Part shown: one piece after another, positions 1 to 37,609 of the stretch
How positions within the stretch are numbered: position 1 is the stretch's first letter
Layout of the letters: every line of letters begins with the position of its first letter
From: Bacteroidales bacterium
Lineage (GTDB): Bacteria > Bacteroidota > Bacteroidia > Bacteroidales > UBA7960
Length of the DNA: 37,609 nt
Direction of reading: 5' to 3'
NCBI GenBank assembly: GCA_007122505.1
Contig: SKTQ01000063.1
Location: forward strand, 1-37,609
Position numbers and translations under genes: made by a program
The notes under the pieces: model-generated
Told to the model about the DNA's origin: nothing
Seen by the model: only the letters and a program-made list of their open reading frames with translations
The model's database searches: none

Positions 1-276
1 GAAGCATATGCACTCAACAACAAACCCTGGCCATCCTTCCTCGACGGAATAGGAAATGCCTTTGGCTACGGATGGGTTTTGCTTACCGTAGGGTTCTTCA
101 GAGAACTCTTCGGCTCGGGGACTCTCATGGGATACCAGGTCATCCCCGGTTTCTTATATGATTTGGGATATGAAAACAACGGATTTATGATCCTCCCGCC
201 AATGGCCCTGATCACAGTAGGTATCATTATCTGGGTACACCGGCACAGGGATCGAAGCCTGGTTGATATCAGCTAA
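1..276 (+). CDS. nqrD: Na+-translocating NADH:quinone oxidoreductase subunit D, C-terminal part (5' end lies outside the window)
   Basis: Frame 1 is open from base 1 to the TAA at 274-276. The translation (...GFFRELFGSGTL...ILPPMALITVGIIIW...) resembles the NqrD/RnfE C-terminal helices. nqrE and nqrF follow immediately. Confidence 0.85.
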   Translation, partial: EAYALNNKPWPSFLDGIGNAFGYGWVLLTVGFFRELFGSGTLMGYQVIPGFLYDLGYENNGFMILPPMALITVGIIIWVHRHRDRSLVDIS

Positions 277-306
277 TCCATGGTAAAACCTTAAAGCGAA
301 AAAAAA

Positions 307-924
307 ATGCAAGAGTTTGTAAACATATTTGTAAGGTCAGTCTTTATCGACAACATGGTATTTGCGTACTTCCTGGGTATGTGTTCTTACCTGGCTGTGT
401 CACGAACCGTGAATACCAGCGTGGGCCTCGGTTTTGCCGTGGTGTTCGTACTCGGTATCACAGTGCCTGTTAACTACCTGCTGGAGAATTTCATCCTGGG
501 AAGAGGCGCCTTGTCATGGCTCGGACCACAGTTTGCCGCTGTTGACCTGAGCTTTCTCACATTTATCATGTTTATCGCCATCATCGCAGCCATGGTGCAG
601 CTGGTCGAAATGATCATAGAAAAGATCAGTCCCACACTGCATAACTCATTGGGAATTTTTCTGCCCCTGATTGCCGTTAACTGCGCTATCCTCGGCGGTT
701 CACTCTTTATGCAGGAAAGAAACTTTGCCAATATCGGAGAAGCCGCTTCGTTTGGCCTGGGCAGCGGTTTCGGATTTTTCCTGGCCATCGTGGGCATTGC
801 CGCTATCCGGGAAAAAATTCGTTATTCAGCCGTTCCTGCACCACTGCGGGGCCTCGGCATCACCTTTATCATCACCGGGCTCATGGGTATTGCATTCATG
901 AGCTTTATGGGTATTGAATTATAA
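307..924 (+). CDS. nqrE: Na+-translocating NADH:quinone oxidoreductase subunit E
   Basis: 205-aa polytopic membrane protein with the NqrE/RnfA-type motif GIFLPLIAVNCAILGG. It sits between nqrD and nqrF. Confidence 0.9.
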   Translation: MQEFVNIFVRSVFIDNMVFAYFLGMCSYLAVSRTVNTSVGLGFAVVFVLGITVPVNYLLENFILGRGALSWLGPQFAAVDLSFLTFIMFIAIIAAMVQLVEMIIEKISPTLHNSLGIFLPLIAVNCAILGGSLFMQERNFANIGEAASFGLGSGFGFFLAIVGIAAIREKIRYSAVPAPLRGLGITFIITGLMGIAFMSFMGIEL

Positions 925-945
925 AAAGTTAGAAAAACAATTGCC

Positions 946-2205
946 ATGATATTGTTAGATGTAGCAAATATTTGGATCATCACGCTCAGCGTGGTCATGT
1001 TTCTTTTTGTGATGCTCCTGCTGGTGGGAATATTGCTTTATGCAAGAGCAAAACTGGTGCCCAGTGGTCCGGTGAAAATTACCATCAACAACGAAAAAGA
1101 AATGGAAGTGAACGCCGGCGACACCCTCCTTACAACCCTTTCACGCGAATCCATTTACCTTCCCAGCGCATGTGGGGGAGGTGGCACGTGCGCCATGTGC
1201 AAATGCCAGGTATTCGACGGTGCAGGAGACATACTTCCAACCGAAGTAGGCTATTTCACCCGAAAGGAGATCCAGGATAAATGGAGACTGAGCTGCCAGA
1301 TCAAAGTGAAGCAGGATATGGATATCCATGTTCCCAAGGAGATCTTTGGTATCAAAAAGTGGGAATGTGAAGTGATTTCCAACCACAACGTCGCCACCTT
1401 TATCAAGGAATTTGTGGTGAAGCTGCCCGAGGGTGAAAACCTTGACTTCCAGTCGGGAGGATATATCCAGATCGATGTGCCACCCTGTGAGGTAGAATTC
1501 AAGGATTTCGAAGTGGAGAAACAATTCCGCGACGACTGGGACAAACTAAACATGTGGGACCTGAAAATGGTCAACTCAGAACCGATTTTCAGGGCCTATT
1601 CCATGGCAAACCACCCGGCCGAAGGAAACATCATCAAGCTGAATATCCGAATCGCCACCCCTCCCTGGGATCAGAAAAAGAACAAGTTCATGAACGTGAA
1701 TCCCGGGATTTGTTCCAGCTATATCTTCGCCAGGAAGCCCGGCGATAAAGTAACCATTTCCGGCCCGTACGGTGACTTCTTTATCAAAGAAACAGAGCGT
1801 GAGATGGTATATATCGGCGGAGGAGCAGGGATGGCCCCACTGCGGTCTCATATATTCCACATGTTCCATACACTGAAAACCGACAGAAAAGTTTCCTACT
1901 GGTACGGGGCCCGATCAAAAAGAGAGGTTTTTTATGAAGAAGAATTCCGGAAAATTGAAAAGGAATTTCCAAACTTCAAGTTCCATATAGCACTCTCAGA
2001 GCCTTTGCCGGAAGATAAATGGGATGGTTTTACAGGGTTTATTCACCAGGTAGTGATGGATAATTATCTGAAAGAGCACCCCGAGCCGGAAGAGGTGGAA
2101 TACTACCTCTGCGGTCCACCCATCATGAATGAATCGGTGCTCAATATGCTCGATAATTTGGGAGTACCTGAAGAAAATATTGACCTTGACGATTTTGGAG
2201 GTTAA
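946..2205 (+). CDS. nqrF: Na+-translocating NADH:quinone oxidoreductase subunit F
   Basis: 419 aa. N-terminal TM helix, a 2Fe-2S ferredoxin Cys cluster ([14 protein letters not shown]), and a ferredoxin-reductase-type FAD/NADH domain ([21 protein letters not shown]). Confidence 0.93.
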
Positions 2206-2211
2206 CTTTGC

Positions 2212-2237
2212 AGCCCTGCTTTGCAGGGCTTTTTTTA
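2212..2237 (+). terminator. Rho-independent terminator after nqrF
   Basis: Stem agccctgc / gcagggct (2212-2219 and 2223-2230) followed by a T-run at 2231-2236. Confidence 0.7.
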
Positions 2238-2241
2238 ACCT

Positions 2242-3135
2242 TTGAAAATGAAAAAAGATCGCTTTACTAAAGCCAACCGTGTTGTCTGGATAGGCTTCCT
2301 GGCCAATGCACTGCTGACCGTGTTCAAGCTGATGGCCGGGATTTTTGGCCGCAGTGCGGCAATGATTGCTGATGCCATCCATTCCATCAGCGATTTCATG
2401 ACGGACCTTGTGATCGCCGGAAGCCTCAAAGTAGCGGCACGGCCACGCGATGGCAATCATAAATACGGACACGGAAAAGTGGAAACACTGGCCGCAGCAT
2501 TCGTGGGGGGTGTCCTGCTGCTGGTGGGTGTTGGAATTTTATACTCAGGTATTAAAAACATCATTGGACATTTTGGTGATGATCCGCTCCACCGGCCCGG
2601 AATGATCGCGCTGTATGCCGCAGTGCTCTCCATTGCCATCAAAGAGGTTTTATTCAGATATACCATTCAAACCGGGAAAAAAGTAAACAGCACGGTGCTT
2701 GTCGCCAATGCATGGCACCACAGAAGCGATGTTTACTCATCCCTCGCTACCCTGGCAGGCATCGCAGGTGCCATTTTTCTGGGCAATCAATGGATAATAC
2801 TGGACCCCATCGCCGCTATACTGGTAAGCTTCTTTATCTTTAAGGTGGCTTTTATGATCGTAAGGGAAGCCCTGCTAGAACTCATTGAAACCTCTTTGCC
2901 CTCCTCAAAGGAAAAGGAAATCATAACGATAGCCGGAAACGTGAAAGGGGTGCATAATCCCCACGATCTTAAAACCCGGAAGATTGGAAGCAATATCGCC
3001 ATCGATATGCATATCCAGGTTAAGCAGCACCTCAATGTAAAAGAAGCCCATGACATTACCGTGGAACTGGAAAAATGCCTGCGCGACAAATACGGCGACG
3101 ATACACATATTTCTGTGCATACTGAGCCGCTGTGA
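2242..3135 (+). CDS. Cation diffusion facilitator (CDF) family divalent-metal efflux transporter
   Basis: 297 aa, six predicted TM helices, HxxxD metal-site motifs (HSISD, HHRSD), and a C-terminal cytoplasmic domain ending ...HISVHTEPL, typical of FieF/CzcD-type CDFs. Confidence 0.85.
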   Translation: MKMKKDRFTKANRVVWIGFLANALLTVFKLMAGIFGRSAAMIADAIHSISDFMTDLVIAGSLKVAARPRDGNHKYGHGKVETLAAAFVGGVLLLVGVGILYSGIKNIIGHFGDDPLHRPGMIALYAAVLSIAIKEVLFRYTIQTGKKVNSTVLVANAWHHRSDVYSSLATLAGIAGAIFLGNQWIILDPIAAILVSFFIFKVAFMIVREALLELIETSLPSSKEKEIITIAGNVKGVHNPHDLKTRKIGSNIAIDMHIQVKQHLNVKEAHDITVELEKCLRDKYGDDTHISVHTEPL

Positions 3136-3254
3136 TGTTTGGGGAAGAAGGGAATTGGGAGAAAAAGTAAGAAGTAAGCAGTAGAAGGGACAGGGCTTGA
3201 CCTGTCCATGAAAAAATGTTGTTTTGTATGAATCTTTCAACATTTGAATGAGAC

Positions 3255-3287
3255 CTTTTGACCTTTTGACTTTTTACACATTTTGAC
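3255..3287 (+). repeat. Short tandem CTTTTGAC repeats upstream of apbE
   Basis: cttttgac at 3255-3262 and 3263-3270, with a third ttttgac at 3281-3287. The last copy ends 16 nt before the apbE ATG. Confidence 0.6.
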
Positions 3288-3302
3288 ATTAAAAAAACAC
3301 AT

Positions 3303-4316
3303 ATGAAAAAATTTGGCTTGTTCGGTCTGATTATTTTGTTGATGATTTCCTGTGCACCATTTGACAGGGGGCCGCAGCTTGTGATCATCAGGGGAGTGGT
3401 TTTTGGCACATATTATTCCGTTTCTTATTATGATGATGAAGGCGCTGTATATCAGGAAGCAATCGACAGCCTGTTCAGGAAGTTTAACCGTTCGCTTTCG
3501 TTTTATGACCCCGGGTCTTTGTTGTCGCGAATCAACCGGAATGAAGAGACCCGTGCTGATGATTTTTTTGAAGCGGTTTTTGTGCGTGCGCAGGAAATAT
3601 CCGTGGAAACAGGAGGTGCTTTTGATGCCACTGTTTTTCCCCTTGTGGATGCCTGGGGGTTTGGTTTCTCTCAGAGAGCCGAGATGACCCCTGAAAAGAT
3701 TGACAGCTTATTACAATTTGTGGGTTTTGAAAAAGTGTGGCTGGAAGATGGACATGTGGTCAAAGATGATGAACGCGTTCAGCTGGATTTTAACGCCATT
3801 GCAAAAGGTTATGCCGCCGACTTGGTGGGGCTTTTTCTGGAATCAAAAGGAGTATCTGCTTACCTGGTTGAAATTGGAGGTGACATGATAGCCAAAGGTG
3901 TCAAACCCGACGGCAGCAAATGGCGTATAGGGCTTGAAATACCCGCTGAAGATATGGACGCCGATCAGCAATGGGATTATTTTGTGGAGATTAAAGACGT
4001 TGGGCTGGCTACTTCGGGCGACTACCGTCGCTATTACGAAGAAGAAGGTCGCCGTTTTTCCCATACCATCGACCCTGAAACCGGATATCCGGTTGATCAC
4101 CAGCTGATGAGTGCATCCGTTTTTGCCCCCGACGCCATGTCAGCCGATGCCTATGCAACTGCCTTCATGGTGATGGGCCTTGAAAAAGCTATGGATTTTG
4201 TTGAAAAGCGCAACGATCTGGAAGCATATTTCATCTTCGCCGACCCCGGGGCAGAACAACGTTTTGCCTATTATGCCAGCTCTGGACTCACATTGCTCTC
4301 CAGGGAAGATTTATAG
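3303..4316 (+). CDS. apbE: FAD:protein FMN transferase (ApbE family) lipoprotein
   Basis: 337 aa. Signal peptide with lipobox (LLMISC), ApbE-type motifs (AIAKGYAAD, SGDYRRY, HTIDPETGYP). Located close to nqrF, as expected for the flavinylation factor of NqrB/NqrC. Confidence 0.88.
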   Translation: MKKFGLFGLIILLMISCAPFDRGPQLVIIRGVVFGTYYSVSYYDDEGAVYQEAIDSLFRKFNRSLSFYDPGSLLSRINRNEETRADDFFEAVFVRAQEISVETGGAFDATVFPLVDAWGFGFSQRAEMTPEKIDSLLQFVGFEKVWLEDGHVVKDDERVQLDFNAIAKGYAADLVGLFLESKGVSAYLVEIGGDMIAKGVKPDGSKWRIGLEIPAEDMDADQQWDYFVEIKDVGLATSGDYRRYYEEEGRRFSHTIDPETGYPVDHQLMSASVFAPDAMSADAYATAFMVMGLEKAMDFVEKRNDLEAYFIFADPGAEQRFAYYASSGLTLLSREDL

Positions 4317-4558
4317 CGCAGAAACCTATACATATGCCAACCTTAAAAAAACAGGCCTTCTGCAACCCGGGCCCTGTAACTCCTGTGTGCAATCTACTTT
4401 GATTACCCGGCTTTGTTCCAAACACAGATACAAAAAACCATGAAAAACGGAATATGGATATCTGTGACGGATGAAGTTTTCTGATGTTGAAAAAAAATTG
4501 TATATTTAAGGATAAAATATGACAGCTAATTTTTAAATCAGCGAAAAAAAATGTTCCT

Positions 4559-5560
4559 ATGAAAAGAGCACAAAAAATTCGCCTTGGCATATTCTTAATG
4601 GTAAGCACAGGCATTCTGATCATTCTGATCGTATTCTTTGTCGCCCGTAGCATGTTTGAGACCAAAGAACAATACTTTGTGGCCTATGAGAATATATCTG
4701 TAAGCGGACTGAATATTGGAAGTCCCGTAAAATATCTGGGTATCAATGTCGGTACCATTACGAATATCCGGATTGACCCCGATGATGTACATACCATCAT
4801 TATTGAGCTGGCCCTTACGGAGGGGACACCGGTAAAAGAGGATGCGGTGGCCGACATTGTGGCCATGGGAATCACGGGTTTACGTACCATCGAGATCAGG
4901 GGAGGTACACGCGAAGCGGATTTCCTGGAGCCGGGTGGCTATATCCGGGCCGGTACCTCTTTTGCGGAAGACATAACCGGTAAAGCAGAAGACATTTACT
5001 TCAAACTGGAGCAGGTGCTGAACAATCTGCAAGTGTTTACCCATCCGGATAATATGCAGGCCTTTACCCAAACGGCACAGGATATCTCCGCGTTTACCAG
5101 GCAGGCAGGTGAAACGGTAGCCTCATTGGATGGCGTTATTTCCGACAACCGCGAGGAAATCAGGCAAGTGGTGGCATCAGCGGAAAAATTTACCCGGGAA
5201 CTGGACAAAACCTCTGAAGAACTTTTTTTGGCCGTTGCCCGCTTTAACCAGATCATGCAGGGCGATACCCTAACGGAAGTGCTTGGAAATTTCCGGGAAC
5301 TATCGGTAACCCTCAAAGAAACCAACCTGAATGAGCTGATAGAACAATTGGCAGCCACCACCTCTGATACACAGATACTGTTGCGGCGCGTTGGTGATGA
5401 TATTGACCGCGGTAGCGAAGCACTCGCCGAAAACCTGTTGCTCCTGCAGTATACACTGGAAAACATTCATGAAATATCCCGCAAGGCCAGTGCAAACCCC
5501 TCTGTTCTCATTCGGCGTCCCCGTATGGAAGATGCAGCAGATAAAATATTGCAAGACTGA
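4559..5560 (+). CDS. MlaD/MCE-domain protein with a long helical C-terminal extension
   Basis: 333 aa. N-terminal TM anchor, an MCE domain (VSGLNIGSPVKYLGINVGTITNIRIDPDD), then about 200 aa of helical, low-complexity sequence. It is the first gene of an Mla-like operon. Confidence 0.75.
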   Translation: MKRAQKIRLGIFLMVSTGILIILIVFFVARSMFETKEQYFVAYENISVSGLNIGSPVKYLGINVGTITNIRIDPDDVHTIIIELALTEGTPVKEDAVADIVAMGITGLRTIEIRGGTREADFLEPGGYIRAGTSFAEDITGKAEDIYFKLEQVLNNLQVFTHPDNMQAFTQTAQDISAFTRQAGETVASLDGVISDNREEIRQVVASAEKFTRELDKTSEELFLAVARFNQIMQGDTLTEVLGNFRELSVTLKETNLNELIEQLAATTSDTQILLRRVGDDIDRGSEALAENLLLLQYTLENIHEISRKASANPSVLIRRPRMEDAADKILQD

Positions 5561-5633
5561 AAGGGCCTACGAAATATCCCATGAAAATAAATAAAGAAAA
5601 ACCGGTATTTGTCATACAAACACAATAAACACC

Positions 5634-6269
5634 ATGATGAAAAAAACCTGCCTCAAAACATACATCCTGATTTCTTTGGCGGCCCTTTTCTCCCTGATGG
5701 GTTGCAGAAGCGGTAAACCTGTGGTGCAGCAATATTATCTGCTGGAGTTGCCACCTGTTTTGTTAACAGATTGGCCGGCTGATATTTCCGCTGTTCCTGC
5801 AATACTCCGGATCGAAAAAGTGGGTGTTTCACCGGCCTATGCAGGCCACCAAATCGCCATCCGGGAAAATACCAACCAAATCAGGTATTTTAACTTTAAC
5901 ACATGGGCCGTCCGGCCACAAGAGGCTTTTACTCAAATGAGCTTCGCGTTTTTTGAAAAATACGGGCTGTTCGAACATGTGAAACTCGGACGAACACACT
6001 TACCGGCTTCATATCTGCTGGAAACTGAAATACACCATCTTGAAATTGACAACATGGAAGGGCATTTCCGCGCCCGGCTGCATGTAGCATTCAGTCTGTC
6101 ATATTATGAAAATGGCTATGAAATCATTTACCAACATTCGGCCGACAGGTTTCAATCATTGGAACTAAACAGCATAAACGATTTTACTGCGGCTGTCAGC
6201 GCTATGTTTTCCGAAGAATTGCAGACTTTCAGTATTGGATTTATTAACATGCTGGGTGAAAACAGATAA
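5634..6269 (+). CDS. ABC-transport auxiliary lipoprotein (PqiC/YmbA-like, DUF330-type)
   Basis: 211 aa. Lipoprotein signal with lipobox LMGC. Its size and its position immediately after an MCE gene are typical of PqiC-like components. The assignment rests mostly on context. Confidence 0.5.
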   Translation: MMKKTCLKTYILISLAALFSLMGCRSGKPVVQQYYLLELPPVLLTDWPADISAVPAILRIEKVGVSPAYAGHQIAIRENTNQIRYFNFNTWAVRPQEAFTQMSFAFFEKYGLFEHVKLGRTHLPASYLLETEIHHLEIDNMEGHFRARLHVAFSLSYYENGYEIIYQHSADRFQSLELNSINDFTAAVSAMFSEELQTFSIGFINMLGENR

Positions 6270-6301
6270 AATACGCGGCCAATAGATTTATCTTACCGGT
6301 A

Positions 6302-7444
6302 ATGAGAAAAAAAACGAAAAATAGCTCCGATCGGAATATTGTTTTTGGCGATAAACAGATTGCCGTGCTGGATGGTAATGTGCTCCGTTTGGAAGGCAGT
6401 CTCACCATCAGGGAAGCCGCAAGATTTACAGGGGAGTTTTTCCGAATCTTTAAAACGTCAAAGTACAAGCATCTCAATATCGATTTGTCCAATTTGACAA
6501 ACATCGACAGTGCCGGTGTTATGGCCCTGTTTTATATTCAGAAACAGTTGAAAGCAAAGAAGGTCAGGGCTGAAATCAGGGAAGCGTCAGAAACGGTTCA
6601 GGACAAAATCCGGCTTTTCTTCCCGGATGCGGAAAGTACGATCGTGGTACCACAGAAACCGGGCTGGTTTGAAAATACCGGAAACAAAGTACATCATTTT
6701 TTTAGTTCCTATGTTTTTGGCTTTATACTATTGGCTGCCAATGTATTTTATTGGGGCGTTACCGATATTTTTCGTTCCCAGACCCGCCGCAAGGGTGAAG
6801 TGGTAAACCAGGCCATCCAGATTGGCGTAAATGCGGTGATTATCATCGTATTTCTCAGTTTTGTCATCGGATATGTTATCTCCCTTCATTCAGCCAGCCA
6901 ATTGAGAACATTTGGGGCAAATATTTTTGTGGTTGACCTGGTTGTTTTCTCTATCATGAGCCAAATGGGCCCCCTGATAACAGCAATTTTGGTAGCAGGC
7001 CGGAGCGGTTCGGCAATTGCCGCCGAAATTGCAACCATGAAAGTCACGGCCGAACTGGATGCACTGAAAACCATGGGATTAAACCCAAACCGTTTTGTGG
7101 TTGTACCAAAACTGTATGCCTGCATGCTGACCATGCCCTTTTTGATCGTTTTTGCCAATATAGCAGGTATTACCGGTGGTGCATTGGCTGCAAATGTATA
7201 CCTTGATATAACACCCAACATTTTCATCAACAGGATGCAGGAAATTATGATGGCTAAGGACTTATGGACTGCTTTGGTCAAAAGCCAGGTGTATGCAGGT
7301 TTGATCGTGTTAACCGGAAGCTTTTACGGTTTTCGTGTGGAAAGAGGGGCTGAAGGAGTTGGTCGCATGACCACCGCCGCCGTTGTATTGGCCATTACAC
7401 TGGTTGTTTTGGCCGACAGCATATTGGGTGTTATTTTTTATTAA
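6302..7444 (+). CDS. STAS domain fused to an MlaE-family ABC permease
   Basis: 380 aa. The N-terminal ~100 aa are STAS-like (LRLEGSLTIREA...NIDLSNLTNIDSAGVMALFYI). The rest is MlaE-like (GPLITAILVAGRSGSAIAAEIATMKVTAELDALKTMGLNP). Confidence 0.8.
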   Translation: MRKKTKNSSDRNIVFGDKQIAVLDGNVLRLEGSLTIREAARFTGEFFRIFKTSKYKHLNIDLSNLTNIDSAGVMALFYIQKQLKAKKVRAEIREASETVQDKIRLFFPDAESTIVVPQKPGWFENTGNKVHHFFSSYVFGFILLAANVFYWGVTDIFRSQTRRKGEVVNQAIQIGVNAVIIIVFLSFVIGYVISLHSASQLRTFGANIFVVDLVVFSIMSQMGPLITAILVAGRSGSAIAAEIATMKVTAELDALKTMGLNPNRFVVVPKLYACMLTMPFLIVFANIAGITGGALAANVYLDITPNIFINRMQEIMMAKDLWTALVKSQVYAGLIVLTGSFYGFRVERGAEGVGRMTTAAVVLAITLVVLADSILGVIFY

Positions 7445-7448
7445 ACTC

Positions 7449-8228
7449 ATGATGATGGAAAAAGAAAAGGTAGTTGAAGTTCGGAATCTTTTTGCAGCTT
7501 TTGATGACACAATTGTTCTTTCAGATGTTTCTTTTTCTGCATTTAAAGGTGAAGTGTGTGTTATTCTGGGAGGCAGTGGCTCCGGTAAAACCACCCTTCT
7601 GAAACATCTTCTGTCGCTCTATCCGGTAAAAAGAGGATATGTTTCGGTGCTCGGCAAAGATGTTTCTCGTCTGAGGGAAGTTGAACAGGTTGATCTGTAC
7701 CTGCAAATGGGTGTTTTCTACCAAAGTGGAGCACTCATAAACTCATTGACCGTTGCTGAAAATGTCGCCCTCCCTTTGGCACAACATTCAAATCTTCCCA
7801 AATCCCTGATTGATGATATTGTCTATATGAAGTTGGGATTGGTGAATCTCTCTCATGCATTTCACCTTTACCCCTCGCAGCTAAGCGGTGGAATGCTTAA
7901 GCGTGCTGCCCTTGCCCGGGCCATTGTCATGGACCCACCTTTGCTGTTCTGCGATGAACCGGGTGCAGGATTGGACCCTGTTTCGCTGGAATCGCTTGAT
8001 AACCTAATCCTTAACCTGAAAGATAAATTGGGAATGACCATTATCATGGTTACCCACGAAGTTTCCAGTATCCTGCGCGTGGCCAACCGGATCGTGTTTC
8101 TTGATAAGGGTGTAGTGGCATTCGAAGGTCCTTTGATCGACGCCCTGCACGTGGATCAGCCCGCCGTCAGGGAATTCTTCTCTGTATTGGATAACGAAAA
8201 CATCCGGGAACTGATAAAAGCGCAATAG
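7449..8228 (+). CDS. MlaF-like ABC transporter ATP-binding protein
   Basis: Walker A GGSGSGKTT, ABC signature LSGGMLKR, Walker B LLFCDEP. I place the start at the ATG at 7449, 5 nt after the permease stop, rather than at the track start 7383, which overlaps the permease. Confidence 0.85.
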   Translation: MMMEKEKVVEVRNLFAAFDDTIVLSDVSFSAFKGEVCVILGGSGSGKTTLLKHLLSLYPVKRGYVSVLGKDVSRLREVEQVDLYLQMGVFYQSGALINSLTVAENVALPLAQHSNLPKSLIDDIVYMKLGLVNLSHAFHLYPSQLSGGMLKRAALARAIVMDPPLLFCDEPGAGLDPVSLESLDNLILNLKDKLGMTIIMVTHEVSSILRVANRIVFLDKGVVAFEGPLIDALHVDQPAVREFFSVLDNENIRELIKAQ

Positions 8229-8332
8229 AGGAATTAAGGATAGAAGCGCTTTATATTGGATCCGGTTATGAATATGTTTACGAGTTGGCATTCATTGTAA
8301 AAAGACATCCTGCACATAATTAACCACGATTG

Positions 8333-9091
8333 ATGGTAGAAAAAATTAAGAAATATTTGTCTGATTTAGAGGAAGAAAAAGGAATTGAAATTCTTCTTGC
8401 TTGTGAGACAGGTTCGAGAGCATGGGGCTTCCCTTCACCAGACAGTGATTTTGATGTTCGAATTATTTACAAACATGAGAAAGATTGGTATTTAGGTCTG
8501 ACCGAAGAAAAAGACACAATCGAATGTTTTCTTGAAAACAATGAGATTGATATATGCGGTTGGGACTTGAGAAAAAGCCTTCGATTACTTGCAAAATCGA
8601 ATCCCCCTTTGCTCGAAAGAATTCAATCACCGATAATTTATAAAGTTGATAAAGAGTTCCTGACTGGAATTAATTCAGTTGCCCAAAAGACTTATTCAAG
8701 AATTGCCACAATCCACCATTATTTGAGTATGGCAAAAAAGGCATTTGAAGAAGTCGCAAATTCAGATGAATATAAACTGAAAAAATTCTTTTATGCACTT
8801 CGTTCGTCTGTGGCTTGTTTATGGATTTTAGAAAAGGAGGAAATTCCACCAATTGAACTTGGAAAAATGTTAAATGGACTCGATTTACCTGCAATTTTAA
8901 AAACAAGGATTGGAGAACTAATTGAAATAAAGTCATCTATTAGCGAAACTTACTTATATAAAGGTGAGAATGAGTTGATTGAATTCATGAAAGCCTGTAT
9001 TGAAAGAGCGGAAAACGAATCACAAAGTTTGCCAGCTTCAAAATGGAAAATGACTGATTTGAATGATTTTTTTCTCAAAACATTAGATTGA
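8333..9091 (+). CDS. Pol-beta-superfamily nucleotidyltransferase, paralogue 1 (YcgL/RlaP-like, probably Pfam PF10127)
   Basis: 252 aa from the ATG at 8333 (the track starts at the TTG at 8330). NTase signature ETGSRAWGFPSPDSDFDV (GS ... DxD), followed by DICGWDL and the NPPLLERIQSP helix. The coding sequence is AT-rich. Confidence 0.7.
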   Translation: MVEKIKKYLSDLEEEKGIEILLACETGSRAWGFPSPDSDFDVRIIYKHEKDWYLGLTEEKDTIECFLENNEIDICGWDLRKSLRLLAKSNPPLLERIQSPIIYKVDKEFLTGINSVAQKTYSRIATIHHYLSMAKKAFEEVANSDEYKLKKFFYALRSSVACLWILEKEEIPPIELGKMLNGLDLPAILKTRIGELIEIKSSISETYLYKGENELIEFMKACIERAENESQSLPASKWKMTDLNDFFLKTLD

Positions 9092-9094
9092 TTC

Positions 9095-10156
9095 ATGACA
9101 ATTGAGGATTTACGAAACAGAGGAATGATAATACTTGAATGTATTAGTGGAAGTAAAGCATACGGATTAGATACACCGACTTCTGACACTGACATTAAAG
9201 GAGTTTTTATTCTGCCGAAAGCGGAATATTATGGATTGGACTATACTCCTCAGGTGAATAATGAAACAAACAATGTTACATTTTATGAGCTTGGAAGGTT
9301 CATGGAGTTGCTTTCGCTAAACAATCCAAACATTTTGGAATTACTCAACACACCAGAGAATGCCATAATCTATAAGCATCCCTATCTGTCTGAAATTAAA
9401 CCTGAATTGATTTTATCCAAACTTTGCAGTAAAACTTTCGGAAAATTTGCATTATCACAGATTAAAAAAGCGAAAGGGCTAAAAAAGAAGATTGTAAATC
9501 CTGTTGCAAAAGAGCGGAAAAGTGTATTGGCATTTTGTTTTGTTAATTACGAACAAGGAGCGATTCCACTTGAAAAATATTTGGAAATTAAGGGCTGGAA
9601 TCAAGAAAATTGCGGATTAGTGAATATCCCATACATGAAAGATGTTTACGGATTATACTATTCTGAAGGTCTTGGATTCAGTGGAATAATGAAAAGTAAA
9701 GACTCAAATGATGTTTGTTTAAGTTCAATACCAAAAGGAACTAAGCAAGAATCTCTGCTGTATTTTAATCGGGACGGCTACTCGACATATTGCAAGGAAC
9801 ATCGTGAATATTGGGATTGGGTTGGTAAACGAAACGATGAAAGATATGTAAACACTAAAAGTCACGGAAAGAATTATGATGCTAAAAATATGATGCATGT
9901 ATTCAGACTTTTAGAAATGGCTATCGAAATCGGGAAAGAGAAAAAAGTCAATGTAAAAAGACCAAATCGGGATTTTTTATTTGAAATAAAATCAGGTAAA
10001 TTCGAATACGAGGAATTGTTAAAAATGGCTGACATTAAACAGGAGGAAATGGAATTAGCATTTGAAAATTCAGAATTACCAAACGAACCTGATTTGGCAA
10101 CGATAAACAATTTAACTTATAGATTGAGAGATAGATTTTATAAAGACAAAGAATAA
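9095..10156 (+). CDS. Pol-beta-superfamily nucleotidyltransferase, paralogue 2, with a ~240-aa C-terminal extension
   Basis: 353 aa. NTase signature ISGSKAYGLDTPTSDTDI (GS ... DxD), followed by FYELG and the NPNILELLNTP helix, colinear with paralogue 1. It starts 3 nt after the upstream stop. Confidence 0.7.
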   Translation: MTIEDLRNRGMIILECISGSKAYGLDTPTSDTDIKGVFILPKAEYYGLDYTPQVNNETNNVTFYELGRFMELLSLNNPNILELLNTPENAIIYKHPYLSEIKPELILSKLCSKTFGKFALSQIKKAKGLKKKIVNPVAKERKSVLAFCFVNYEQGAIPLEKYLEIKGWNQENCGLVNIPYMKDVYGLYYSEGLGFSGIMKSKDSNDVCLSSIPKGTKQESLLYFNRDGYSTYCKEHREYWDWVGKRNDERYVNTKSHGKNYDAKNMMHVFRLLEMAIEIGKEKKVNVKRPNRDFLFEIKSGKFEYEELLKMADIKQEEMELAFENSELPNEPDLATINNLTYRLRDRFYKDKE

Positions 10157-10296
10157 ACAACGAAATACCAACATCATGTGTAATGCATTGGAATTTAGTT
10201 GTTTGTGTGAAATATTCTGCCCCGAATCGGCTTTTGCAACGGCAGACAGACAAGAAGCCCGCATACCCCAACGTTTCATACATTTGACCGTTGGGC

Positions 10297-10368
10297 CCAA
10301 GCGAAAAAACGCACCCTTTCATTAGCCAAATTAACTGATTTTTTTTATTGTATGACCAAGCGAAAAAC
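10297..10368 (+). repeat. 12-nt direct repeat in a non-coding spacer
   Basis: ccaagcgaaaaa occurs at 10297-10308 and again at 10356-10367. Confidence 0.6.
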
Positions 10369-10395
10369 AATAATTATTAAGAAAAAGTATCAGAC

Positions 10396-10534
10396 CTCCT
10401 GATCCTGCCACTGAATATCAATTAGCTAAAACTCTTGTGGTAAAAAAAACAGCCACAAAGCGCTGCACTGAGTTTGTCGAAGTGGCACAAAGGATACAAA
10501 AAATGCGACACCAAGAACTGCAACAGATCAGGAG
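10396..10534. repeat. 9-bp inverted repeat bracketing ~120 nt of spacer
   Basis: ctcctgatc at 10396-10404 and gatcaggag at 10526-10534. Internally there is a 6-bp stem, ttgtgg (10435-10440) / ccacaa (10453-10458), and a ctgagtttgtcgaagtggc motif. Confidence 0.5.
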
Positions 10535-10595
10535 TTCAGAAGTATAGAATTACACCCCTGTTTGAGAATATTCACAAAGAAGGAATTAGGCTGAA

Positions 10596-10700
10596 ATGAC
10601 AGGAACAACAAAAGATTTAATTAACTATCGAATTGAGAGGGCAAAGGAAACTCTGGAAGACGCTAAACTATTGACCGAAAAACAGCTGTGGAATTCTACC
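10596..10700 (+). pseudogene. Truncated 5' fragment of a HEPN-domain (HEPN/MNT toxin-type) gene
   Basis: The first ~35 codons (MTGTTKDLINYRIERAKETLEDAKLLTEKQLWNSTI) match the characteristic N-terminus of small HEPN proteins (..Y R.. RAKETLEEAKLL.. ). Resemblance stops at about 10700, where the reading frame runs antisense into the next gene. There is no RxxxxH region. Confidence 0.5.
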
Positions 10701-10702
10701 AT

Positions 10703-10927
10703 TTACATCCCGGCAATGCCCTGTGTATTTTCCTTCAAATCCTTATTGCTTTCACAGTCTTCCGGGATACCGGAGGCACAGGAGCACGGTTTTTGCTTTC
10801 CTGAATCCGGATCGTAAGTGCTTGTACAAGACTTTGTAAAGGTTTCACCGGGCTTAATGAACATTTTAATGGCAATGCCTCCTATGGCAAGTGCCAGCAG
10901 TATAACGGCTAAAATAATGGCTTCCAT
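10703..10927 (-). CDS. Small single-pass Cys-rich membrane protein (NqrM/DUF539-like or FeoB-associated Cys-rich type)
   Basis: 74 aa. N-terminal TM helix (MEAIILAVILLALAIGGIAIKMF) followed by a four-Cys pattern C-x13-CxC-x7-C. Architecture and size resemble NqrM. Confidence 0.5.
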   Translation of the reverse strand: MEAIILAVILLALAIGGIAIKMFIKPGETFTKSCTSTYDPDSGKQKPCSCASGIPEDCESNKDLKENTQGIAGM

Positions 10928-11053
10928 AGCTTAATGTGCTTTTTCTTTGTTTTTTTGATGATGATGATTTATTGCAAAGAAATACGTCTCTGCATCTTAA
11001 AAAAAAACCAACAATCAAATACTGAATAAATAACAAACAACCGGGCTGAATGT

Positions 11054-11833
11054 TCAGGTTGCGGCCGTTTTGCTGCGTATGCAAGCCATCAGGATGCCTG
11101 CGGCCATGGCGGCGTTCAGCGATTCAGCCACTTCAAATTGCTGACTCTCTTTTCCGGAAGGAATCGATATTTTTTTTTGGGCCGCTTTCAATATTTTTTC
11201 TGACAATCCTTTGGACTCATTACCGATCACGATAGCCGCCGGCAAGGTAAAAGACATATTGTGGAGGCTCTCTCCACCGGTTGAAGCTGCATATACAGGA
11301 ATTTGACTGCTGTTATTCTTGATAAAAGTCAGGATATCGGTGTAATACAAACGGGTTCGCAAAAATGACCCCATGCTTGCCTGGATAACCTTTGGGTTAT
11401 ACAAGTCGGCAGTATCGGGCGAGCAAAATATATGCCGCACACCAAACCAATCGGCGGTGCGTATGATGGTTCCCAGGTTGCCGGGATCCTGCAAATTTTC
11501 TAGAATAAGAATCAGATCATCTTTTGCAAAGGCCGCAGGTGGGGTGTGCTGAGGCTTATTAACCACTGCCAGCACCCGGTTTGGGCTTTTAAGGCTGCTG
11601 ATCCGCTCAAGCTGCTTTGGACTGACCGTTACTTTGTCCACATTTTCAGGAATGTGTGCTTCCATCTCCTCTATCCAGTCAACTGTGGCGTAAACCGATA
11701 CAACATCTGCAAAATCCGAAGCGATCAGCTCCTGTACGATCTTTTCTCCTTCAGCAACAAACTGATGGTGCCGGTCGCGGAACTTTTTCATTTGCAGCGA
11801 CCTGATGTGCTTTAGCTGGGTTGTTGTGATCAT
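11054..11833 (-). CDS. TrmH/SpoU-family RNA 2'-O-methyltransferase
   Basis: 259 aa. SpoU-type motifs (LENLQDPGNLGTIIRTA, IVIGNESKGLS, SLNAAMAAGILM) and an N-terminal substrate-binding domain. Confidence 0.85.
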   Translation of the reverse strand: MITTTQLKHIRSLQMKKFRDRHHQFVAEGEKIVQELIASDFADVVSVYATVDWIEEMEAHIPENVDKVTVSPKQLERISSLKSPNRVLAVVNKPQHTPPAAFAKDDLILILENLQDPGNLGTIIRTADWFGVRHIFCSPDTADLYNPKVIQASMGSFLRTRLYYTDILTFIKNNSSQIPVYAASTGGESLHNMSFTLPAAIVIGNESKGLSEKILKAAQKKISIPSGKESQQFEVAESLNAAMAAGILMACIRSKTAAT

Positions 11834-11910
11834 ATGTTTATTAAAGCACCGAAGTTAAGAACAATATTGGTATTGAAGTCCGTTTCATCATTTACCTGCA
11901 GGCCTGAAAC

Positions 11911-11944
11911 AAAAAAACCTGTCATATAAGCGACAGGTTTTTTT
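11911..11944 (-). terminator. Rho-independent terminator after rplI
   Basis: Stem cctgtc / gacagg (11918-11923 and 11932-11937), flanked by A7 and T7, so a T-run follows on the minus strand. Confidence 0.7.
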
Positions 11945-11961
11945 ATAGAGCCTATGAATAA

Positions 11962-12411
11962 CTATTCACCAAAAACCTCGAATTTCAGTTCCGGGCGTAC
12001 TTCCTTGTGCAAATTGATTTTTGCAGAATATATGCCCACTTCCTTGATGGCATCACCGTCGAGCATGATTTTCTTACGGTCAATTTCAAGGCCGAATTGT
12101 TCTTTAATGGCTTCCGCAATTTGCAATGCATTTACAGAACCGAAGATTTTTCCGGATGTACCCACTTTGGCGGCAATCCGAACTTCGATATCCTGCAGTT
12201 TTTCGGCCATTTTTTCCGCTTCCTTCCGGACCTTTTCTTCCTTGAACTCACGCTGCCGGATGGTTTCGGCCAGCTTCTTCTTTTCAGAAGGGATGGCAAT
12301 GATGGCTAAGCCTTTTGGAATAAGATAGTTGGTGGCGTAACCGTCTTTCACGGTAACCAGATCGTCTTTGAACCCCAGGTTGGGAACGTCTTGTTTTAAA
12401 ATGATTTCCAT
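11962..12411 (-). CDS. rplI: 50S ribosomal protein L9
   Basis: 149 aa. MEIILKQDVPNLGFKDDLVTVKDGYATNYLIPKGLA is a canonical L9 N-terminus. Last gene of rpsF-rpsR-rplI. Confidence 0.95.
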   Translation of the reverse strand: MEIILKQDVPNLGFKDDLVTVKDGYATNYLIPKGLAIIAIPSEKKKLAETIRQREFKEEKVRKEAEKMAEKLQDIEVRIAAKVGTSGKIFGSVNALQIAEAIKEQFGLEIDRKKIMLDGDAIKEVGIYSAKINLHKEVRPELKFEVFGE

Positions 12412-12423
12412 TATTGTACCTCC

Positions 12424-12696
12424 CTATTTTAAAAGATCCGCTACATAAGGCATAATGGCCAGATGACGAGCCCTTTTAATGGCTTTGGCCACTTTGCGCT
12501 GATACTTTACCGATGTTCCGGTGATCCTTCTGGGAAGGATCTTGCCCTGCTCGTTTACAAACTTCAGCAGGAAATTGGCATCCTTGTAGTCAATATATTT
12601 GATGCCCGCCTTCTTGAAGCGGCAGTATTTTTTCTTTTTGATATCCACAGCAATGGGTGCCAGGTATCTTATTTCTGAATTCTGTTGTACAGCCAT
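12424..12696 (-). CDS. rpsR: 30S ribosomal protein S18
   Basis: 90 aa. The YIDYKD...[25 protein letters not shown]...AIKRAR motifs are typical of S18. Confidence 0.95.
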
Positions 12697-12723
12697 GTTT
12701 CAATGTTTTTTAGGTACTACCTT

Positions 12724-13089
12724 TTAGTTTTCTTTTTCTCCTTCTGTTTCCTTAACGGCTTCCTTTTCACGCCGTTTTTTCTCGTTGTAGGCAACGGCGT
12801 GCTTGTCCAACGCTACAGTGAGAAAACGTATCACTTTCTCGTCACGCTTCATCTCCAGCTCAAGGTCTTTCACCAGCTGGGTGTCGGCTTTGAACTCTAT
12901 CAGGTGATAAAAACCGGTGGATTTTTTTTGGATCGGATAGGCCATTTTGCGCAAGCCCCAATGGTCCTCATACACAATCTCTGCCCCCTTGTTTTTCAGG
13001 TAGTCCTGAAACTTACTTACCGTTTCCTTCATCTGTTCATCAGACAAAACGGGAGTCATAATGAAAACGGTTTCGTACTGTCTTACCAT
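12724..13089 (-). CDS. rpsF: 30S ribosomal protein S6
   Basis: The canonical S6 N-terminus [13 protein letters not shown] begins at the internal ATG at 13089. The track's upstream extension to 13140 is probably not translated. Confidence 0.9.
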
Positions 13090-13255
13090 TTTGATTTGTT
13101 TAATGTGTTTGTAATGATTTTCAATTATCCGTTTTAACATGCATTATTCATGCTTTTAATTTAGGTCAGATGCAAGGCGTCGAAAGCCGCTGACATAGTA
13201 TTCTATTTCAAGGCTTTCGCAACGAAGCAGATGGCCTGAAGTAAAAGCACTTGAA
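13090..13255 (-). promoter_or_regulatory. Candidate structured 5' leader of the rpsF operon
   Basis: On the minus strand, an 8-bp stem cgaaagcc (13214-13221 on the plus axis) / ggctttcg (13181-13188) with a ~25-nt loop lies 90-130 nt upstream of the rpsF ATG. A near-consensus -7 box, tcaatttg, lies just upstream. A leader RNA that binds S6:S18 is known in many phyla. Confidence 0.3.
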
Positions 13256-13468
13256 AAAAGGAAACAAATTGAGTTTTTGCAATTTTTTGATCTTATTATT
13301 CATTTATTCAGGTTAATACAACAATTTGTTTGCTTTTTGTGAATAATGCAGGCTATAAAACGAGGTGCAAAGGTAATCAAAAATTTTAAATCAAAGCACT
13401 GAAAATTGGATATTTCATCAGCATGCCGGAAGTAAAAAATATCTGAAAAAAGAAAAGCGAAAGCAGGA

Positions 13469-15070
13469 TCATTCTTTGCCTTCAACCTTCCGGTAAGGTA
13501 CAATGCGATAATAATCGGAGGGATAGATGCCCGCGGAGATAAGTATTTGTCTCAGTGTAAATTGCACATTCAATTGTTTTACCGTACCCAGACTGTCCAG
13601 GTCGAAGGTGACAAATTTTTCGCGCATGGACCGGTTTCGCCAGTGGGCACGGAAGGTGTCAAAATGCCAGTGTTCAAGGTCTGCAATCATCTCTTCATCA
13701 TTCCATAGTTGCATCACCAGGTGCCCATCCTCATGGAGTCTGATTTCAGCATTGTCATAAACCTGGTGTTTATAGTTACCTGCATATGCTTCCAGCGGCA
13801 GGGAAGGTGAGGTGCCTGATTGTCTTTGATCTTCAATGGCCTGCCGACTTTCCAGGGTTTCAGTTTTCAGTGTGGTGAATTGGTCAAAATAGTATGCATG
13901 CCAGTCTTTTGCCTCCTCAGTCTCAAGAATGGCATCCAGGATGGTATAGATCACCGCTGGTCTGAAACTACAGTACAGGTTGCTGGCCACAATGATTCCC
14001 AGGTCTTTTTCGGGCATGAGTAACAAAAAAGAGGTCATGCCGTCGGTGGCTCCGCTGTGTTGCGATACCCTGTAACCCTTGTATTCCCTGAGCCCCCATC
14101 CAAGGCCGTATCCTGTCAGCGGATCACGCAGGGGGTCATCAATGGGGAATACCTGGTGGGGCTGGTGGGTTTCAAGAATATTTTCCTTGCTGATCAGTTG
14201 TTGTCCATTGTAGGTTCCCGGTTCGCCCAGATGCAAAAGCATCCAGCGGGCCATATCGGTCACCGATGCATTTACCGAAGCGGCGGGACCCACATTGTCA
14301 AAATTGCGGCGGGGTATCACCACAACCTCACCGAATATTTCCTGGTGAGGCCATGCGGCATTGTCCAGGTTATCCAGCTGATTTATGGATGTGCTTGCCG
14401 TGGTCATCTGCAGTGGCAAAAACAATCGTTCGCTCATGAAGTCATCCCAGCTCGACCCTGAAACGGCTTCAATGATCTGTCCGGCAACCATATACATGAT
14501 GTTGCTGTACACATAACCTGCACGGAAGGTTTGTTCAAATGGCATATGCCTGACAAAGTCCATGATGGTTTCCGGGTCCCGGCCGGGCATAAAACGTAAC
14601 CTGTTTCCTGTCAGCCGTCCAATGCCCACCCGGTGTGATAACAGATCGCGCACGGTAATATGCTCGCTAACCCAGGGATCCGATAGTGTAAACCATGGCA
14701 AATGGTCACGAACCCTGTCGTCCCAAGCCATTTTGCCTTCGTCAACCAGCATCGCTATGGCGGCGGTTGTCATGGCTTTGGTAAGGGATGCCATCCCGAA
14801 AACCGTACGTTCATCAACCGCTTCACCGGAACCCAGTTTTCGCTCGCCAAATCCTTTAGCATATACCAGTTCTCCTTCCATTACAACAGCGACAGCCATA
14901 CCGGGAATACCATAATCGGCCATTCCGCGCTCCATGAAAGCAGGCAGGCCGGCAAGCTTTTGCTGTACAAATTCTTGAAGGTTTTCATGGTTCTCTCCAT
15001 ATGCCGCTGCCGGGGGAAATAATCCCAATAACAAAATCAGGAGAAAAAATGCGCTTGTTTTTTGCTGCAT
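13469..15070 (-). CDS. Secreted serine hydrolase, class-C beta-lactamase/PBP-like family with a C-terminal extra domain
   Basis: 533 aa. Signal peptide, SxxK motif (ASLTKAMT), YxN motif (YVYSNIMY), and a ~130-aa C-terminal lipocalin-like tail, as in DUF3471-containing hydrolases. Confidence 0.85.
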   Translation of the reverse strand: MQQKTSAFFLLILLLGLFPPAAAYGENHENLQEFVQQKLAGLPAFMERGMADYGIPGMAVAVVMEGELVYAKGFGERKLGSGEAVDERTVFGMASLTKAMTTAAIAMLVDEGKMAWDDRVRDHLPWFTLSDPWVSEHITVRDLLSHRVGIGRLTGNRLRFMPGRDPETIMDFVRHMPFEQTFRAGYVYSNIMYMVAGQIIEAVSGSSWDDFMSERLFLPLQMTTASTSINQLDNLDNAAWPHQEIFGEVVVIPRRNFDNVGPAASVNASVTDMARWMLLHLGEPGTYNGQQLISKENILETHQPHQVFPIDDPLRDPLTGYGLGWGLREYKGYRVSQHSGATDGMTSFLLLMPEKDLGIIVASNLYCSFRPAVIYTILDAILETEEAKDWHAYYFDQFTTLKTETLESRQAIEDQRQSGTSPSLPLEAYAGNYKHQVYDNAEIRLHEDGHLVMQLWNDEEMIADLEHWHFDTFRAHWRNRSMREKFVTFDLDSLGTVKQLNVQFTLRQILISAGIYPSDYYRIVPYRKVEGKE

Positions 15071-15120
15071 GACTTAAATATTTTGACATTGTAAAAGTAA
15101 TGCCGGTTATCCATAATTGC

Positions 15121-15144
15121 AAAACCATGCAGGTTAAACTGCAT
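15121..15144 (-). terminator. Weak terminator-like hairpin after the desulfhydrase-family gene
   Basis: Minus strand reads atgcag-tttaac-ctgcat followed by ggtttt. The stem is only 6 bp. Confidence 0.3.
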
Positions 15145-15158
15145 CAAATAATATTAGA

Positions 15159-16139
15159 TTAAATCAATGCGGCAGCATATTGAAATGTGGCCGGAAGTCC
15201 GCCGGTATGCCAAAAAAGGATATTGGTATCCGGATGTATCAGTTGGTTTTGGGTCTGGTGCATCAATGCGTAAAATGCACGCCCGGTATATACAGGATCA
15301 AGCAATATTCCTTCCGAGCCGGCCAGTGCAAGTATGGCTTTTTTTTCATGGTCGGTGAGTACTCCATAGCCCGGTTTTTCATAACCCTCCAGCAGCTTCA
15401 AATCGTTCTCGTCCACCTCGGTATGCAAACCGAAACGTTCCCGGGCTTCATAGATAATACTGCTGACCATTTCTCCCGGGCTTTTACCCCCGGTTGGTTC
15501 TTTGTCGATGCGCACCGGCATAAGCCCGGACGGCAAGCCATACATCGCTTTCCCCATGGCAATTCCGGCCTGCATACCCCCTGAGCTCGACGCAAAGAAA
15601 ATATAATCAATCTTCAGGTTGAGTGTTTTCAATTGCTGCTGTAGCTCCTGGGTTGCTTCCACGTAGCCCAGCGCCCCTGTGGCATTGGAGCCCCCATAGG
15701 GGATAAGATAAGGGCGTTTTCCGGTTGATCGCAACTTTTCAACCAGCAATTCCGCATCCTCTCCCTTACGCTTTTCACCGGTATAGTGAATATGGGCACC
15801 AAATAAGCTGGAAAGCAACAAATTCCCGCTTTTTACCTTTGGCTCTGTCCCTCCGAGCATCAGGTGGCACTCCAGCCCTGCCATGGCGCAGGCCGCGGCA
15901 GTTTGCCGGCAATGATTGGATTGTTGCGCCCCGGATGCGACTACCGTATCAGCACCCTGCTGAAAAGCCTCTCCAACAAGATATTCAAGCTTTCGGGTCT
16001 TGTTTCCCCCGGAAGCCAGCCCCGTATGATCGTCTCTTTTGATAAACACCCGGTAGCCGGATGTATATTTTCTGGAAAAATGCCTGAGTTCATGGAGCGG
16101 GGTCGGCAGGAATCCCAGGGGATATTTTTTTATTTTCAT
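15159..16139 (-). CDS. PLP-dependent D-cysteine desulfhydrase / ACC deaminase family enzyme
   Basis: Family motif with the PLP lysine, GGNKTRKLEYL. The N-terminus MKIKKYPLGFLPTPLHEL aligns with family starts, so the ATG at 16139 is preferred. In-frame alternatives exist at 16172 and 16217. Confidence 0.8.
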   Translation of the reverse strand: MKIKKYPLGFLPTPLHELRHFSRKYTSGYRVFIKRDDHTGLASGGNKTRKLEYLVGEAFQQGADTVVASGAQQSNHCRQTAAACAMAGLECHLMLGGTEPKVKSGNLLLSSLFGAHIHYTGEKRKGEDAELLVEKLRSTGKRPYLIPYGGSNATGALGYVEATQELQQQLKTLNLKIDYIFFASSSGGMQAGIAMGKAMYGLPSGLMPVRIDKEPTGGKSPGEMVSSIIYEARERFGLHTEVDENDLKLLEGYEKPGYGVLTDHEKKAILALAGSEGILLDPVYTGRAFYALMHQTQNQLIHPDTNILFWHTGGLPATFQYAAALI

Positions 16140-16241
16140 TTTGATTTGATGATTGAGTTGCTTGTCAGCCATTTTTTTGATTAGGGATTCATGCAGGCAT
16201 ATTGGCAAACAGATCATCCCGTATATGGCAACTGTCTGATT

Positions 16242-18596
16242 TTACAATGGCCAGAATATAGGTAGCAGGATCATTACCACCACCATTACCACCAGGGTGA
16301 GTGGCACACCTACTTTGATGTAGTGACTAAACTTATAGCCACCCGGTCCCATTACCAGGAGGTTTGCGGGGTGCGACAGCGGGCTCATGAAGCAGGCGGC
16401 GGCGGCCATGGCAATGGCCATCATCATGGCCTGGGGTGATATTCCATAGTTGCCGGCAGCTTCAAGGGCAATGGGTGCCATGATCACCACCAGTGCGGGT
16501 GGTGGTATGGCGAGGGTCGCCAAAGCCGTGAACAAGTAAAGTCCTGCGATAACGCCCCATGGTCCAATGGTGCCAAAAACGCCAACAACCCAGCCCGCCA
16601 CCAGGCTTGCAGCTCCGGTTTCCTGCATGGCCGTTCCCAGGGGCAACATCCCGGCAATCAGGAATACCGCCCGCCACTCAATGGCACGGTAGGCTTCTTC
16701 CATCTTTAAGCAGCCGGTAAGTACCATCAGTGCAATGCCGATCACTGCTGCGATGGCAAGAGGAACAAATCCCAGCAGAACAGGTGTCAGGATGCCCGCC
16801 ATCACCAGCACCGAGGTGAGTGCTTTGTTGGTTCGCATTGGCTGTCCAACCATTTGTGTCAGCATGATGAAGTCCGGTTCACTGCCAATCAATTCCAGCT
16901 TTTCCCTGCGGCCATATAACAGGAGGGCTTCACCAAAGCGCAAAGGCAGGTCATGCAGGTTTGTCCGGTAGGCCCTGCCTTCTCTCCATATGGCCAAAAC
17001 GGTTAAACCGTATTTTTTTCTGAAATTGATCTCCCTGAGTGTTTTCCCTGCCAGGAGTGATCGTGGTGCCAGCACGACCTCTGCCATCTGGATGTCTTCC
17101 GACTCCAGGCTTTGTACCCCGGGAGGTGTCTCTTCCAGTATTTGAAGGTCCTTCAGTCCGCGTAAAAGGGGCAGGTCTCTTACATCTCCCTTTACAACCA
17201 GATGTTCTTCATGCTCAAATGACTGACCAGGTGCATAAGCATTTAAAGTTCCGTCTTCCGAAAGGCTGCCCAGCACGGTTAATCCAAAGGCACTGCCAAT
17301 CTGGCTTTCAGCAATGGCTCGTTCAAACAGGTCGGTGTCTTCGGTTACTTCCATCAAAAACAAGACTTCATGTAACCTGTATTCCTCAATAAGCGCATCC
17401 GAAGACACCTTAACCGGTGGGGATATCTTTTCTTCCTTTTCGAGAATTGCAATCCGCTCTTGTGGGCCCTGGATCAGCAAGGTGTCGCCTGCCTGTAACA
17501 CCATGTCGTGAAGCATGGAGCGTTGCGTCCGGTCTTCTTTTTTAAGCGCCAGAACGTTTATTCCAAGCCTTTTGCGGAAATCGGTGTCGCGCAGGCGTTT
17601 GCCGGCAAACTCCGATTGCTCCGGGATTTGGGCTTCAAAGATCTGCAGTTCATATTGCAGCAGGTTCTCCATGTTTACACCGGATTCATCGGGTAGCAGA
17701 ACCTTCCATTGTTTCATGGCCGTCAGGGTGTCCAGGCGACCCTGAACGTGTAGTTTGTCGTTGGCTTCAATGGTTGTTTGCGGGCCTGGGTCGAGAATGT
17801 TGATATTGCTGCGGATAATGGACAATACATTAAGTCCCAGACCTGCCCGAAGCCTGCTGTCCTCAAGCGTTTTGCCAACCAGCTGGGATGTTGGCCGCAC
17901 ATGAACCATGAAGGTCCTTTCCTGGAGAGCATAAGCGGCCTGTAATGTTTTTCCAGCCTGCCTGCTGGTTTCTCCGATCACGTCCTTCTTTGGCAGCAAC
18001 AATCTGCCGAAGAAAGCCACAAAAATTACACCTCCCAGCAAAGCACCCAGTCCTACCGGGGTATAGTCGAACAAGCGGAAAGGCGTTTCGCCTGCATCCT
18101 CCAATGCATAACTGATCAAAAGATTGGGTGGTGTGCCAATGAGTGTGGTAAGACCACCCAACAGGCAGCCATAGGCAAGGGGCATCAGCAGCCGGGAAGG
18201 TGGTGTATTGGTCGACCGGGCCAAATCCATCACCACCGGCAGCATCAGGGCAGCAACACCGATGTTGTTCATGAATGCCGACATGAATCCTGATGACAGC
18301 ATGATCATGATGATGAGCCTGATCTCACTATGTCCTGCAAGATATATCAGTTGCCGTCCTATGATCCTCGCTACACCCGTCTGATAGAGTGCCGCACTCA
18401 GAATAAACATGGCCCATACGGTGATGACGGCAGGATTGCTGAAGCCGGCCAGGGCCTGGTGTGGAGTGAGCAAGCCGGTAAAGGCCAGCGTCCCAATAAC
18501 CAGCAGCGCGACAATATCCATACGTATCCACCCGGTGAAAAAAAACACCAACGCCACCCCCAGTATGGAAAAAACAATAAGTATTTCTACAGTCAT
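16242..18596 (-). CDS. SLC13/DASS-family anion permease with four tandem cytoplasmic RCK_C (TrkA-C) domains
   Basis: 784 aa. Two transmembrane halves (residues 1-205 and 585-784) flank four RCK_C-like repeats (about residues 226-572), each with G(K/R)(T/R)L...(G)(L/I)(N/T)VL...GD.L pattern. Confidence 0.85.
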   Translation of the reverse strand: MTVEILIVFSILGVALVFFFTGWIRMDIVALLVIGTLAFTGLLTPHQALAGFSNPAVITVWAMFILSAALYQTGVARIIGRQLIYLAGHSEIRLIIMIMLSSGFMSAFMNNIGVAALMLPVVMDLARSTNTPPSRLLMPLAYGCLLGGLTTLIGTPPNLLISYALEDAGETPFRLFDYTPVGLGALLGGVIFVAFFGRLLLPKKDVIGETSRQAGKTLQAAYALQERTFMVHVRPTSQLVGKTLEDSRLRAGLGLNVLSIIRSNINILDPGPQTTIEANDKLHVQGRLDTLTAMKQWKVLLPDESGVNMENLLQYELQIFEAQIPEQSEFAGKRLRDTDFRKRLGINVLALKKEDRTQRSMLHDMVLQAGDTLLIQGPQERIAILEKEEKISPPVKVSSDALIEEYRLHEVLFLMEVTEDTDLFERAIAESQIGSAFGLTVLGSLSEDGTLNAYAPGQSFEHEEHLVVKGDVRDLPLLRGLKDLQILEETPPGVQSLESEDIQMAEVVLAPRSLLAGKTLREINFRKKYGLTVLAIWREGRAYRTNLHDLPLRFGEALLLYGRREKLELIGSEPDFIMLTQMVGQPMRTNKALTSVLVMAGILTPVLLGFVPLAIAAVIGIALMVLTGCLKMEEAYRAIEWRAVFLIAGMLPLGTAMQETGAASLVAGWVVGVFGTIGPWGVIAGLYLFTALATLAIPPPALVVIMAPIALEAAGNYGISPQAMMMAIAMAAAACFMSPLSHPANLLVMGPGGYKFSHYIKVGVPLTLVVMVVVMILLPIFWPL

Positions 18597-18616
18597 TGGC
18601 AGGTCATTAAGCTTGG

Positions 18617-19165
18617 TTATGGTGTATCAGGTTTGGAAAATCTCTCTTGAGCCTCGCGGAATATTTCCAGGTCTTTTTCTGCAAAGAGCACCAACCTGAT
18701 GAGCCGAACATTTTTTAACTCAGGAATGGTGTTCATGATGGTTTCAATGGCAATGCCTGCAGCCTCTTTTATGGGGAATCCGAAGATCCCGGTGGAAATT
18801 GCAGGGAAAGCAATGGATTGAAGTCCGTGTTTATCAGCCAGCCGGATTGCATTCCGGTAGCAGTCGGCCAGCAGTTGGTCTTCGGGTTTGTCGCGTCCGT
18901 AAACAGGCCCAAGGCAATGGATCACATGTTTGTTTGGAAGCTTGTGTGCACCGGTAATTACAGCCTGCCCCGGTTTTATCGGGGCCAATGGCCGGCATTC
19001 TTTTTCCAGGCCCGGACCGGCAGCCCGGTGTATGGCTCCGGCAACTCCGCCACCTGTTCGGAGCTGCGCATTGGCTGCGTTAACCACTGCATCTGTATCG
19101 GGCTGATGGGCAATATCACCACGGATCAGCTCCAGTCTTGTATTTCCTGTTGTTTTGTTTTCCAT
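18617..19165 (-). CDS. Macro-domain protein (O-acetyl-ADP-ribose deacetylase / ADP-ribose-binding, YmdB-like)
   Basis: 182 aa. Macro motifs DAVVNAANAQLRTGGGVAGAIHRAAG and IAFPAISTGIFGFP. It lies 20 nt upstream of the SLC13 gene on the same strand. Confidence 0.85.
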   Translation of the reverse strand: MENKTTGNTRLELIRGDIAHQPDTDAVVNAANAQLRTGGGVAGAIHRAAGPGLEKECRPLAPIKPGQAVITGAHKLPNKHVIHCLGPVYGRDKPEDQLLADCYRNAIRLADKHGLQSIAFPAISTGIFGFPIKEAAGIAIETIMNTIPELKNVRLIRLVLFAEKDLEIFREAQERFSKPDTP

Positions 19166-19224
19166 AAAGACATGCTGTTTTCCATATCAAGCATGACATT
19201 GTTTCATGCTTTTAACCTGTTTTT

Positions 19225-19232
19225 CAAAAATA
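19225..19232 (-). promoter_or_regulatory. Bacteroidota-type -7 promoter box (TATTTTTG) for the macro-domain/SLC13 operon
   Basis: Exact TAnnTTTG on the minus strand, 60 nt upstream of the ATG at 19165. A 7-bp hairpin (agcatga/tcatgct) lies in the leader. Confidence 0.4.
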
Positions 19233-19256
19233 AACAAAAAAAATGATCATTTTGGA

Positions 19257-19264
19257 TATCTTTG
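19257..19264 (+). promoter_or_regulatory. Bacteroidota-type -7 promoter box (TATCTTTG) for the EamA transporter gene
   Basis: Exact TAnnTTTG, 52 nt upstream of the ATG at 19316. Confidence 0.45.
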
Positions 19265-19315
19265 CCCACTTCTTATTTCTCAAAAAAATAAGAAAATCAG
19301 CAAAACCGAACATTT

Positions 19316-20245
19316 ATGATGATCAAAAAGGACAACCGACCCCGGGGCATTCACTGGCTGGCGCTGGCAGCTTTGGTACTGGTATGGGGCAGTTCCTTTA
19401 TATTGATCAAGAGAGGTCTGGTGGCCTTTAGCAGTGCAGATGTCGGTGCCCTTCGCATTGCCATTTCCTTTGTGGTTCTTTCACCTCTGCTGGTTACCCA
19501 TCTGAGAAAGGTGCCCCGGCGCAAACTTATCTATTTTGTGCTTGCCGGTATTATCGGTAACGGGTTGCCTCCTTTCCTTTTCGCTATTGCGCAAACAGTG
19601 ATCGACAGCTATATGGCCGGTGTGTTGAATTCGCTCACTCCTTTGTTTACGCTTCTGATCGGTGTGATGTTTTTTGGTATCCGGACCCGGTGGATTAATG
19701 CATTGGGTGTTGCTATCGGACTTGCGGGAGCGGTGGGTTTAATGTATGCTGCCAATGGAAGTGAGATCAACAATGTGTGGTATGGTCTGTTTGCCGTTGC
19801 CGCGGCAGTTTGTTATGCCATAAATATGAACCTTATCAAACGTTATCTTTCGGAATTCAGTGCGCTTACCATCACTTCCGTAGTGTTTATGTTTATCGGC
19901 ATACCCGCTTTGGTGTATCTGTTCACCTGGAGCGAGATGATCCCTGTTCTGGAAAGCCATCCCCGTGGCTGGGAAAGCCTGGGCTACATCACTATCCTTG
20001 CGGTGGTCGGCACAGCTGTAGCAATGATTATCCACAACTGGCTCATAAAGCAAACCTCACCATTATTTACATCAACGGTCACTTATTTGATGCCGGTGGT
20101 TTCCATTGCTTGGGGTGTTGCCGACGGCGAGGCCTTTTTCTTATTGTATATGCTTTGGATCGCCATAATCCTTGCAGGAGTTTATTTGACGAGTAAGGGG
20201 TATAATCGGAAAAAAATCAGTAACCTGACTCATAATAAAGCCTGA
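19316..20245 (+). CDS. EamA/DMT-superfamily transporter
   Basis: 309 aa, ten predicted TM helices in a two-fold EamA repeat architecture. Confidence 0.8.
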   Translation: MMIKKDNRPRGIHWLALAALVLVWGSSFILIKRGLVAFSSADVGALRIAISFVVLSPLLVTHLRKVPRRKLIYFVLAGIIGNGLPPFLFAIAQTVIDSYMAGVLNSLTPLFTLLIGVMFFGIRTRWINALGVAIGLAGAVGLMYAANGSEINNVWYGLFAVAAAVCYAINMNLIKRYLSEFSALTITSVVFMFIGIPALVYLFTWSEMIPVLESHPRGWESLGYITILAVVGTAVAMIIHNWLIKQTSPLFTSTVTYLMPVVSIAWGVADGEAFFLLYMLWIAIILAGVYLTSKGYNRKKISNLTHNKA

Positions 20246-20360
20246 TGACTATCGGATCTCTTATGCACCTGAAGATATATGTATTGGTGATCCTTGAACC
20301 ATCTCACCCAATCACCCAAAAAAAGTTTATACCACATGTTGTATCATCATAAAAAATGTT

Positions 20361-20368
20361 TATCTTTG
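20361..20368 (+). promoter_or_regulatory. Bacteroidota-type -7 promoter box (TATCTTTG) for rplU-rpmA
   Basis: Exact TAnnTTTG, 43 nt upstream of the rplU ATG. Confidence 0.5.
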
Positions 20369-20410
20369 CACCCCAATATTCAGAGTGAATCATTTAACGC
20401 ATAATTAGAA

Positions 20411-20722
20411 ATGTACGCAATTGTTGAAATAGGCGGACAGCAGTTCAGGATCGAAAAAGATCAGAAGCTGTTTGTAAATCTGCTGGACAGTGAAGCGGGC
20501 AGCGATCTTGAAATCGACAAGGTGATGCTGCTGGCCGACGGAGATGATATCAAGGTGGGTACCCCACTGGTGGATGGTGTAAAGGTGAAAGCGAAAATAC
20601 TTGATCATGTGAAAGCAGACAAGATATTGGTTTTCAAGAAGAAAAGGAGGAAGGGCTATCAGAAGATGAATGGTCATCGCCAGCCTATGACCCAGATACA
20701 GATCGAAGAGATCACCGCCTAA
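20411..20722 (+). CDS. rplU: 50S ribosomal protein L21
   Basis: 103 aa. MYAIVEIGGQQFRIEKDQKL is a canonical L21 N-terminus. Confidence 0.95.
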   Translation: MYAIVEIGGQQFRIEKDQKLFVNLLDSEAGSDLEIDKVMLLADGDDIKVGTPLVDGVKVKAKILDHVKADKILVFKKKRRKGYQKMNGHRQPMTQIQIEEITA

Positions 20723-20751
20723 AACATTAGCAATCGAAAAAGTAAACAACT

Positions 20752-21150
20752 ATGGCACACAAGAAAGGAGTTGGTAGCTCACGTAACGGTCGCGAATCCC
20801 ACAGCAAGAGGCTTGGTGTAAAAATATTCGGCGGCTCTTTCGCCACAGCAGGTAACATTATTGTCCGGCAGCGTGGTACGCAACACTATCCCGGGCTCAA
20901 TGTAGGCATGGGGAAAGACCATACTTTGTATGCGCTCGTGGACGGAACGGTTGAATTCAAAAGAAAAACGGGAAACAAATCCTTCGTTTACGTAAATCCG
21001 CTTGAGGATGTAGTTGTGGAGGAAAAGGTTGAAAAACAACCGGTCGCGGTGAAACCCGAAAAATCTGTTCCCGAAACAGTCGTCGCAGAAGCCTCATCCG
21101 AAGAAGCTGAAACAGAAGAAAAGGCAGAGACCAAAGAGGAAAAAGAATAA
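20752..21150 (+). CDS. rpmA: 50S ribosomal protein L27 with an acidic C-terminal extension
   Basis: Canonical L27 core ([24 protein letters not shown]...RQRGT...G.NVG.GKDHTL.AL.DG.V.F) to about residue 85, then ~45 aa of E/K/V/A-rich tail. Confidence 0.93.
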
Positions 21151-21200
21151 AAAAAACCTCATATCAGGGTTTTGACAAACAGTCGAACCCACAATACAGA

Positions 21201-21226
21201 ATCCTGCCACGGCAGGATTTTTTTTA
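21201..21226 (+). terminator. Rho-independent terminator after rpmA
   Basis: Stem atcctgcc / ggcaggat (21201-21208 and 21211-21218) followed by a T-run at 21219-21225. Confidence 0.7.
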
Positions 21227-21417
21227 TGATGCAATTTCTTAGTAAATTTGGCACCACCGTAAAGATAAAAAGCAGCAAATTAAAACTGTACAAGTCTTAG
21301 ATGCCATGCATGCCGGCCGGCTTCGTTTTCCGAAAAATCAAAACGAAAACAACAAGCATCCATCATGCAAAAAATAAAAGAATAAAAAACTTTGTTAAAC
21401 GATGAATTGATCATCTC

Positions 21418-22689
21418 ATGATAGATATACAATTGATCAGGGATAACAGTGCGGAAGTGATCCGCCGTTATGAAGTGAGGAACTTTGATGCCACCGCACC
21501 GGTCAACAGGATCAAAGAACTGGATGCCACCAGGCGTCAAACCCAGAAACAGCTTGATGATACGCTCGCTGAAAGCAATGCCCTTGCGCGTGACATCGGG
21601 CAGCTGTTTAAATCAGGCCGCGGAAATGAGGCGGCCGCACTGAAGGAAAAGTCCCTGTTGTTAAAGCAGCGGGCAAAAGACCTGCAGGAGCAGCTGGATA
21701 TTGCGGCCAATGAGCTGTCTGAAGTTATGACGAGCCTGCCCATGCTGCCACACCATTCTGTGCCTGCCGGTAAAACAGAAACAGATAACGAGGTCATTCA
21801 CCAGGAAGGAGAATTGCCCGAACTCTTTAAAGATGCCGTTCCCCACTGGGAGCTGGCCGGAAAATACGACATTATCGATTTTGAGGGAGGCACAAAAGTA
21901 ACCGGATCCGGTTTCCCCATATACAAGGGAAAGGGTGCCCGATTGCAGCGTGCCCTTATTTCTTTTTTTCTTGATGAAGCCGTTAAAGCAGGGTATACAG
22001 AATACCAGCCGCCACTCCTCGTAAACGCCGAATCTGCCTTTGGCACAGGACAGCTCCCCGATAAGGACGGACAGATGTATCATGTACCATCCGACAACCT
22101 TTACCTCATTCCAACCTCTGAGGTGCCGGTTACAAATATTTTCAGGGATATGATCCTTAACGAAAATGAATTGCCCGTGAAATGTACCGCTTATTCAGTG
22201 TGTTTCCGCAGAGAAGCAGGCTCTTACGGTAAGGATGTCAGGGGGCTCAACAGGCTTCATCAGTTTGATAAAGTGGAGATTGTGCAGGTGACCCACCCCG
22301 AAAAAAGTTACCAGGCACTGGATGAAATGGTGAGTTATGTAACCACATTGTTGCAAAAACTGGAGCTTCCATTTCGGGTCGCCAGGCTTTGCGGTGGTGA
22401 CCTTGGCTTTGCTGCCGCACTGACCTACGACATGGAAGTGTATTCAGCAGCCCAGGAACGATGGCTGGAAGTAAGCTCCATCTCCAACTTTGAAACCTAC
22501 CAGGCCCAAAGGATGAAATTGCGCTTTCGTTCGCAGGAGGGAAAAAACCTGCTGGCACACACCCTTAACGGCAGCGCCCTGGCATTGCCGCGCATCATGG
22601 CGGCCCTGCTGGAAAACAACCAGTCGGAAGAAGGAATTCATATTCCAAAAGCACTTCAGGCATATACCGGCTTTGCACGGATCAGTTAA
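21418..22689 (+). CDS. serS: Seryl-tRNA synthetase
   Basis: 423 aa. N-terminal coiled-coil arm (MIDIQLIRDN...) and class II motifs (FRREAGSYGKDVRGLNRLHQF, GSALA.PR). Confidence 0.95.
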   Translation: MIDIQLIRDNSAEVIRRYEVRNFDATAPVNRIKELDATRRQTQKQLDDTLAESNALARDIGQLFKSGRGNEAAALKEKSLLLKQRAKDLQEQLDIAANELSEVMTSLPMLPHHSVPAGKTETDNEVIHQEGELPELFKDAVPHWELAGKYDIIDFEGGTKVTGSGFPIYKGKGARLQRALISFFLDEAVKAGYTEYQPPLLVNAESAFGTGQLPDKDGQMYHVPSDNLYLIPTSEVPVTNIFRDMILNENELPVKCTAYSVCFRREAGSYGKDVRGLNRLHQFDKVEIVQVTHPEKSYQALDEMVSYVTTLLQKLELPFRVARLCGGDLGFAAALTYDMEVYSAAQERWLEVSSISNFETYQAQRMKLRFRSQEGKNLLAHTLNGSALALPRIMAALLENNQSEEGIHIPKALQAYTGFARIS

Positions 22690-22800
22690 CCGGATCAGCA
22701 ATCATTGGCATTGTTTCCGGTTAAAACAAATACGTGTGCTTTCACGTTCCATTTACGGTACCATTTAAGCATGTTTTTTCATCATAGAATATTTGCAGTT

Positions 22801-24636
22801 ATGCCAAAATATATTTTATCACGGGTTCTTTTTGCATCATTGTTCCTGGTGTTCACTGCCGGCATTGCCGTTTCGCAGGATTCCACCAATGAGCGACTTG
22901 CGGCGCAATTCCTGCGTGATGGCCAATACGAGGAAGCACGTGCCCTGTATGAGGATCTTTTTGCAGAAAGTCCCACATACATGATTTACAACAACTACCT
23001 TGAAAGCCTTTTTGCACTGGAAGAGTTCAGGCAGGCCGAAAGGGTTGTCAATGCACAGATTGAAAACCACCCGGCTGATTTCCGTTACCGTGTTGACCTG
23101 GCCTGGGTGCACGAACGGTCCGGTAATGCCCGCAGGGCTCAAAGGCAAAAGGACGATCTGATCAGTGAGCTCTCTGCCAACGCTGATGATGTGATCGGCC
23201 TGGCTATGGCTTTTGAGACCCGTGGCTTTATGGACAGAGCCCTCGAAACGTATTTACGTGGCAGACGATTGCTCGGAGATTCCCATCCGTTGCACCTGCG
23301 CATCGCCGGTGTACATGAAAAAATGGGCAATTTCAGCGCCATGATGGAAGAATATATTGATTACCTGGATGCGTATCATAATGAGATGGACCGTGTTCGG
23401 GGGATACTTCAGGATGCCATCGTAAACGACCCCGGCTTTGAGCGAAACGACGCCCTGAGGAGGGTTTTGCTGGCCAGAACACAAAGGCATCCCGACAATG
23501 TAATGTATTCTGAAATGCTCTTGTGGCTCTCCATACAACAACAGGACTTTCGCATGGCATTTATGCAGGCCCGCGCACTTGACCGCCGGCTTCAGCAAGA
23601 AGGAAAGCCGGTCCTGGAAGTGGCGAATCTCAGTGCCAGCAACAAAAATTACCGGATTGCAGCAGATGCCTATCAGTACCTGCTAAACATGGGCCCGGAC
23701 AGCCAATTTTACCTGGAAGCACTCGTGGGTTATCTCAATGTGCGCTTTTTGTCGGTGGTCAATGAATACGAATACGATATTGCCGATTTGCTCGATATCC
23801 GTGAAGAATATGAAAACGCCATCGAGAGTCTTGGTATCAACTCACGAACCGTGCAAATCGTTCGCAATTTGGCCAACCTCAAAGCTTTTTACCTGAATGA
23901 TACAGATGGAGCCATCCAATTGCTTGAGACCACGCTTGATCTTCCCAATGTTTCAAACCGTGTAAAAGGAGAATGCCGCATTGAACTGGCAGATATCTTG
24001 CTGCTCACAGGTGAAGTGTGGGATGCCACTTTGCTGTATTCCCAGGTAGACCGCATGTTCAGGGATGATCCGCTCGCCCATGAGGCAAAATACAAAAACG
24101 CCAGGCTTACTTACTTTATCGGGGAGTTCGACTGGGCTAAGGCGCAGCTGGATGTGCTCAAGGGAGGCACCCACAGGCTCATTGCCAATGATGCCATGAG
24201 GCTGTCACTCAGAATTCAGGACAACCTGGGTATCAATGGAGACCCTGTCCCACTGAAAATGTTTGCAAGAGCCGAACAGCACATCTTTATGAACAATTTT
24301 GACAAAGCCTTGATGGTGTTAGACTCCATACACAACCGCTTCCCCATGCATCAGATCAATGATGACCTCATATTCGCCCGGTCAGAAATCAAACGGCACC
24401 GGGGCGACTATGCGGCTGCCGATAGTTTGCTGGCCGTTATCGTTGCCGACTTTCCTACTGGACTTCTTGCAGACGAAGCATTGTTTCAGAGGGCGCAACT
24501 GTATGAACATTATTTCAAACAACCGGACAAGGCCATGGCCCTCTATCAGCAACTGATGATCGACTTCCCGGGCAGCCTGCATACCATTACTGCCCGAAAC
24601 CGTTTCAGGATGCTGCGCGGTGATATCGTGAACTGA
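22801..24636 (+). CDS. Secreted tetratricopeptide-repeat (TPR) protein
   Basis: The start is placed at the ATG at 22801, giving a signal peptide MPKYILSRVLFASLFLVFTAGIAVSQ. Multiple TPR-like helical pairs follow, and the C-terminus resembles YbgF/CpoB-type TPRs (ADEALFQRAQLYE...). Confidence 0.7.
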   Translation: MPKYILSRVLFASLFLVFTAGIAVSQDSTNERLAAQFLRDGQYEEARALYEDLFAESPTYMIYNNYLESLFALEEFRQAERVVNAQIENHPADFRYRVDLAWVHERSGNARRAQRQKDDLISELSANADDVIGLAMAFETRGFMDRALETYLRGRRLLGDSHPLHLRIAGVHEKMGNFSAMMEEYIDYLDAYHNEMDRVRGILQDAIVNDPGFERNDALRRVLLARTQRHPDNVMYSEMLLWLSIQQQDFRMAFMQARALDRRLQQEGKPVLEVANLSASNKNYRIAADAYQYLLNMGPDSQFYLEALVGYLNVRFLSVVNEYEYDIADLLDIREEYENAIESLGINSRTVQIVRNLANLKAFYLNDTDGAIQLLETTLDLPNVSNRVKGECRIELADILLLTGEVWDATLLYSQVDRMFRDDPLAHEAKYKNARLTYFIGEFDWAKAQLDVLKGGTHRLIANDAMRLSLRIQDNLGINGDPVPLKMFARAEQHIFMNNFDKALMVLDSIHNRFPMHQINDDLIFARSEIKRHRGDYAAADSLLAVIVADFPTGLLADEALFQRAQLYEHYFKQPDKAMALYQQLMIDFPGSLHTITARNRFRMLRGDIVN

Positions 24637-24649
24637 AAACCCCAAAAGC

Positions 24650-25432
24650 GTGCACGCACATCAGGTCACACCAAAAAAGCACATGGGCCAGCACTTTCTG
24701 GCTGATCCGAATATAGCCCGGAAAATTGCAGAAAGCCTGACAAGAAACCAACAGTACACCATTGTGCTGGAAGTTGGACCCGGAACAGGCATGCTCTCCC
24801 AATTCCTGATGGGAAAGCCCGGCCTGCAATGGATAGGTGTTGAACTTGATTCTGAATCCGTAAACTTTTTAACAACGAATTATCCGGATTACGCGGCCTC
24901 AGTAATTGAAGCAGATTTTTTGCATGTTGACCCGGAAAAAATACTTGCAGGCCAGCACTTTGCACTGATTGGAAACTTCCCATACCACATCTCAAGCCAG
25001 ATTATATTTAAGGTATTGAAACACCGCCGGCAAATACCCGAAGTGGTCGGTATGCTGCAAAAAGAAGTTGCAGAGAGAATTGCAGCCAAACCGGGAAGCA
25101 AAACCTATGGTATCCTGAGCGTGTTAACTCAGGCTTTCTATCATGTGAAACTTTTGTTCACCGTACCGCCACATGTCTTCATCCCGCCACCGAAAGTCCG
25201 GTCAGCCGTGCTCCGTTTTGAAAGAAAGGAAAATATCGTTCTTGATTGTGATGAAATACTGTTTTTTAAGGTGGTGAAAACAGCCTTCAATCAACGAAGA
25301 AAAACCCTGAGAAATAGCTTAAAGACTATGTCGGTAGCATGGGATAAACTGCCTGTTGATTTTCCGCAAAAACGGCCGGAACAATTGTCAGTCAGCGACT
25401 TTGTTGAGATTACCCGGAATGTGACCGTTTAA
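24650..25432 (+). CDS. rsmA: 16S rRNA (adenine1518/1519-N6)-dimethyltransferase
   Basis: KKHMGQHFL, SAM motif LEVGPGTGMLS, catalytic GNFPYHISS. A GTG start at 24650 is inferred because the conserved KK.xGQxFL lies upstream of the first ATG. Confidence 0.9.
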   Translation: MHAHQVTPKKHMGQHFLADPNIARKIAESLTRNQQYTIVLEVGPGTGMLSQFLMGKPGLQWIGVELDSESVNFLTTNYPDYAASVIEADFLHVDPEKILAGQHFALIGNFPYHISSQIIFKVLKHRRQIPEVVGMLQKEVAERIAAKPGSKTYGILSVLTQAFYHVKLLFTVPPHVFIPPPKVRSAVLRFERKENIVLDCDEILFFKVVKTAFNQRRKTLRNSLKTMSVAWDKLPVDFPQKRPEQLSVSDFVEITRNVTV

Positions 25433-25498
25433 AGTAATACGGCTTTTGCCTGTTATGGTTTTTTTCCGGCACTTGCTTCCAGTTCGTTCGAAAAAGGT

Positions 25499-25506
25499 TA
25501 ATTTTG
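25499..25506 (+). promoter_or_regulatory. Bacteroidota-type -7 promoter box (TAATTTTG)
   Basis: Exact TAnnTTTG, 28 nt upstream of the ATG at 25534. This argues against the track's TTG start at 25504. Confidence 0.45.
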
Positions 25507-25533
25507 TTGCAATGCAGAACAAGTCCCATCATC

Positions 25534-26856
25534 ATGGCTACAAAAAAGCTGAGTAAATTTGAGTATGCGGGTGAAGAAGTTCCGGGCAGTGCCGGTTTTA
25601 AAGGCTTGCACCGGCAAGCTGCTTTTGAAACCCCCGCCGGTTATGCCTTTGTGGTTGTATCATCTGCCGTTGAAGAAAAAAGCCAGGCAGACTTGACCGC
25701 CCTGGTAATCGATCGCATTCGCTATTACATGAACACGGAAACAGAAGACAGTATTTCTTCCCTGCCCGGAAATGCTCTCGTTTATACAAGCGGATACCTC
25801 AAGCAGCAGAGTGAAAAAGACCCGGCAAAAGAAGCTAAAAAAATCAGCTGTTTGTGTGTGTTGTTGCATGAAGAAACCATCCATTATGCAGCCGCTGGGG
25901 ATGTTTGCTTGTGGTTATTTACCGACCGGAAATTGATCCCTGTTTATCAGCCACCCTCACAAGCAGCCATCGATGCCGGTGCTGACCGGAACTATATGGG
26001 TAACCAAAGCCTTATCAAGCCGGTAACCGGAACCCCGGAGGGAGTAGCTCCCCTGGATCATGATAAACTTTTGATAGGTTCCGCATCGCTTTGCAAATGC
26101 CTAACCGAAAAACAAGCAAGGAAGATTCTGCAGGACTCCATGCCGCTTAAATCCAAAACCTTGAGGTTGCTGCAACATGCATGTCAGGAGACACCTCCCG
26201 AAGCCGCCGCCCTGATGATCCTGTCATTTTATGAACTGCAGAACCAGGAGAGGATCGTTGTACCCCTTGAGCAGCCGGAAGTTCATAAACAGGGAATCAG
26301 CAAAGACAAGCCAAAAACCAATACCGCAAAAAAAACAGCTGTAAAAAAACCTGTTGTATCTGCCGGTTTATATTATTGGTTAAAGCTTGGTTTGCGCATT
26401 CTTGCCCTGTTATTTGTCGGCTACATGATTTATGATCTTTTCATTTTTGATCCTCACCCTCCCATACAAATTCCTGCTGCAATCACTGTTGTGGAAGAGG
26501 ATGTAGCGGTCGATCTGCCGGAGGATACCCTGTCATTTCCTGAACAGGAGCCACCTGCAATGCCGGATGACCTGACTTATACGGTTCGCGCCGGTGACAC
26601 CTGGTCCAGCATTTATCGCCGGTACAGGGTTTGCTCATGGTTTATCATCAACCACCCCCCAAACCGGGGCAGGCTGGGCAGAGAAGGCAGTTTGATTGCC
26701 GGCCAAAGCCTCCGGATACCCGTAAAATACTCAGGAAGTCCCGATCTGAATCCGCATTATTACCATGAGTTCACCCTTGATAAGGTTGGCAGCAACTGTC
26801 AGAATGCCAACAGGGCGTTTATTGAATCTTTTGAGGCAACCTATCAAAACCGCTGA
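25534..26856 (+). CDS. Membrane-anchored PP2C-like (probably inactive) domain protein with a C-terminal LysM domain
   Basis: The N-terminal ~230 aa follow the PP2C/SpoIIE fold pattern (IHYAAAGDVCLWLF; DKLLIGSASL). A Lys-rich linker, one TM helix (about 26368-26448) and a LysM-like module (YTVRAGDTWSSIY...LIAGQSLRIP, about 26575-26721) follow. Confidence 0.6.
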   Translation: MATKKLSKFEYAGEEVPGSAGFKGLHRQAAFETPAGYAFVVVSSAVEEKSQADLTALVIDRIRYYMNTETEDSISSLPGNALVYTSGYLKQQSEKDPAKEAKKISCLCVLLHEETIHYAAAGDVCLWLFTDRKLIPVYQPPSQAAIDAGADRNYMGNQSLIKPVTGTPEGVAPLDHDKLLIGSASLCKCLTEKQARKILQDSMPLKSKTLRLLQHACQETPPEAAALMILSFYELQNQERIVVPLEQPEVHKQGISKDKPKTNTAKKTAVKKPVVSAGLYYWLKLGLRILALLFVGYMIYDLFIFDPHPPIQIPAAITVVEEDVAVDLPEDTLSFPEQEPPAMPDDLTYTVRAGDTWSSIYRRYRVCSWFIINHPPNRGRLGREGSLIAGQSLRIPVKYSGSPDLNPHYYHEFTLDKVGSNCQNANRAFIESFEATYQNR

Positions 26857-26864
26857 TCCGGCCT

Positions 26865-27821
26865 ATGTTAGCAAAGAGAATTGTGCTTATCGCAGATCCT
26901 GTTCATCCATTGCTGATGGATGAGCTTAATGATTTTGGTTTTGAATGTGTTTATGAACCGGAAATATCCTTTGATGCTTTTTTGGAACATCTGCCACATC
27001 TTACCGGTATCATTATACGAAGTCGCTGGAAGTTAGATCAAAAGGTGTTGCAAAATGCAAAAAATCTACGCTTTGTGGGCCGGATTGGCAGTGGCCTGGA
27101 AAATATTGACGTGGACTATGCCCGGCAACATAACATTGTGTGCTTGAATGCACCTGAGGGTAACAGGCAGTCAGTTGGTGAACATGCTGCAGGGATGCTG
27201 CTGACATTGGTAAACAAAATCTGTTCGGCCGACAAGGAAGTGCGGCAGGGGATATGGCAACGTGAAAAAAACTGGGGGACAGAAATCCATGGCAAAACCC
27301 TGGGAATAATTGGATTTGGAAATACCGGAAGTGCCTTTGCCGAATGCATGAAAGGTTTTGGTATGGAAATTCTCGCATATGATAAGTATAAATCCGGTTT
27401 TGGTGCAGATCATGTCAGGGAAGCTACACAGCATGATATTTTTGATCGTGCAGATGTATTGAGCTTGCATGTTCCGCTTACTCCCGAGACGCACCATTTG
27501 GTAAATAGCCGTTATCTGGCGGAGTTTAAAAAACCGGTGTACATTATAAACACATCCAGGGGTGCCGTAGTCTCCACTGATGACCTGCTGGAAGCCATTG
27601 ATGCCGGTAAAGTACTGGGAGCAGCACTTGATGTTCTTGAATATGAGCTTTTTTCTTTTGAGAAATTAGACTTTGAACAACTGCCCGGGTCATTCAGGCG
27701 ACTGTCGAAATTGCCTGAGGTGGTCCTTACTCCGCACGTGGCAGGCTGGACCAATGAGTCCTATATGAAACTGTCGAAGGTTATGGCTGAAAAAATCAAA
27801 TTGTTATTTACAGGGGCCTGA
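26865..27821 (+). CDS. D-isomer-specific 2-hydroxyacid dehydrogenase family (phosphoglycerate dehydrogenase-like)
   Basis: 318 aa. NAD motif GIIGFGNTGSAF and the catalytic R/E/H triad context (TSRGAVV, LDVLEYE, TPHVAGWT). Confidence 0.85.
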   Translation: MLAKRIVLIADPVHPLLMDELNDFGFECVYEPEISFDAFLEHLPHLTGIIIRSRWKLDQKVLQNAKNLRFVGRIGSGLENIDVDYARQHNIVCLNAPEGNRQSVGEHAAGMLLTLVNKICSADKEVRQGIWQREKNWGTEIHGKTLGIIGFGNTGSAFAECMKGFGMEILAYDKYKSGFGADHVREATQHDIFDRADVLSLHVPLTPETHHLVNSRYLAEFKKPVYIINTSRGAVVSTDDLLEAIDAGKVLGAALDVLEYELFSFEKLDFEQLPGSFRRLSKLPEVVLTPHVAGWTNESYMKLSKVMAEKIKLLFTGA

Positions 27822-29105
27822 AGTTTCATTTTTTACCACCAACTGTAACGTGGTCCTGCTTTTTTGTTCCATCAACACTTCGCGCCCCTTTACCAGCTCA
27901 TCAATGTTTACCTTTCCGTAGTGCCTTACTGTGATCAGCTCCAGATTGCTGTTGTGTTTCACATGAAAGTTTTTCTTCAAATCCTTAAGCAATGCTGGTG
28001 TTTTGATCTTGTCGCGGTCAAAGCAGACAGAAAAACTGATGGCGGAATTTTGCATCAGGTTCATGCGAACGCCGTGCCGGGCAAAATCGGCAAAAATCCG
28101 CGACAGGTTTTCTTCAGCAATGAAGCTGAAATCCATGGGGAAAATAGAAACAAGCACCTGGTTATACTTAAAGATAAAGGAAGGAACCAGATGGTCTTTT
28201 GTTTCGTTTTGATTGATGAGGGAACCTTCTTTGTTTGGCTGTTCAAAGGATTTGACCCTGAGAGGGATGTTTTTGCTAAGCAGCGGTTTCAGTGTTTTGG
28301 GATGAATTACGGTGGCACCGTAATAGGCCAGCTCTATGGCTTCCTGGTAACTGATGTTGTTTAATAGTACGGTGTTTGGCAGAATTTTGGGATCGGCGTT
28401 GAGCAAGCCGGGAACATCTTTCCATATTACAACTTCTGAAGCATCGAGGGCATAGGCGATAATGGCAGCCGTAAAATCAGATCCTTCCCTGCCAAGGGTT
28501 GTGGTAAACCCCTGTGTGGTTCCACCGATGAATCCTTGTGTGATGACCAGTGGCGGCAAATCTTCTTTTGTGAGAAAGGGTAACAGTTTTTCCCGAATGT
28601 TGCGGGTGCTCATGATCCAGTCAACACGGGCGTCCCGGAAGTTGGCATCTGTGATCACCAGTTTTGGGGCGTTGAACAGATAATTGTGCAAGCCTATCTC
28701 TTTCAGATAGGCACTGAGGATTTGTGTTGAAACCATTTCACCGGTTGAAACAATACGGTCGTATTCATAATTATAGTTGTTGCCCGGTTCTTCGGTAATG
28801 TAATAGTACAGTTTGTAAAATGACTGTTCCAAAACACTGAATACAGGGTGACCCGGATCGGTGAAAAGCCCTTGTGCAACCTGCAGGTGTGAAGCCTTAA
28901 GCTGATCAAAGATCTCCATCATAGCCGGCTTATTCCTGTCCATGAACATGGCACACAGCAATTCCAGCGCATTGGTCGTTTTTCCCATGGCCGACAGTAC
29001 CACCACCAGCGGCCCGGTGCCATGCTGGTGCTTGATGATCTCTGCCACATTTCGCACCGACTGCGGGTCTTTTACCGAAGCCCCTCCAAACTTGAATATG
29101 CGCAT
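27804..29105 (-). CDS. lysC: Aspartate kinase
   Basis: 433 aa. MRIFKFGGASVKD, an amino-acid-kinase fold (VVVLSAMGKTTN, GREGSDFTAA) and C-terminal ACT-like repeats. Confidence 0.9.
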   Translation of the reverse strand: MRIFKFGGASVKDPQSVRNVAEIIKHQHGTGPLVVVLSAMGKTTNALELLCAMFMDRNKPAMMEIFDQLKASHLQVAQGLFTDPGHPVFSVLEQSFYKLYYYITEEPGNNYNYEYDRIVSTGEMVSTQILSAYLKEIGLHNYLFNAPKLVITDANFRDARVDWIMSTRNIREKLLPFLTKEDLPPLVITQGFIGGTTQGFTTTLGREGSDFTAAIIAYALDASEVVIWKDVPGLLNADPKILPNTVLLNNISYQEAIELAYYGATVIHPKTLKPLLSKNIPLRVKSFEQPNKEGSLINQNETKDHLVPSFIFKYNQVLVSIFPMDFSFIAEENLSRIFADFARHGVRMNLMQNSAISFSVCFDRDKIKTPALLKDLKKNFHVKHNSNLELITVRHYGKVNIDELVKGREVLMEQKSRTTLQLVVKNETSGPCK

Positions 29106-29143
29106 GCTTGTTTCGTATTGTACCGGTATGTACGGTTGTTCTG

Positions 29144-29151
29144 CAAATATA
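29144..29151 (-). promoter_or_regulatory. Bacteroidota-type -7 promoter box (TATATTTG) for aspartate kinase
   Basis: Exact TAnnTTTG on the minus strand, 39 nt upstream of the ATG at 29105. Confidence 0.45.
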
Positions 29152-29152
29152 T

Positions 29153-29181
29153 AAAAAACCCCGGCGGTTACCGGGGTTTTT
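29153..29181 (-). terminator. Rho-independent terminator after the ECF sigma gene
   Basis: Stem ccccgg / ccgggg (29159-29164 and 29171-29176), flanked by an A-run (29153-29158) and a T-run (29177-29181). A T-run follows on the minus strand. Confidence 0.7.
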
Positions 29182-29224
29182 CAAAATGAAAGGGATAATA
29201 TATATTTGGAAGAATGTTACAACA

Positions 29225-29725
29225 TCATGCTGATTTCAGTGCTTCCATAAGCTTTTTACGGGTAAAGAAAATCCGGCTTTTAACTGTTCCGATAGATAGA
29301 TTCAGCTTTTCGGCAATTTCCTTGTATTTATAACCGTTGTTGTACATCTCAAATGGCAGGCGCTGCTCTTCGCTGATGCTTTCAACCACCTTGGTAATCT
29401 CTTTGAGTGAATAGTCAGAGTCGGGAAGGCCAATGCTGCTTTCCTGCGAGAGATTGAGGTAGTACAGATCATCTGTTTTGTCCAGGATGGTGTTATTTCT
29501 CACATTTTGCCTGTAATTGTTGATGAAGGTGTTTTTCATGATGGTGAAAGTCCAAGCCTTTAAATTGGTGTTTTCTGTGAACTTATCACGGTTGGTAATC
29601 GCTTTCAGAAAAGTTTCCTGAACCAGGTCCTGGGCATCCTCATAGTTGGATGTTAAGGTGTAGGCAAAATATTTCAGGTTCTTCTGGAGTCCCAGTAATT
29701 TGTAGTTAAATTCAAGTGCTGTCAT
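29225..29725 (-). CDS. ECF-subfamily RNA polymerase sigma-70 factor
   Basis: 166 aa. Region 2 (DAQDLVQETFLKA...AWTFTIMKN) and the region 4 HTH (YKYKEIAEKLNLSIGTVKSRIFFTRKKL). No anti-sigma gene is adjacent. Confidence 0.85.
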   Translation of the reverse strand: MTALEFNYKLLGLQKNLKYFAYTLTSNYEDAQDLVQETFLKAITNRDKFTENTNLKAWTFTIMKNTFINNYRQNVRNNTILDKTDDLYYLNLSQESSIGLPDSDYSLKEITKVVESISEEQRLPFEMYNNGYKYKEIAEKLNLSIGTVKSRIFFTRKKLMEALKSA

Positions 29726-29753
29726 GACGGTTGTGGTTTTAGTTGTTCAAATG

Positions 29754-29769
29754 TTGTATTACAAAATTA
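29754..29769 (-). promoter_or_regulatory. -7 promoter box (TAATTTTG) overlapped by an 11-nt perfect palindrome, upstream of the ECF sigma gene
   Basis: The minus-strand TAATTTTG corresponds to plus 29762-29769. The palindrome ttgtattacaa at 29754-29764 overlaps its 3' end, 29 nt upstream of the ATG at 29725. Confidence 0.45.
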
Positions 29770-30180
29770 AACAAAAAAATTTATCGCACAAACGTTTTAA
29801 AACTTTTTAACAAAACATGTTGAGTAAATATAGCGTTTGGTGTGCACAAAAAATCTGTTTGGCAGACAAAAATAAGCAATACAATGCGTATTTAAAAGGG
29901 TTTCATGTTTAATTTATGTTAAAGATTGTGCGGTTTATTGCAGCGAGAGTATGATAACAAAGGGTTAAAATCTTTGCAGCTTGGTTCTTTCGGCCATTGA
30001 AAATAAAGCTTGAAAAGAGGTGGTTGTGTTTAACGTCCTGCCTCAACAGATTATATGAAATATTTTTATCGAAACAGGAAAACACAATAATCAGGTCATG
30101 GATATGAATAAATGACTTGTTGAACCATGTGGCTCAATCTTGCATTATGCAATTACGAAATTTGCTCAGGAGAAATGTTT

Positions 30181-31068
30181 TTAGAGGGCTTTCAGTTTTT
30201 CTTTGAATTCTTCCACATCTTTTACAGGAACTACATTTGCAGGCAAATTGATCCCTTTCTGGAATATCTGGTATCCGGTAACGAATATTTTTTGGTGGCT
30301 AAAGTTTTCGGAAAGCTTTTGCAAATAATCCGGAATCTCTTTGGCATTCATGGCAGCCACAAAATAGGTAAAAAGATAATCGGCTTTTCGAATTTTCAAT
30401 ACCTCCAATACATCATCAAAAGGTACCGACTGACCGAGATATATCACCTTGAAACCATTCTTTTTAAGAATGAAACTGTAAAACAGCAAGCCTAGCTCAT
30501 GTAATTCGTTTTCAGGCAGAAACAGCAGAAAGGTTTTTGCATCCTGTGCCGTGGGCTTTGCCTGTCCGTCGATGGCAATGATGATTTTCTGGCGTACCAG
30601 GTTGGTGATAAAGTGTTCCTGGGCTGGGTTGATATTGTCGATTAACCAGAGAACACCCACTTTTTCCAGGAACGGATACAAAACATGGGTAACACACTTT
30701 TCAAATCCAAGCTTCAGAATAGCTGTGTTGAGCGTATGTTCAAAAACATCTTCGCTCATTTCAATCATTGAAACCACCAGGTTGTTGATCATGGTATCAT
30801 AATCACCGTGCGTACCTGCAATTTCCATGATCTTTTCGTTGATCTCTGCATCATCCATTTTGGCGATATTGGAGATCTTGAAGCCATGTTTGTTAAGGGT
30901 GCTGATATTCAGTATTTTTTTTAGATCACAATTGTGATAATACCGGATATTGGTATCGGTTCTTTTTGGTTCAATTATACCATAGCGCTTCTCCCATATA
31001 CGGATGGTATGGGCTTTTATACCGCTTAGTTTTTCCAGGTCATTAATGGAGAAGCGATGGGTATGCAT
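30181..31068 (-). CDS. MerR-family transcriptional regulator with a B12-binding C-terminal module (CarH/LitR-like)
   Basis: 295 aa. MerR HTH (FSINDLEKLSGIKAHTIRIWEKRYG), a helical-bundle domain with a W-x9-EH motif (VLWLIDNINPAQEHF), and a Rossmann-like domain with ExHxxG (ENELHELG). The downstream SxL/GG motifs are degenerate. Confidence 0.8.
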   Translation of the reverse strand: MHTHRFSINDLEKLSGIKAHTIRIWEKRYGIIEPKRTDTNIRYYHNCDLKKILNISTLNKHGFKISNIAKMDDAEINEKIMEIAGTHGDYDTMINNLVVSMIEMSEDVFEHTLNTAILKLGFEKCVTHVLYPFLEKVGVLWLIDNINPAQEHFITNLVRQKIIIAIDGQAKPTAQDAKTFLLFLPENELHELGLLFYSFILKKNGFKVIYLGQSVPFDDVLEVLKIRKADYLFTYFVAAMNAKEIPDYLQKLSENFSHQKIFVTGYQIFQKGINLPANVVPVKDVEEFKEKLKAL

Positions 31069-31233
31069 TTTGTCGTTTTTAAAGTCAGATATTCAACCAA
31101 TAAACGTTAACAAATAAAAAAAGTTCATGGTTTGTTCAATTAAAATAAAATACTTATATTGTGGGGCATAAAAATCCGGACGGAGATATTACAGGCCTAA
31201 TCTTCAATATAATATTCTCATTAAAAATTAAAA

Positions 31234-32142
31234 ATGAAAACCATGGAGTTAAACAATTTAGAAGTCACAGAGCAGCCGGAGGGTTTCCGGTTTGCCAGCA
31301 TCCGAGAGCTGGTAAACCGAACCCTCAACCAAAACTTCGGCTCCCCCATTAACAGGGACAACGTATCCAGCGGGTTCAAAGAACTCGACAAAGCATTGGG
31401 TGGATTTCAGAATGGACAATTATATACGATTGCGGTTAAACCAGGAATGGGGAAAACCGCTTTTTTGTTGTCCATTACCAACAACATGGCTATTAAAGAC
31501 AACTATTCGGTAGCCATTTTTTCGTCGGAAAGATCCAACCAAAAGATGACAAACCGGCTTATTGAAACAGAAACCGGTATGTCATTAAGCCAGCTTCAGT
31601 CAGGTAGCTTCAAAGAGAGTGAGCGTGATCATCTTCTTTCCATGCTCAGCAACATTGCAAAGGCCAAGATATTTATGGACGACACACCGGCTTTGTCAAC
31701 CTCTTTGTTTGCAAAAAAGATCAAAGAGCTCAAGCAGCGGCAACACATTGATCTGGTTATTATTGATTATCTGGAGTTGCTCACCACCGACATCGGGCAG
31801 AAGAATGACCGCCCGGCTCAATTGGGCAGCATCGTGAAAGAATTGCGCGACATTGCTTCTGCATTGGATATTCCGGTCCTCCTGTTTTCCCAGTCTGCCG
31901 GATTTACCAATGGCTATCCCGGCGAAAAACGCCCTTCAATGGAGGCTCTGCCTGCATTTTTGAAAGATCATTCAGATGTTTGCATGTTACTGCACCGCAA
32001 CATTTTTTTGCCTGTGAAACCAAAATCCTCTGCGATGCAGGCCGTCGAGTTGTACGCAATTCACCGGGACAACCCGGATAAAGAAATTATTGTGCCGCTC
32101 AACTTTATTGAAAGCATTGCAAAATTCACCGATTTTTCTTAA
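31234..32142 (+). CDS. DnaB C-terminal-domain-only (RecA-fold) ATPase
   Basis: 302 aa. Colinear with DnaB motifs H1 (KPGMGKTAFLL), H1a (FSSERS), H2 (LVIIDYLELL), H3 (FSQS) and H4 region (LLHRN). It lacks the DnaB N-terminal domain. Confidence 0.75.
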   Translation: MKTMELNNLEVTEQPEGFRFASIRELVNRTLNQNFGSPINRDNVSSGFKELDKALGGFQNGQLYTIAVKPGMGKTAFLLSITNNMAIKDNYSVAIFSSERSNQKMTNRLIETETGMSLSQLQSGSFKESERDHLLSMLSNIAKAKIFMDDTPALSTSLFAKKIKELKQRQHIDLVIIDYLELLTTDIGQKNDRPAQLGSIVKELRDIASALDIPVLLFSQSAGFTNGYPGEKRPSMEALPAFLKDHSDVCMLLHRNIFLPVKPKSSAMQAVELYAIHRDNPDKEIIVPLNFIESIAKFTDFS

Positions 32143-32151
32143 AAAGACCAG

Positions 32152-32178
32152 CCCGGCATCCAGATGCCGGGTTTTTTT
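32152..32178 (+). terminator. Rho-independent terminator after the DnaB_C-like gene
   Basis: Stem cccggcatc / gatgccggg (32152-32160 and 32163-32171) followed by T7 at 32172-32178. Confidence 0.75.
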
Positions 32179-32211
32179 ATTATTTTGCGGCCAAAATAAA
32201 CACCATAAGCT

Positions 32212-32751
32212 ATGGCAATCATTAACGAAAATGAAATGCGTCAGGATACCGTGCTTCATGTGGCAAAGAGAATGGTCGTGGCAGCACGCACTGCACCAAA
32301 AGCCCGCGGCGTTAACAACATCGCCATGTCTATCCTGACAGGCAGTGATATCCAGTCACTTGCCAAAACCATGAAAGAAATCGGAGAAGAACAAGGCAAC
32401 CGAATCTTCCTCAGGGATGCATCCAACGTGCTGGACCATGCCCAGGCAGTTGTGATCATGGGTACCAGAATTGAGTCGCTGGGCCTAAAAACCTGCGGGC
32501 TTTGCGGCTTCCCCGATTGTGCGTCCAAAAACAAAGAACCCAACATCCCTTGTGCTTTCAACACCGGCGACCTGGGCATAGCCATAGGCTCAGCTGCCAG
32601 TGTTGCCATGGATGCCAGGATCGATAACCGGATCATGTACACCATTGGCGTCGCAGCCCAGAAAATGGGCCTGCTGGGCAAGAATTATAAAATTGTTTAT
32701 GGTATCCCGCTCAGCGCAACCTCTAAAAATCCATTCTTCGACCGAAAATAA
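32212..32751 (+). CDS. DUF2148-like ferredoxin-domain protein
   Basis: 179 aa. Cys cluster CGLCGFPDC...C, a nitroreductase-like flanking pattern (TAPKARG, GIAIGSAA). Recalled resemblance to DUF2148, not verified. Confidence 0.55.
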   Translation: MAIINENEMRQDTVLHVAKRMVVAARTAPKARGVNNIAMSILTGSDIQSLAKTMKEIGEEQGNRIFLRDASNVLDHAQAVVIMGTRIESLGLKTCGLCGFPDCASKNKEPNIPCAFNTGDLGIAIGSAASVAMDARIDNRIMYTIGVAAQKMGLLGKNYKIVYGIPLSATSKNPFFDRK

Positions 32752-32881
32752 TCATCCATTCAAAACATATTATTTTTCTGTTTTTTAAACAAAAGACATC
32801 ACTGCTTGTTTCTATTCAGGTAATTATTTGCCGGCATGCTTTTTAGAACATGCTATGTATCATCAAAAAAATTAACCTGCC

Positions 32882-33394
32882 ATGAAAAGAAACAGCGATT
32901 TGGTTACACTTGCGGGAAACCCGGTAACATTAAAGGGAAAACTGGTGAAGGAAGGCCATAATGCAAAGAACTTTGTTGCTTTGTCCAACGATATGAAACC
33001 TGTCAGCCTGAGCGACTACAAGGGTAAGGTGCGCATCATTTCTTCCGTTCCAAGCGTCGATACCGCTGTGTGCGCACAACAAACAAGGCGATTCAACCTG
33101 GAAGCATCAAAACTGGATAACATACAGATTATTACCATTTCCAACGATTTGCCTTTCGCGTTAAAGCGATTCTGTGCTGCCGAAGGAATTGAAAACCTTG
33201 TGACTGTCTCCGATCAAAAAGACAGGGATTTTGGTATAAAGTACGGCCTGTTTATTGAAGAGGTTGGCCTCCTGGCGCGTGCAGTGGTCGTAGTCGATAA
33301 AGATGACACTGTAAAATATGTAGAGCTGGTCAGGGAAGTCGGCGAGCAGCCCGATTATGACAAAGCCCTGCTTGTAGCCAAAGAACTGACATAA
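32882..33394 (+). CDS. tpx: Thiol peroxidase (atypical 2-Cys peroxiredoxin, Tpx type)
   Basis: 170 aa. Peroxidatic Cys context SVPSVDTAVCAQQT and resolving Cys context KRFCAAEG. Confidence 0.9.
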   Translation: MKRNSDLVTLAGNPVTLKGKLVKEGHNAKNFVALSNDMKPVSLSDYKGKVRIISSVPSVDTAVCAQQTRRFNLEASKLDNIQIITISNDLPFALKRFCAAEGIENLVTVSDQKDRDFGIKYGLFIEEVGLLARAVVVVDKDDTVKYVELVREVGEQPDYDKALLVAKELT

Positions 33395-33486
33395 TTAAGT
33401 AGCCAAAGCAATCTTATAAATACTATTGGGATCTGAAATGTTGTAAAATTTTTCATCATTGTGGTTTTTGGTGAATCATGATCCCC

Positions 33487-33515
33487 GCGGAGCCTCAACG
33501 GCTCCGCTTTTTTTT
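33487..33515 (+). terminator. Rho-independent terminator after tpx
   Basis: Stem gcggagcc / ggctccgc (33487-33494 and 33500-33507) followed by T8. Confidence 0.75.
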
Positions 33516-33603
33516 GCCATAAAGGCAAGACAACCCCCTGCCGGAAGTGCATACAGATTATTCAAAGAAGGGGCAGGATTTTATCGATTTTCTTCTTTAT
33601 TAT

Positions 33604-33634
33604 AAAAAAGGCGGGAAACACATTGTTTCCCGCC
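33604..33634 (-). terminator. Rho-independent terminator after dnaK
   Basis: 11-bp stem ggcgggaaaca / tgtttcccgcc (33610-33620 and 33624-33634). A T-run follows on the minus strand (plus-strand A-run at 33604-33609). Confidence 0.8.
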
Positions 33635-33656
33635 TTTGATCATGATGTTCTCTCCT

Positions 33657-35576
33657 TTATTTGACTTCTTCAAAATCCACATCCGTAACATCGTTGTCGT
33701 TGTCGTCTTTTTTGCCGGGGCCTTCCTGTTTTGGCTCCTGCTGTGGTTCCTGTCCACCGGCATCTTGCTGTCCCTTTGTGTTTTGATACATCTCGGCACT
33801 GGCAGCCTGCCATGCATTGTTCAATGTGGCCATGCTTGTTTCAATGGCTGCCAGATCCTTGTTTTTGTGTGCTTCTTTCAGATCTGCAAGGGCTTTTTCG
33901 ATGGGTTCTTTCTTGTCGGCAGGAAGCTTCTCACCAAATTCCTTTAACTGTTTTTCAGTTTGGAAGATGAGGCTGTCGGCAGCATTCAGTTTGTCGATTT
34001 CCTCTTTCTGTTTTTTGTCCGTTTCGGCATGGGCATCTGCTTCTGCCTTCATCCGTTTGATTTCTTCTTCGGTAAGTCCTGAAGAAGCTTCAATGCGGAT
34101 GTTTTGAGATTTTCCTGAGGCCTTGTCTTTTGCCGACACATTGAGGATACCGTTTGCGTCAATGTCAAAGCTTACCTCAATCTGTGGTATGCCGCGCGGC
34201 GCCGGGGGAATCCCGTCAAGATGGAACCTTCCGATGGTTCTGTTATCTTTGGCCATGGGCCGTTCGCCTTGCAGAATGTGTATTTCAACCGATGTCTGGT
34301 TGTCGGCGGCAGTGGAAAATGTCTCTTCTTTTTTGGTGGGAATGGTCGTATTGGCTTCTATGAGCTTTGTCATTACACCGCCAAGGGTTTCGATACCCAG
34401 CGAGAGAGGTGTAACGTCAAGCAGCAACACATCCTTCACTTCACCGGTAAGAACGCCTCCCTGGATGGCTGCACCAACGGCAACTACTTCATCGGGGTTA
34501 ACACCTTTTGATGGCTTTTTACCAAAAAACTTCTCCACCACTTCCTGGATGGCAGGTATACGCGTTGAACCGCCCACCAGAATTACTTCATCAATGTCTG
34601 ATTGCTGCATACCTGCTTCTTTCAGTGCAATTTTGCAGGGTTCAAGCGTTGCCTGGATCAGCTTGTCGCTCAATTTCTCAAAATGACTGCGTGTAAGTGT
34701 GCGTACAAGGTGTTTCGGAATACCATCAACCGGCATGATGTAAGGCAGGTTGATCTCTGTAGATGTGGCACTGGAAAGCTCGATTTTGGCTTTTTCTGCC
34801 GCCTCTTTCAAACGCTGCAATGCCATGGGGTCTTTCCGGAGGTCTATGCCTTCATCTTTAAGAAACTCTTCTGCCAGCCAATTGATGATCACGTCATCGA
34901 AGTCATCACCGCCAAGGTGTGTGTCACCGTTGGTGGATTTAACTTCAAACACCCCATCACCAAGCTCCAGGATAGAAATGTCGAAGGTTCCGCCACCGAG
35001 GTCGAATACGGCTATACGGATATCCCTGTCTTTTTTATCGAGGCCATATGCCAGGGAGGCGGCCGTTGGTTCGTTGATGATCCGGCGTACCTTTAAGCCC
35101 GCAATCTCGCCGGCTTCCTTGGTAGCCTGGCGCTGAGAGTCATTAAAATAAGCCGGAACGGTGATCACCGCTTCAGTAACCTCTTGCCCAAGATAATCTT
35201 CTGCCGTCTTCTTCATCTTCTGCAAAACCATTGCCGAGATCTCCTGGGGGGTGTAGCTTCTGTCATCAACCTTGACCCTGGGTGTGTTGTTATCTCCCTT
35301 CTCAATTTTATAACTGACCATTTTGCGCTCTTTCCCAACCGCATCATAGGTTTCACCCATCAATCTTTTGATGGAGTAAATGGTTTTTTCGGGATTTATG
35401 ATTGCCTGTCGCTTGGCGGGGTCGCCGATTTTTCTTTCTCCGTTTTCCGTAAAGGCAACAATGGAGGGTGTGGTCCGTCTTCCCTCGCTATTAGGGATTA
35501 CAACCGGTTCATTTCCTTCCATCACCGATACACAAGAGTTGGTTGTTCCTAAATCAATACCAATAATTTTACCCAT
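33657..35576 (-). CDS. dnaK: Molecular chaperone DnaK (Hsp70)
   Basis: The canonical [15 protein letters not shown] start is at the ATG at 35576, so the track's 17-codon upstream extension is unlikely. Hsp70 signatures are present throughout ([19 protein letters not shown]) with an acidic C-terminal tail. Confidence 0.97.
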
Positions 35577-35866
35577 TGTTCTATGTTTTTTATGATTTGT
35601 TCCGGCTCTTTCCTGGTGTTTGGACACTGACGCCCGCCTTCAAAAAGATTAAAAACCAAACGCCCGGCCTTTTTTATCTGGCTCATTCAACAAAGACAGC
35701 GTTTGCAAACCGGATCAAATCGTTTGTTTTTGATTCAATTTGTTTCCGAAAAGGCATTCAATCATTATGCCAACATCCTTTCGCAGCTTTTTTGTTGAAA
35801 TAATGGCACGATTGCAACAAGATGGATGCAGTGAAATGTCAGAATAGTGACAAAAAGGCAGACGGG

Positions 35867-37609
35867 TCAGAACCGGGCGATCAGTTTTACGTTCACTAGT
35901 CTGGAGGTAAGATAGTTAGGAATGGCAAACAAGTTGTTTTCCACGTCCTTTACCCATGAATAGGAGATAGTATTGTTGATTTCCAGCAGGTTAAAGATTT
36001 CTGCAGTGATCCACATGGATTCCAGGTGGCGTAAAGGATTCGTTTCGGAAAAAATAGTGTTTTCTCCCACCAACTGTTTCGAAAAACCGATGTCAACGCG
36101 TTGATAGGCAGGCATTCTTCCGTAGTTAACATTTTTGTCGCGAGTGGGAGGCCAGAAGGGGAGCCCTGATCCGTAGAAAAACCCGAGTTGCACCTGGTAG
36201 CTGGGATTTCTTGGCAGGAAGTCCTGGAAAAACATGCTGAAGTGAAAGCGCTGATCGGTGGGTCTTGGAATATATCCGGCAGGTATTCTTTCTCCCAGCT
36301 GGTTGATGATAAAAGCACCTTCAATTTTTTCGCGGGTCTGCATCACCGAGAGGCTTGCCCATGAGTCGATACCCGGCACAAACTCACCATGAATTTTCAT
36401 GTCAATACCGGTGGCATAGCCATGGGAAATATTGTCGGCGTAATACCTTATTCTGACATTATCCAGCTGGTACGGAATGATGTCATTCAAAAACTTATAA
36501 TATACTTCGGTGGTGTACTGGAACGGTCTTTCCCATGCTGTAAAGTTGAATGTTGAGCCGAGCACCATGTGTATTGATTCCTGTGCCCTTATCTGCTCGT
36601 TGAGTTGGCCCTGCATATCGCGCAGTTCCCTGTAAAATGGTGGTTGGTGGTAATATCCGGCGGAAGCCCTGAATGTGAGACGTGATGCCCATTCCGGTTT
36701 ATAAAGAACGGTTGTGCGGGGGCTGAACAAAAACTGGCGGTTATAGTCCCAGTAGTTGGTACGGAAGCCTGCCGTAAAGGCATAACGACCGTGTGGCCGC
36801 TGCCATTCCCATGTGTTTTGTATGAATCCCGAAAAGCGGTTGGATTGCAGGCTGATACGTGCGTTTATTGTGTCCTGCAGCAGGAGGGCGTCAGAGGGGT
36901 ATTGGGGCAGCGAAAAACCTGCAGAGTCAATCAGGCTCCATTCACTTAGCCGGTCGTAAATATCTTCATACCGGTATCGTATCCCCCATTTCAGATGATT
37001 GTTTTCGTTTTGCCAGTCACCTTTTGTTTCCATATTTACAACAATGGCGTTCAGATAATTACGCGCATGGTTGAGGAAGGTGCCAACACCCAAGGGTTCA
37101 CCGGTGGGTTGTCCGAAATCATCCTGCCCCATATCGGTTTCCACTCGCTGGAGCCAATATTGCCCGAGAATATCGAAGTTTTCCTGTTCATCCGATTGAA
37201 ATACGCTGCTGATAAACTGTAGGTTCAGTGCATCTGAAGGGCTGTAAAGCAGTGAAAGTGCGGCTGTGCTTGTGGTAAAACGGTTTACTTCGCGACCGTC
37301 AAAGAAGACCGTAAATTCTCTGACATCGGTGATGGTACCGAAGCGTGTTCTCTGGACTTCCGGTTTAAACCTGAAGCTGTTGTCATTAAAATTGCCAAGG
37401 AAGCTCAACTGCCAGCTATCGGAAATCCGGTACCGGAGCAGTGCTTGCAGGTCAGAAAATGATGGCCGGTAGTCGCCCTGGGTGTCTAGAGTTCCTAAAA
37501 GGTATTGATTGGACTTATACCGAATGCCGGTCAGATAGGAAAAGCGTTTGTTTTCCGACACTCCTTCCAGATGCAGGGACCCTTCCAGAAGGCTGACGGA
37601 GAAAGAGCC
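35867..37609 (-). CDS. TonB-dependent-receptor-like outer-membrane beta-barrel protein, C-terminal part (5' end outside the window)
   Basis: The reading frame stays open to the window edge; the track's 'M' at 37561 is an internal GTG. There are alternating aromatic/hydrophilic beta-strand patterns and a terminal ...VKLIARF with C-terminal Phe, typical of OM barrels. Confidence 0.7.
   Translation of the reverse strand, partial: GSFSVSLLEGSLHLEGVSENKRFSYLTGIRYKSNQYLLGTLDTQGDYRPSFSDLQALLRYRISDSWQLSFLGNFNDNSFRFKPEVQRTRFGTITDVREFTVFFDGREVNRFTTSTAALSLLYSPSDALNLQFISSVFQSDEQENFDILGQYWLQRVETDMGQDDFGQPTGEPLGVGTFLNHARNYLNAIVVNMETKGDWQNENNHLKWGIRYRYEDIYDRLSEWSLIDSAGFSLPQYPSDALLLQDTINARISLQSNRFSGFIQNTWEWQRPHGRYAFTAGFRTNYWDYNRQFLFSPRTTVLYKPEWASRLTFRASAGYYHQPPFYRELRDMQGQLNEQIRAQESIHMVLGSTFNFTAWERPFQYTTEVYYKFLNDIIPYQLDNVRIRYYADNISHGYATGIDMKIHGEFVPGIDSWASLSVMQTREKIEGAFIINQLGERIPAGYIPRPTDQRFHFSMFFQDFLPRNPSYQVQLGFFYGSGLPFWPPTRDKNVNYGRMPAYQRVDIGFSKQLVGENTIFSETNPLRHLESMWITAEIFNLLEINNTISYSWVKDVENNLFAIPNYLTSRLVNVKLIARF

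Follow-up and report, generated by a model that had tools for sequence, protein, structure and literature searches.

The RlaP nucleotidyltransferases (Pfam PF10127) owe their family name to a gene neighbourhood with RNA ligase, and the name was reportedly given by Burroughs and Aravind in 2016. Two members from Pseudomonas, PfRlaP and PaRlaP, have been described in a preprint of December 2025 (Carruthers, Fatma and Huang, PMC12776372). These enzymes add one or two NMPs to RNA 3'-OH ends with a preference for Mn2+, and use neither DNA nor protein as a substrate; full-length tRNA-sized RNAs were labelled in vitro as well, and the authors raised the problem that the 3'-OH of the product cannot be ligated directly by RtcB. 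In the crystal structure of PfRlaP, the C-terminal helical domain packs against the NTase domain (PMC12776372). The same preprint counts NrdC.11 of phage T4 among the phage RlaP-type proteins, for which a role in restoring the nucleotides lost from cleaved tRNAs has been proposed (PMC7824862).

The locus described here also has to be compared with integrons. Integron cassettes, CALINs and SALINs are characterised by promoterless ORFs, an attC palindrome of the AAC...GTT type and G|TT boundaries (Cury et al. 2016; 10.1101/2022.09.11.507474), and integrons have been reported in Bacteroidota (PMC8618304). In a contig of a Bacteroidales bacterium we observed two adjacent genes of the RlaP type that lie on a cassette of this kind. 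The window, i.e. the whole stretch of DNA that was analysed, is 37,609 nucleotides long.

Results

Two adjacent genes assigned to the RlaP family

The features of the locus are collected in Table 1. The start of ORF A lies at 8330/8333, and its length was counted from the ATG at 8333. Its stop codon (9089-9091) is followed on the same strand, after a spacer of 3 nt, by the ATG of ORF B at 9095, which is the arrangement described in an earlier, sequence-only reading of this DNA.

Table 1. Features of the RlaP-type cassette and of the adjoining remnant (positions in the window).
Feature	Position	Strand	Basis
Complete gene cassette, 2006 bp (leader, ORF A, ORF B, attC-like site)	8285..10290	+	blastn, flank alignments
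Cassette leader, 48 nt, conserved (TTGGCATTCATTGTAAAAAGACATCCTGCACATAATTAACCACGATTG)	8285..8332	+	alignment of loci
ORF A, short canonical RlaP nucleotidyltransferase, 252 aa	8333..9091	+	Pfam PF10127, full length
ORF B, long RlaP-type nucleotidyltransferase, 353 aa	9095..10156	+	Pfam PF10127, residues 11-126
attC-like recombination site, ~135 nt	10157..10296	+	comparative folding, covariance model
Decayed remnant of a second mobile unit	10297..10700	+	frame translations, weak Pfam HEPN

ORF A matched the PF10127 profile with E = 8e-71 (239.1 bits, model positions 1-248 of 249), and ORF B with E = 4.6e-21 (76.1 bits, model positions 19-140), the gathering threshold of 23 bits being exceeded by both. 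On the basis of these profile matches, the two proteins are members of a known family, the one that the sequence-only reading had suggested. The same reading had called the pair uncharacterised and without defined biochemistry, a description that no longer applies given the activity of RlaP reported on RNA 3'-OH ends (PMC12776372). The NTase motifs that it quoted are present, and the paralogy that it deduced from them is upheld by BLASTP, which aligned A and B with 34% identity across 89 aa (E = 4e-11). This alignment pairs D39xD41 of A with D31xD33 of B, and D78 of A with E65 of B. The catalytic residues are G27-S28, D39xD41 and D78 in ORF A, where D37 and D73 are likewise conserved, and G19-S20, D31xD33 and E65 in ORF B. 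The set is (nearly) invariant in the orthologues of ORF A, as well as in the orthologues and phage homologues of ORF B, and 60 natural A-B fusions show little or no variation in either set; the catalytic carboxylates are therefore kept in both copies also when these are properly aligned, as had been proposed.

Full-length matches were obtained between ORF A and phrog_14344 (E = 1e-61) and between ORF B and phrog_388 (E = 8e-49). Among its best 120 clusters, ORF B has a protein identity of 74-93%. Sequence searches with A and B retrieved nothing relevant from a PDB set without PfRlaP, and the NCBIfam profile search gave no meaningful family for either protein. ORF A scored 15.5 bits on the MntA model NF047752, below the cut-off of 60, and no defence model of PADLOC-DB 2.0 was matched (the best for A had E = 0.031, 12.4 bits; there was none for B).

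Domain organisation of ORF B

The C-terminal ~240 aa of ORF B, which the sequence-only reading could not assign, were assigned through an AF2 model of high confidence (pLDDT 95.1, pTM 0.82) and its matches to viral structures. In the model, an NTase domain (1-106) leads into a long helix (110-134); a beta subdomain is inserted at ~144-224, and residues 226-352 form a helical domain. Structure matches to phage NTases in BFVD reached E = 8e-16, and short phage RlaP-like models were matched from end to end (TMt up to 0.79). The whole PF10127 model, C-terminal part included, is covered by ORF A, and when the A and B profiles were compared with hhalign the NTase domain alone aligned. The C-terminal region of ORF B is thus modelled as an RlaP-type helical domain carrying an inserted beta subdomain.

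The best matches in a PDB fold search, likewise over a set without PfRlaP, were transferases of the ANT(4')/LinB type and the MNT fold, while cGAS gave very weak matches (E about 1-2). Kanamycin nucleotidyltransferase ANT(4') and LinB have a similar combination of a minimal NTase and a helical domain, but the fold similarity is weak (E = 0.01-0.1, TM about 0.2-0.3) and they act on antibiotics instead of RNA. As dimers whose active sites are formed between the subunits, they offer a precedent for an RlaP made of two subunits. Other two-gene mobile modules with Pol-beta-fold NTases are those of the MenT and AbiEii toxins and of MNT-HEPN (type VII). Some of these, the MenT and AbiEii-type toxins, are reported to add nucleotides to tRNA 3' ends. 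However, all these proteins belong to different families, and in the present locus the partner is a second NTase with an intact catalytic set, not a HEPN protein or an antitoxin.

Conservation of the pair and natural fusions

In 68 of 80 GTDB loci the gene immediately upstream of B is a full-length A, the two being separated by -4 to +39 nt, and the identities of A and B to the window proteins co-vary (r = 0.92, n = 70). Every other gene family was encountered in 3 of the 80 loci at most. In P0128, a single protein of 619 aa, an A part (33% identity, E = 2e-43) precedes a B part. Fusions of this kind, ~610 aa in size, are represented by at least 120 clusters of 600-640 aa that span 97-100% of P0128, and the clusters that carry a name all belong to Verrucomicrobiota. 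In a model of the fusion each module is well folded (pLDDT 91.8), yet with a pTM of 0.58 the model gives no confident arrangement of the modules with respect to each other. The conserved, co-diverging A-B pair and the natural A-B fusion appear to be new observations, as do the linkage to RNA-repair genes, the assignment of the C-terminus of B, the integron-type cassette and the empty site described in this work.

More distantly related B-type proteins are found without A in phages and bacteria, and B is therefore not always dependent on A. The A type (phrog_14344) is found alone in phiKZ-like jumbo phages, and the B type (phrog_388) alone in rV5-like phages, Lak, PTm1 and other phages, with tblastn identities of 30-40% to the phage homologues. 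The phage genomes examined contained one type only per genome and no A-to-B pair, whereas the bacterial pair is a chromosomal cassette. ORF-149 of PTm1, which is A-sized and lies upstream of the B homologue, was considered as a phage partner of the A type and discarded, being unrelated to A.

RNA-repair genes beside homologous pairs and fusions

In an independent metagenome sample, Rtc/Ro60 genes were present in the flank of 8 of 29 tight A-to-B pairs, and they lay beside A-B fusions in 2 of 5 sampled loci. The genes concerned code for RtcB, RtcA, RtcR or Ro60. One fusion locus (L086) has the order RtcR | Ro60-RtcB-RtcA-fusion, in another (L085) the fusion lies beside RtcR, Ro60 and RtcB, and RtcB directly adjoins the pair in four loci (L108, L125, L128 and L146; Pfam E = 1e-78 to 1e-110). 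The available flanks of the other 21 of 29 pairs and 3 of 5 fusion loci held no Rtc gene. Taken together, the A-B fusion in Verrucomicrobiota and the pairs and fusions found in or beside RtcB/RtcA/RtcR/Ro60 operons indicate RNA-end repair. On the other hand, no RNA ligase, cyclase, kinase/phosphatase, Ro60, RtcB, RtcA or RtcR gene was found in the window or in the 80 Bacteroidota-type loci (L001-L080), so that the repair role of the window pair rests on its homologues. The sequence-only reading had correctly stated that the pair has no RNA ligase or other partner nearby, which we extend to the 80 related loci. It had proposed a candidate module, for example for nucleotide or RNA modification, signalling or defence. 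The missing partner does not indicate a new signalling or defence system, and PADLOC gave no match; the fusions and the Rtc/Ro60 linkage favour RNA-end repair.

The pair lies on an integron-type gene cassette

A blastn comparison gave 80-91% nucleotide identity to five loci (L001, L003, L002, L006 and L007), confined to about 8284-10190/10300. In alignments of the flanks, similarity begins at GTTGGCATTC and stops at CCG|TT, with unrelated sequence outside, and the crossover points of the cassette are G8284|T8285 and G10290|T10291. Each copy opens at G|TTGGCATTC, immediately after the preceding site, and the neighbours differ between copies. The leader opens with the reverse complement of the R'' box that follows the stop codon. 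The leader is conserved in L001, L006, L008-L010, L012 and L013, and more loosely in L005, L020, L029, L032 and L068. No sigma-70-like promoter was found in it, a promoter and terminator scan gave nothing above shuffle expectation, and there were no further repeats of note around the cassette.

The attC-like site behind ORF B has the boxes R'' (10165-10172, ATACCAAC), L'' (10177-10193), L' (10266-10282) and R' (GTT, 10290-10292), with a variable centre. The window copy looks partly decayed, with a G to A change in R'' and two mismatched L''/L' pairs. When an unfitted MAFFT alignment was folded with RNAalifold, 10 of the 15 stem pairs showed compensatory changes, and the site scored 114 bits with a covariance model (R1), of which it is the sole match in the window. 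Across 26 sites, 92.5% of cells pair, as compared to 28-40% in slid controls, and 14 of 15 L-stem pairs vary on both sides. Three local hairpins predicted by single-strand DNA folding of the window tail were rejected, since the comparative alignment gave a long-range stem instead. An Rfam search of 8100-11100 returned chance-level matches only. The attC-like sites, which are 125-145 nt long, form a sequence family of their own.

Some other genomes with the cassette carry integron-like arrays of these sites (8-9 in L010, 4 in L012, 3 in L029 and 6-7 in L032), all on the + strand and each immediately preceded by an ORF or a pair of ORFs. Arrays are present, for example, in Dokdonia sp. R86516 (NZ_CP138998.1, around 3.264-3.281 Mb), OY781463.1 (around 4.21-4.23 Mb), OY782882.1 and DINQ01000016.1. 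The window contains a single site, and its copy resembles a SALIN, i.e. a lone cassette away from arrays, as if inserted at a genomic GTT. These observations place the pair on an integron-type gene cassette, the moving recombinase presumably being an integrase. The locus differs from integrons in having its own family of long sites and in that no attI, Pc or integrase reaching the TIGR02249 cut-off (265) was found within a flank of 8-10 kb per side; with flanks of this length, a more distant integrase would have gone unseen. A further difference is that an IS91-type transposase and an Xer-like recombinase recur beside the sites. In fact, the recombinases of L001 and L011 are Xer/IntI-like, with 160-166 bits on TIGR02249 and similar scores on Xer models. 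A unit of recombinase and IS91-type Y2_Tnp adjoins attC-like sites once in L001 and twice in L011, and a Y2_Tnp fragment lies within the L012 array. This cassette mechanism of mobility had not been noticed in the sequence-only reading.

Genomic setting and mobility

The cassette shows 91% nucleotide identity to copies in Cryomorphaceae and Pararhodonellum, whereas the adjacent housekeeping methyltransferase has 77%, and then no more than 55%, protein identity to anything on a long contig. This difference indicates horizontal transfer. In the nearest relative (L176), reached through a homology search with the window methyltransferase, the synteny is identical and 80 nt take the place of about 2.4 kb of the window. 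The cassette was inserted by itself, with the mla operon on one side and a decayed MNT/HEPN remnant on the other. The GC content is 0.335-0.37 over 8000-10500, as compared to 0.43-0.47 in the flanks, which agrees with the AT-rich islet previously described. The remnant contains the C-terminus of an MNT-like ORF (10474-10599), followed by the beginning of a HEPN gene (from 10596, about 35 codons), and ends where native sequence resumes, at about 10700-10716; the homology to L176 returns at a small membrane ORF. The decayed HEPN gene reported earlier is real, although weak (Pfam HEPN E = 0.08), and it belongs to a separate decayed unit. The empty site in L176 and the recurrence of A and B alone among the 80 loci bear out the view of a self-contained, mobile accessory module of two genes.

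Discussion

The pair shares with PfRlaP and PaRlaP the family PF10127, the predicted plan of an N-terminal Pol-beta NTase followed by a C-terminal helical domain, with three conserved acidic residues, and, as far as homologous pairs and fusions are concerned, the rtcB/rtcA operon setting. The Pseudomonas proteins are encoded by single genes between rtcB and rtcA, whereas here two adjacent, diverged and co-inherited paralogues occur, which are fused in other phyla. Moreover, ORF B has an inserted beta subdomain of ~80 aa, and the window pair, known here from its sequence, has no ligase nearby. We consider it most likely, with a probability of about 0.6, that A and B are two subunits of a bipartite RlaP-type RNA 3'-terminal nucleotidyltransferase that serves in repair and has spread as a cassette. 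The 3-nt spacing suggests coupled translation, by which A and B would be made together, and transcription of the cassette would probably come from read-through of the mla operon. The two proteins presumably form a complex, although the fusion model arranges the two modules with low confidence; as neither subunit lacks any part of the Pol-beta catalytic set, this complex would contain two active sites. By analogy with the single-gene RlaPs, it may extend broken or trimmed RNAs, for example tRNA halves, at their 3'-OH by one NMP or a few, and so restore nucleotides taken away by ribotoxins, against which A and B may thus protect. The restored end would then be religated by an RtcB-type ligase encoded elsewhere, or the 3' end would be rebuilt directly. 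Points against this reading are the lack of Rtc genes around the window pair and in the available flanks of most other pairs and fusion loci, the B-type proteins that occur without A, and the 3'-OH of RlaP products, which is no direct substrate for RtcB.

A different role is suggested by the company that the pair keeps. It travels as an integron-type cassette, and two-gene cassettes often code for toxin-antitoxin or defence systems; the term defence "biobanks" has been applied to cassettes (10.1101/2024.07.02.601686). Among adjacent cassettes are AbiGi/DUF4238, Fic and a Barstar-like gene, the MNT/HEPN remnant adjoins the window copy, a DEAD helicase and an SLFN_AlbA_2/HATPase_c_4 protein lie beside the N. 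pectinivorans copy, and ParE/Phd beside one fusion. If, considering also that RlaP labels full-length tRNA-sized RNAs in vitro, one NTase blocked translation at tRNA 3' ends and its paralogue regulated or reversed this action, the pair would be a toxin-antitoxin or abortive-infection module. This appears unlikely, because all catalytic residues are kept in both paralogues, PADLOC recognises neither protein, the MntA score lies far below its cut-off (15.5 vs. 60 bits), a stable fusion in at least 120 clusters would be unusual for a toxin and its antidote, the identity of B among its best 120 clusters (74-93%) is rarely seen in fast-evolving defence genes, and homologous pairs and fusions form part of RtcB/RtcA operons. 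In some bacteria, CCA synthesis is divided between a CC-adding and an A-adding enzyme, and A and B might likewise be independent enzymes that merely travel together and act, with no complex, on different ends or successive nucleotides. Their complete active sites, the solo occurrence of each type in phages and some bacteria, and the fusion model with no confident packing between modules are compatible with this; nevertheless we regard it as improbable, since tight gaps of 1-5 nt, correlated divergence and a widespread fusion are best explained by a joint function, although a fusion is no proof of a shared active site. It is very hard to believe that two Pol-beta superfamily NTases with two active sites synthesise a second messenger for signalling or defence in the manner of CD-NTases or cGAS-like enzymes, given that the neighbourhood lacks a conserved effector or receptor gene, that the fold search favoured ANT(4')/LinB-type enzymes and the MNT fold over cGAS, and that the characterised RlaP members act on RNA ends.

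As regards mobility, the flanking repeats might be not attC but another structured repeat or recombination site, for instance one used by the Xer-like recombinase associated with IS91 Y2. The recombinase and Y2_Tnp units beside the sites of L001 and L011 and the fragment in the L012 array are in line with this, as are the recombinase scores, well short of the curated integrase cut-off, and the site length, since 125-145 nt is the upper end of attC lengths. We hold this to be a serious possibility, but still a doubtful one, because the sites correspond to attC in detail: the box behind the stop codon ends in AAC, the long-range stem is imperfect and its bulges are conserved, the centre is variable and the site closes with GTT; the cassette boundaries fall exactly at G|TT; the first bases of the cassette complement its own R'' box; and the sites of an array all point the same way, with an ORF or a pair of ORFs immediately before each of them. 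In addition, an integrase farther away than the 8-10 kb of flank would be invisible, and integrons occur in Bacteroidota (PMC8618304). A bolder proposal is that A and B form an obligate two-site enzyme that rebuilds a defined RNA 3' stretch and spreads as a "ribotoxin-immunity" cassette, the arrays being serviced, with no canonical integrase, by the IS91 Y2-linked Xer-like tyrosine recombinase. We consider it quite unlikely; if true, it would define a distinct cassette-capture system.

The bipartite repair enzyme on a cassette, which we prefer, is a variant of RlaP and cassette themes already known and not a new kind of system. The first biochemistry of RlaP concerned single-gene enzymes only (PMC12776372), whereas the paired form is widespread, and a two-subunit or fused RlaP with two intact sites bears on how nucleotide addition is limited and directed in RNA repair. 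The attC-like family and its arrays offer a way into the cassette systems of the phylum Bacteroidota, whose integrons have received little study. Finally, the occurrence of a probable RNA-repair enzyme as a stand-alone cassette, with ~91% DNA identity across Bacteroidota orders, suggests that resistance to ribotoxins may be traded in the same way as other cassette traits.

The two ORFs and their family

ORF A and ORF B both start with a minimal Pol-beta nucleotidyltransferase (NTase) signature, and the GC content across the pair is 0.335-0.37, as compared to 0.43-0.47 on both sides. ORF coordinates, BLASTP and GC content confirmed the sequence-only reading of two adjacent, same-strand NTase ORFs separated by 3 nt in an AT-rich stretch. 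The two proteins share 34% identity over 89 residues (BLASTP, E = 4e-11), and this alignment superposes D39xD41 of A on D31xD33 of B and D78 of A on E65 of B. Pfam PF10127 (RlaP) was matched by A over the whole model (E = 8e-71); in B the match is confined to the first 126 residues (E = 4.6e-21). Phage families were matched over the full length (A, phrog_14344; B, phrog_388). NCBIfam, PADLOC and PDB sequence searches with A and B gave no meaningful match.

The view of this family as lacking defined biochemistry is out of date, since NMP addition to RNA 3'-OH has been reported (PMC12776372, a preprint of December 2025). Two Pseudomonas RlaPs, whose genes lie between rtcB and rtcA, add one or two NMPs, prefer Mn2+ and do not use DNA or protein as substrates. 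On a mimic of a cleaved tRNA they act preferentially at the broken end, and they partly restore the aminoacylation of a tRNA missing one nucleotide. The RlaP crystal structure comprises an NTase domain and a helical domain, with a cleft in between (PMC12776372).

Coordinates of features in the window, in the model of B and in two fusion loci
Feature	Position	Strand	Remarks
ORF A	ATG 8333 (TTG at 8330) to stop 9089-9091	same as B	252 aa
ORF B	9095-10156	same as A	353 aa
NTase domain	B 1-106		AlphaFold2 model
Long helix	B 110-134		AlphaFold2 model
Inserted subdomain, beta-rich	B ~144-224		AlphaFold2 model
Helical domain	B 226-352		AlphaFold2 model
Cassette	8285-10290
MNT-like ORF C-terminus and first ~35 HEPN codons	10297 to ~10700		downstream of cassette
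MlaD, auxiliary lipoprotein, MlaE, MlaF	upstream flank		housekeeping
Small membrane ORF, SpoU-type methyltransferase (11054-11833), rplI-rpsR-rpsF	downstream flank	opposite	housekeeping
L086 fusion locus			gene order RtcR / Ro60-RtcB-RtcA-fusion
L085 fusion locus			fusion adjoins RtcR, Ro60, RtcB

The C-terminal region of ORF B

An exhaustive search of cluster representatives for B-type proteins gave 5806 matches with E <= 1e-3, of which 493 had E <= 1e-30. Sixty diverse B-type proteins taken from these matches were aligned, and the alignment served as input for the AlphaFold2 model of B (pLDDT 95.1, pTM 0.82). Compared to solved structures, the model gave weak matches only (E >= 0.01; ANT(4'), LinB, Hailong HalB, MNT). 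Among predicted viral structures it matched numerous "nucleotidyltransferases" of phages (best E = 8e-16), including short RlaP-like proteins covered nearly full length. When the profiles of A and B were compared with each other, only the NTase domain aligned. The domain plan of the model, together with the viral-structure matches, indicates that B is predicted to be a long RlaP rather than an NTase with an unknown domain attached. The C-terminal region, earlier considered impossible to assign, thus corresponds in the model to a helical domain with an inserted beta subdomain.

P0167, a B-type homologue of ~700 aa, contains a ~340-aa intein-like insertion between HGKxYD and xKNMMH, within the C-terminal motif that is best conserved (window B residues 257-268), and the presence of this insertion marks the motif as functionally critical. 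P0169, P0186, P0198 and P0246 are likewise ~700 aa long, and their alignment breaks at query residue 263.

Conservation of the A-B pair

A scan for B relatives, with one genome per GTDB species, gave at least 519 loci, the best 80 of which were kept. These 80 are mostly from many orders of Bacteroidota, a few carrying the labels Ignavibacteriae, Alcanivoracaceae, Marinicellaceae, Nealsonbacteria or Hyphomicrobiales. In 68 loci an A homologue of full length was found immediately 5' of B; the gap is usually 1-5 nt and ranges from -4 to +39 nt. The remaining 12 are for the most part frameshifted copies or contig-end cuts. When all flanking ORFs were clustered, any third gene family recurred in at most 3 of the 80 loci, and therefore the A-B module is self-contained.

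More distant B-type proteins were found alone, as were phage homologues of A or B type. In Cronobacter phage CR8 (rV5-like; L081:1708-3024), a gene for a predicted tRNA (CCA-adding) nucleotidyltransferase lies ~2 kb upstream of the B-type NTase gene, an arrangement suggestive of a region for the maintenance of tRNA ends. Among named copies of the pair, the closest (B 93%, A 91%) is that of Natronoflexus pectinivorans (SLWK01000027.1; L083:2130-6717), and the genes after it encode an unknown protein of 232 aa, a DEAD-box helicase of 781 aa and an SLFN_AlbA_2/HATPase_c_4 protein; in contrast to that of the window, this setting looks like a defence island.

Cassette structure and attC-like sites

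DNA identity over window 8284-10190/10300 is ~91% with loci of Cryomorphaceae (L001) and Pararhodonellum (L003), and 90% with Thermonemataceae (L002). Similarity begins at GTTGGCATTC, 49 nt ahead of the ATG, and ends between CCG and TT after a ~135-nt non-coding tail, beyond which the loci all differ. Just 3' of the stop codon is AAATGCCAAC, to which the bases that open the cassette are reverse-complementary. The tail is predicted to form a long-range imperfect stem with compensatory changes in 10 of 15 pairs (RNAalifold, seven tails, unfitted alignment).

A covariance model made from the tail was used to find further sites, and these occur in one orientation in L010 (8-9), L012 (4), L029 (3) and L032 (6-7), every site of L010 being directly 3' of a single ORF or a pair of ORFs. 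Most of the neighbouring cassettes are devoid of Pfam domains; LRR, Fic, AbiGi/DUF4238 and Barstar-like proteins are among the rest. In a set of 26 sites, 92.5% of the cells are paired and both sides change in 14 of 15 stem pairs, while slid partners pair at ~30%; this alignment was fitted to the covariance model and is biased towards structure, the margin being large. Judged from sequence, the architecture is probably that of integron gene cassettes with attC sites (R''-L''...L'-R' boxes, crossover between G and TT). Integrons have been reported in Bacteroidota (PMC8618304), and the insertion of solitary cassettes at GTT sites of the genome is also on record (SALIN/attG; 10.1101/2022.09.11.507474).

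The window contains a single attC-like site (10157-10296), also with search filters off, and this site looks partly decayed because of one R'' substitution and two stem mismatches. Just past the cassette's GTT, CCAAGCGAAAAA forms a perfect 12-nt direct repeat at 10297 and 10356. In the decayed MNT/HEPN pair (10297-10700), the MNT-like C-terminus ends '...ITPLFENIHKEGIRLK' and is followed by a HEPN N-terminal fragment.

With copies in other orders, the cassette proteins share 89-93% identity. The closest relatives of the SpoU-type methyltransferase with usable contigs show 77% and then at most 55% identity; one 98% relative was found on contigs <2 kb only. The host genome is poorly sampled. In GCA_007695305.1, the 77% relative, gene order is exactly as in the window, and the small ORF is 80 nt from mlaF vs ~2.4 kb in the window, so the A-B pair is an acquired insertion and not core. 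The earlier proposal of an accessory, mobile pair is supported by this empty site.

In a second low-GC stretch (29200-32150, GC 0.35-0.40) there are genes for an ECF sigma factor, for a CarH/LitR-like regulator of the MerR family that has B12-binding domains, and for a protein of 302 aa with a DnaB C-terminal-type domain only. No tRNA genes were found in the whole window.

Fusions and RNA-repair neighbours

In P0128 (619 aa), A and then B form a single chain. With this protein as query, at least 120 clusters were obtained that measure 600-640 aa and span 97-100% of it; the named ones (Luteolibacter, Roseibacillus, Akkermansiaceae) are all Verrucomicrobiota. Across 60 fusion proteins, the catalytic sets of A and B are both invariant or nearly so. 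In the fusion model both modules fold confidently (pLDDT 91.8), their mutual placement being not fixed (pTM 0.58).

Genes of the RNA-repair operon (RtcB, RtcA, RtcR, Ro60) adjoin the fusion in the loci listed in the table, and none is nearby in 3 of 5 inspected fusion loci. In an independent scan of metagenomes, A and B were tightly paired in 29 loci, fused in 2 and arranged with larger gaps in 12, and 15 loci had A only. Of the 29 tight pairs, 8 have Rtc or Ro60 genes in the available flank, with RtcB immediately beside 4 of those (Pfam E = 1e-78 to 1e-110); no such gene was found in the window or in any of the 80 Bacteroidota-type loci. In six metagenome loci (L099, L102, L118, L119, L127, L132) the A and B parts are 0.5-1.3 kb apart or match over ~2.7 kb, a spacing that could be due to inteins or insertions within or between A and B.

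Interpretation

We propose, with a probability of about 0.6, that A and B form a two-subunit RlaP with two active sites, which would act as an RNA 3'-end nucleotidyltransferase and serve RNA-end repair against ribotoxins, carried in the window as a stand-alone integron-type cassette. Its transcription would probably occur by read-through from the mla operon. That A and B are independent enzymes, merely co-travelling, we consider unlikely; their identities to the window copies are correlated (r = 0.92). Equally doubtful is that this chemistry serves toxin-antitoxin or abortive-infection purposes. Nucleotide signalling by the pair seems highly improbable, and the activity reported for RlaPs is exerted on RNA ends.

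Whether the flanking sites are part of a recombination system other than that of integrons is a separate question, to which a positive answer is rather unlikely, if less so than the readings just mentioned. No integron integrase was found in flanks of at most 8-10 kb, the recombinases near the arrays being all Xer/IntI-like and below the curated integron-integrase cut-off. These are paired with IS91-type Y2 transposases once in L001 and twice in L011, and L012 has a Y2 fragment. The two-gene unit, observed directly beside attC-like sites (L001:2425-4452; L011:2515-4589 and 11587-13658; L175:6943-7527), could be an element targeting these sites or machinery moving the cassettes.

The family, its chemistry and the cassette principle are already known; as far as searched, what appears to be new is that RlaPs occur in a paired or fused architecture, and that in Bacteroidota this has spread as a cassette.
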